From Albugo candida (taxonomy: Eukaryota): a DNA stretch of 64,000 nt. Under the pieces are notes generated by a model, which was not told where the DNA came from, searched no databases, and worked only from the letters and a program-made list of their open reading frames with translations. The stretch spans positions 248,001-312,000 of the forward strand of contig JBDOQK010000015.1 in the NCBI GenBank assembly GCA_040437565.1, read 5' to 3'. Shown one piece after another: positions 1-64,000 of the stretch. Made by a program: the position numbers and the translations under genes. Every line of letters begins with the position of its first letter. Positions within the stretch are counted from its first letter, which is position 1.

Positions 1-15
1 AATTAGTAGTTAGCC

Positions 16-3000
16 ATGGATGCGCCAGCCTCGATTCCAGGCTTTGGCACAATTACGCAACAATCTGAAGAAGTATTATTGTTTGAACCCGATCCGACAT
101 TCTTAGACAGGCATGCTTTAAAAGTTGAAAGAGATTTTCCTTTTCTTGAAGGGACCAAAAAATCGCCAAACATTTCGTTCGAGGACCAAAGAGAGTATGA
201 TGCAGATTTGTTTTTGTTCAATTTTGTTGAAATGGCTGCATGTTGTGCTTCCGACTCTGGTGGACAAGCAAAAGCCTGGTTAGATGTTTTACTACAGACA
301 TTGGGTTTTGCGTTGAGAAATCATGACAAGGTAGACGATCTACTATGCGAATATACTTTCTCATTGATTTCTGTCAAATAGATTGAGCTGGATATCGGAA
401 GTGGTATCATTTGTTGTGATAACAAAAAGATATCACGGCATATGAAGCAAAAAGAGGTACAAGGAATGCAAACGATCTGGTTCTATCCGTCTCCTGGTGA
501 ATATCCTTTGGCTTTTAGATGCGTGATTTGGATGCTCTTCATGACGATTTGTTCACAAAGTACGTACTTGACCTCTGTCAAAGGACTTTGTCATCTGATT
601 GCAGGCTTTGACTAAGAGCCGATAACTCTGATTGTAGAATTCGAATTCCACGTCGCCCTTCAGCATTCGATCACGTAAAACATTCAGATGCGTTGCCGAC
701 GCGATCTCATACAAGAAAACTCAAAGATTCCGCCCCTCAGCGGACAGAATCACCTCGTCAGATAAAGCTCAACCGGAGCTTTGAAAGTGTCAGAAAACAG
801 CAAAATTTGTGCACACATAGCACGAGTTGTGACGAGCCATCAGGCATTTTTGTTCCTCTATTTGACAAGATGGGGCAGACGTTGTGCGTAGAACCAGACA
901 TGCGCACGGCTATGGCTCCATCTAATAGAATAGGCTCCAATTACACGCCGACGGCTCTGCAATTATGCATGCATAGAGGTCTAACATCGGCGGGAATATC
1001 TTTGAATAATGAATCTTTCAATCGGGGAGAGGTTCATGAGTGGTCTCAAGCGGTAATAGCTGATGAAGTTGAAGCTTCCGACAATCGATATATGAGGTAT
1101 CTGAACGAGCTGGATGAATATGATCATCTACAGTGGCAAATTCCGCCCCCTTCGTGTGACTTTATCGATTCTATTTTTCAAGCTTCAAAGAGGCACCTCA
1201 ATGTATTACTTGATCACCCAAAGACTTTCAATGATCAGCTTATTTCTACATTGAGGGTGGAGCTCGCGAGAAGATACACTCGCAGCACACGAAAGGCTGT
1301 TCTCAACTACATATTACTTCGTGATACAACGAGAAAACGACTTCAAATTTATCATGGATCTCCTTCGTCGATGGTGCTTCCAAACAATTTTGTCTGGAAT
1401 AATCTGACCGGAGACGAATACGGATGCCTGTCAGATCTAAAGGCTCTGATCTCAAGCACCCCGACCAAAGCACTTACTTCAAATTTGAGGCAGACTGAAT
1501 GCATGATAAAAGATTCTACTTCACCTCGTTCGCTGATAAATCTACNNNNNNNNNNNNNNNNNNNNNNNNNNNNNNNNNNNNNNNNNNNNNNNNNNNNNNN
1601 NNNNNNNNNNNNNNNNNNNNNNNNNNNNNNNNNNNNNNNNNNNNNTGGAATAATCTGACCGGAGACGAATACGGATGCCTGTCAGATCTAAAGGCTCTGA
1701 TCTCAAGCACCCCGACCAAAGCACTTACTTCAAATTTGAGGCAGACTGAATGCATGATAAAAGATTCTACTTCACCTCGTTCGCTGATAAATCTACTATG
1801 GATACTGTCAAAACCACAAGCGTATACTGTTCTGAAGACGTCATACGCTATGCTTGAGTCAATTCAGCTATTTGATTTACCATCATTAGAAGCACTTTCA
1901 AATTTTAACTCGTACGGCTCTCAATCGCAAGGCACACGGCCTTTGTACCTGCTTGGGTTCAAGGCGAAGCAAATTCATCACGCAGAAAAATCGAAAGAGA
2001 TATTTATGAGCTTTTGGCATCATCAGGCCTCTAAATTGCTTAATGAACCGAGTCCACATGGTCCAAAATCATCTCGTTCAGTTTCCGAACACGCACTTGC
2101 GTCGATGACGGTTATCATGTCGCTACAAGCTCAGAGTATCATAAGTACTTCAATTGAAGTATTTCTCCGATTTTTGAATCATTTTGACTACAAAATTGAT
2201 CCAAGCGAAACAAATAGTCTCATACTGACCCCAGAGGAGCACTTATTCGAATCGCCACTGGTGGGATTTTCAGTGGAATTGAAAGTGGATGGGAATCGTG
2301 TCCGACTAAACGTCGAGCACGAAGACATAAGCGAGCATCTTGTTGAAACTTTTCAGCTCGCAATCAAGGTCTTTCAAGACATCCCATCCTTAGAGAATCA
2401 AATCATAGGACATGATTGTCACAAGTCATCATTTACGTGGAAGACGGACAGGATACACGATGAGTATTCCAAAGCTATCAATGAAATACGACGAGTTTGC
2501 CGAAAACATGTGGTATTTCTGGATCACGTCTGCCATCAGCACACACAAATACTTGCGCTGTACCAGGATTCAATATTACGAGAGGTTTTAGACGATCTCA
2601 AACGAGCAGCATGTGATACAAATGTGTGTCGGGAAGCGATACGCAAGTTGAATAATGCTGCAGATCGACTTTCGGAGTTGTCAAAGTCGGTTATGTTTCT
2701 GAACCTCTTTTGCTTGGACTGCAATCAAGTACAAGTGGAAATGCACAAGACTATTTCTGAGTGGTTTCATTGTATTTCGTGTGCATATGGTGACATTACA
2801 GCTAAGAGAATTCATGCGCTGCGTGATATGTATGAAGACATTAGGAATGTACTTGCAAGTACACCAAGAAATTCGCATGAGTTGGTGGCTGCTGAGATGT
2901 ACATCAGTGAGCTACAGAATTCGAAGCTGCAAGGACTTGAGGCTGCGTGTAAAGAAATTGAGACCAGACTAAGTTTTTTGATACTTGAATGCTATCAAGA

Positions 3001-6000
3001 ACCACCTAATAGCATTCATCAGTCATACAAAGAGATGATTACTATGGACGCACTTTCGATATACAGAGAATTGACTCGATGGCCATTCCATATCAAAAAC
3101 GCAGTCGATGACGCTGAAATAGCTTTGGCATTGGCACGAAGGAAATTGGAAGAAGCTTTCCATGATCATCGGTTGACTTTTCACCGAGAGATAACTAGGC
3201 TTGCTGGTCAAGTCACCACACTAGCAGAAGCCGCCGATTTGATTTACCCATCAATGTATGCTATTCAAGCCTCTGCAATACAGGAGAGACTGAAGGACAA
3301 TCGAGATATGCTTAACATGCTGATGGAAGAGGAGAGAGTTCTCGGGATTCAAAGTAACTGGAGTGTCTCGCTAACAATGGATGATCTATCGAAGACCGCG
3401 TCTACACAGAAGCAGATCTGGTCGACGATACGTGACTTTCAGGAACTTTCCAATCGTCTATCTCGATCGGTTCTTTCTGAACTGACTTGTGAATCCGACC
3501 AGGCGATCCTAACGAAGATGATAATAACACTCATAGAATGTAATCATTCTCCTTGTGCAGGTGAAACGGCAATCAAAAACACTATCGAGAACGCTCAACT
3601 CTTTTTGGATATCATCAAGCTAGTAAATATGCTTTTGCATCCAGCTATAGAAGACCGACACAAGCAAGAAATGACCGAATTACTTGGGATGCATTTCGAT
3701 GAACTTTTGCAACTTACTCCACTCGCACTCATCCAGAACGGAGTCATGGACCAAATAACTAAAGTGGGACGCATTTGCGAGTTGGCTTTGTTTGAGAAAG
3801 AGGTGGAGAGAACCCTGCAAGAAATTGCAGCCGAATGGCGAAATGCGGGCTTTATTTTCAGCACACAGCAACATGTCAGCATACGAGGTAGTTGCGATGA
3901 GATGCAAAGCATGATCTTTTCAGTATCAGATGCTAAGGATCTCGAGATTATGATCCAGGATCATCAGATACGTCTGGAAACGATCCAGTGTCTCCGCCCT
4001 GATTCAGTCTTGAAACAGTATCGCGATGAATGGATGTCATTTTTCGAAAAGGTAAATTTTCTGGCCCATAAATTGCTTATCTGCAATCGACAGTGGCTAT
4101 CGTTGCGCACACTATACTGCAAGTCATACTTCTCCGGGATCTTTAAAGATGATGATGTCATGATATGTGCTAAATGGGAAGGTGTAAAGGCAGCATACTT
4201 GGAAACAATACATCGCATTACTCTTCATCCTCGATGCATCTTTATTGTTCCGGCTCCTCATTCTTTATACATTGACGATGGTAACAGCCTTGGCACAGAA
4301 AAGATGTCTCAAGACGACGTTGCAGTCAAGTCACGGCACTTTATCCAAGCCATTGACGAGGTGTGTTTAGAGATGGATTCTGTTCAACAGAGATTACGAA
4401 TCATACTCGATCGAACGCGGGAACTATTTCCAAGATTTCATTTCCTATCTGATATATCACTGGCAGAATTGCTCTCGCATTTGTCCGTGACAAATGATCA
4501 ATCTAAAGCTAGAGAATTGTCTATCTTGGAGGGAACCGTTACATCAGTAAGAAAGCACTCTAAGCAAATCAAATTATGCTTTCCAGGTGCCGATACGTTA
4601 CAATTTGATGCTAAATCACACCAAATTATAGCAATAGTGAGCTCACAAGGCGAAGTTTTCTCAGTAGCATCCTCAATCACTACCAAGAATGTACCTGTGA
4701 CTCAATGGCTGAAGCATCTTGAAACGTGTATGCATCGAACGATACATGCATCTCTTCGAGCGGCGATGCACGAGATGGACGAAAAGGACTTCAAGAAGTG
4801 GTGTATGTCATGGCCGGAACAAGTTGTACTATGCACAATCTGTCATTTCTGGACTCTGCAAGGGGAAGCCGCCAATCGGGCTTTAGACACCGAGACACAC
4901 AGCCAAAATGGAATTTGGACTTTCCATAAATCCAAAAACGCTTGGGATCTTGTGGTTAAGGATTTAAACGAGAAATTACGAGCCATTTCAGATGGTATGA
5001 ATTCTGCAAAGAGACCTCATCACAGAAAAGCACTGGAGGACGTGATCATACTTTTAAGACATCTACGAGATGTGTCAGTCAAGATATTGAATGAAGTCCA
5101 AGCTGCGGAAAGTATTATCTGCCCTCATCTGGAGAAGAAGACAAACCGAGGAAAAAGCGAGACAGCAGTCACAGCCAAGAATATGGAGAATTTTGGGATC
5201 TCTACTTGGCTTCTGCAACCACGATATTATTATGAGGAGAATCAAGATCTCATAATTCGCATTATGCACAAAACCTCTCTGTTTTATGGTTACGAATATC
5301 TTGGAAATGATTCCATGTCATTTTCAGTCAAGCCGTTAACGCTGAGGTACTCACTGGCACTTTTCCAAACCGCAGTTCATTTAAAAAGGAATTGCTGCTT
5401 TGAATCGGATGCAGTATCAAGTGTTGGCATTCCAACTCTAGTACATGAACTCAGCAAATCCTGTGGCCGCTTATGGATAAAATTCTCATGCCAAGATCAA
5501 AGCATCAGGGAATACCATACGCTGCAGTACGATAAATTAATGAACTTTGCCAGGGGTGCAGCATCAACTGGGGCTTGGCTTTTGGTTGAAAACGCCCAAA
5601 GGATAGGGAACAGTAAGCACCAGATGTCTCAACTCGCTAATTTTGTACAACTATGCGCAAAGATTAGCGAGAAACTTCTCAGTAAAAGCCCGAGCTGCGA
5701 AGCTGGAGGAACTACAATCTCCTTACGTCGAGGACTTCAAATTACCATGATCATGAACAAACAGAAGCTATCGAACCCAACGATGGAACGAATGTTGAGC
5801 ATTGTGCGATCTCATTTTCATAGCATCCAAGCAAATCTTCCTGATTTTGACATCTTGATTGAGAGCTTGCTTGCTAAAGCTGAATTTCAATTTTCTCGAA
5901 CTACAATCCTAAAGCTCTCAGCGATAATGGCGATAGTGGAGACTGATCTCCTGGAAAATGGCTCCTTTGATGAGCGTAAGCTAGGAAAGGACGGAATGAC

Positions 6001-9000
6001 GCATGATAAACCACTTGCTTTACTCGTCCGGACTATCGCACGAGCGGTCCAGATTCAGTCCATTTTGCTGGAGAATCTCACACTCTCTCGATATCGCGAT
6101 ACTTCTCTCAACGCTTTTGGTACTCGTGAAAAAGAAAATAATTTGCGAGCGAATAAACATTTGGAGGAAGCAACTTCGTTAGCAGAAATCAAACAAATCA
6201 TCATAAGCGAAGGCACAACAGTATCTGAAGTGCAGAAGCTTGAAAGCTTGAGTCTGGCTCGAGGTTCGTTTGAGATACTTCGTTTCAATATCTCAGAAAG
6301 TGTCATGGAAGAAATAGCGGAACTGCTACAACAAATTCATCCTAATTTTGAACAAGAGGTCAGCAAGATCAGAAACAGCTCCTTACGGATTCCGCTTAAT
6401 GTGAGAGACCAATACACACAGGTTTCATCTCACCTTGATAAATCTTCGAGCAAAAAACTTTGGCTCGATTTGATGGAGAAGGGATCATCACTGGAAGATG
6501 TAGTGACAGAGTACACTTCTACAAGCTGTGTTATTAGAGCATCAGATGCATCACTTGCCACAAAAACTCGGCAACTCTGTGAGGTATTACAGCTCGGTCG
6601 TCTAGTGATTGTGAGTGGAAAAACACAAGCTGGCAAAAGCGGAGTCATCATGACGCTATTGGAAGCTTGCAATACATTGCATCACATAGCTGAAAATGTT
6701 GAAGAAATCAAAGAACGAAGGCAACGTCAGGAGAAAGTAAAAGGAGCACTGTGCCCCCGGCAGAAACAAATCTACAGTAATTCACTTCCATCAGCTTCGT
6801 GGAATAATGAATGGTACCAAAACAAGCTCGTTGCCTCTACGCATCAAGTTGTTATAATGCACCAAGCAACAACATGGAAGAAATTCATTGGACTTGATAT
6901 ATTTCTTCTTGCGGAGGATTGCGTATTAAAAGAATGTGCAGAGGAAGGCACAATATGTCGAAATAGAGATCTGCTAGATCAGTTGATTTGGGATGCAGTG
7001 CTAAGGCATCATCGAAATGGTGTACATACCTGGCTTGTCCTTGATGGATCGATCGATACCTCCCTATGCGAATGGTTGATAAAGTATACAGGAAGCCTGA
7101 TTCAGCGATCACGTTACGAAGTATTGGATCGATTTGATACGCGAGATCCTGTATTGCCAGATTTTATTCGGGTTATCGCCGAAACTGAGAATCTATCGAA
7201 TGTGAGCCCATCCATCCTTTACAGCATCGGATACGTTAGCATGTCTTTACAAACTGAAGGTTTTGTACAGGAAGTACCCATATGGCATGATCTTTATTTT
7301 TCATGGCGACGAAATCATATAGCAAAGGGTACATTCAACTCGGAAGTACTCGGCATGCTAGATGACTTGATGGAAGAAGTGGTGACAGAGAGCTTGAATT
7401 TTGCGGATGCAAATTTGCTGTCATCGAAGGCATATTCCGATTATTCTCGGAAGTATATTTATCGAAACTATCGAATGCTTTGCCGCATTCGTCAATTGCT
7501 CGAGTATTTTGAAATCTTCGCCAAGCATCAGTGGAAGCAATGGACAGCACTTACGAGCCTGAAGCGGAATATCGCGATTTCGTCCTTCTTCTTGCAGGCT
7601 CTAGTATGGGGAGTTGGAAACACGTACGATAGAACAGAACAGGTGAAGTTTCAGGCCTTCTTGCGTGAATTCGCGCTAAAAAGCGCGCCTAAAATGACCG
7701 CGTCGATCAGCTCAGTCAAAAGTGTTTTACTGGATTCTTTTTTAGCGAAAGATTCCACGGGATTTATGGCTGATGAAAAGTCTGTCTACAAATTTGGTTT
7801 TCTAATAGAAAGTGGAAATCTCAAATGGATGGAGTGGACACAATACTATTTGCATTGGCTCGAATCCATTCTCAGCTCGGACTTTATAAAGTCCGACGCG
7901 CCAAACGTGTCAGATGACACATCAAATCGGATGGCTGGTGTTGTAAACTATTGCAGAGCATTCTCCAAAGCGGTTACTGGATGCCGAGTTGTATCAAAAG
8001 AGCATTTGCAGTTTTGGCAGCTCGTCTCAAAATACAAAAAAGATGACGTTTCCTCTCTGCGTATGCCAACATCAAACGAAGTAGCAGCACTATGTATTTT
8101 AGATCAAGTAATGGATGATGGAACTCAGTACTCAGCTCTTATTTCGGGCCCAACCGGATCAGGGAAAACACGCCTCGGTCTTCAATATTTGATCACACGT
8201 GAGTTTTCACATCATTCATCAACTGAAGCATCGTTATCTTGTGAGGCTCTACATCGAAGATTCAAAAAGCTTCACGGTCAATTTCAGCATATACAATTGA
8301 GCTCAGGTAGTACCGCCGACGGTATTATGAACCAAATGCTTCCTTTCTTAAACACAAACGCCCATCATATATATCGGAAAAAGTGCATTTCTGATGGCTC
8401 GCCTGTAGTCCTCTTCTTTGATGATGTTCATTCGGTTTTACCCGACGGTGAATCGTGTCAAGGATCTCCCCATGTTCAAATGAGTATAGCGACCGAATTA
8501 GTGAGGATGATAGCTGATCAAAAAAAGCTTTTTCATCTTAGTAGTGATGGAAATTTTGAGAATGTACCTGGACTGAAGGTATTCAGCTCGAGGAGCATCA
8601 GTGATGCACAACTGGGATATCGACGCTCCACCCTCGATCGAATGTCTCACAGATTCATTGATATCGCGATGCCCGAAATGAGTGATCGAGATTTGTACGA
8701 CATCTGCACCGAAATCATCTCTCATTATATTTCTTTACCGGGTACATCTCGCTTATCCGAACAAAGTCCGTTGACTGAAGATAATGGAATTGATTTAAAA
8801 TTTACAATGAGAGTCGCTAAAGCAAGTGTGTGTATCTTTCAAGTCGTTTGGCCATCCTTTGGTATACTTGATTGCCGTACAACAGATGATTTTAGCTTTG
8901 AAAGCTCCATGTTATCGTCACATATTAACGAAGATGTATCTAATTCTGTCAAAGAATGCCGGCTGTCTTACCAAAGTCGCTTTGCATGCAAGAATTCTTG

Positions 9001-12000
9001 TCTTTTTCTCGATTCCGACTTAATTTCTCGTGTACATCGGTACCATGTTGATGACTTGTGCCAACTCGTTCGACGTGTATGCATCCAAGCGGTAAATTGT
9101 CGGAATACGATCGACATTTCTTCAAGCTGGTGTAGCGAAGTTGATAGGATTTTTGGATATCGCTTGCTTGACGCTCAATTACGTCAGGCGCTCGTACAAA
9201 AAGCCCGCAGTGTTGCGTCCTCCTTTTTTGGCCATCTTGAAAACCAGGCCTACGTCATCGCTGATGTAGCCCATTTCATGCCACTATTAAATTCGGCTTC
9301 CGCAGAAGGCCTTCGTCAGCATTCCGTGGTGATGGCCTACGGCGTCAACGTACTTGATATGATAGAGAAGGAGGAATCAATATGCAACAAAACAATTGTT
9401 GTTTATGATGGACGATTCAAAGGTGCGAGTCATATTCGTTGGCTTGCATTTTTTAAGAGAATCATTTTGCAATGTGTTTCATTATATCTGTCACGGCTTC
9501 CTGAAGCTAAATCAGAACCAACTCTTCTGCTTTTCCAAGACGATGGAAGTTACGATCACCAGGCTTCTTATCAATTGATCGAATGGTTCGCTTTGGGAAT
9601 GCACAGAGTACTTGAAGACGCGCTGCATCTTTATCGGGATCTCAGTCCTATTTTCATCGATCAATTGAAAAGTTATGAGGCACTTCAAAATCAAGAGCGT
9701 GAAAACAGATCTGGCTTCACAAATGCAGGCGATCCATCCTCCCGATTTCTAGTATCAAAAGCGATTTACAATATTGCACGGAAGAATCTTCATATTGCAG
9801 TTATTATGCATCTCGAATATGCTAAAATCCCACGTACGAAAGGGCTACGGACACGAAATTCCGTTTCAATCACATCGACAATCAGACGATATTCTCATTT
9901 TTTCGACGCCTGCAACATGACTTTCTGTGGTCCTTGCCCGGATGAGACATTAATCAGCGAATCAGAGAAAATTCTGGATGGAATTCCACAGCTCACTGAT
10001 CAGGAACGGAAATTGTATGCTTCCGTGGCGGTTCAATTCCTGCAAGAAGCTCGCAAGAAATCAGAAACGGGTGGAGACATCGAAGAATTATCTTGGGACG
10101 TGCTAGGTTCCGTCGTGCATGCAGATCTCATTAATCATCATCTCTTGATATTCGTCGATCAGTATGAGCGGGTACAATGCCGCATACGGACTCAGCTCAA
10201 GAGTTATCGCGCTGCTGTGCTGTTTCTCGACGAGTTGGAAACGGAATTTTCCAAGCAAAATTCTCATGATACATTCCTCCGAGCTCAGCACCAAGAAAAA
10301 TCAGCATTAACGTGGGAATCGTACGGAAACCTTGAGAAAGAGAAATTGGCAATCATTAAAGCACAAAAACAGGTTGATGTTGCGAAAGATTTACACCGGC
10401 TACAAGGTGAACGAGTTAGCAGTATTGAGCAAGAATGCAAGGTATCATTTCAGCATGAAGAATTGTTCGTACATCAGCACCAGCGAGTCAAAGTTCTGGC
10501 TGATACGATTATCTTTACCATGAGTAGACTAAACGAGGAGAATGAAGCTATTCAAGACTTCTTTGAGAAGGAAGACAACGACGTCGAGCGTAATATCGAG
10601 AGCACATTTCTGAAGCAATTCCCGGATTTGTACAACGTTGAGCGCTTCAGTGGAGAACAGAGAGCAATGATAAGCATCAATTCGACGGTACAGGCTTTTT
10701 TAAATTTGCCAAACCATCCACTTTGTCCAATATTTTTCCATTTGTGTGAATGCTTGGCACGTATTTTGCATATTGATGCGCACAAAAAACAGATTTCTGC
10801 TGAGAAGGAAGAGACATTTGATGATTTCATGACGGCTGTAAAGATGCAAATGTTACGTCCTGATTTTTGGTACGAAATTCGAGACTTGCAAATATCTCTT
10901 ATCAAAGAATCCGTTTTGAGTCGAGTGCTCTGTCTCGTTACGACTATGGATATCAGCGCATTGCAAAATCCTCCTCTACACCCATTCGTGTCTATTCTGC
11001 ACGATTTTGTTAAAGCTGTAGCATTTTGTCTACGTGATCGCGTTTCGTCGAGTGTCAAATTGGGTCACTTGCAAGAAGAGCGCAAACTATTACATCAATC
11101 TCAGTTGCACATTTCTTCAGTTCAATCCGTCAACAGATCGCACCAATCATGTATAACAGATGCCGAAAGCCTTCGGCAAGATTCAGAGTTGGCACGGGAA
11201 TGCTTGGCGAAGAAAATCAAGGAAAGCACAGAAAGAATTAAACAACTTGAGTCCCTAAAGTATGCGACAAAAGATAAGAGGAAAAAGATTCAAACTCGAT
11301 TTGAGAAGCTTACAGAGGCTTCAGAAGAATGGATAGGTGATTTATTCATGGTTTCAGCGATGATGACGTACCCAGAGAAGTTGATCCATCAATTCGATCT
11401 GTTGAAATGCTGGGATACAATTCTAACGGCTTTTCCTATTCGATGCAATGGTATCTGGAAAAAGGGAGTGATTTCTTCGAAAATGACTAAACATTTACAA
11501 CAGCTTTTCGGTATCAGAAAAGTGGTTTTATCAGAATGGGGCATACAAGGGCTTCCGGCAGATGATCCTCAGACAGTTTTCGATGTTATCAGAGTACTGC
11601 ATACCAAAAGGATCCCTTGCCTGATAGATCCGTCCCAAGTTGCCACAGAGTGGATCAAGAATGTCCTGATCGAAAGCAGATCGTTTGTTATTAGTTGTGC
11701 TACTCAGTGTGCTTCTTCCACCTGCAACGGTCTCCTTAACCCAGCATTCCCTGATATCGACGAGGAATGTGCGCTTTGTAATACAATCAAACGGCACAAC
11801 GATCTGCAGAATCGATTCCTTCTGACAGACTTTGACGAAAATGCCGCATATCACCTTCGCTTCTTTCTGAAATCGTATCAGTGGACGCGGTTACGCTTAC
11901 GTGGGAGGAGTTCTCAAGCTTTGCTCAGTAAATCCGAAGAAAGCACCCTCCATCAGCATCTCGGAGATGATGTAATTCATCAAATTTACGTCTCGCTCTC

Positions 12001-14629
12001 TCCACAGAGCGTTTGCACATTGCAAGAGGGCCAATGTCGGATTAGAATCCCTCAATGGTTGCATCTGATGGACAGAGAGCTCCACGTGATTTACATCCGA
12101 CACTCAGATGTCTATTTCACGCAAATGATTCAGAAGAAGGTCCTCGAAGGGACTGGAAATTCTTATCTGATCCCTCAGGTAGACTTGTTGATAAGCAAAA
12201 TTATCACATGCAATAAAGAGCTTGATATATTGGACGATCAGCTACTGGCATTATTGACTAGAAATATTGATAACAGAAACGATCCAAGCATCGAATCGTG
12301 GCAAGAAAACAGGATGTGGAACTTAACAAGCATCGAGGAGATGAGTGTGGTTAGCAGTCGAGTGCTTTCCGATCGGTCAGCCTATGAATCAAACCTGCTG
12401 GAAAAGCGAGCGCTAGAGCATACACTTGACCAAGTGCACGTAAAGCTGCAGAAGTTTGAGGGCTTCATCAATCTCATTTTGGGAATCCGAAAAGCTTGGG
12501 CTCGTGCAAATGCTTACTCGATTGCGTTTCGGCTCACGTTACAAAAGGAGGACGTGAAAGCCACTTCTAGGCTTGCAGACTTGTCCAGTCTTCGAATAGA
12601 AGATACTTTTTGGCTACCACAGACCTGGTTACTTGAGCTTGTTGGTAAGGTGATGAAGCAACACAACGCAGAGTTACCTTTTGAACTTGTAAGACAATTA
12701 TTTCTAAAACAAGCGCATGCGTATATGACTTCCCGGCTGCAAACTCATCACGGAATATTATACTTCAATTTTCTCATCGCATGTGAAATCATCAAACAAG
12801 ACATTTCTTCATCGAGATTCTCATCGGTGAACGTTTTCGAAGAGTACCTGCGGCGATTCATGACTGTCGTGCTGTACTGGAATGCCTCTCAAGATGCGCT
12901 TACGACGCTACTAGTTGATAAATGTACTGACGGACCTTTGTCAGATTTAGGCGATCTGAGGCCTAATGGTGTCAGCTCACAGCAATGGCAACTTGTACAG
13001 TATCTTGCCAATTGTTGTGAGCCGCTACATGAGTTTATTTTATATGTAGACAACCTTACTCTTGATGCAAAACAGCGCGTATGGGATGTATTAATGCACT
13101 CAAATGCGAGTGGATGGTACACAGAAAGCAGTTCCAGCGGTCTATCGTGGTTCAATATGGACGACAATGATCCGTCATCATCGCTTCCTTCATGCTTGGC
13201 TCCCTACTCAGTAGACCATACTCTTGTGCGTATCTCGCTGGCCGCAATATTCGCTCGGCAGCACCTTCAAGAAGAAATGGGATCATTTTATCATACTGTC
13301 ATGCAAAATGCCAACACAATTTTAGCTACCAGTATTTCAGATTTGAAACGTGAGTCCGCAAAGAATTGTCGAGCAGATTATGCTCACTCTAATCCAAGCT
13401 CGTGGAGGCATATCAAAGAAATATGGAACACATCATGTGCATCTCAACCTTTAATGGTGGTAGCCACATCCTCCGAACACGAAGCTATTTTTTGTATCAA
13501 AACTATAGCTCTGGGCTTGGAAATAAAGACTATACAAGCCGATATGCAGCAGTACGCGTATCTCGATCAATCTACCAGCGATAAGTCCATGTTCTCAACT
13601 GGAGTAACATCGCCTTGCGCTGAATTTCGAAACTGGATCCTTCCAGCCATGTGTGCTGGTAACTGGGTCCTATTTCCGCATGCGGACCTTTATCTATTTA
13701 GTGTATCCAGGGCCATAGAGTTTATCGAAACAGCCCTGCACAGCATTGACAGTATACATGAGAATTTTCGAATATGGTTTGTCGTACATATGCCTAAAGA
13801 TGCGCAATCTGAACAGCGAGAACTTTGGCGTACTTGGTCGATTTTACAAAGTGGTTTTACATGTGAGCTGCATTATGGCGTACGGTACGCCTTTGGTGAC
13901 TGCCTCACTCAATCTGCTTACATTTCAGTGGAATTGATGGAGGCGCTGGGCATAGATACAAAATTTGAGAGAAATTTTCTGTTCTTGGCGATTTACCACG
14001 GCATTTTGGTGTGGCTTGGAGGTCGCTCTTCGTGGGAAGGGATATGTGATAGTGATCTTCGGTCGGTTATCGATATTGCAATGCGAGTATTAGGCACCTG
14101 CTGTGATGAAAGAATGGCCGATTTGAATGACGGTGAAATCTGGTCTGAAGTCACGGCAGCTACCGTAACAGTGTATCATAGCAAGATGAGGAATCAAAGT
14201 ACTAGAAAAATGGCTGAAAATTTGCTTTATTCCTTAGTGACGACACGGTGTGAAGGCAATTGTTATTGTAGATTTTCTTTGTTGCCTTCAATTTGGGTGG
14301 AAGAAGCACCAGTGCACACTCAGATGGAATTCGAGGAAGTTGAGGCAACCATACCTCTGTTGAAATTGGCGAATTTGACTCGATTTGATCAGATACTTGG
14401 CCAAGATTGGCGAGACATCTGTTCGAGAGAAGCATTTGATATCACGAAAAAGGCAAGCGTAGATGAGCTTGCAGATGAGATTTACGGTCAACCAAAAGTC
14501 GATTCTAAGTCGCCGTGCTTTCAGTCATCTGCAGTCGAGCCACTAGATAGCCGACAGGAGCAGGAGCTCAACTTGATGGCGTCTATATTCTTGGCCAGCT
14601 GTGGTCACAATCAGCCAATTGAACAGTAG
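16..14629 (+). CDS. Divergent axonemal (inner-arm, DNAH3/7/12-like) dynein heavy chain with probable N-terminal CCDC81-type HU-like module; the 5' end may lie outside the window
   Basis: 4376-aa ORF with dynein motifs in canonical order: linker RELFPRFHFLSD..LAELLS and QWLKHLETCM; AAA1 entry YGYEYLGN; AAA2 SGKTQAGKS; AAA3 GPTGSGKT and VLFFDDVH; AAA5 WGIQGLPADD..IPCLIDPSQVATEWIKN; AAA6 GNWVLF..HENFRIWF. Tail motif RKAVLNYILL resembles single-headed inner-arm dyneins. Proposed exons: 16-330, 382-456, 519-559, 638-1545, then 1797-14629 after removing the gap and the 151-bp duplicate (14172 nt, 4723 aa). The 5' exon model is less certain than the dynein call. Confidence 0.88.
1395..1796. repeat. 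Gap-flanking duplication (1395-1545 = 1646-1796), assembly artefact
   Basis: Identical 151 bp on either side of the 100-N gap at 1546-1645. Collapsing it joins ORF 693 in frame to the dynein ORF. Confidence 0.95.
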
Positions 14630-15655
14630 CAGTACATCTAAGAAGTATGCTTTACATGCATTGGCGTCAAGTAGTCTGGTATCATTGTAAGCTCTAAATA
14701 TGATGAGGTACACTGTCGGGTTATGNNNNNNNNNNNNNNNNNNNNNNNNNNNNNNNNNNNNNNNNNNNNNNNNNNNNNNNNNNNNNNNNNNNNNNNNNNN
14801 NNNNNNNNNNNNNNNNNNNNNNNNNATGTAGAACTCCTACACATGGTATACACTACTTCAGACTCAAGATTATCTGTGGCTGTTTCATCAGCGACAGACC
14901 CATACCGTAGGCATACCGGTTACATGAACATATGTCTCAATTGATGCCGAGGACTCGAGCACTCAGTTCTGCGTACACAACAAAGAGTAGGGTTACAAGT
15001 CGTGAATTGATCGGTATAGCCTCTTTCATCCGCATATTCTATTACTCGCGCCAATATTGGCTGTGGAACTTAGCGTACCGTTACAGTAGAATAGAGAAAG
15101 CTGAGAGAGATTAACGATACAATCTGAACCAATCAGGATGAGCTGACTTTTTTTTTTTTGCCGATATGAGCAAGAATCAACGACGTGGACAGTCATTACA
15201 ATTCATCTCCTAGCTCTTATCGGTACTTTAGTAAAGTACAGTTCATACGCTTGTTTATTGCTACATTCGTCCGTTGAATGTTGGAGGGTACACATGTTCG
15301 TGTCAAATGCACAATCCGATAGATACCGGGATTTTCATCCAATAAGACTCTGCGTTTGCCTTCAAAGGTCACAATCTGTAGAACCGTGTATCAGCTCTAA
15401 ATTGGCTAACACTGCCAAATCTGATAGGCGACAGTCTTGAAGAACTGGTGAACCAGGAATCCAGCAGCTTAGAAAAGTGTCAAGCGAGCTACGTATATCG
15501 TGCAAACTTATATATGCGAACAAAGTTATAAGCTCTTACAGTGATACTGGATCTAGCATCAACTGACGTTTATTGCAGTGCAAAATTTTCCATAGAGCTC
15601 GAAAGATAAACTAGTTGCGAAACAAATTTACAAACGATACGTGGCTGCATATAGA

Positions 15656-16240
15656 ATGATAGTATCAAGCAAGATATCAAATAATCAATGGAAACGATTC
15701 TCTACTGATTCACATAAAAGCATTTCCGATCGACATGAAGTGACACATCTACGACGACGCGATTTGCATGCGTGCAATGCATCCGAGCAATCCTATGGAA
15801 GTACGAAAAGAAAAAAGAGTGTTCGTTGGGATAAGATCACTGTGTATGAATTCGGTGTTGGTCTAGGCGGCAGTACTGTGTCTAACAGAGGAGGCCCGTC
15901 AATTGGTCTGTCTGAAAAACCCGAGTTCACCTGGTATACAAAAGTCGGAGAAATGGCAGAGTGCAGTGAAGGTATTCATCGTTTCACTCCTGAAGAAAGA
16001 GTTTACTTATTAAAGACTGCTGGAATTGATGATGAAATAATTCTTCGATATTCCCGTGAAGCCTCAATCATACTAGGATCAAGAAAGCGTACGATGGCAG
16101 AGACAGTGAAGGAACGTCAGCGACAACGCCATAAAAGGCGAACCATCGACTCTCTGGACCAAACTTGCTCCACTTATGCTCAAAAGCGGCCAGCTTTGAT
16201 CCCAGCCAATTATGATTTAGCAATTTTACTTAGTGGTTGA
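15656..16240 (+). CDS. Small basic protein with a CSRNP-N-like motif and an RVxF-type PP1-docking motif
   Basis: Single ORF, first ATG at 15656. RKKSVRWDKITVYEFGVGLGGSTVSNRGGPSIGLS resembles the CSRNP N-terminal pattern (V.FD.VTVYYF.R.QG...VPSQGGS.LGM). Basic NLS-like tail RQRQRHKRR. Confidence 0.6.
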   Translation: MIVSSKISNNQWKRFSTDSHKSISDRHEVTHLRRRDLHACNASEQSYGSTKRKKSVRWDKITVYEFGVGLGGSTVSNRGGPSIGLSEKPEFTWYTKVGEMAECSEGIHRFTPEERVYLLKTAGIDDEIILRYSREASIILGSRKRTMAETVKERQRQRHKRRTIDSLDQTCSTYAQKRPALIPANYDLAILLSG

Positions 16241-17117
16241 ACTTCCTAGAAGGCATTCGCTAGCATTAGGTTCTGCTAGTTATAAATATCTCAGGATTGC
16301 GGATAGACTAGAGACCTGCTAATCATGCTTGTTACGGGCCATTGCATTTTGATTTTACAATAGAAAAAATGTTCTAGTAAACAGGACACTTGGCTGTAAA
16401 ACCTGCTATGCGACATCACGTGAGACATTGATTGCCTGATTATTCATCCCTGGTTAAGACGTTACAAACTTTACCTGGGAATAATAATAATTATAGAACG
16501 GGTCACCTGGCGATCGTAAGTTCGATCAGGACTTAGGGCTGTGCAGAGAGGAGCAACTGATTAAACACGCAACCGGAATCGAAGTCGAGTGATACAAAAG
16601 TGGTGGTTAGCTAACAACGTCGTCAGATGTTGATCAAGTCATGGATACGAAAGCGTATTTCACTTTTCTGATTCCGACGAGCATCGCATTGATCATGTCT
16701 ACTTTGGGCTTTCATTCGCGCTGTTAAGTACAGCACGGTGAGCAAAAGTCAATTCGGAGACAGTTGGAAAACAGCCTCACAACTAGAAAAGGCGATGAAC
16801 GGAAAAGTTTTGTCCAAAGTTGTCATCCAACTGTCACTTCGACGGCCTAAATTTAGTTGGCTTTCTACGATTCGTCCGCTAGCCTAACCTTTTAGCCCCG
16901 GTACGCGTTTTGATCTTCTACATGCTGAGATACGATAGTAGACACACAACGCGGGCTTACTTCCACGTATAGAGAGTAAGTCCTTAGTAGGCTGACAGGA
17001 TGATTTCGTCAATCTGCAAACATGATATCGTGTGGACATGAGAACATACGTTTTTGTTTGAAAAAACACAGAACCGCCGAGACATAATTTATACAAAAGC
17101 ATCTTGATACTGTCTCG

Positions 17118-17456
17118 TTAACCTTTTTTCATCTTAGTCTCATTGAAAATCACATGCTGTCGCACTATTGGATCGTACTGACAACAAAAGACTTACTTTC
17201 ACATTCGATGATAAGATATGAAGATGCGTACCTTTCGAAGGGAGAGTTTACGCTGCACATTACGAGGATTCTTGGTGGTGGTATAGAAGAATCTACATTT
17301 GCTTGTCAGTTGCTTACCGGATGAACAAGACTGTGTACCCTGTATTTGCTGAGCTGATCATTTTGATGATAATGTTCTTTGCTTTTCCCTAAGGAATTTT
17401 ATTTTTAGGAATAAGTCGTTCGCGTAGGATGACGTGACATAGTTTACTTTCGCCAT
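17118..17456 (-). CDS. MRPL33: Mitochondrial-type ribosomal protein L33 (bL33m), 59 aa, 4 exons
   Basis: Exons 17456-17448, 17388-17339, 17292-17232 and 17177-17118 with GT-AG introns of 59, 46 and 54 nt splice to [59 protein letters not shown]. This carries the L33 signatures S.A.TG.FY..KN and L.KYDP....HV.F.E. Confidence 0.95.
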
Positions 17457-17735
17457 TGTGTTCCAATCGATAAAGACGATATTATCACCAATCCGGTCTA
17501 TGTACCTTTGAAACTTAACAGTCAATAATTTTTTCCTGGCTCGTGCATGGTGATCCTTTGCAAAAACACACACGACTAGATGCATTTATAGTCTCATATA
17601 CGAGTTCAGAAAGGTTATAAAACATAAAACCTCCATGACCCAGGATAAAGAATATCGCCAGGAATGAATCCATAATCACAGTTTCTATTATTAGGCTGTC
17701 TGAGCACGCAAAGCCAAGCGGGTGTCTTGGAAGAC

Positions 17736-19025
17736 ATGACGGCCTCAAATCGAAAGAAAATAGTTGAAAGTCGTGTTTCAAGTGATCTTTGTGCAACTGC
17801 ATGTGAAGAATCCGATGAATTGGTCGTTCTTTGTGCTAAACAGTACTCTCAGCAGTGGATACGAAAGGAGAAAATTGGTCAAGGAGCTCAAGGATCTGTT
17901 TATCGGTGTGTGGACATCAGAACCGGTCAGGAGGTAGCTGTCAAAATAATCAACACACAAGGTACATCCCCCACTGAAGTCGAAAACATAAAGGAAGAGG
18001 TCAAAATCATAAAGCAATTGCACCATAGCTGTCTTGTTCAATATTATAAAATCAAACAGGAGAAGAGGAAGAAACAACTCCGGATATACATGGAGTATGG
18101 TGCAGGCGGCGCTTTGAGCTGTAAAATACGTCGTGATGGACCAATTTTGCTACCTGCACTCCGCACGTTTACTCGTCAACTTGTGAGAGGTCTACAATTT
18201 CTTCATGAAAATGGGATCGCGCATCGAGATGTTAAATGTGCCAACATTTTCTTATCCAGGGATTGTCAAAGTATAAAACTTGGGGATTTTGGTGCTTACA
18301 AAGTGTTCGGGAAAGTATCTCTAGTAGGAGGATTAAAGGGTACACCACATTGGATGGCTCCGGAGGTCATACGCGAACAATGCACTTCTGAAGATGCATG
18401 GATCAGGGCCGATATATGGAGTTTGGGATGTACCGTCCTGGAGATGTTTACGGGACGTAGTCCATGGCAAGAATATAGTAATCCGATGGCTGCAATGTAC
18501 CAGATTGTTACAAGCGATCAAATCCCAAACATCCCAAGCTTAGCGCCAGACGATCTTGTCGAATTTCTACAAAAGTGTTTGCATCGTGAACCATCGAAAC
18601 GTTTCACGACAACGGGATTACTGCAATTGCCATTTATACATAACGAAAGCAAAAAAAAGAAGGATCCTTTGCAAGGTCTCAGGAGCCGGTGCGTTGATTT
18701 GTTACAAGTAGACGTGTCAGACGCGAAGGGGGATGCAAAGCTTTTTTCAAAAAACTGTGTGAGAGAGGAAGAAAACTATTGTGTTTCCGAGATGGAGGAA
18801 CCAGAACAAGGAGAAAGGAAAACTATACAAATGTTGCCACCAATCGGACAGCTTGTCTCAAGCATAAACGGTGTCGGTAGAATGAGGCAACTGCATCACG
18901 ATAACTTGGTGGGTACTGTCTACACACGCGCAGTGACAGCTCCCATTCCGTCTATCCCAAAGTTTTCAGATCGTAGATACAGCGGGCATTCACAAGCTAA
19001 GCTACCCCCTTTGTTATTGCGCTAG
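17736..19025 (+). CDS. STE11/MEKK-family Ser/Thr kinase (MAPKKK)
   Basis: GQGAQGSV, VAVK, HRDVKCANI, DFG, KGTPHWMAPEV, ADIWSLGCTVLEMFTGRSPW and NPMAAMYQI, typical of STE11-type kinases. Single exon. Confidence 0.92.
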   Translation: MTASNRKKIVESRVSSDLCATACEESDELVVLCAKQYSQQWIRKEKIGQGAQGSVYRCVDIRTGQEVAVKIINTQGTSPTEVENIKEEVKIIKQLHHSCLVQYYKIKQEKRKKQLRIYMEYGAGGALSCKIRRDGPILLPALRTFTRQLVRGLQFLHENGIAHRDVKCANIFLSRDCQSIKLGDFGAYKVFGKVSLVGGLKGTPHWMAPEVIREQCTSEDAWIRADIWSLGCTVLEMFTGRSPWQEYSNPMAAMYQIVTSDQIPNIPSLAPDDLVEFLQKCLHREPSKRFTTTGLLQLPFIHNESKKKKDPLQGLRSRCVDLLQVDVSDAKGDAKLFSKNCVREEENYCVSEMEEPEQGERKTIQMLPPIGQLVSSINGVGRMRQLHHDNLVGTVYTRAVTAPIPSIPKFSDRRYSGHSQAKLPPLLLR

Positions 19026-19819
19026 AAGAGTAGTTCCATGCATTTACGACCAGATATACATCATCATTACATTCTACTAGCAACTTACACGCATGAAATA
19101 AATAAATCTGTATTGCGATTTGGATGCTTCATAAAACGGGTATGGTACAACAAACAGTTTGGTGACCGGAAGCAATTACGCTGAGCCTATACGACGCAGA
19201 GCTGGCAATAACATGACTGTGCTCATATTGAATATTATTAAAATTGGACAATTGGCAGATGTGCTGATAGAAAATAAGACGTAACAAGTACACGGCTCGC
19301 AGCTGTATTACTTACTCATCCAGTTTTGGAAAGATAAACATCTTATAGAAAAGACATGGTCGTCGGGAAGAATGTGTCCTCATCGTCAGCTTCTTGACTG
19401 TCAAGTGACCACATTATTGATTTTTCAATCAAGACTTCCCCCAAGTTATAACAACAAAGGTAGCTTTGGAAATGCAAGATCTTACAAAAAAACTCGATCT
19501 GTGAGTGCAAGTTGTGACTACTTCGGGGATATAATGCTCGATAGAACGCTCTAGCGAAGTCGTACGACTCATGATAAACACAGCTATTCTAGTCTTTGAT
19601 TGAAATTCGCTCCTGACGTCATGCAGCAGAGATAAGTCATTCTTCAAACCCTCTAGTGCTCATGTTCATTTTTACTATAATCTATCGTTTCGTATTGATA
19701 CGTGATTAGCACGAATCTCGCTGCATTTGTCTATTATTGTGTGTCTTTTTATATCGGCACCCAAGTGACAATGAGGATAGGACATTTCCGATCTTGTTTT
19801 TGGTAAAACAGCTGATCTG

Positions 19820-20461
19820 ATGGCTTTCTTTGGTATCACAATTCTTGGTGCACAAAATCCATTCGACGAGACAAAAGCGACGCCTCTGCACGCTTTTTCT
19901 GAGCAGGAATTCCAAAAGGCCTTCTTGGAAACGTATCAACCTGGCTTTTCATTGTATTCAGAAGACGAGGATGTTGCTATAGCACGTAGAGAAGCCGGTA
20001 ATTTCGTCACGATCAATCACGCACAGCTGAGGGCTTTTGTAATGAACCTTTACAAATGCCCACAAGGTATAGATAATGCACCAAGTCTCTCGTACGCTTA
20101 TTTGGATAAAGCTTTCCACGATCTTGTTGGTAACGAAATATCGCTTGCGATGCTTCAGCAAAGACTAGTACTAGCTTGCAAGTTGTCACAAGAAGAGGAA
20201 GCAAAATCTCTCGAATCAGTATATAGTCGCCAGGAGAATGACACACGAGAATACATCTCAGCTCAAGAATTACGTACAGCTCATGGGAAGCATCACCGAA
20301 TGATGAAGAACCCATCTGAGAAGAGTCTAGTCACAATGATTGAGTCTCAGACATACGGATGGCAGAAGCCGGGCTTCAAGCAGGAACGACGACCAAAACA
20401 GAGTTGTGAGGAGACAAAATTTGCCAGCGCCATGACAAAAGCTGGAATGTATTATTATTAG
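19820..20461 (+). CDS. TEX49/SPMIP11-like ciliary microtubule inner protein
   Basis: N-terminus MAFFGITILGAQNPF resembles the TEX49 start (MAFF....LG.QN.F). C-terminal NPSEK...MIESQTYGW...RRPKQSCEETKF resembles microtubule-inner-protein motifs. Intact single ORF. Confidence 0.7.
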   Translation: MAFFGITILGAQNPFDETKATPLHAFSEQEFQKAFLETYQPGFSLYSEDEDVAIARREAGNFVTINHAQLRAFVMNLYKCPQGIDNAPSLSYAYLDKAFHDLVGNEISLAMLQQRLVLACKLSQEEEAKSLESVYSRQENDTREYISAQELRTAHGKHHRMMKNPSEKSLVTMIESQTYGWQKPGFKQERRPKQSCEETKFASAMTKAGMYYY

Positions 20462-20564
20462 TCATAAATTCTAGTTTAAGGCACACTGAGCTCTGATCGC
20501 ATCTGTAAGAAATAAACACTTGGTACGAAATCCCTGACATCCAACTGACGCACACCCTTAGGTG

Positions 20565-22709
20565 TCAGCGGTTCGTGATTCCTAGATTTTGGCTCAACTC
20601 ATCTCGTACATTTCCCCCGTTGGATTCTTCCCGTGACTGTAATTTACGACTTATTGATGATGAGGACCTCGATTTTGACTTGCGAGGATACCTACGACTA
20701 TTGCGAGCTAAAGGTCGACGAAAACGAGTATAGGAACCTGATCGTGATGATCTCGATTCCGAGCTTGATCGATGATTGCTCCGAGATCTTGCACGCGACC
20801 TAGATGGAGACCGAGGCTGATGGCGAAAACGAGACCGAGCTTGGAATCTAGAATTGGGTCGTCTTCTCCGTTGAAATTGAAATTGCGACCGTGATCGTGA
20901 ACGTGACCGCATTCTTCTTTTGAGACGCTCATCTCTACTAGCTTCTTGATTAGCGGCTTTGTGAGAAGAGTGATGTGTTCCTGCGGCACTTGATGCATGC
21001 TCGTGCGGTGAGAGAACGGAATTTGTTTTTCGACCCTGTTCTATTGCAAAATGTGTATCTCCATTATGGTCCTTATTAGAAACACTGCTCGGATCAGTCG
21101 CATTATTCGCATCACCAGAGCTGTTTGCTTGACGAGTCTGCTTCAGGACACGCTCTTCAATGTCTTGACGTAGCTTCCACTCTCGTTCGCGCCGTTTTTT
21201 CACACCCTCGTCGCGTAATTTCTGTTCTGACTGTCGTCTTTTAGAGAAGCTTTCTATCGGGGGAGGAGATGGAAGTTGCGTCTGCACTATCAGTTGTTCC
21301 AACTTATAAACGTTTTGCTGCACTCGAAAAAAATCTTCCATTTTCAAGTCGCTGCAACCAAAAAACGTTTGGAATCGCTTGGCTACAGCATACAAAGATT
21401 CTAATACAGTTGCAGGTTCCTTTTTCGTCATAAACTCTTCCACTTTGGATGCCCATACAAGGGCTCTATCAGTATCACTTTCCAATTTCTCCCACTCGCT
21501 AATAACGTCTTCCTGTGGCTCGTGAACGGGCTGAAATTTCAACAGTGTATTCCGAATAAAGTCGTAATTTACACTTTCTTCATATTTGAGCGACAAAAGA
21601 TACCTCATGATTGCCAGTAAATGGTGTGCGCCCACAAGTCCATCGACCAGTAATTCCGGTTTTTTCTCCGTGTAGTATTCTTTCAGCTCAAGAACAATTT
21701 GACGATTTTTTTGCTGTGCATCCAATGCCCATGGAAGTTCCCCACGCATAAAGTCCAAAAGTAGATAAAACCAGGACCATAAATCATCTTTAGGGCTCAG
21801 TTCCTGCCGACGATGAGCACTTAGCGAGGCGTACATCGATGTACCACGAAAATCTGCTTTTTCACGGGCTGGTATGATTTTCCCATCGATACGGTATTGT
21901 CTCGACAAACCAAAGTCGATAATATAGTATTTCCTAAGTGCACAAGTGTAACGTCGAACAAAACACGATCGCAATACATCACAGTATACCTTCTTGATGA
22001 AGTCAAGGGTAGACCGGAAGCGAAATTGGATGCTTTGATGTCACGATGGACATAACCATGAGAGTGGAACGCTTCAATGCAATCCAGCATCTACAAGACG
22101 TATATATCATTTTGAAGCTCCAGTGGGTGAATGAATTAGAAGGAACCTCAAGGCCCACGGAGACACACTTATTAACAGAGATTCCTCGAGATGCATCAGG
22201 AGACATCCGAAGCATTGACATACTTTCACCTAGCAACTCCATGACAAGGACTGTGCTTTCTGCATGTTTGCTACATGAAAGCACTCATTAGTATGATGAG
22301 TCAAATCTGTACGATAATAAATACGTGCCCAAAATAATAGTATCGACAAACGTGACGACAGCTTTGCAAACTTTTGAGAATCGTGCTCTCCCATTCAAGA
22401 ACTGGTTTTAGGGAAGTGGGAGCTTCCACTTTTACAGCAACTCGTTGACCAGTGTCGATGGCATTTGCTGCATAAATCTGACTGAATGTTCCCTGCGGTA
22501 ATCAAATTCATCTGAATGAAGACGGACAAACCAGAAACGCTGGCAAATATTACCTCTCCTATTTTTTCAACGATCTTCCATCGATCTCCGATAATATCAC
22601 CCGCCTACGACTTCACGTCAGATCAAATTTTGGCAGTACCACATATCATTGTAGGAGTTTGTACAAGTAGAATATTCTTATTAATGGGTTCCATCGAGGA
22701 CGACTGCAT
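20565..22709 (-). CDS. CK1-group kinase, tau-tubulin kinase (TTBK)-like, with an Arg/Ser-rich C-terminal tail; 6 exons
   Basis: Spliced reading gives GDRWKIVEKIGEGTFSQIY, VAVKVE, VLVMELLG, HRDIKASNF, IIDFGLSR, FRGTSMYAS and DDLWSWFY. Five short introns, one of them apparently GC-AG (22328-22271). Confidence 0.9.
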
Positions 22710-25453
22710 ATGCCGTTTTGCCTTAAACTAGATCTATGATTGATTTTTCGATCGCCTGAAATCCAGATTTGCAAATGCTGCTCTAGTCGCCCCTATCGGC
22801 AATCAAATCGTTTGGATCGTTCGTTCTCCGGCCTTATGGTTTTGTCACCAGTGATATTGCAGGATACTGTAGTATCAACTAGGACGATTGCTGCCTTGTA
22901 GTTTGTCTACAGCCACGACGAGATTGGGTGCAATTTCTGTGATCTAACACAAGTCGATATGCGGCGCCTTAGACAAACTACTTCGCGATGCTTCGGTATG
23001 GCAATGCACATCTTGGGATTCGTGATTCCGTGCGATACAGACACGCGTGCAGCGTACGGTGTGCGGAAAAGTAATGTTAACTAGCTCATCTATCGAATGT
23101 CTACTAGTTTCTTCGCATCTGCTACAGTATTAAATGACAATCACAAAGAACACATTTCACAACATAATCACACCCAAATAGTTGTTCGATATCGCGGTGA
23201 ACCAGACTTTATGTATATCAGTCGGCAAAACAGCATGGTTGTAGAGCTGGTAGGAGCTATGCGTGAATCTCACCTTTTCAAACAGATCAAAATGCAAGTT
23301 GATATACATATGTAGTGTCACAATGCCTCAACAACAATATAACAATCTACCCCTTTTTTCATTGTCAAACAAAGGATTTTACACTTCATTTTGATCTTTC
23401 TGAGTTTAAAGACTTCTTATCGTCATCAAGATATTGCAGCCACATAACGTTGCTGCTGTGAACCCATGGGCTACATTACGTGTGCTTTGCTTCGCGAGAT
23501 CTACATTCTGGAATTTCAATGAGATAACTTACCATAGAATCGCCAAGTCATTCATTTCAAGAGCAAATTGGACGCTTTTGGATCAACATGATTGTAAAAG
23601 TGGTCATACATTTGCCCTCTCGTGATGAATATGAGCTTACCCGCGATCGAGACATCATCACTTGATGAATTTGGTGACTAAGTATATACAACTGACTCGT
23701 CGCAGGCAAGCTCTATGATGTCAGCGGGGGTAAATTGGCTGTGACGCTCGCAAGGGATTTTTGCAGTGTTCTCGCTAGATCGAGGCAAACGATCTTGGAT
23801 CCTCGCTTTTTCTATTTTAGCATTGGTGTACCGAACCATTGCGCTAAAACGTAACGCAATCCAACGTCTTTGATTGATTAGCTACATCTAACTATGTGTC
23901 GGAAAGTAAGAGGAGTGCTCGGTCGGAATTGAAACAAAGAGATCCTTTCACTCGGTATAAGCCACTCGTTCGAGCACGATGAACTGAAAGAAAGGCTCCA
24001 ATCAAGGCTGCCCGGTCTCTGGATGCTTTCTGAATACACAGTCTGTTGGTTCAAATGCCAAACATTGTTATAGCAAGATTCAAGAGAGGAAGTAATGTCC
24101 AATGGATGGTAGCAGCTGGTGCTAGCCTGCAGTATCCACGGTCAGACATCTGACTCGGGAAAAGGCTCGTATTGACGACGTCTCGAAATCTCCAGTGATG
24201 GAATCGGGAGGTAGTACATGATGTGGCCTAGTGATTCACTGTAAAATATTGACCGATGGACAAAAGATATGAAACCGGACGTGCATATTGCCAGGAAATT
24301 TGCATCGCTGTTTATCAGATATGCCTTGGAGGAGCGTATAAATTGCAAGACAGCACCAATTGCATCGCGACCATCATATGCTGAATTGAAGTCGCTCAAA
24401 GCTCAGTCAGTACAAGCGCAGACAATCATCATCCATGTCGTTATCCGATGCCATCAAGTCCGATAGAGCAATGCGTAGAGTGACGACGTAGCTACGTATT
24501 TGTCATAGTAAGACGAGTAAATTTGCTGTAATGTTAGCGATGCTTGGTAATGGACAGACTCGGCGGCACTTGCGATTGTCAGCTCTGTAAATACATACAA
24601 ATCCCGCGAGATTGTGAAATATCCACTCAAGCGTTTCCGAAAGCCGGAATTTATTTTACACAACCGCCTTGAGCGAGCCATAGCGCGATTTGAAAATGGA
24701 TGCGGTCAGACGAAGTTCGTGAATTCTTTCTTTTTGCATGCTGTACGGGACTCAAATCATCCGATGCAACGCAAGCCCACAAACTTAACAGTTCGTTTCG
24801 GCTAGGTGGCAGACTTCTATTTCAAGTCAGCAATTGATTGATCAGTGACATGTTGACGACACTTTTGAATCATCAGTAGTCTTTGTCGTGATTAATTTGT
24901 TTGATCGTCAAACTGGCACCAATGAAAGTACGGTGGACGGTCTTGGTTGTCATACTGCTGTAAAATATTTCATCTCGAAGTTACCCATATATTGCAGTAC
25001 CAGGCTCCATCTATCCACAAGGTGGTACGTCAGGGACACGTGTGCGCGTCTGTCATCTTGCGATAGCAGAACGGCTTGCTTCTATCTGGCTAGGGTCGCG
25101 TACGCAACATGGCGCTAAGCAGTGGCTTTTACATGACGATGGCTCGGTGGACACCATCACGTGCTGCGTTTAGAAAACATCGGATGTGCTCATTTCCATG
25201 TTTTCGCTCAGATTTGGTGGTGACATGTTCCTGAATTGAGGAAGCGAATAGAAATTCGATATAAGTATCCGTAGCACAGTAGAATTCGGGGTGGAGAATT
25301 AAATCTCAGTACTGAGAATGCCTGCACTTTGTTGAAGTAACATCGAGCTAAGTTTTTAGATATAGAGACAAAATCGTTTGTAAAGATAGTAAGTATGCTG
25401 AGCGAAAGCACTGTAAACTCGATGCTTCTTTGGCGGGGATTGGTGGCATCGCA

Positions 25454-26911
25454 CTACTTTCCATGCCAATTGTTGCCCATTGCCGGAGAGTATAGAATGT
25501 CTTCCACCACGTGCGCATCAAAAGGTATTTCTAGCCGTTCAATCCCTCGCATTTGACGATGACGCACAAGCCCATGATCTTTCAGAGTTTTGATGGAGCA
25601 ACCGAACGCCCCGTATGATCGCACTAACAACTCCTTTGTAGCCGCTCCATACACTTTGTGATATTCCGCGAATACACGTGTGCTACGGGTAGTACTTGTA
25701 GCCGCTATCAACTGGATCCGCGCGATGCATCGCAGAATGGAAACATCTTTGGGTGCAAGGCTTTGGATTATGTATTGTATACCGGCAGATGACTGCTTTG
25801 TCTCTTTTTGTGACGTAGATGATTGCCACATAATTTCATGATCGTATGGTGAGTCTGAATCGAGCTGATAGTATACCCACTGATAGCGTTCTAGATCCGA
25901 TTCTAGCCACATGCATGGGCTGTTTATGTGATCAATACTCGCGAGAACATGAATCAATTTCGCTGTTGATAAAATGCTCAAACAGCGCTGAAGCTCTAAA
26001 CTTCGAAGTGCATATCCATCCAGAGAATGCACGATTAGGATGGTGCGTGGGTAGCTTGACGAGTTTTGTAATTTGACGATGTCATGGCACTATCAAAATC
26101 CATTAGATTTTCGTTAAAGATTAAAAACTTCTCACCGTTTGTTCCAAGGATGAATTCGTGATAATGCTCTTGAAATTCATTATCTAGTTGAAGAGTTGTA
26201 AATTGTGCGGCCAAACGAAGTGACTTGAAGTAGTAAACACCTTCTCGAGTATAAATTTACAAACGTATTGGACGGATACTGACTTGAGATAACCATGTAT
26301 CTGAAGGACAAAGCATTCAAGGATATAATTGTCGGCAAATTCCTGAAAGCTCAACAATGATAAAAAAAATGCTCAAGCGCAATATTCCTCATAGCTTTCA
26401 TACCTTTAGTATATTCAGTTTGGACCCGAAACCATAGCAGAGAATGTTGAAACCGGCAAGCAAACTGCTTTGCCAATCTGCGAAAATCTAGAGACATTCA
26501 ACCGCAAGTATGCAAACCCTTGCACAACAGAAGGCGTACCTTATCTTGCTTCTTGTTGTCTACTTGTAGTGATTTTTTACAAAGTGTGTCAAATCTTTCG
26601 AAAACATCAAAGATCACTTCTCGTTTAGGTAAGCTGAAGTGTGAAATCTTTTTCTTTCCTTCTATTTCAGATTGTACTGCATCCTGTTTGTTGGACGCTT
26701 CTGACTGGCTTCTGAGTCTTTTATCAGTAACGAGTGGAGAATATAGCTTCGTTTGTGTTCGCTTTCTTCCTAACCGACGGGATGTAAAATATTCATTCGC
26801 TTTCAAGTCTCCGAGTAATCGCATGTTAGATGACTCATCCTTCTGACTGCAATCTGCTTCTTCGGGTTGGTTGGGATTTGAAGGTATTGTTGCATCCGTA
26901 AATGATGTCAT
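25454..26911 (-). CDS. ORC2: Origin recognition complex subunit 2, multi-exon
   Basis: WQSSLLAGFNILCYGFGSK, IHGY and HSLDG..LR...Q..LSIL.....IHVLASIDHINSPCMW are ORC2 motifs. C-terminal winged-helix-like end (LKDHGLV...LEIPF). Confidence 0.9.
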
Positions 26912-27053
26912 TCGCTGGGCAAGATAATACTTTCAACCAGTAATAANNNNNNNNNNNNNNNNNNNNNNNNNNNNNNNNNNNNNNNNNNNNNNNNNNNNNN
27001 NNNNNNNNNNNNNNNNNNNNNNNNNNNNNNNNNNNNNNNNNNNNNNACGGATA

Positions 27054-28300
27054 ATGTCGCTGTTCCTAGCAAATCTTGGAATGGCGAGCTACTTTTTAGC
27101 TCTCTGTTACATGTTTCTTACTGTAATCACCGTGACCAAATACATGGAACTACGTCGCGTCCTTCGGCGCTACCAATTCACTGGGTGGAATACAGTTCAG
27201 TTATTGATATGGAGCATCGCTTTAGGAGCGTTTTTTCGTATGACAACATTTTCAACTCTGTGTATTTTCGACTACTCGCAACGATCGATCCGCCCTTATC
27301 CTTATGTGATAGTCGGGGTTCCTCCGTACAATCCAACGCAGCACGATAACAACAATGCGGTCGAGAGCGATGCTAAGGAGCTTGTATCAGCGTCCGAAAC
27401 TGAGCTGAATTTCTACAACAAGGTTGTAGCGGTTTTGTTCAATCTTCCCGACTACCTCTTCGTCTCGTCGTATCTTCTAGTGGTCTTAGTGTGGGCAGAA
27501 TCTTTTCAGTCGGCAAGTATCAAAAAGCTATAAACGAATTGTGTACATCATGCATCTATTTTGCTGCTAGTCACGTCATCATTGGTTCTCTGCAGAGCAT
27601 TTCCGGCGTAAATGGATGATATTTTACCTCGTTTTCAACGGAGCTCTGTACCTCGCGCAGGTTTTTCTGTACATGATGCTTTTTCTGTTTGATTCAAATG
27701 GGATATTTCGCGACTCAAGTGAGCGTAGACTTCGTGTGGTAAGATGCTTATTGTACTCATGCCTTCTATAATGAGATGCGACTGTTCCTGTGCAGATACC
27801 GGAAATGATATTTTATGTGGTTGCCGCTACCGACTTGTTGCTACCAATCATTATTTCGACAACATGGCTATACTTGACATTGTCACTTTCCGGATTTCCC
27901 TTTCGATCTTCGTCTACGAAATTCCGATTAAAGCGCGTGGGTCGTTTGGCCATGATATGGAGCCTTGGTCGTATCTTATACAGTGTCATGACGCTCCTAA
28001 CGTTTACAAGAGTACGTTGTGCATGGACGCTTATAATTATCAAGCCTAAATCGTTGTTCACACCAGGGATGGTTTAATGTGAATCATGGCAAAGAAACGG
28101 TGCAACTCGCGCTGAATTGAACCCGTACAACATTTTTATAGTGTTTTCATCTTGGATAGGTACAATCAATGGTCCTGGTAGCTGTATTCTTCGTGGCTGA
28201 GATCTTGCCTATCTACTCGACACTTGATGCAAGACTTTTGACCATGCTATCAGTCGAGGATTATCAGCCACTGTTGGAGAATTCTGCCATCCTCTACTGA
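27054..28300 (+). CDS. THH1/TOM1/TOM3-domain (GPR137-like) 7-TM membrane protein, 5 exons
   Basis: LFNLPDYLFVSSYLLVVLVWAE motif and a terminal FFVAEILP helix. Exons 27054-27512, 27571-27738, 27796-28011, 28067-~28099 and ~28160-28300 splice in frame. The start is next to a gap, so the N-terminus may be longer. Confidence 0.75.
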
Positions 28301-28803
28301 GTCCTTAATCATCTCGGAAGCTTCTCACTCAAATTAATGCATAATCACGACAATATGCGTCAAAGTCTCACGATTTTTATGAATCCATAAACATCTAATT
28401 TTTCAAGCACGCTTATACGTGTAATTGAAGCACCAATGAGAATAGGGAAAGGAGTTCTGTAGCGTCTCATAAAGGTCATCTCAGTTACTTTAGTTTTAGT
28501 CTCAGGAGATATTATTGCAATGCAAACATTAGATTCATCCACATCATTGTCTTCACTGGACATCCATGCATATCAAGTGGAGTGTACATCCGTGGATTCG
28601 GATTCGCTCGAGGGATATGAATTTGGGAAAGAGTTGCTGCAAACGCGACGACATTCTGTAAGTATCCAAGCCAAAAAGCAGCTTCGTGTGGTGTGATACT
28701 GAAATGCGTATAATTGCAACAGGGCGTAGTTCGGAATGATCGTACACCCTTAAATACTCCTTATACACCTCACTTGGTCAAGCTACAACTGAGTGAGCAC
28801 GGG

Positions 28804-29442
28804 ATGTATACGCTACAGGAAGAAGAAGACACCGCTTCCAAAAGTTACATCGTCACACTGCACTCAAAAGTAGCTGGTTTCTTTCGTAGCATTGGCAACT
28901 TGAGGTATCACAATATCTATTTTTTTGCTAATATTTATCCTCGTGCTCATAAAACTGTAAATTGAAATGTAATGCTAGGATCTTCGTCGCTAGCCTTTTG
29001 ATTAAGATACTACCATCATGGATAACGCATAGCTATTTTTTCGAAAAGGTGTGTTTTCGCGATAGTATTGCGAATGACATTGATAGACTTTTTATGACTA
29101 AGTTTGCATATCACATGTTTGCAGTATTATCAGCTGATGGCTAGTGTTATGACCGCATCGATTTGTATCCCAGTGATACTTCTTTCAAGTCCAATTGTGA
29201 TCACGCTTTGCTTTCTCACGTCACCAATTTGGATGGCGGCATTACTTGTGGTCGGAATGCAGTCAATATTTATTCACACAAAGAAAAAAATGATAGTAAG
29301 CAACTACTCAAAATCATCCAGTCCGGTCGCGAACGCGGTATCGCCTCATTCTGTGACTCGCAACGGCTCGAAATTGGCAGTCGGTCAAAGTTTACAGAAA
29401 TTGAACGGTCATGGTAATGGTCACGGAATCTCCGTACTATAG
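28804..29442 (+). CDS. Small (about 162 aa) hydrophobic-hairpin protein with an oleosin-like proline-knot motif; 3 exons
   Basis: Exons 28804-28904, 28979-29048 and 29125-29442 join in frame through GT-AG introns of 74 and 76 nt. An uncharged stretch of about 45 aa contains PVILLSSP and LTSPIW. Confidence 0.65.
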
Positions 29443-29577
29443 ACAACAGAACGTAGCGTGCTACAACAATCCATCTGATATTATCTGGCTATGTCAGGAT
29501 AAGTTTATGTCGTTGATTAAATGCTATTGCCATTTATCACAAATTTCTCACTCCAAACCAGCTCGATCTCTGAATTT

Positions 29578-31214
29578 TTAAATGTTTTTGCATGCTGCCA
29601 TTGTGATGAGAATCATCATTACTAAAAGCCCAATCATGAAATCGACAGGAAACTGAAATGGCTGGGTCGAATTATCCAAGTTGCTAGGCTCGCTGATGTT
29701 CTGATGTTCAGGCTCTTCTCGAAAAGGTGCCCACCGTCTGATAACTTCATATATTTTCTCATCCGAGACTTCTTCCGCAATATATTCAAGCGGGTAGGCT
29801 TCGTCATCATAGTGAAGCTCCACTTGTAGTACAGAACCCATCATGTCCGTGATAGGTATATCATCAATTGTTTGTTCCAGTAAGTCTACCCGATAATCAG
29901 GTGTCGATAGAAGAGACCGAGGATCATAAAACTCGAAGAGATTGCGAAGTGTCGCATGATGTATTGAGTTGCTCAGTTTCAAACGTTGGAGATAGTCGAG
30001 TGTGTAGTAAGTAAAGCGATCAATAACAGATAGACCCAGCTATGAAATAAAATAATGTACGTTATAGTGAGTGCAAACGTTCATGGTCAGACAGAAATTT
30101 CACCTGTCGATCCACGTGATGAGCGTATGAGTTTTCGCCTAGTTTGGAACTACCAATGGTGGCAACATTTGGAGATGTGATAGCCTTGAAAAGACTTCCT
30201 GCCTGGCAAGTGTCGACCATGAATAAGATCTTCTTGTACCTACAAGCGTTTGCAACTAGATGTTTATGATGTAACGATACTTGATCTAGCTTTCAATTAC
30301 CTTTTTTTCACGTACATATCTTGGAACGCGTCAGCCAAATCTTGGCTGGAGATCTCTTCTGCGTCCTATATGCGATTTGATTAGACATCAACGCATGAAG
30401 AAAGAAAAAAGGTCACCTGAAACTTGAGAAATTGGTCCCCTCCGTGTCCTGTCATGAAAATCTATATTGGAACATTTCAATTAGTACCAGTGCCAAGCCA
30501 AAAAAATGCCCTCATACAAAAATGTTGCTGTTCTCATCTGTATCGAGCTTTTTCGAGGCTGGTGTCGCTTCCTGATGTCGACCTAAGAGTTCAAATGCAT
30601 TGTCAAAATCTATTAACAAACTCTAAAATTTTCGACTTACCGGTCAGAACGGTAATGAAATTGGCAACAGTGGTTTCTGCTCCACGATAATCCACTTCGA
30701 CATCCTTGCCGTATCTTCACAATAAACCACCTTCAGCGATCTAACTAATATCATTAATAGTGGCAATAAACGCCTACAGGTTAATCTTCTGGGTGCGGCT
30801 GTTGAAAACTTGACCAGGAAAACAGTTTCTTGCGTTGCAAGGCATTTGGTCGGCAAGCATCAAAATGATCTATTCGATAAGATAGCAAAAGCTTTTTGAA
30901 TCAGAATTGTCACATTGAGTATAGCCTACTTGACTGTCAGGAATTCCCATGAGCTTGACAGAGTGATAAAGGGATAATGCGTTTGCGATGTGTCGATAAT
31001 TGAACCAAAAACGAGACGTGTCTACCTGTACAATTATTGTCAAGTCTGGTGAATACAACTGCTAGCAGCTCACCACTACAGCCCAGTTATTCGTCGAGGA
31101 TTCAGGTCCTGTGTTGGATCTTTCTGTACATGCATACACTGCAAAGCTCGCCAGTAGCAGTCTGAGTAAATTTATCTTTGTAGCATTAGCTCTGTTGTAT
31201 GCGAATTGTTTCAT
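29578..31214 (-). CDS. GPI8: GPI-anchor transamidase catalytic subunit (peptidase C13), 8 exons
   Basis: [41 protein letters not shown], catalytic TGHGG and DTCQA, signal-peptide-like N-terminus and C-terminal TM helix. Confidence 0.95.
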
Positions 31215-31526
31215 TATGTATTCTCTACACAAAGCTAAAGTGCACGGATGTAAATATATTGTCGTATTTGCTGATAATCAGCGGGTATCTAGCCAATGAT
31301 CAATGCAGCCTGTCTGATGCTTCGCAAATGTATCCGCATGGTGCGTGCTTTTCAGCCAATTAATTCTAGCTCTCGGCGGGCTATGTCCAATTAAAATCGT
31401 TCGGTATTGCACCATTCATACGTCGGCAATAAGGCAGTGTCATTTTAGTTTTGGCCTTGACAACGATCGTTATACGCGCTCGATACTTGAATTGTTCTAG
31501 TGGTAACACCTGATTGCACTGAAAAA

Positions 31527-34500
31527 ATGAATAAGAGGTTTGTTAAAGGTGCCAATAATGGCGAGAACCAGGAGTATCGTAATCCACTAATAAAGCAGTT
31601 TGTCCTTGAAAAAGACCGACCTGTCAAGATCAGTCATTTGAATTTTGGACTATTGTCGGAAGTTGAGATGATGCGATTGTCAGAGATCCGGGTCACCAGT
31701 CGAGATCTATTCGCAATCCAATCTCGCGATCCTGCAAAAAATGGTGTATTGGACAAACGCCTTGGAGTTAGTAACAAAGCAGACACTTGTGATACATGCA
31801 ATTTACGCCTATCGGACTGCGTTGGTCATTTTGGTTACATTAAGGTATGATGCCATTTTAATATACTTATTGAACTTTTGATGTAAGAGCTTTTTGCCAT
31901 AGCTGGAATTGCCGGTTTTCCACATTGGATACTTCAAAGCGACATTAGAAATCTTGCAAATGATTTGCAAAGAGTGTAGTCGGGTCTTACTATCGCTCAA
32001 TGATCGAGAATTGTTCTTGCAACGTGTTCGAGATCCCCGAGCTGACGCATTACGACTTAAGGCACTTCGGAAAAAAATGGCTACATTATGCAAACGAGTT
32101 GTAAAATGCCCTCATTGTCAATCTGTTAATGGAACTGTACGCAAAGTGAACTCATCGACACTGAAATTAGTTCACGAGAAATTCCGTGCAAAGTCTGCTC
32201 AAGATTTACGAAATGTCTTCGTCGCTCAATTTAGGGAAGCTCAGACGATTAATCCCGAGATTCGGCAGCACTTGCCAAAAGCACAACAGGATTTATCTCC
32301 ATTGGTAGTACAGGAGCTTTTTGAACGCATACCTGATCAAGACTGTGAATTACTGTGGATCGATTCGTCACTTGGTCGACCAGAAAAACTTTTACTGAAC
32401 TCGCTACTGGTTCCTCCCGTTTGCATACGTCCGTCCGTTGCGATGGATGCTGGCGCGGGAAGTAATGAAGATGATCTGACAATCAAGCTGCAAGAAATCC
32501 TCCAAGTCAACTTCGCGCTGCATGCTGCACTTCGACAGGGGGCTACACTAACCATGGTCATGGAAGACTGGGATTTCCTTCAGATACAGGTTGCGCAACT
32601 AATGCACGGCGACACACCCGGACTTGCAAAACCAATGAATGCACCCAAAAGCATCCGCGGATATTGCCAGCGACTGAAAGGAAAACAAGGTCGATTTCGA
32701 GGAAATTTGTCGGGGAAGCGTGTAGATTTTTCAGGCCGAACGGTCATATCACCAGATCCTAATCTCCGAATTGATCAAGTCGGTGTGCCACAGCACGTTG
32801 CCAAGACCATGACGTACCCAGAAAAAGTCACCCGATACAATATACACAAGTTGCGTAAATGTGTTGTGAACGGGCCAACTGTGCATCCTGGAGCGAATGT
32901 AATACGCCTCCAAGGTCAAAATCTGACAAAAAATTTATCGTATGGTGATCGTGCCAATATGGCAGACGATCTGAAAATTGGAGATACTGTCGAACGTCAC
33001 ATGGAAGATGGAGACGTGGTCTTGTTCAATCGTCAGCCTTCTTTGCACAAAATGTCAATCATGGCACATCGGGCGAAAGTCATGCCCTGGAGAACTTTTC
33101 GTTTCAATGAGTGCGTTTGCTCGCCCTATAATGCCGATTTCGATGGAGACGAAATGAATATGCACCTGCCACAAACAGAAGAAGCGCGTACTGAGGCTTT
33201 GACTTTGATGGGTGTCGAGCACAACATGATCACACCCCGAAACGGAGAACCTTTAGTCGCCGCAACGCAGGACTTCTTGACGGCTTCGTACTTGCTGACA
33301 CAAAAAAATATCTTTCTCAATCGGGAGCAATTCTGTCAGATGATTGCAATCATGAGCGACGCGGTCGAACACATTGACATGCCGGAGCCTGCAATCATTC
33401 ACCCGTTACGCTTGTGGACGGGAAAACAAGTGATCAGTCTACTGATTAAACCCAACAACACCTCCTACGTACTGGTCAATCTAGAATTAAAGGAACGCAA
33501 CTACACCAATAACACGTATATGTGCTACAAAGACGGATACGTGTGCTTCCGTAACAGTGAATTGATGTGCGGGAATCTATNNNNNNNNNNNNNNNNNNNN
33601 NNNNNNNNNNNNNNNNNNNNNNNNNNNNNNNNNNNNNNNNNNNNNNNNNNNNNNNNNNNNNNNNNNNNNNNNNNNNNNNNGACGCGGTCGAACACATTGA
33701 CATGCCGGAGCCTGCAATCATTCACCCGTTACGCTTGTGGACGGGAAAACAAGTGATCAGTCTACTGATTAAACCCAACAACACCTCCTACGTACTGGTC
33801 AATCTAGAATTAAAGGAACGCAACTACACCAATAACACGTATATGTGCTACAAAGACGGATACGTGTGCTTCCGTAACAGTGAATTGATGTGCGGGAATC
33901 TATGCAAGAAAACTCTTGGAGATGGTAGTAAGCAAGGACTATTTTATGTGCTTATCCGTGATCATGGCTCTCATGAAGCAGCCAGATGTATGAACCGACT
34001 AGCGAAGCTATGTGCTCGTTGGCTTGGAGGCTCCAAAGGTTTCTCGATTGGAATTGATGATGTGACACCATCCGAGCATTTAATGGGGAAAAAGAATGAG
34101 CTTCTAGAGAACGGCTACACTGGTGCTAATGAAGCCATTGAGCAATACCGACTTGGTAAACTTCCTTTGAAGCCTGGATGTAACGCTATCCAGTCTCTAG
34201 AATCCGAGCTTAACGGGCTTCTTGGAAAACTACGTGAGACCGCGGGAGCGGAGTGCATGCGAACACTCCCCTTCCACAACAACCCACGTATAATGGCTGA
34301 ATGCGGCTCAAAAGGGAGTGCGTTGAATATATCGCAAATGGTTGCATGCGTTGGCCAGCAGTCTGTGAGCGGTAAACGTGTACCTGAAGGCTTTGTCAAT
34401 CGGACACTACCTCATTTTCTTCCCCACGCTTTGCATGCAGCCGCAAAGGGTTTCGTGGCTAATTCCTTTTACAGCGGCTTGACGGCCACCGAATTTTTCT

Positions 34501-36548
34501 TCCACACAATGGGAGGACGAGAAGGTCTCGTGGATACTGCTGTAAAGACAGCCGAGACAGGTTACATGGCTCGAAGGCTCATGAAGGCACTGGAAGACCT
34601 TTCATGTCAGTACGACCGGACTGTGCGCAACTCAGAGGGAGCCGTTGTCCAGTTCATGTATGGTGATGATGGTCTGAATCCTGCTTTCATGGAAGGTGAC
34701 GATCGGCCCGTGGATTTCAACCGTCTATACGAGCATATTCGAAGCACTTTACCGGATAAGGAATCACGGTCACTTCTCCCATTCGAAATCAGACTCTTAG
34801 TGAAGAATGCAATGCTCCGCAAGGAATTCCAAAGCATCTTACCAGCGGGTCGCAAATTTCTCATTGAAATCGAAGAATTTTTCAGTAATCTAGCATCCAG
34901 GATAGCTAAGACACGTACCAATGTTGGTGTCGATTCAATGGATCACACGCTTACGCCGTACGCTGCGAAATTGGAAAAGATGATAGAAGACAATCTGGCG
35001 ACTCCAACCACTATGAAACCTTCGGATCAGCTGTCGCAAAAAAAGCCAAAGGTAAAAGTATTGAATTTGATGCGCTCGAAATCAATCAAAGATGAAAATA
35101 CGAGCTCAAGTGTGATCAAGAATGAAAAGGACCCGATTTTTAACCATGATGATATTGACGTTGATGACGTGGAGACAGCAAAACAGTTCTGGGCTGCACA
35201 TGAGCGAGAAGAATTAGACACTGTCGATATGTGCACATGGGAAAAGGCCAAGTTTAAAGATGCAGCAGTGCGGAAGCTTTGGATAGAGAAGGTTAAAGAA
35301 CGAAATACATGCGAATCTCGCGAAGCAGGCTGCCTGATCTCGCATAATGTGTGCCGGATTACTGAAAGTCAGATTGAGAAGCTCCTTGAAGTATCGTTGT
35401 ACAAGTATCATCGCGCTTGCATGGAACCTGGAGAGGCGGTTGGTGCCATCGGGGCACAATCGATCTCAGAACCCGGTACACAAATGACGTTGAAGACTTT
35501 TCATTTTGCCGGTGTAGCAAGTATGAACGTCACACTAGGCGTGCCTCGATTGAAAGAGATTATCAATGCCTCCAAACAAATCAGCACACCCATTATTACG
35601 GCAGCACTTGTCAATAAAACAGATGAACGCTCCGCCCGGATTGTGAAAGGGCAAATCGAGAAGACAACTCTCGGTGAGATTGCAGTGCACATCAAAGAAG
35701 TCTTTGCTCGTGATCAAGCGTATTTATCGGTTGGTCTCGACGCACACGCCATCAAACAACTTCACTTGAATATAAGCGCCCAAACGGTCCGGAACAGCAT
35801 CCTAAAAGCAGTGGGGATCGGACCACGGAGTATTTTGAGAATGCTGAAAGAGCAGCATGTCCTATTGAATGCCCGATGTCCATCCAAATTGCGAATTCTT
35901 GCACCAAGCAATCAAAAAACATCATTTACTCGGGGAGCATACTTCACGATGCAGGCGTTGAAAGCCGAACTCCCCAATGTTATTGTACAAGGGATTCCGC
36001 AGGTCAACAGGGCTGTAATCAACTATGAGGAAGGCAAAACAGATTCTCACGGAGTGCGAACACATCATCTGCTTGTTGAGGGCTACGGCCTGGCGGAGGT
36101 GATGGGAGTTCCAGGCGTGGATGGTCTAAACACTCGATCGAATCATATTGTTGAAGTGGAAAAAACTCTGGGAATCGAGGCTGCAAGGGAACTCATCAGC
36201 TCAGAAGTCAGTTATATAATGAGCGCGTACGGAATTGGGATCGATCGCCGACATCTCATGCTGCTATCCGACATTATGACGTTCAAAGGGGAAGTTCTTG
36301 GAATCACGCGTTTTGGTATTGCCAAAATGAAAGAAAGTGTTCTCATGTTGGCTTCCTTCGAGAAAACCACTGATCATTTGTTCGATGCAGCGGTGCACTC
36401 ACGTACAGATGCAATTGTTGGGGTCAGCGAGTGCATCATTATGGGCATACCCATCCCAATTGGAACAGGGATATTCAAGTTATTGCGAAGAGTAGAGAAA
36501 CCAAAAATCAAGCACCCAACACCTTTGCTGATGCAATTTGAGATATGA
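31527..36548 (+). CDS. RPC1: DNA-directed RNA polymerase III largest subunit
   Basis: Zn-binding CDTC..DCVGHFG, QRLKGKQGRFRGNLSGKRVDFSGRTVI, Pol III-type PWRTFRFNECVC, NADFDGDEMN, EPGTQMTLKTFHFAG, ESVLMLASFEKT; no heptad CTD. Intron 31845-31902. Split by the gap at 33581-33680 with a 223-bp duplicate. Confidence 0.97.
33358..33903. repeat. Gap-flanking duplication (33358-33580 = 33681-33903), assembly artefact
   Basis: Identical 223 bp on both sides of the 100-N gap, inside RPC1. Confidence 0.95.
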
Positions 36549-36693
36549 TGGGCGTGCTTCCATAGTCGTTAGCTTTATTGATCTCTCTTATCAATCTGGT
36601 ACCAATACAAGGGTTTCCAAGGACGTCGAAATACTATCTCAGCGACGTTTTCGTCACTGAAATACAATTCATTCGACAAAAGTGTCAACGCGA

Positions 36694-37824
36694 TCATACC
36701 AGTCTACGTGCTTTTATTTTCCGTGCTAGCATCGCAGGCTCAACATCGTGACGCAGTCGCTTTTTGGGACTTTCCGGTGGTGGTATTGTCTGTATCAGCT
36801 GCTCGCCTTCTGCGAGTAGAGGCCTTTCTTCAAAGAAATAATGATGCAATGCATCAGTGGCTGTAATGCGTTTATCTGGATCCAACTGAAGCATTTGCTG
36901 AAGCAAGTCAACGCCCAGATCAGATAGCCGATGCTCTAATTTCGACGTGAGTGCTGCCGGATGGGTGTCTTTAAACTTGAGGTAGCAAGGAAGATTACAA
37001 GCTTCCTGAGTATCGGTATTCAGTACATCGCAGTGACAACAAATAAACAAGGAGTACAAACCTTCCATCCATTTTCTGTTGGTGATCCTAGAACCGCAAA
37101 GACTTTGCTTAAGTGATCAATGTCTGACACACCTTCGAAGAGCGGCTTCCCCAAGACCATTTCGGCAAAGATACACCCCACAGACCACATATCCACTGCC
37201 TTACCGTATTGATCATCACCAAAAAAGAGCTCTGGAGCCCGATATGTTCTCGTTACGACCTCAATTGACCGAGTTGTGTGTTCCGCTTTGATCCTTGTGG
37301 CCATGCCCATATCACCAATTTTGGCAAAAAATGTCGTATGCTCACGACCAGTGACTAATATATTATTTGGTTTTAGATCCCGATGCAGTATATCCCGTTG
37401 ATGTAGTTCATTGACTCCTTTCAATAGAAATGTCAAGTATGCTTTTATTTCAGCAATTGTCAATCGCTCGGTGCCATCTGTAGTACCACTGCGTCCCCGC
37501 TTGCTCAGCACTTTTTCAACATCGCTTTCCATAAATTCCATGATCATATAGAGCTTTTCACCTCTTCGCACGCAATCCTTCAGCTTATCAGCACAAAAGC
37601 GTGAATTTTTTGTCAGCGAATGTCCAGCCTAATACCTGTATAATATGCTTCGCATCATGACAAGTCTTCAATATGTCAGCTTCATTCTCTCCATTGACAG
37701 GAATCTTTTTGATCGCTACCTTCGTTCCATTTTCTGGATCCCATCCTTCATAAACGGAGCCATACGTTCCTCTCCCAATCTCTTGACGCCGCTCATATTT
37801 TCCAATCAACTTGTACTTGGCCAT
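36694..37824 (-). CDS. CMGC/CDK-like kinase (CDK7/CDK20-like, atypical), 3 exons
   Basis: GRGTYGSV, VAIKK, HRDLKPNNIL, DMG (in place of DFG), VVTRTYRAPELFFG, VDMWSVGCIFAEM, SDIDHL..VF.VLGSP, DPDKRITATDALHH. Confidence 0.88.
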
Positions 37825-37959
37825 CACTTCTGAGTGGATCAAAATTGATCTGAAAGCAAACAATCGGTAGAACGCACGAGATGTGGTAATGGCATTTGAA
37901 ACGACATTGAATCTATTTAAATTCATAATTCACGAATTATATCTCCAGACTATTTTCAT

Positions 37960-39282
37960 TTAGTTCTTCGGCAAAAGCACAGACGGACTAGGTTGTAGAT
38001 CTGCGTCAATTTGCTGGAGCTCATTAGATAAAATAGGACGATCAATAACAGCTTCACTGGCGATTTCCGCACCAACTTCTCCCCGTATAGCTCGAAGGAC
38101 TCTTTCCTGCTCATCTGAATGATGCTCTAGATCATCTAAGTATAAACTGTACGTCTCAATCAGTCCTTGACGAATTCGGAAGGGCAAATAGCTCGCAATT
38201 GGTTCTGTCAATAACATGGCATCCAATTCTAATGGCACACTTTCCTGCAAATTCCACAAAGAGTTTGCATTAAAGCTCGAGTGACCAGGTTTAAAATAAA
38301 TGATAAGCGAACCAAAAAAGAAGCGGTCCCCGTCAGCCAAATAATCAGTGCAACAGATGCGTGAGTGCACGTTCCAATGACGCTAGCCCACGAAAGTTCC
38401 ATTGCCTGTCGAAATCGTAAGATATAGTAGATGTATTTAGCAGTCCCCACGCCAATGTACCCAAAACCGAGTAGCAATAGTCCTGAATGTACGTTTAGAA
38501 TGATAAGTCAAACGCAAATTGTGAGATCTCGGAACGGAGTACTCACCCGCCCCACTCAATTGTGCACCGCGATGATGCTCTTGGGCATACATTGCAACTC
38601 CAACACCAGATGATAAAACACCATTCCTTGCCCAGTTTAGGTACGAATTCTCATTGCTGAATCTCAGAACCTGCATCAATCTCGCTAATGAGATCCACTT
38701 TTGAGATACGTCTTGACTAAAGCGCGTACCAGAGCATCTTTTGACAGACTCAGACGACTATTTGTCGTGTGCGTTCGCCTGGAGGCATTTAGCGATTCCT
38801 TTACAGTGGTTTCTACCTGTTTTAGCGTTGGTGAGGATGCCGATGCCGGATTATTAGAATCTTCAAACAAAAAAAAATTGATGGTTGCAATGTTATCCAA
38901 AGTATCAACGCGAACCTGGACGTCGGAATTTTCCCCTAAATCTTGCAAAGCACGATTTTTTCCGGTGACAGTTAGTCCTTTTGCGATGTACAGCTCCATT
39001 CAGAGTCTGTTTTCCAGAGCGTGCTTTACTTATGGTATCGACTGATTTTTGTTGCTCTAAAACTCTATGAACTCTTGCTGCTGAAGTGCTGCCAGAAGTA
39101 GGTGTACACATGCCCCGAACGTTGATTCCATTAGAGTTTGGAGTGTTTTTTGTTGGAGATTTATTTATCCATTGAATTTGAGACCTATATTTATTAGTAT
39201 TTGATGGCGTCAAATAGACACGTTTGCATCGAATTGCTTGCATACTCCACATCGCTCTTGATACAACACGACAGGACGACAT
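37960..39282 (-). CDS. TMEM160-like (DUF202-related) membrane protein with a probable mitochondrial presequence; multi-exon
   Basis: Spliced core LSKDALVLRFSNENSYLNWARNGVLSSGVGVAM followed by two further TM segments resembles TMEM160 (DAWLLRKAHETAFLSWFRNGLLASGIGV). R/S-rich, acid-free N-terminus. 5' exon boundaries are uncertain. Confidence 0.65.
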
Positions 39283-39405
39283 TCTTGTCAGACCCAAAAA
39301 CCTACGTTGATTGGTGGATATCTACGACTGCTAGATGAAAATGACGCTATAGACTGAGCACGAATTTTGACTCGGACCTATTGTATTTAGCAGTTTCTAT
39401 GTTGC

Positions 39406-40693
39406 CTATTTCACTACCTTCTTTACAGATTCATACTTGGTAGGTGCTGAACTAGAGTGAGCCATCTCTTTTGCGGATATGTAAGCATACATAGCTCCAC
39501 CGAGAGTTACGATTCCGATCCCTATCATTTTTCGTATTGATATTGGCTCATTGCTCAGAATGAGCGAGAGAGTAATCACGAACACTTGTTTGACGTTTCC
39601 GCAAACGCATAATGTGACGGGAGAAGTGACCTGATTCGCATAAAAGCTTGTGATGTTCAGAAGAAAACTGATGATTCCCGTTATGATGTACCAGACGCTC
39701 AGCGCGGGGAGTTCATGCCGTCTCTCATATAACACATTTTTTTCTTCAGTCAGCTGTATGGCCAGTAAACACCAGAGAGCAGACAAGGGTGCCTGGTGCA
39801 AGATCAAGTCGACAGGATGTAGCTTCAAATCTCCGGTGAGAAACTTGCTCGAAAGTACTGCTTTGAGTCCAGCGAATAGTACCGCTGCTAATGTGATGAG
39901 AAAGCCAAGAAATGTGCAAGAATTGTCTCCGGTACATGCCAGGTAGACGCCACATGCGACTGGAAGAAGAGCTGCTTTCCGTTTGTAAGAATACGTCTTG
40001 CCCAAGATCACAATACTCAATCCTACCACGACAGAAGGAACCAGAGCTCGCATGATCTGATTGAAGCTGATGGAAACAAGTCCCAGACTCCAGTTGCCGA
40101 AGATGATGTTACTCACAAATATCAAACTGAAGTTTAGCATCAGCCACTGCTGAGATCTGTTTAATGGTTTTCTGTGAATTCCGCGGTAGACATGGACAAA
40201 TATGAAAGCACCAATGGAGTTACAGATCATATGGACAAACGTAAGCTATGGAGAAACAAGGAGAAGTTAGTAAAGGTTGGATCGTATGTGGCGACGTTCA
40301 CACCGTTACAGGGAGCCTTATTGCTGTCAGTGCTTTTTTGTTCCAGAATGTGACCCCGACATTCTGCATGAACCACATGCCAAGCCAAAAAAACACAAAA
40401 GACGGAGCAACGTACGTAGTCTTAGCCATTCCGCCGTGTTGTGTCGATGATCCTAAATGGTCGGATATGCTGTCAGATTGCTCGAGCTGGGGTTTAATTG
40501 GAGGTTGTCCTTCACTGTTTTCCTCTTCTTGTATGCACAAGCCTATATATGTCACGGATGCGGGTTTTGTCTTGGGCTTAGTCGGAGCCGTAGCAAGCTC
40601 ACACGATGAACCTGCCTTTGAAACCTCTTCCTTCGAATCAGTGACATTGTATATCTTAAAGAAATGAGCGCTGACTAAATGCACAAGCTCCAT
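39406..40693 (-). CDS. Triose-phosphate/nucleotide-sugar transporter family (TPT, SLC35E-like), 2 exons
   Basis: VTFWNK, LPVT, GNWSLGLVSISFNQIMRALVP, AGLKAVLS, TSPVTLCVCGNVKQV; about 10 TM helices. Confidence 0.9.
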
Positions 40694-42786
40694 TTCTATC
40701 AGAATGATCTGTTTGTGCCGCCTACGCTTTATCCGACTCCTTGAAGAGTCTCCTCGATCAATTATCGAGAAGAAATATCCTGATCCATACTCGACCTAGG
40801 ACATCCTCGTGTATATATTGTACATATCATTCATTTAAGCAGTGAGCTGCAATCGCCCTGATGTGACTAGCAATCGATTTCACAAGTGCTTGTTCGCTGC
40901 GTGATATGTTTGGAGTACTCATGATATCAGTCTGCTGTGGGGTACTATTGCTCAATTTGTTGAAGATTGCTTAGCATCAAGTGTTGCCTTCCGGTTACTG
41001 TGAAAATGTCGTAATAAGTGTCTGGGTCGCTTTTTGTTCGCACTATGATACTGATATCGACCAGAAAAAGAAGGATGGAAATGAAGAGAACTCCTAGAAA
41101 TTTGTACCAGTATAGCTGCACTATATTGTTCTAATCGCCTTTTTCCGAGCCTGCTGGTGCCAAATCTCAGTTTCATACTTATCTCCTAGCTGCATTCCTC
41201 ATTTAACTGACCACGTACGCAAAAAATGCACCGCCCTTCCATTTTCCTCACTTCCTCACTCGAATCACAAGAAATAAGCATTGTGTGATCGACGCGACTC
41301 GAGCGGGGCAAGCTGTCGCTTTGCGTCTGCGTGCTTATCGAGTCAGGTCGATCGTTCACAGCAGCACTGCTACTAATCAGATCTCCTTTCTCCGCACGCA
41401 ATTGTTCCTATTTAGTTGCTGATGTCACGCTGGGAAGTGCTTTATATACGTGATGGAGCGATTCGATCACACGGCTTATTCTATCGGTCTCTTCAGCTGC
41501 TATCTCGTGTCTAAGCCTCTGCGGTGAACATATTTTACGCTTTGTGACCTATGTACATCACTTTGCAATTATGGCAATCAAAGACTTGCAAATCGAGCTC
41601 ACAATGAGCTGGGCGGCGCCGTTGAAATGAAGCAGATCGAGAAAGTCATTACGACGTCGTCATAAAGCAGCACTTGAATGAACGGAGTTACTTTGTATGA
41701 TGCAAGCATTCTTTGATCAAAACAAGAAATTAGTATTTTTGATACCTTCCGGTGAGCCAAGCTTGAACTGCTTGCAAGGACGCAAGGAAGAATTGCTGAA
41801 AACAGAATATCGACTACCTAGCTTTGATATTATCAGCTTTGAGAAATGCCGCACATCGAAACATGCAAAAGCTACAAGCAAGGCATAAACCCTCCCAGTT
41901 GACCAAATCAAGGAAGGCTACAAGATCGTTGTTTGACCAGCTTTATTTGACGCTTCTATACAATTGTACGAATTCTCATCATATGATCGGTTTGTATTGC
42001 ACACGTCTTCCGCGTATTCTCCCACGCCACTATTCACCTCTATTGTTTCCAAGTTCAAATCACTGTGTTAGCAAGGAATCCTGCGAGACGAGAACAGTCT
42101 TACTGTCCAAAAATTCGACACCGCCATTTTCTCGTCAGCAATGTGCACAGACCGAGTGCTAAATGCTGGATTTGTAAAGCAGTGAAGCAGCTAACGTGAC
42201 ACTAATAATATTTGCCCGCTTTCGCCCCATCGGTCGAGCAATGTGATTGAGATTCTTTCTGCGAGGCTGCAATTTTTTTGTTAAAGACGTGAACTCGCTC
42301 ATTGTGCTATTTAGTACCGATTGCCATGGAGGCGACATTGAGATGTAGTGCAGAATCTATAACTTTACATAATAGAAAAACTGTCGCCGTGTGGAAGGCT
42401 AAGCAATCCACGCATTTATGAGCGCTGATATATTTCCTTACTTTCGTGTTCCAGCCGAGGATTTTGCGATCGGAATATGTACGACCTCATGCATATGATA
42501 GTTTTACAAGGACAAAAGCTCGTACATTATAGCGAAATGATGCTCAAAAGCCAGCACTTACTCGGCTCTTCAACCTGACTTGGTGTACCATTCCCATTAA
42601 GAGACGAGTTGGCTTGTCCACTCTACTTATACGTCAATTTGTTTAACAAAATTGCATGTGGAAGCAAGGGTGGTAAAAAAAATCTAGATTTCTAAGCGTA
42701 GGATCAATATAATCCTCATAAACCTAGCACCACCACTATCTCAATCTCCAGAGTTGAGACGAGTACCACTCCAAAAATTTTGCACC

Positions 42787-43664
42787 CTAATTCCATGGTA
42801 TGCATGCCTTCGTGTAGTACGTCCACCAAGTCATCTCCAATTCCCCGATACGCTTTGTTTCTTCCCATGGTTTGGGGTTGGATGAAAAGTGCAAAATCTT
42901 AAGCGGCTTTAGCGCTTCCCAGTATCCAGGGTTCTTGGAATTTACCAGCCAATGCATCGTGCGTTGAGCATTGTAGCGGAAATGAAGGCGTGAAATAGCA
43001 TCTCGTTCAAACCAATCCGGAAAGACAAGATTGAGAAAGCCAGTATCTCCTATCGATGACAAATTTTTGATTGATTATTTTGAACAGTGATTGGTAGGAG
43101 GTACCTCCATCATACGACTTGACAGCTCGAGCTTTTGCCAATAATTCTTGAAAAACGTTATAGTCGGGCTTTACAACCAGAACACCAGCATTAAATCGAT
43201 CAGGAGGAAAGATATCAGGTGCAGCGGCAAAGTTCGTGTCCAGATCAAAAAGCTACAGCATATTATGTGTCTATGAGTGATTTGTCTTCTCATTCACGGA
43301 CCTCGTCTATGTTTGTCAAGATGAGTGCATCCGCATCTATATATACTATCTTTTGGTATTCTTTCAAGCCGAAAATATGTAATTTTGTGTAAGCTGAGTT
43401 CAGCCAGCTTGTAACATGAGCTTCGGGTGGATCAGCGTTATAAGCAGGGATTGGGATGGCATCTACACGCTTCAATTTGATTCGTTCTGACATTCGCAAA
43501 GGTCTGAGGAAACAACGCAATCTGTCAAGTACTCGTGTTGACACTTGCGAGGTGTAAAGTATCAGAAACGGAAATGAAGAATCGGTGCACGACCATGAAT
43601 ACAACAGTGCCTCCACTCCCATACGATATTCATCAGATGTGATCATAGTTGCGTAGGTTTGCAT
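42787..43664 (-). CDS. Glycogenin-like glycosyltransferase family 8 protein, 3 exons
   Basis: YATMITSDEY, YTKLHIFGL..Y.KIVYIDAD...LTNIDELF, AAPD..PPDRFNAGV, SYDGGDTGFLN, YNAQ, ILHFS..PKPW. Confidence 0.92.
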
Positions 43665-43675
43665 AGCGCGCTGTT

Positions 43676-43873
43676 CGTAAGAGATAGTTTAAAGGACCCT
43701 TTTAAAGTTTATAATTAAATGCAANNNNNNNNNNNNNNNNNNNNNNNNNNNNNNNNNNNNNNNNNNNNNNNNNNNNNNNNNNNNNNNNNNNNNNNNNNNN
43801 NNNNNNNNNNNNNNNNNNNNNNNNCGTAAGAGATAGTTTAAAGGACCCTTTTAAAGTTTATAATTAAATGCAA
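43676..43873. repeat. Gap-flanking duplication (43676-43724 = 43825-43873), assembly artefact
   Basis: Identical 49 bp either side of the 100-N gap. Confidence 0.9.
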
Positions 43874-44271
43874 TAAAGTCCGACCTAACAAGGTTGTGAA
43901 ATAATCAGAAAACTCTATTGAATGCCGTAGATGGAGCGTCAATGGGCGTGTCGGACATAGCCACTTCTACAGTAATAACACCCTATACTCAACTGCTGTT
44001 TTACCCACGATTCCTGAGTCAAAAAAATTTCAAGTACGAAATTCAAGGCCTTGTAACATGATCGAGCCGCACGTTTTCGCCTTTCTGCACTTTCTTACTC
44101 GAAAACAACGTTTCCTGGTGCTCCGAACTACTTCAGTATGACGCACCATAGTGTTCTTTAAAAATAAGGAGACTATTTGAAATTTCGTTACCTGCATTTT
44201 CTACCACAAATTTTGACATCTGACAAAGCAAGGCCTCATCTACTCGTGTCAAAAAGTTGAATGCAGACACT

Positions 44272-45966
44272 ATGCATCAAATCAACGATCAGTCTCCGTT
44301 GATAGAACTAGAACATGCTCAGCTAGCCGCCTATCAGGAGCGCGTCCGGAGAATTCAGGATAATGCTATCGAGCAGTACGATTTGTTCCTGGGAACCAAC
44401 AAGACTGGCAGGACGTGTCGACCACCGTGCAAAGTGCTCGCTCAGGTGGAGAATGTAGCAGCATTCACCACTCCGCGATACAAAGGCACTGATCATATTG
44501 TGACACAAGTACATGGATATATATCAGGAGACTTTGAACACATTATGAGCTTTTTCTATTCAGAAACGACTGATGAGCTCTATGAATGGAGCCAGTATAT
44601 GTATTATCAAATAGCAGGGGGAGGTGTGCTTTGTAATATTCAGATCGTCTCCACCGGATGTTCAAAATCATATCTTGGGGTCAAATATATACTATCTCAA
44701 GCACCGAAAGGTATTACAGGGAGGTGCTTTCTCGAATATATGACTTATGTTAAAGATGAAAGTGATCGTACGCTTGGTATTCGCATTGTGACTCCTGTGG
44801 AATGGGACCCTAGCTCCAAAGAACTTTCCAAGCATACTGACGTTATTGTGCGGGAAATGGAAACGGTGTATATATTTCGATCAATGCCGAATCGACCGAC
44901 AGAAACGGAGGTATTCGCTATGGGCGATCCTGAATTTTGCGGGGTAGACAGTGCGGCATCTTCTTACCGATGGCAATTGGAAAAGTTACGAAATATTTCT
45001 GTTTATATTGAGTCAAGAGAGATTTGCCGCCGTGGAATTTTGAATCGGAGCGATTGGATACCCGACCATGCTCGTATAGCGTGTAGCATTTGCGCCCGCA
45101 AGTTTAATGCCACAAGACATCGCCATCATTGTCGGATGTGTGGGGAAGTTGTATGTCGTAAATGTATTGTGCTTCGTCACGTAAGCGGTAAAAGTCAAAA
45201 ATATAGAATCAGAGCACTGAAGACGAAATTTTGTGTCGCTTGCGTCGCAATGTTGCGCCCAAATTGCCCGCCACAAAATAAGAACGTGATAACTCCAACA
45301 TTTACTCAATCCCTGTTGGGTGCCAGCTCAAATGATCGCAATCGAGATGCATTTTCCACAAGCACATCTGGAAAGTATATGGAAAGCCTGATTCGCTCAC
45401 GGAAGTCAGATACGCCATTGGAAAACAAATCAAACATGTTTGAAGAATTCTTGAATGAAGATGAAATATTTGGACTTAATTCAAGACGTCTCTCTCTGAG
45501 TCGACTGCGAGTCATGCGTGAAGAGCTTTTGGCCAACCAGAGACAGCAAGAAGCAGTTCAAGCTACTGAGCTTTGGCTACAAAGCTATGATAAGCATTCA
45601 TCCAGTGGTTCTTTGAGGCACGAACAACGTCGTAAGACTTCGGTCACTGAAAGTCAAAGCGTCCAGGATGACGCTAATGAACGAATTGACCCAAAAGCAA
45701 AAGATACTGAACATCGACAGATTGTCGAACATGGAAAACGGACTTTGAATCAATGCATTGCAGAGCAAGAGGTTCTATTACAACAACTTGTTTCAGCTTT
45801 GCACTCGCATCACATTTCCAATGAAGCTCTGACTCCTATGAGAACTCGACCTTATGAGCTGAGCCCAATGGCCAAACCTTCCGCATCATATACCAACATT
45901 ACTGCTGATTTCAGCTCAGGTCCATCCTCTTATTCAGATGACGATATTGGTTTTTATGAGATTTGA
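44272..45966 (+). CDS. START-like + FYVE zinc-finger protein (architecture expanded in oomycetes)
   Basis: WIPD...CSIC..KF..TRHRHHCRMCGEVVCRKC...CVAC is a FYVE domain. The N-terminal ~250 aa resembles the START-like module of this family. Confidence 0.85.
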   Translation: MHQINDQSPLIELEHAQLAAYQERVRRIQDNAIEQYDLFLGTNKTGRTCRPPCKVLAQVENVAAFTTPRYKGTDHIVTQVHGYISGDFEHIMSFFYSETTDELYEWSQYMYYQIAGGGVLCNIQIVSTGCSKSYLGVKYILSQAPKGITGRCFLEYMTYVKDESDRTLGIRIVTPVEWDPSSKELSKHTDVIVREMETVYIFRSMPNRPTETEVFAMGDPEFCGVDSAASSYRWQLEKLRNISVYIESREICRRGILNRSDWIPDHARIACSICARKFNATRHRHHCRMCGEVVCRKCIVLRHVSGKSQKYRIRALKTKFCVACVAMLRPNCPPQNKNVITPTFTQSLLGASSNDRNRDAFSTSTSGKYMESLIRSRKSDTPLENKSNMFEEFLNEDEIFGLNSRRLSLSRLRVMREELLANQRQQEAVQATELWLQSYDKHSSSGSLRHEQRRKTSVTESQSVQDDANERIDPKAKDTEHRQIVEHGKRTLNQCIAEQEVLLQQLVSALHSHHISNEALTPMRTRPYELSPMAKPSASYTNITADFSSGPSSYSDDDIGFYEI

Positions 45967-46067
45967 TCGAAGTAAATCAAAGCTTGCGTCAATCATTCGG
46001 AACCTCCAACCAATTTATCTGGGCGATAGACGGACGACCTTGGGAAGGCTGCATAAAGTGTGGATAT

Positions 46068-46383
46068 CCACTACGTGAATTTGAATGTGTGACTGCAGGA
46101 CACAGTAATGATACTTCACTTCATTATAAAAGAGGTCAAAAGCTCATTGCAATAGCTTCGCCGATCTCTCTCCTANNNNNNNNNNNNNNNNNNNNNNNNN
46201 NNNNNNNNNNNNNNNNNNNNNNNNNNNNNNNNNNNNNNNNNNNNNNNNNNNNNNNNNNNNNNNNNNNNNNNNNNNCCACTACGTGAATTTGAATGTGTGA
46301 CTGCAGGACACAGTAATGATACTTCACTTCATTATAAAAGAGGTCAAAAGCTCATTGCAATAGCTTCGCCGATCTCTCTCCTA
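46068..46383. repeat. Gap-flanking duplication (46068-46175 = 46276-46383), assembly artefact
   Basis: Identical 108 bp either side of the 100-N gap. Confidence 0.9.
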
Positions 46384-46615
46384 TCTCATTTCGTACTCCA
46401 CCATATTTTTCGTCTATGTAACCAACTTGGCGACCAAAGTGAAAACCTCGGTCGATTTTCTGGGCTTTTGATTGTCTCTCGATATCGTCCGTTTGCATTC
46501 AGTTACCTCATATTATCCAAGACACTTCATTCATCAGTCGCATCGCGAGACACCGCTTCAGACAGACCTGCACTGCAAGCTACACAGCCAGCGGAATAGA
46601 TTATCGATCTTCTCA

Positions 46616-48774
46616 ATGTCGATCCCACCGTTAATTACACGCGTGGAGTTGCATCACACAAACATGCGCAGTGACGTATTTCGTAGTGCGAATCATGCAC
46701 CTTGTCGCCAATTAAAGCATTTGGAGAAAAGTATGTTTCGAGCAAACACGGTGGACATTTCAGATTTGAAGCAGAAGGAAGCTTCGGTCTTTCACGAAGA
46801 CACTGTCTCTGAGCCATATTTGTCGTTCGATTCTAATATGGATAAATTACGTGCGCTACCACAGAAAAAAAGCGAGAAAAATTTTGCAAATTTCACTGGC
46901 ACAGCTTTTAAACTTGTAGCTCCCACAAATACGATCGAATGGGCAGATGTCGCTCTGCTCAACCTCCAGCAGATATTTCATGATGTAAAACTTCTTTTTT
47001 TCGCAAATGAAGATGAGGTCACATTTGAATTTTGATAGGGAGAAGCACACAAATTAGCACCCTTTCATGGTTATTGCTTGTATGGAGACGTGCTGGCCCA
47101 AGATACTTCGCAGACCTATATTGTGATTCGAGAGGAGGAATTGAAAGCCTTCCAGGCCTGTCAGTTACTTCTGCAATACATTTCACACTCCATCCAGCAC
47201 TTAGGTGACCATGAAAAACATTACGCACGACAAGCTCGTATATTAATTGAAAAACGGTCAGAATTACACAAGAAGCATCACCATCTCAAATCTCAGAAGA
47301 AGGTTTTGGGTAGAGAACTGGGAGAAATGAAAAATCTTGCAAGATTTTCATAAAATCGAGCAAGATTTTTCATTTCTCCCAGTTCTCTACCCAAAACCTT
47401 CTTCTGAGATTTGAGATGGTGATNNNNNNNNNNNNNNNNNNNNNNNNNNNNNNNNNNNNNNNNNNNNNNNNNNNNNNNNNNNNNNNNNNNNNNNNNNNNN
47501 NNNNNNNNNNNNNNNNNNNNNNNTTAGCACCCTTTCATGGTTATTGCTTGTATGGAGACGTGCTGGCCCAAGATACTTCGCAGACCTATTTTGTGATTCG
47601 AGAGGAGGAATTGAAAGCCTTCCAGGCCTGTCAGTTACTTCTGCAATACATTTCACACTCCATCCAGCACTTAGGTGACCATGAAAAACATTACGCACGA
47701 CAAGCTCGTATATTAATTGAAAAACGGTCAGAATTACACAAGCAGCATCACCATCTCAAATCTCAGAAGAAGGTTTTGGGTAGAGAACTGGGAGAAATGA
47801 AAAATCTTGCTCGATTTTATGAAAATCTTGCAGGGAAGACTCCGAAAAGAGCTGACATAGCTCCGAAAGATCTAGAGCGAATGGAAGGAACAGTTAAAAG
47901 ACCTAATGAAGTTGATGAAGGCTGCCTGGTAGGGAATCATGACCCAAGCGAGGTGAAAATTGCACAAAACCGCTCCTGCAATATAAAGTTGGATGAAAAA
48001 GGAAGCAAATTGATGGCCAAAGAAGAGACACGAGACAGATTTATACAAGTCGATCGACTACGCGATGATGCTTCTTCTAATCATGAGATGCTTTTCCGAC
48101 GAAAATCGTTTCCCCCTACTTCACACACTAAAGAAGAGCGTCTTGCAAAAAGTCTTTATAAAATTGCGCGTTATATGGTACCATGGATTACAAAATTGCG
48201 TGAAAAAAGAAGGCGAACGCAATTTGCGGCTGCAAATATCATTCGGCAGCACATAAAAAAATTATTACATTTCCAAAAAGAGCTGAGACGCACACAAGCT
48301 GAACAGAAAAAAATGGCATTCGAAGATTCAGTATCTGGTCAGCTCTCAATCATTGTGAACACCGCGGGAGGTACAGGGCGGTGTCATGAAGATCGAGTAA
48401 AACACAACAGTGGTTCAGAGACATCGAAGCATGCAATCACAGATGCTGAGAGTTTACTTGTCTTATTTCATAAAGTCCGAAGTATACTCATTGAGCTGAA
48501 TATAAATGGAGTCTCATATGAAAGAGTATTCAAAAAATGGGACACCAGTAATGATGACGAACTGGACCGCGCTGAATTTCGGGCTGGAATATATCAGATT
48601 TCTGGCTACAAAGTCAAACGGCGTCTTGTGCGAGCATTGATCGGCTTGATCCGGCAAAACGCAGGGCGTTCTAGTCCTATTCCATTACGAATATCAGTCG
48701 AAGAGTTTCAACTTGGCCTTCATTTAAGGCAAGATACAAAAAATAGCGAACAAGTTATCGAATGCGACTCATAG
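46616..48774 (+). CDS. Coiled-coil protein with an IQ-like motif and a C-terminal EF-hand
   Basis: EF-hand VFKKWDTSNDDELDRAEF, IQ-like AAANIIRQHIKK and a coiled-coil segment. Probable intron ~46986-47038. Interrupted by the artefactual duplication and fold-back at 47054-47810. Confidence 0.6.
47054..47810. repeat. Gap-flanking duplication (47054-47340 vs 47524-47810) with an inverted fold-back (47341-47423), assembly/library artefact
   Basis: Near-identical direct copies with two substitutions. 47341-47423 is the reverse complement of sequence at about 47747-47829. Confidence 0.9.
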
Positions 48775-51179
48775 ATTAAATAACTTGAGGGGATTGAACA
48801 GTTAAAATCAGCTGGTCTGTTAACTTACCCAAAGCAACCGCAAAAAGCCTCAAGTCAATCCGATTACATTTGCGATAATAATACAGCATCGTGTAGTCGA
48901 ATTTATTGTTGAGGTTTTCATTCGAAGTTGCAACAGCACTTCGCTCATTCTTGTATTGCCCTCACGGCAGTCCAACCTTTTATATTTGAGAATACGCGAG
49001 AGAAGCGTCGAATGAGGATAAGTTCAGTTATCGACGGACAATCGCGGCCTATATTGACGCTCGTAACCATCGATAAGTGGCACAAATGGGTAGCACGAAT
49101 GATTGGGTGCAACGTTCGGTTGCTACGCCGTCTACACTCATAGGTCACGCAATGACAAGAGACAACATGCTCAATCAAGAGGTTCTTGGATTACATAGTC
49201 CACGATACAAATAATGTATGATACTTTTATGGAGTCAAAATAGATCTGATTATAAAGTTTATTACTATATGATCGTTCGACTTCACAAAGCGGAAAAATT
49301 TATCTCAAATTTGAATTGTCAGTCATCATTGTTCTGCAGAACTTCTAGAGCTTAGAGCTTTTAAATGCTGGCATCGAGACCGAATTTTGACATTCGAAGT
49401 GGGCTGAGTTTTGGGTAATTTTGCAAAATGCATTCCAGCTTATCGGATCGTTCAACAATATCTTTGCAATTCTCGATACGATGTATCAAAAACTGGGGAC
49501 GTCCGTACAGCTATCTAGTTACGGCTCGGCGACTACTACTTCGACATGTCATCTTGACAACAAGCTGATTGAATTTGGCCATTTGTATACAGTGTGCTAG
49601 AGCTTATCGGCATGGATGTGCTTCGGCTTGTCGTAATCTTCACTTCATGATTACTAGCGTCTTTTATAAACGCCTCAAGGAATTTTATCGTTCGCTGACC
49701 ATCTTCTCACTTGTTCGCTTGCACATAAGGAGTATTGTCCATCGCTTTTTAAATGCTCTCGTATACAGATAGGCTGCTCATCCATCACAAATTTTGATCA
49801 CTCGCTTGTTCTGTATACCCTGGAGCAAAAATTCACCTGAGTGCGACGCAGATGCTACGTTTGGATTGCATATGTGCGTTCTCTATTTTTTTGAGTCAGC
49901 TCGAGGTGCTCCACGCCCACCAGAGCATTAGACACAACATCTTGATATCATTTATATTGCTCCGGCACAAAAAAATATCTGTCAACCACATATAATACTT
50001 ATATTTCGAATTGTATCATGATTCACCCAAATCCTCAAAAGGTCTCATTCTGCATACTATTGAATCGTGCCTACAAATCAAGCAATCATTGTAAAATAAG
50101 GCCTCTAGGTGTGCAGATTGTTCCTATGCTAGATGAAGATAATGTTTGTGTTCAATAGCGTGTGACTGTCTCCCAAACTAGGAACAGCCTTGAATAGAAC
50201 TTTTATCGATTGTCCGTGAAACCCAACTTGGACATATGAAAGAATATTGAAGCATCTTAAGCTACTTCCGATGAATATTCTAGCAGCTTGGTTCTTGTTT
50301 TCAAAGAACACAGTCACAGATGCGCAACGGCGTTTGGAGAAAGCTTTATAAGTTACACTTTTCACTACAAGCACTTGGACTATTATACTTGTGCCGAACC
50401 CTCCCAAGGACTGCAACTTGCCCGCATCACAAAGTTTGACAAGATTGCAAACCACTTTCGCCTAAAGAAATATTTTGAACGCATTTACCCGTAATAGTCT
50501 CATAACGTCAGTGTTGAGCACTTCATGTAAAAGTCATCGATCAGATCAGCCAGCAAAAGTAGGATCATTCTTCTATCATAACGAAACATTAGAGAGCTTT
50601 GACATACTACTGAATGGAGCTTTCTGAAACAGTGCTGAGGCGTCAATAGATGCTGCGGAGTCAAATGCACCGCGACACATAAACATTGTCATACGAAAGA
50701 ACGTTGGCGATATGCAAGGCTCGAAAAAGATCAGCTTGCAGCCGAGTATGATAGTAGAGAAATTCTCACCTGGCTAAATAAACACACGAGAAGTCCTTGG
50801 GAAAGGAGGTTGAACGGCAACAAGAGGTGTACGATGAGAAAAATTCAGCGCATATGTACGAAAGTATGTATACAACTGAGAGAACAATAGCTTCGATACA
50901 GGATCTTTTTTGGGACCTAAGAGACAGAACAGGCTTTTTGCAAGAGCAATTGATCATGAGCGGACATCGAGCAAGCCTGAGTCAAACAAGACCTGAATAA
51001 ACTCTGGAATGACAGGTATAATTACATGTTGAGTTACAAGATGCGTGAATCATAGTACAACGTCAGAGACTCGATTTGTTTGGCTGCAAAAGGAATGGAA
51101 ACATGAGCGTAAGCATAGTACGAGCACTGAAAATTTGAAAGGAGACACAATTCTGCAGGAAACGGTACATCGGGTCTCC

Positions 51180-53923
51180 ATGCTTGCTGCGCCGCATCGT
51201 ATACACAGTTTGGACGAATTGAAAAGAGCTCCATGGTGTCTCGAACTCGTACATGAGCAGAACGAAGCCAATTTGAAAGAGTATATTCTAAGGAATTATC
51301 ATCTTTTCATCCAAAGTAATCAGTGCAGCGATGTAATCAAGAACGAGATGTCCAATTTGCAGGATCAAACCAGCGAACTGATGCCAAAGCTTTGTTCGGC
51401 GCAGAATAATTTTTCCTCTACCATAGGCAATATAGAGACGTCAATAGGTAAACATAATGATATCCAATTCCTGTTGAACCATCATCAAGAGGTTTGTGAG
51501 CTAAATATCATCCTCGCTGCGTTTCTGCACTGAAAAAATTCATTTCTTTTATTTTGCAGTTGCAAAATCTACGGAGATTCCGCAACTGATTCATCATTGC
51601 ACCAAAAATGAGCTTTTCGAATCAGCCATCGATATAATCCAGTTTTTTTCAAATATTTTCAGTTTACGTTCGGCTAATCACTGCGAAGAAAATGTGAATT
51701 TCGTTAATTCAGGGCAAGAGATTATTCGGCTTCTTTGTGATGAAGTAGTGCATCAAATACGATTTCTCCGAAAAATGCTAATCAAGAAACTCAGCCAGGA
51801 TTCACCCTTGGTCTTATGTGTTCGTGTCGTAAGTCTTTTGAGACAACTGGACCCGTTGTGTTCTGCCAACGAAAGTACAGAAGTGATAGAATCCAAGTTG
51901 AAGCATGAGTTCCTGGCATCACGTAGTGAGTGGCTGAACTCGGTCTTACATGCAAATGCTCTGGATGATCCATATCACCACGTAAATCGATTTCCCAGTA
52001 TTTGTTGGAGTCGTTCTCATGTTTGATCGCAATAGATGCTGGAAGTTGTAGACAATAACCGATCGAATTGGATGAACATATTTACCCAGTACACCGCAAT
52101 ATTTGGCTCAAAGGTAAGGTACCGATGCCCTTCAATATTTACCTGTACTCACAATCCACCCAAGGGAATGGATCCAACATTGTGCAGATGGGCCACGTTA
52201 AATGTGGTCAAGTTCATTGATCTGCTGAAGTAGTGAGTCTCCNNNNNNNNNNNNNNNNNNNNNNNNNNNNNNNNNNNNNNNNNNNNNNNNNNNNNNNNNN
52301 NNNNNNNNNNNNNNNNNNNNNNNNNNNNNNNNNNNNNNNNNNTTTGTGAGCTAAATATCATCCTCGCTGCGTTTCTGCACTGAAAAAATTCATTTCTTTT
52401 ATTTTGCAGTTGCAAAATCTACTGGAGATTCCGCAACTGATTCATCATTGCACCAAAAATGAGCTTTTCGAATCAGCCATCGATATAATCCAGTTTTTTT
52501 CAAATATTTTCAGTTTACGTTCGGCTAATCACTGCGAAGAAAATGTGAATTTCGTTAATTCAGGGCAAGAGATTATTCGGCTTCTTTGTGATGAAGTAGT
52601 GCATCAAATACGATTTCTCCGAAAAATGCTAATCAAGAAACTCAGCCAGGATTCACCCTTGGTCTTATGTGTTCGTGTCGTAAGTCTTTTGAGACAACTG
52701 GACCCGTTGTGTTCTGCCAACGAAAGTACAGAAGTGATAGAATCCAAGTTGAAGCATGAGTTCCTGGCATCACGTAGTGAGTGGCTGAACTCGGTCTTAC
52801 ATGCAAATGCTCTGGATGATCCATATCACCACGTAAATCGATTTCCCAGTATTTGTTGGAGTCGTTCTCATGTTTGATCGCAATAGATGCTGGAAGTTGT
52901 AGACAATAACCGATCGAATTGGATGAACATATTTACCCAGTACACCGCAATATTTGGCTCAAAGGTAAGGTACCGATGCCCTTCAATATTTACCTGTACT
53001 CACAATCCACCCAAGGGAATGGATCCAACATTGTGCAGATGGGCCACGTTAAATGTGGTCAAGTTCATTGATCTGCTGAAGTAGTGAGTCTCCTAATAAA
53101 ATGGAACCTAACCAGTGCTTAACCTGTGTTTTTCTATTTAGTCAACTTTCTCAAATAGATGATTTTAGCCTGATCTCAAATATTATGGATCAAAGCTTGT
53201 TCTTCGCTGGATCATTCGGGCGTCTCGGATTTGACTTTCGGACTTCTCTTGTTGTGTTGTTTGAAGACCATGTGTTTGACCGGTTGCAAGAATGCTGGGC
53301 TAAAGCTATCGCCGAATTCCGAGGAGCCTTGGATGTGCCCTTGTTTGATAGTGGAGATGATAAACATGGTACCAAGGATGTCGTCAGGATTGGACTGTCA
53401 TCTGTCCATTTTATAAGCTCCGAACCAAGCCACGTGCAAAGGATCGACAATGACTACACACCTCCTCGCCAACTCTTGGGATTTCCGATCTTGGTCGACT
53501 TCACAAATGCGGTTTTAAGTAGTCTGAACAATCTCCGACTTTGCTTGATTACTTCGTTACGGATACGTATGAAGAAACGATTTCTAAAAATGACGGTGGA
53601 TTTTGCCCAGGCAATATCAGACTTCACTCGGCAAATGAATCTAGAAGGATTATGCAATGACGGCAGAGAAAGGAGTAAGAAATCAAAAGGTTTTATTCAA
53701 GCTGTAGAAAGCATGATAAAGGTAATTGTTCTTTGATTGTTCTGGATGCGGACGCGAATTACTGACAGCGTCCGATTAGGTATCAGAGAGTATTCTTATC
53801 CCATACTTATTCGACTGCTTCTCAAGACTTTATCCGGATCACCAATTAGATAAATGCAATACCGAAGCTGACCTTGAGCTAGATGGATGTTTAGCTATAT
53901 TGAAAGGTTTGGAAACTGAGTAA
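51180..53923 (+). CDS. COG8: Conserved oligomeric Golgi complex subunit 8 (Dor1-like), multi-exon; start codon uncertain
   Basis: NYHLFI, LLEIPQL, CVRVVSLLR, EFLASR..WL, IFTQYTAIF, QSLFFAGSFGRLGFDFR and PPRQLLGFPILVDFTNAVL..LNNLRLC match the COG8/Dor1 family. Contains a 750-bp artefactual duplicate. Confidence 0.9.
51493..53093. repeat. Gap-flanking duplication (51493-52242 vs 52343-53093), assembly artefact
   Basis: 750/751-bp copies around the 100-N gap. The first copy lacks one T (ctacgga vs ctactgga), which would frameshift COG8. Confidence 0.95.
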
Positions 53924-55900
53924 AAAGCGTTCGTTCTTGTAATCTCAAATGAATCGGGTCGAAACAGTATATAACGGTGCACGAAAACAGAGTACGCTTA
54001 TTTTCTTGCTCAGACGTACTGCGCTACCTTCCATACAAGCCAAGGAAAACCCTTGCCCAATGTTTCTTACCCATAGTGAAGGTTCGATTCGAACGCATAC
54101 GTGACAGAAAAAAAACTTGCGTGCAATTACGTCGCTGGGCTGCAATCATTACCTGTATCTGTAAATCATTTGTGGGCGATCAGCTTATCGCGTCAGCAAA
54201 TTTCTATTCGTCTCGAGGCAGATAACGAATTTATTGGCGTGAGAATGTGTAACTCTCTTACTTCAACAATCCGGTTTTTCGTTACCAAAGCGGCTACTTC
54301 AGCTCCGTGAAGCTCAGTCGCCATTTGTTCGCGAATCGTTGGTATCGCAAAAATACGGCGAACAGTCTTCATGCTGAGAGAACAAAAACTGTGTTCCGCG
54401 CGCTAAATCGTTATCTATAGTTCGTTATGTCTTGATGGAAGTGACATTGTGGGCAAAATGAAAAAGTGAGAACCACGGCGATTCTACTAAACTGGGAGAA
54501 TAGCTTTGATATTCGACAAACTATAGCAGAAGAGATACTAGAATCAGTGCAATTCTTATGGTCAAGTATTCAGGCGGTACCATCCTTGTCATACAGGTCC
54601 TACCCTTCTTTTCCTGAGACACTAACATGAAGACTGGTTCCTCAGTATTCGTTTCTGCAGTCAGTCGTACATTTAATCGCCTCTCACAACAGCCCTAACT
54701 GAGAAGACGAATAACTTGCGGCAAAAAATAAAGATGTACAAAAGAACATATCGACAATGAAATGATGATGAAGTACATTATTGATATGCTCGGACCAAAA
54801 TTCTTATGCTACACGCAATAACTGCAATTAGCGCATTTCTTGTACTGAGGCAATCCTAGCGACATAGAAAGGATGATGTTCCTGAGTTTTACTTTACGTC
54901 CACATGGCGCTTCAATCTTGAGAACCTAATCGTGATATTCGTCCGAGGGCCAGCTCATGTTGTGTCACTGTATATAAGATAGTAGTGAAAGAGCTGGATG
55001 CGCTCTGAGAGCGCCACGATTTCAACATAATACCAAGTAAAGCTAGTCTGCAAAAGTATAATTGTTATGAAGAGAGCCGATGGAAGGGTACAAAGCTTCT
55101 GTATCCGTTCGACTTGCAGCGAAATGGTACGGCTAAAACACGTATCTGTTGTAAATTAGTCTTCATCAAAAAAATGGTCGACTGCAGAGTGATAAGCTAC
55201 TACAAATATTTTCTTCATCAAAATCTTGGCGCATATCTCACCCAAACTCTTTTGAAAGTGTATGCATTAAGATAATGCTATAAATCAGGCATGATCGGAA
55301 TGGATGTTCAGATATTTCGTGCAAATTCACAATAGCGCTTCCGCAATGAAGATGTTAGAGTAACATAGATTGATGAGTCGATAATATACTCGCTCGCCAC
55401 TGCCATGAAGATCATTTTTGCTTCAACTACTTTCTGATCACGACAGCACCTCCTTCAATTGAGCATATACCACTACCAGGATTCAAATCGATCTATCGAG
55501 TGCGTAATAGCACTATGAATTCTAACATGGCCAGATATACCGATGCTCGTGCTCGTGCTCGTGCTATCAAATTTCCTCACATTTCCTCACACACAGAGTC
55601 AACAAAGCGGTCGTTCGTACATAGTGCTTCGAATTGTATATTAACGAAAATACGTACTATGATAATTCAATCGATATCGCACAATTTGATTGCTAAATAT
55701 GACACTGCACTTAGCACCCACATTTTACAGCTGTTGAATGCTTTGAAATTAAGAGCGAGTCTGGAAAAGTCTGATACCCATCGTCCTCAAACCGCCAGGT
55801 GAGTGTGTAATACCTTCGTGTCACACCATTTTTTTCCAAGTATCGTATCATCGCCTTTACAGGTAATCGTCAGACACGGAACGATTGACTCTTCAGCCTC

Positions 55901-58732
55901 ATGACACGAGTAGCGACGCTTCCAAATACGCTACCTGAACTTGCAGCAGATACACTTGTCACGGATCTGAATGTATCAAGCCAAAGCGTCAACCCGAAAT
56001 TATTCACGATCCGAGAGAAAATTCGATCGATTTCAATTCAGCATCTCTACTTCATATGTACTACAGCCGCAACACTAGCATCGTTAGCGTCATGTGCGAA
56101 AGAAGTTGATTCTCGTCGATCAAATCATATCACGACTTCTTCACTCTTAGATATAGGTATTTAGTACACTAGGAAATCATCACTGGTATGAGTCCATAAT
56201 TCCGTATCTGAATGCATCGTAGCGGAGACGATGATTGACGTTATGTTTGGCTCACGTTACCATGCATTGGTATTTTTCAAACAATAAATCAGGATTTGCG
56301 ATTTATTAATGTCATCTGTAGATATTGATGCATACATATCTCATGATACTTTATGTCACCTTCGTGGCAACAATGACAAAATGTTTTCGGCACATTCGTC
56401 CAACAGAGTCACAGGTATGGACAGTGATACTGTTGCCTATTGGTACGAATCTTTTTTGACAAAATTTTACAACTTTAGCAAACGAAAGAGGCAATACTGC
56501 ATTTTTCCTTAATGCGCTGTTTAGTGTTGGCGACTACTCTCGGACCACTAACTGGCTTCCTGCAACTTGGGATATTACTCTTGTGGCTTTCTTCGGTTGC
56601 GTTCATGCGAGGCGTGGTGACAATGTGCAAATGCCGCTTTGATTATGTAAGATATAGCATTTGTGCAATATCACTCGTGTAGTTTTATTTGAATGCTTTT
56701 TGTGTTAGCTTATGACACGTCCAATCCCAAACGAAGTCGATATCTACCGTCTCTCTTGGGTGCTTACAGCAACGATTGTAGTAAACCTTGCGCTCGTGTT
56801 CGTATGGTCGTCCAGTACTCACTTTTCATATTTGACTATCCATTTTGCTTATTTCGAAGCATCGCTGTTGCTTCTTAAAGCAACTCAGCTTGGCGTTAAA
56901 ATCATTTACAGCATTTTCGACCTTGACACTTCTTTTCATGAATCTCATATCAAAGGACGTAAGGTATCCAAATGCTCCTCCTTGGCCAAGTTCAAATCAC
57001 TTGGCATGTCGTCCCTCACAGCTCTCAAGATACTCAATTTGGACGGACTCTGGTGCATGTTCAAATGTGATAAAGGAGAATTTTATCTGCTCGTGACTCA
57101 GATGGGACTAAGCGGCTGTTATCTACTCCAGCTTATTGTTTACTATCTATACATTCTTGGTACTGACCAATTCAGGATATCTTTTCTCGATTTGATACTC
57201 ATACTGAACGTAAAAAATGCCATGATGGAAGTTGTGGATCGATACAAAAAGATTTCCATCTATAAACACGCTGCCATGGAATTAGACGAACTCTTCCCAT
57301 CTGCAAATGATGAAGACCTAGCGGCTAACCTGGACGATGTCTGTGTCATCTGTTTGAAACCTATGTCATTGGAAGCAAAGAAATTGCGTTGTGGTCATTT
57401 ACTCCACAAGTTTTGTTTACGTCAATGTTTACAGAAGGAGTCAGCCGACGAAACGTTCACACACTCAAACCTGATGGGGCAGCGACATCACAATAATTTG
57501 AAAACAAATATGCGGTGTCCTCTCTGCCGTCAAAATATTCACTTCTCCACCGAGTTTGACACCGCGTGTGCATTGACAAATGTGAATTCTACACTCGTAC
57601 AGCCACCAGAAGAACTTCGCGCAAATAGAGCTGAGCCATTGGCATTACCGCCAGCTGAAGAGGTTATACGTTTCAGCAGTAAGTTCTCACTCATCGTTTT
57701 GTTAGATATGTTTATTCACACTTGTGCGGTCTACAGCTGAACGTCTTGCCCGTTGGTTACCTCTTCCTTCACTGTCGTTCGAGATTTTACGACATCGGGA
57801 TCCCTTGGAATCGCCGATCGCCATGCAGCAAATGACGCACCAAGTCTTGGAAATGTTTCCGCANNNNNNNNNNNNNNNNNNNNNNNNNNNNNNNNNNNNN
57901 NNNNNNNNNNNNNNNNNNNNNNNNNNNNNNNNNNNNNNNNNNNNNNNNNNNNNNNNNNNNNNNGAAGACCTAGCGGCTAACCTGGACGATGTCTGTGTCA
58001 TCTGTTTGAAACCTATGTCATTGGAAGCAAAGAAATTGCGTTGTGGTCATTTACTCCACAAGTTTTGTTTACGTCAATGTTTACAGAAGGAGTCAGCCGA
58101 CGAAACGTTCACACACTCAAACCTGATGGGGCAGCGACATCACAATAATTTGAAAACAAATATGCGGTGTCCTCTCTGCCGTCAAAATATTCACTTCTCC
58201 ACCGAGTTTGACACCGCGTGTGCATTGACAAATGTGAATTCTACACTCGTACAGCCACCAGAAGAACTTCGCGCAAATAGAGCTGAGCCATTGGCATTAC
58301 CGCCAGCTGAAGAGGTTATACGTTTCAGCAGTAAGTTCTCACTCATCGTTTTGTTAGATATGTTTATTCACACTTGTGCGGTCTACAGCTGAACGTCTTG
58401 CCCGTTGGTTACCTCTTCCTTCACTGTCGTTCGAGATTTTACGACATCGGGATCCCTTGGAATCGCCGATCGCCATGCAGCAAATGACGCACCAAGTCTT
58501 GGAAATGTTTCCGCAGTATTCCCCGGAGCAAGTTCAGCGAGATCTGATGCAATCCAGATCCGCTACTCGTACGATCGAGAATATATTGAATGGGCGACTG
58601 CAGGATTCACCATTGGCGATCGCTGATGAAGATACTTTTTTCACAGAGCTCAGGGCTAATGCAGCGGATTTGTGGAGCAGTATGTGGGGTGGCAACCAGT
58701 CCTCACAAGCTAATCAGGTTCACCGGAGATGA
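55901..58732 (+). CDS. Multi-pass RING-H2 + CUE E3 ubiquitin ligase (gp78/AMFR- or RIN2-like, ERAD)
   Basis: N-terminal TM exons (FRHIRPTESQ, MCKCRFDY), RING-H2 DDVCVIC..AKKLRCGHLLHKFC...CPLCR, and CUE-like QVLEMFPQ....V.RDL..SRSA..TIENIL.G. Contains a 552-bp artefactual duplicate. Confidence 0.88.
57312..58515. repeat. Gap-flanking duplication (57312-57863 = 57964-58515), assembly artefact
   Basis: 552-bp copies around the 100-N gap give a false second RING domain. Confidence 0.95.
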
Positions 58733-58853
58733 TACTAGGCAATCACAACCCGAATGTTGGAGCGAAGAGAAGCGAAGATTACCTCGAAGAAAATTCGTTA
58801 GACAAACACACAAACTCAATTATCGCATAATGCCAACGGGTGTACCACTCTAA

Positions 58854-59993
58854 TCACAGGATGATCAACTTGGCATGTGGATCCCGACCATACTTTGCTT
58901 TGTTACTATCGAAAAGACTTTGTAAGGCTTGAATATACTTTGCGTGAAAATTTTGAACATCTTGATCTGTTGGCTGAGAGATTTTTGGCAGTAGCAGTGG
59001 CTTTCCTACAACTGTAATTAAACGGATTCCAGATGATGGGAGGAGAGGACACCACCAGATTCCTCTGACGACAATTCCAGGGATTTTCAATCGATTTAGG
59101 GCAAGACGCCAAGAGAGGAAGGATTGTAAATTATGATAAGTCTGTTCTTCACCAAAGGTGTACACTGGAAAGATTTTGTATCCGAATTTTAGAGCCAGCT
59201 TGATGAAACCTGCCCGCTTCGAAATATATAGAATGGGTTGATTCCTTTTGTATAATGTCGCTTCTTCAAATCCTCCTGGAAGAAGAGCTATGTTGTGTCC
59301 AGACGACATCAGCTCAATCATGTGCGACTTCTTAACAGGTCCTTTATGAGACCAAGTCATCAGATTTCGTAAGAATGGTATAACAAAGATGACGGAAGAC
59401 ACCAGCCATTTGATGTCCAGTAACTCAAAAGAAGAGTGGAGAACACCATTGCACATCCACCCGCATGTGGCAACTCCATGCGGATGAAATGCAAATAAAT
59501 TGCGATCGTCCTTCATCAAGTGAACCTTTTCGTTGGGCGAGTAGCCATCAAATACAACTCCACTCTGATTGAAATAAGGATACTGTCGGAACTTTTGTTG
59601 AAGAGACCGTAAGAATGCATCGTTTGATGTTTTATCCAAAGTAAGTAGAATCCATTCGATGCACCAATACGCAATCAAAAATAGTGCAAAACCTAAAAAG
59701 AAATTTGGCCAGACAGGATCGCCGATCGCTTTTTCTGGATTAGTAGTGTGACGTAGATTCTCCCGAACATAGCGGAATAAATCATGCAGGGCATATGCTG
59801 CACATATTATGAAGACAAAAAAACTGCCGAACCAAGAAAGCAGCACGTACAGAAATAATGCCCGACTCCAAAGAAAAGAATAAATGGAGGTGAATATGGT
59901 GTCTCGCTTACTTTGGGCAGCACATGCTTTGTTTTGAACTGAAACACTCGGAATTCCTTTATTTAGTATATTCTCGCTGCTTGGATCTTGCAT
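58854..59993 (-). CDS. DGAT2: Diacylglycerol O-acyltransferase 2 family (DGAT2/MOGAT)
   Basis: FAFHPHG, LLPGGFEEA, RAGFIKLAL, FPVYTFGE, VVGKPL, FHAKYIQALQSLF; N-terminal TM segments; single exon. Confidence 0.92.
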   Translation of the reverse strand: MQDPSSENILNKGIPSVSVQNKACAAQSKRDTIFTSIYSFLWSRALFLYVLLSWFGSFFVFIICAAYALHDLFRYVRENLRHTTNPEKAIGDPVWPNFFLGFALFLIAYWCIEWILLTLDKTSNDAFLRSLQQKFRQYPYFNQSGVVFDGYSPNEKVHLMKDDRNLFAFHPHGVATCGWMCNGVLHSSFELLDIKWLVSSVIFVIPFLRNLMTWSHKGPVKKSHMIELMSSGHNIALLPGGFEEATLYKRNQPILYISKRAGFIKLALKFGYKIFPVYTFGEEQTYHNLQSFLSWRLALNRLKIPGIVVRGIWWCPLLPSSGIRLITVVGKPLLLPKISQPTDQDVQNFHAKYIQALQSLFDSNKAKYGRDPHAKLIIL

Positions 59994-60639
59994 TTAGACT
60001 CTATCGCGAGACAGCTTACAAATGGACAGACTATCATCAGAAATTTTATTCAGCGAATGGGGCATGAGCTATACCCTAACCAAACGTATAGCTGTGCATA
60101 ACCCTAATCAAAGCGCCGTCGAATCTTAAAAAATTAATATTCCATTGAAGAGCACCAGTCGTCCACCGCATCTTCGCACAGATTTCTAGTCAGCCACAAT
60201 GACCAAGGATGTGTAGTAAGCTACTCGACATCGTAGTGAACGGCCACGCACCATATCCCCTATGCTATACGCTACTTTTGATAGTCCAAAGCCATAGAAT
60301 TTATGTATAGTCAATTTCTTTTCAGTCAAAACTAGTAAATTGCATACGAATTCTCACTTGTGATTACCTTTCAGTTCGCTCGTAGTATGAGATTTGTCTC
60401 ATCAAGCACGCTCATTGGGTCTCAGACTGTTGCGAACAATTGCATTTGTACATCTCATTCTCACGAGAACAGACTTTAGTCACATGACGGTGGTAACGAG
60501 TCTAAGTAGCTGGGAAGAAACCATAGATCGCTTATAAGTTTACTCCATACATAGGAATAGTTCAAGATTTAAAGTTTAGTTGAGAAAACTGCTCAACAGC
60601 ATTAAAGTGTTAATGTATGATTACGTAGCTCGGAACTTC

Positions 60640-62136
60640 CTAAGCTACTCTTCGAAGAACTTGAAAATCGATCAATTCAAATCCGGCATTCGCATTATGC
60701 AACTGCTCTTCCAGAACTAGACGAAAGCTCTCAAAAAAAGGGAATCCGGTTTTAGGATCATGACCAGCACTTTTTACACATTCGTTGTTGGCAGGAACAC
60801 CCCAGAAATATTTGTCATTGTTCTCGACCTTTGTTGTTGTCAAACTAGATGTGATGTCAATGTCATATATGAATTGACCATTTTTTGACAAGCTTTTCTT
60901 GACACCTGGATTATATGCCAGCTGCAAAGACTGTCCATTTTTCTCATTCAAGAAAATAATCGCCATCGTGTTACGAGGAGAGTTGGGGAATTGTGCTCCG
61001 CAAGATGTTACCATGGGTTTCTTATTTCCAAACCACATGGTTTTACTCGGACTAGCTGGACAAAAGCACGGATTATTGATATCTCTGCCCATATGCAGTG
61101 TGAATTGACCATAATCGCGGTCAGCGACCCCATCAAAGCCCTGTTGACTGGAGTTTGGAATGTTAACTTTATCCTGTGTAAACATTTCGAATATGTCTAA
61201 CTCTCCTCGACGCGGCCAATCCTTTGAACCAAAGTGTTGGTCCATTACTGTGTTCAGCAACCATATATTTGTATCAGTCAATTCATTTCGTTTCCACTCT
61301 ACAAGCAGAATCTTTTCTCCACTCCAGCCTGCTTTAGATCTTATGGGCTGCTTCGAATTTTCAGCGTTTAAAGTGATACCAGACGCTGTGAACATCGATG
61401 CAGGTACTTTGGACTTGTCCGAGTATTCCCAATGGTCGGAATTATTCCACTTGAAATTTTCGGCNNNNNNNNNNNNNNNNNNNNNNNNNNNNNNNNNNNN
61501 NNNNNNNNNNNNNNNNNNNNNNNNNNNNNNNNNNNNNNNNNNNNNNNNNNNNNNNNNNNNNNNNGGAATTATTCCACTTGAAATTTTCGGCCAACCATCC
61601 TTGAAATACCCCATCGGTGAATTTCATCTGGCCTGCATTTGAGACTGTTTTAGCTGTCGGTGACGGTGCCAATGGCTGAGGATTCGAGTTTTTTTGAGCA
61701 ATGTCAGCTTTGTTGCCTCCCGGTTTACTTTGACAAGAAACCGGATCGGTGCACGATGATGACTTAGGAACCGACAAGGCTTCGGCTTGCAGTACACCTT
61801 TGCTTGCGCTTCTTCTCTTCTCCAAATCGTTGACTTCAGGTGACCTAACTTGCGATCCTTGTTTCGATCCAATCGGTGACGTAACTGGCGATCCTTCTTT
61901 CGACCCAATTGGCGACTAACAACGCACATATAAGATAAGTTCTCTATGATCATTTAGAAACAAATACTGACCTCATTGGACTGTGTCTTAATGCTCGAGG
62001 ATTTACCTATAGTGGTGCTGAGTGTTATGATGATGATAAGTGCAATCAACGTAGCCACAGCGGTCAAGACTGTTTTCTTTCTTTGCTTGAGGCTGCTCCT
62101 TAATTGAGACATACTGGATTTTCCATCCCACGCCAT
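60640..62136 (-). CDS. Type II membrane protein with a divergent glycoside hydrolase family 16 domain; 2 exons
   Basis: Exon 1 (62136-61972) encodes basic residues plus a TM helix. After intron 61971-61916 comes a Ser/Pro-rich linker, then IWLL...WPRRGELDIFE (GH16 ExDxxE motif, 61186-61218), FTLH and terminal FELIDFQV. A 27-bp duplicate flanks the gap at 61465-61564. Confidence 0.72.
61844..61915 (-). repeat. Two imperfect 36-nt tandem repeats encoding SPIGSKEGSPVT / SPIGSKQGSQVR in the GH16 linker
   Basis: Direct comparison of 61880-61915 with 61844-61879. Confidence 0.8.
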
Positions 62137-62965
62137 CTTATCCGTTTAGTTTCTGCGTAGCGTCAAGCAGAAATAATTTTGTTGAATACGCTTATATTCA
62201 GAATATAATGCCTCAGATCGTCTAAGGTGCAGTGAAGGGCGGAAGACAAGCAATGTGAGTAATCGGTATAGACAGTTAGACATGTGGCTGCACTAGGGCT
62301 AGAACAGAAACGTTGTAGGGAACATTGTCGGCTGTGCGGGTAGCGTAATACCCACGTGTTGTTGTGGTAAAGTAGTCGTAATTTCTGCACTCAGTGGTTG
62401 TTAACCCAATAGTAAAGTTTAAAGTAGTAGGTTTGAGGGTGTGGGTTAGTCCTATGCGTCATAATTCCAGCGCCTTGACCGGAATAAGAGTCATACATTT
62501 ACACATATTTCTGCTGTAAACCTACTAATCAAGTCCTGATCAGCAACTCTTCCACAATCTTATCAGATCTCAAGTTGTGGTATGCACTTGTAGTTGGCAT
62601 ATATTTTATAATCTTGCTATGTATAAAATATTGCCAAGAGATCGAGTGTACTTAGCGGGCAGGAATGCTTGCAAGCTGCTTGGAAAGAAGACGAGTAGTT
62701 ACACATCTATAGCAAGACTGATACGCATATCCTTCATGTTATCGGTACGTGCTTTTCGATAGAACGTGCTTCTGCATAGTGCGGCAATGTTGTACGATTA
62801 CAAGGAAGGAATGGTGAAAAATATAAAGCGGAAGCCCCAAATGTCTAAATCTAACTCGCAGCAAGGGTTTTATCCGATTGTGCACAGTCAATCAACTATC
62901 GACTAGTTCATACAGAGCTTGATTATTGGAAGGTCTCCTACGTAGAGATACGTCTACTCTTAAAG

Positions 62966-64000
62966 ATGAATTGCGTCGCTTCAACAGCGAATGTAAAAAG
63001 CGAGCATCTAGCTATTGGCAATAATAATGCAGAACTTCGACGTTCCCGACTAACCGAACGAGCTTTCTATGATGACGATAGCTTGATTCATGATCAATCT
63101 TGCAAATTCATCGGGACTATCGATGCAAGTATCCGGGTAGCAGCATCGTTGAATTCGACTATAGAGGACTTCTCAAAATTTACACGGCCATTTTCTTGGG
63201 GATATGGCTGCACCGATGGTGCACTGGGTCATGCGAAAACAAGCGTTATTGAGCCTTTGCGACTGGTCTCAGCCTTCCGCAGTATTGGTGTGAAGCAAGT
63301 AATTGCCGCTGATAGGCTCACACTTTTTCTCACATGTACGCAAAAGATTAGCTAATGTACTTGCTACAATTGTCATCCACATGGCTCTTTAGACCGCGAT
63401 GAGATATATCAGTGTGGTCGTCTGATTTCGTATGATAGTGTGTCAACCATACGCACACCGAGCAAGGTGGATTTCCCACAAAATGGAACAGCATCGATCA
63501 TTTCCATCCGAGCTGCTAACTGTGCATGCTATGCTCTCGACGGTATTCTTTTTCGCTACAGGAATTGTTAGTCTTGAATTATATTTTGTATACAGATTTG
63601 GGGAAGGTCTATGAATGGGGTTGCCTCCTTAAAGCAACATCTAGCTCTCAAGATAAGAGTACGCTAGCAGAAGGAACATCATATGGTCTCGAAATAGGTG
63701 AAGGCTTCTGTAAAAAGAAAAGTAAAAGATGTATGAAGTTTGTGCATCAAGCTCCCGCAATTGTTTCAAGTCTCTCGAATATCATGATCAAAAAGATCAG
63801 ACCCGGTAACGACTTTGTGATTGCTATCGACGATTCTGGAAATGCCTTTTCTTGGGGCCAGAATCGTTTCGGCCAGCTCGGTTTGGGGCACAAATGTGAC
63901 ACGAAACATCCAGAAAAAATTGTAGCAATCAAAGCAATGTTCGTTGTAGATGTTGAAGCCAATTACAATCACGTTCTGGCGATTTTGGGTTAGACCTCCT
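62966..64000 (+). CDS. RCC1/BLIP-II repeat protein, multi-exon, 3' end probably beyond the window
   Basis: PFSWGYG..GALGH, GKVYEWG and AIDDSGNAFSWGQNRFGQLGLGH are RCC1 repeats. The last in-frame TAG falls within a likely intron donor (gg|gttaga). Confidence 0.8.

Follow-up and report, generated by a model that had tools for sequence, protein, structure and literature searches.

The dynein heavy chain encoded at the start of the Albugo candida window (the whole stretch of 64,000 nucleotides that was analysed) belongs to an oomycete-wide class derived from DHC7, very probably Kollmar's class 14, and with a probability of about 60% we take it to be a non-motile pseudo-motor of the zoospore flagellum. 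The family itself is not new, as it fits the class 14 of Kollmar (2016); what is new here is that the whole oomycete class appears to be catalytically dead. The alignments indicate that the defect arose in two steps, a class-wide loss of the AAA1 Walker B glutamate followed by further losses in Albugo.

The gene and its AAA1 site

The gene spans positions 1 to 14629 of the forward strand, on which all domains and motifs described below also lie, and encodes a class-14-like heavy chain of about 4,800 amino acids, as delimited by tblastn of the A. candida record P0003 and by ORF translation. The same tblastn search placed the first exon about 283 bases upstream of the window, thus the gene start lies outside it, and a single long exon runs from about 519 to the stop codon at 14627-14629, with an open frame of 4,376 codons at 1499-14629. 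The gap of 100 N at 1546-1645, with its 151-base flank 1395-1545 duplicated at 1646-1796, is an assembly artefact, and database proteins continue across it. The window holds other 100-N gaps (14726-14825 and more), several likewise with duplicated flanks, which split or duplicate gene parts; the gap at 14726-14825 corresponds to 12 bases in the contigs of three runs. One gene model (P0193) appends a separate-looking ORF at 15596-16240 to the dynein end, other records end at 14629, and the fusion is probably a prediction artefact. Judged by eye from translations, the neighbours at 17676-61623 look ordinary (protein kinases, a transporter, a FYVE protein, a RING ligase and a DGAT2-like acyltransferase) and the largest subunit of RNA polymerase III is encoded at 31903-36548. 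Pfam matches of the window protein were DHC_N2, AAA_6 and the AAA lid, with weak matches to AAA_7 and AAA_9; the closest solved structure by sequence was DNAH7, and the nearest records were from A. candida, at 98%, and from A. laibachii, at 67% across the searched region.

The large domain of AAA1 (5285-5959; PF12774, E 1.4e-11) keeps its fold, including the framework motif YGYEYLGN at 5285-5308, and has lost its catalytic motifs. Alignment with DNAH7 sets ESDAVSSVGIPT (5402-5437), which has a two-residue insertion and no lysine, on the Walker A motif GPAGTGKT, and VENAQR on FDEFNR. The Walker A lesion is specific to Albugo, and that of the Walker B remnant LLVENAQR (5579-5602), with Asn in place of the catalytic Glu, is class-wide. 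Arginines are lost in Albugo at the sensor II position (KPLALLVRT, 6008-6034) and at the arginine-finger position of AAA2 (SPSILYSIGY at 7205-7234, canonically SPATVSRCG); in the HMM alignment Ala occupies the former, Ser the latter and Asn the Walker B Glu position. The sensor I region ITMIMNKQ (5741-5764) has its Asn and has lost the PGY loop, the alignment of the loop being less sure. Both A. laibachii records read ESDVVSSIGIPT and VVENTQK at AAA1, the AAA1 core is unchanged in the five further A. candida protein records, of which one equals the window protein over the aligned length, and a contig of run X20 across 5145-5451 agrees with the window at every letter. The degenerate Walker A and Walker B claimed in the earlier note were thus confirmed by the DNAH7 alignment, independent assemblies and A. 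laibachii, and a consensus error was ruled out by the other A. candida records, A. laibachii and the contigs. That the true AAA1 Walker A lies elsewhere was ruled out by the alignments and by an AlphaFold model (13 sequences), in which ESDAVSSVGIPT is the loop that connects strand 1 to helix 1 in the AAA+ domain. The best fold matches of the model were dyneins and its AAA1 core had a pLDDT of about 60-89, and at a pTM of 0.39 the model is readable for local fold only, not for domain packing or the pocket. The alignments support the view that AAA1 of the Albugo protein cannot act as a canonical ATPase, and because the Walker A Lys, sensor II Arg and arginine finger are lost, the chain should be unable to bind ATP at this site.

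In the rest of the protein, the tail end and linker (DHC_N2, 3380-4762; PF08393, E 1.5e-38) group with DHC7 (DNAH3/7/12) in HMM ranking and tree. The P-loops of AAA2 and AAA3 are kept, as had been read earlier: SGKTQAGKS of AAA2 at 6614-6640 is intact, and AAA3 (8147-8431) has GPTGSGKT at 8147-8170 and the Walker B LFFDDVH, as in canonical single-headed dyneins. AAA4 reads HSVVMAYGVNV at its P-loop position (9320-9352); its degeneration extends across the clade and is strongest in Albugo, and the AAA2 and AAA3 P-loops are kept. The microtubule-binding domain (10526-11023, limits approximate) lies between stalk helices of canonical length, is identical at 81 of 116 residues between A. candida and A. 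laibachii, and carries an insertion at its start, which may abolish binding in Albugo. AAA5 (11534-11689) gave a partial match to PF12781 (E 1.2e-5) that, at 25 bits, stays below the cut-off of 27.4, and the same domain is listed for most clade members. Alignment, Pfam scan and downstream search agree that AAA6 with a shortened end (13616-14629) is followed by no C-sequence: both Albugo proteins stop in or just past AAA6, PF18199 had no match on the window's contig, and no missed C-sequence exon was found within 3.4 kb after the gene. Several Pythium, Phytophthora and Achlya clade members have a C-sequence. The description of the dynein as full-length does not hold for the Albugo chain, from which the C-sequence and also the AAA4 P-loop are gone. 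Elsewhere in the genome, C-sequence-like matches with stops or introns occur apart from heavy chain genes (C33:366656-367382, C127:5203-5538 and C90:8414-8755).

An oomycete class and its lost glutamate

Several searches, among them an HMM search of 1.84 billion representatives in which scores fell at the clade boundary from 253 to 234 bits, together gave a clade of 42 rows from Albugo, Pythium, Globisporangium, Phytophthora, Nothophytophthora, Lagenidium, Achlya, Saprolegnia-like organisms, Aphanomyces and others. All named members are oomycetes, of nine genera, and about 15 further members are environmental records. In the motor tree (FastTree) of 31 clade rows and 14 canonical references, from which P0102 was dropped as gappy, all the clade rows grouped together at support 1.00, and the stem leading to Albugo measured 1.44 changes per site. 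The tail and linker tree (FastTree) grouped the clade with DHC7 at support 99, on a long branch, and in the ranking by the clade HMM the DHC7-type chains came top at 403 bits, followed by DNAH1 (at most 296) and DHC9 (192), with outer-arm beta tails near the bottom. An insertion of some tens of residues in the microtubule-binding domain is present in 16 of the 17 clade rows listed, Albugo included, and absent in Achlya and in seven canonical references. Kollmar described class 14 (DHC14) as oomycete-specific, with an extended loop in the microtubule-binding domain, no C-sequence in Albuginales and an alignable AAA5, unlike classes 15 and 16, in which AAA5 is not recognisable (PMC5100056). As both the loop and the missing Albugo C-sequence are found here, the clade is very probably class 14, an identity that rests on distribution, loop and missing C-sequence rather than on a tree against Kollmar's labelled sequences.

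The ten other dynein heavy chain genes of the genome all encode GPAGTGKT and C[FL]DEFNR at AAA1, and one of them (L009) is DHC7 by best match; the class-14-like gene thus encodes an additional chain, and no essential one has been damaged. Four Pfam scans of the genome, which give lower bounds, detected neither class 15 nor class 16. A candidate second degenerate dynein (L016, on C3) was rejected, since its translation reads by eye as midasin, in which six AAA domains are combined with an acidic tail and a MIDAS-like end. Two further loci were observed on minus strands. L022 (C19:471924-468898) is a frame of 1,009 amino acids resembling a DHC9-type dynein tail, which ends inside DHC_N2 with no motor in 17 kb downstream, as for a tail-only or split heavy chain, and L023 (C6:677236-678092) is a lone match resembling AAA5, broken into several pieces; the 10 kb retrieved there contained no further dynein domain. 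Three Phytophthora models (P0096, P0102, P0205) fuse the class-14-like orthologue to a RuvB-like helicase, which suggests a neighbouring gene there.

The Walker B catalytic Glu occurs in none of the 39 filled clade rows of the HMM alignment (three further rows are gaps), where its position holds Asn in 31, His in three, Asp in three and Ser in two, and 128 of the 137 other dyneins that this search retrieved have it; the clade rows are not independent, several being from the same species, and six short Phytophthora fragments were excluded from the motif count. The Walker A Lys is present in 38 of 39 non-Albugo rows, the remaining one reading SGRKA, and absent in both Albugo species. Outside Albugo the sensor II Arg is kept in 32/36 rows and the AAA2 arginine finger in 33/34, both being lost in Albugo; the sensor I Asn is found in 0/39 rows outside Albugo, yet is present in Albugo. 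The further losses in Albugo are those of the Walker A Lys, sensor II, the arginine finger, the AAA4 P-loop remnant and the C-sequence. Of the AAA1 loss that the earlier note had proposed to look for in orthologues, the Walker B part is shared by the whole sampled class and the Walker A part belongs to Albugo. Exchange of Glu for Gln blocks hydrolysis and retains binding, and AAA1 mutagenesis abolishes motility (PMC2533788). Under these AAA+ rules, because Glu is lost while Lys and, mostly, sensor II and the arginine finger are kept, most members outside Albugo probably have ATP bound at AAA1 without hydrolysing it. The rows with Asp are from Aphanomyces and Achlya, and this residue might leave some activity in their chains.

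Constraint, flagellar link and rival explanations

From 1646 onwards the whole gene is represented in contigs of runs X15 and X12, and those of X17 include most of the gene, with the frame intact in all three runs; stretches without cover in X17 and X20 were not used as evidence. Among the 40 of 269 variants listed, the only indel inside the gene is an in-frame 3-base deletion, and the 40 SNPs listed (18 synonymous, 22 nonsynonymous) give a pN/pS of 0.37, or 0.47 with transition weighting. An indirect whole-gene value of about 0.55-0.7 combines 68 amino acid differences from P0198 with 105 nucleotide differences from a contig of run X15 and assumes that P0198 and this contig of the same length are one contig. 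The amino acid difference to P0003 is 2.0%, and that of a canonical dynein to P0154, the isolate of which is unchecked, 0.5%. Constraint in Albugo is relaxed, at a pN/pS of about 0.4-0.7. A dead pseudogene, which the earlier note had also argued against, was ruled out by a frame that, in both species and in several isolates, stays open for about 13 kb free of stops and frameshifts, and by a pN/pS that remains under 1 despite relaxed constraint. Between A. candida and A. laibachii the altered AAA1 core is identical at 83 of 106 residues (78%, against 60% overall), in the top 2% of 106-residue windows, and it lies in the longest stretch without polymorphism among four alleles (residues 1233-1512, permutation p 0.024). 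Conservation of this core is above average in four other pairs too, which points to a maintained fold and not to a particular function of the aberrant residues. Between the Albugo species, identity is 80-85% in the P-loop regions of AAA2 and AAA3 and 58% in the tail, the latter not being preferentially conserved; between P. infestans and P. capsici the tail and linker are 73% identical against 48-62% for the AAA domains.

The supplement of PMC6264045 counts 1, 1, 1, 1 and 0 gene models with PF12774, a domain that clade members carry, in Peronospora effusa, P. tabacina and Hyaloperonospora, and 15, 19, 17 and 22 in zoospore-forming Plasmopara and Phytophthora. Because the non-flagellate downy mildews have 0-1 heavy chain gene models, the flagellar role envisaged earlier is likely, and the class would have been lost together with the flagellum if the lone downy-mildew model is, as we infer, cytoplasmic dynein. 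No downy-mildew orthologue was named among the near-length matches or eight shorter ones (8,000 candidates scored); flagellated, zoospore-making Plasmopara equally yielded no member, so this search gives no evidence of loss. Zoospores of A. laibachii are motile (PMC3130010). Run X17, guessed to be an RNA run that may contain DNA, gave spliced contigs of a neighbouring gene and also covers the class-14-like gene, one contig extending several kb beyond its predicted start; transcription is only hinted at. For the P. infestans orthologue, the table of PMC3471859 has 56 "dynein" places, the first 30 of which could not be assigned to it, 12 of the 14 supplements of PMC13674864 gave no match and an accession search was empty.

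The location and function of the Albugo chain, like its expression, are what we infer, and the structural, tethering or assembly role suggested in the earlier note is conjectural too. With the catalytic Glu lost class-wide, most members would bind ATP at AAA1 without hydrolysis and stay in one fixed conformation like DNAHX, and the Albugo chain would hold no nucleotide there. Tail, linker, ring, stalk and microtubule-binding domain are retained in the Albugo chain. As the tail is of DHC7 type, it would dock at a single-headed inner-arm site with actin and p28, the regular DHC7 partners, and the non-cycling head could help, beside normal DHC7, to shape the beat passively, whether as spacer, cross-link or damper. 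More tentatively, and with considerable doubt on our part, class 14 may be a natural experiment on the dynein cycle in two steps: a single Walker B change in the oomycete ancestor would have produced an ATP-trapped, weak-binding pseudo-dynein, and Albugo would then have lost AAA1 nucleotide binding entirely. The Albugo dynein would be frozen in an apo-like, strongly bound state and serve mechanically only, as cross-bridge or brake, perhaps in just one of the zoospore's two flagella, which are unequal.

A locked chain might instead pair with axonemal dyneins and keep them autoinhibited in preassembly or intraflagellar transport, rather than sit in the axonemal repeat. Such a role has been proposed for DNAHX with its phi particles (PMC11785096), the insertion in the microtubule-binding domain resembles that of DNAHX, and, outside Albugo, trapping of ATP at AAA1 would promote the pre-powerstroke state on which phi depends. 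We consider this unlikely, given a tail of the single-headed DHC7 type instead of a dimerising outer-arm tail and an Albugo chain without the residues needed for holding ATP at AAA1. Somewhat less probable still is slow decay in Albugo, in which part or little of the protein matters and the losses of Walker A, sensor II, arginine finger, AAA4 and C-sequence are tolerated drift. The very long Albugo branch, a pN/pS of up to about 0.7, amino acid variation about four times that of the canonical dynein and the truncated end would all fit decay, but not the roughly 13 kb of frame free of stops and frameshifts in both species and in several isolates, the sole listed indel being three bases and in frame, nor the rank of the AAA1 core in the top 2% of windows and the 80-85% identity of the AAA2 and AAA3 P-loop regions.

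A slow motor powered differently, through AAA3 or residual AAA1 activity, is very improbable: AAA3 has a canonical GPTGSGKT in Albugo, AAA2 is intact and three Saprolegnialean rows have Asp at the Glu position, but the Walker B of AAA3 has the DD of canonical single-headed dyneins, and the degenerate AAA4, which supplies the arginine finger to AAA3, has no Arg at the finger position. With AAA1 mutagenesis abolishing motility (PMC2533788), the differently powered dynein considered in the earlier note is a weak proposal. We find it highly improbable, too, that the chain is a non-flagellar scaffold of basal bodies, flagellar roots or sporangial cleavage that was lost together with zoospores. Co-loss with zoospores cannot separate the flagellum from other zoospore structures, and Globisporangium ultimum and G. 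splendens, which seldom form zoospores, carry a clade member. The tail is nevertheless of inner-arm type, and tails predict axonemal sites, as Kollmar argues (PMC5100056).

Relation to known pseudo-dyneins

Judged by its sequences, the whole class, conserved from Saprolegniales to Phytophthora, probably produces no force, contrary to Kollmar's supposition that new dynein classes evolved new force-producing properties (PMC5100056). Pseudo-dyneins would then have arisen independently once more, here from an inner-arm chain, and the class would offer ATP-trapped and nucleotide-free versions for comparison. The class would make testable what non-motile dyneins do in flagella, a question likewise open for human DNHD1, and may bear on the swimming and turning of oomycete zoospores. 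AAA1 loss recurs across dyneins, and the non-motile kind is already known (DNAHX, DNHD1); none was found described for the oomycete family, nor any paper addressing whether oomycete class 14 is catalytically active, in the literature searched, most subscription journals lying outside it, and Kollmar's alignment files and the DNAHX figures may bear on it.

With Kollmar's class 14 the clade shares its restriction to oomycetes, the extended microtubule-binding loop and the C-sequence missing in Albuginales. The difference concerns the ATP sites, which that paper left without detailed analysis; neither the class-wide Walker B loss nor the Walker A loss of Albugo is stated in its available text (PMC5100056). 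The nine other dyneins without the Walker B Glu in our HMM search include insect DNAH7/12-like chains and one from Mesostigma. These chains with a degenerate AAA1 Walker B (P0232, P0239, P0326, P0338 and P0278, the Mesostigma chain having 6,200 amino acids) are possible further independent pseudo-dyneins. DNHD1/CCDC35 (Kollmar class 11) is likewise an orphan heavy chain that has lost the catalytic Walker B residues of AAA1, and it is needed in cilia (PMC11785096). It is a metazoan class, compared here by description and not by sequence, and its different taxonomic range suggests an independent origin.

The single-headed inner-arm chains DHC7/IAD-3 (DNAH3/7/12) resemble the Albugo chain in tail and linker homology, in domain order and in the AAA2 and AAA3 P-loops. 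The Albugo chain has about 20% identity to them and differs by insertions, a missing C-sequence and lost AAA1 motifs, the GxxxxGKT, Walker B Glu, sensor II Arg and AAA2 arginine finger of motile DHC7 all being absent. Sea urchin sperm contain DNAHX, or dynein-X, a non-motile chain whose degenerate AAA1 is ATP-trapped. It pairs with another heavy chain in phi particles, and a role in assembly or transport was proposed for it (PMC11785096, a preprint). The likeness to it lies in the degenerate AAA1, the insertions in stalk or microtubule-binding domain and the presumed lack of motility. However, DNAHX, which was itself not among our references, is an animal chain of outer-arm origin that keeps Walker B and binds ATP, whereas the oomycete class has a DHC7-like tail, would derive from DHC7 and has lost the Glu class-wide, and its Albugo member is without the ATP-binding residues and the C-terminal cap.
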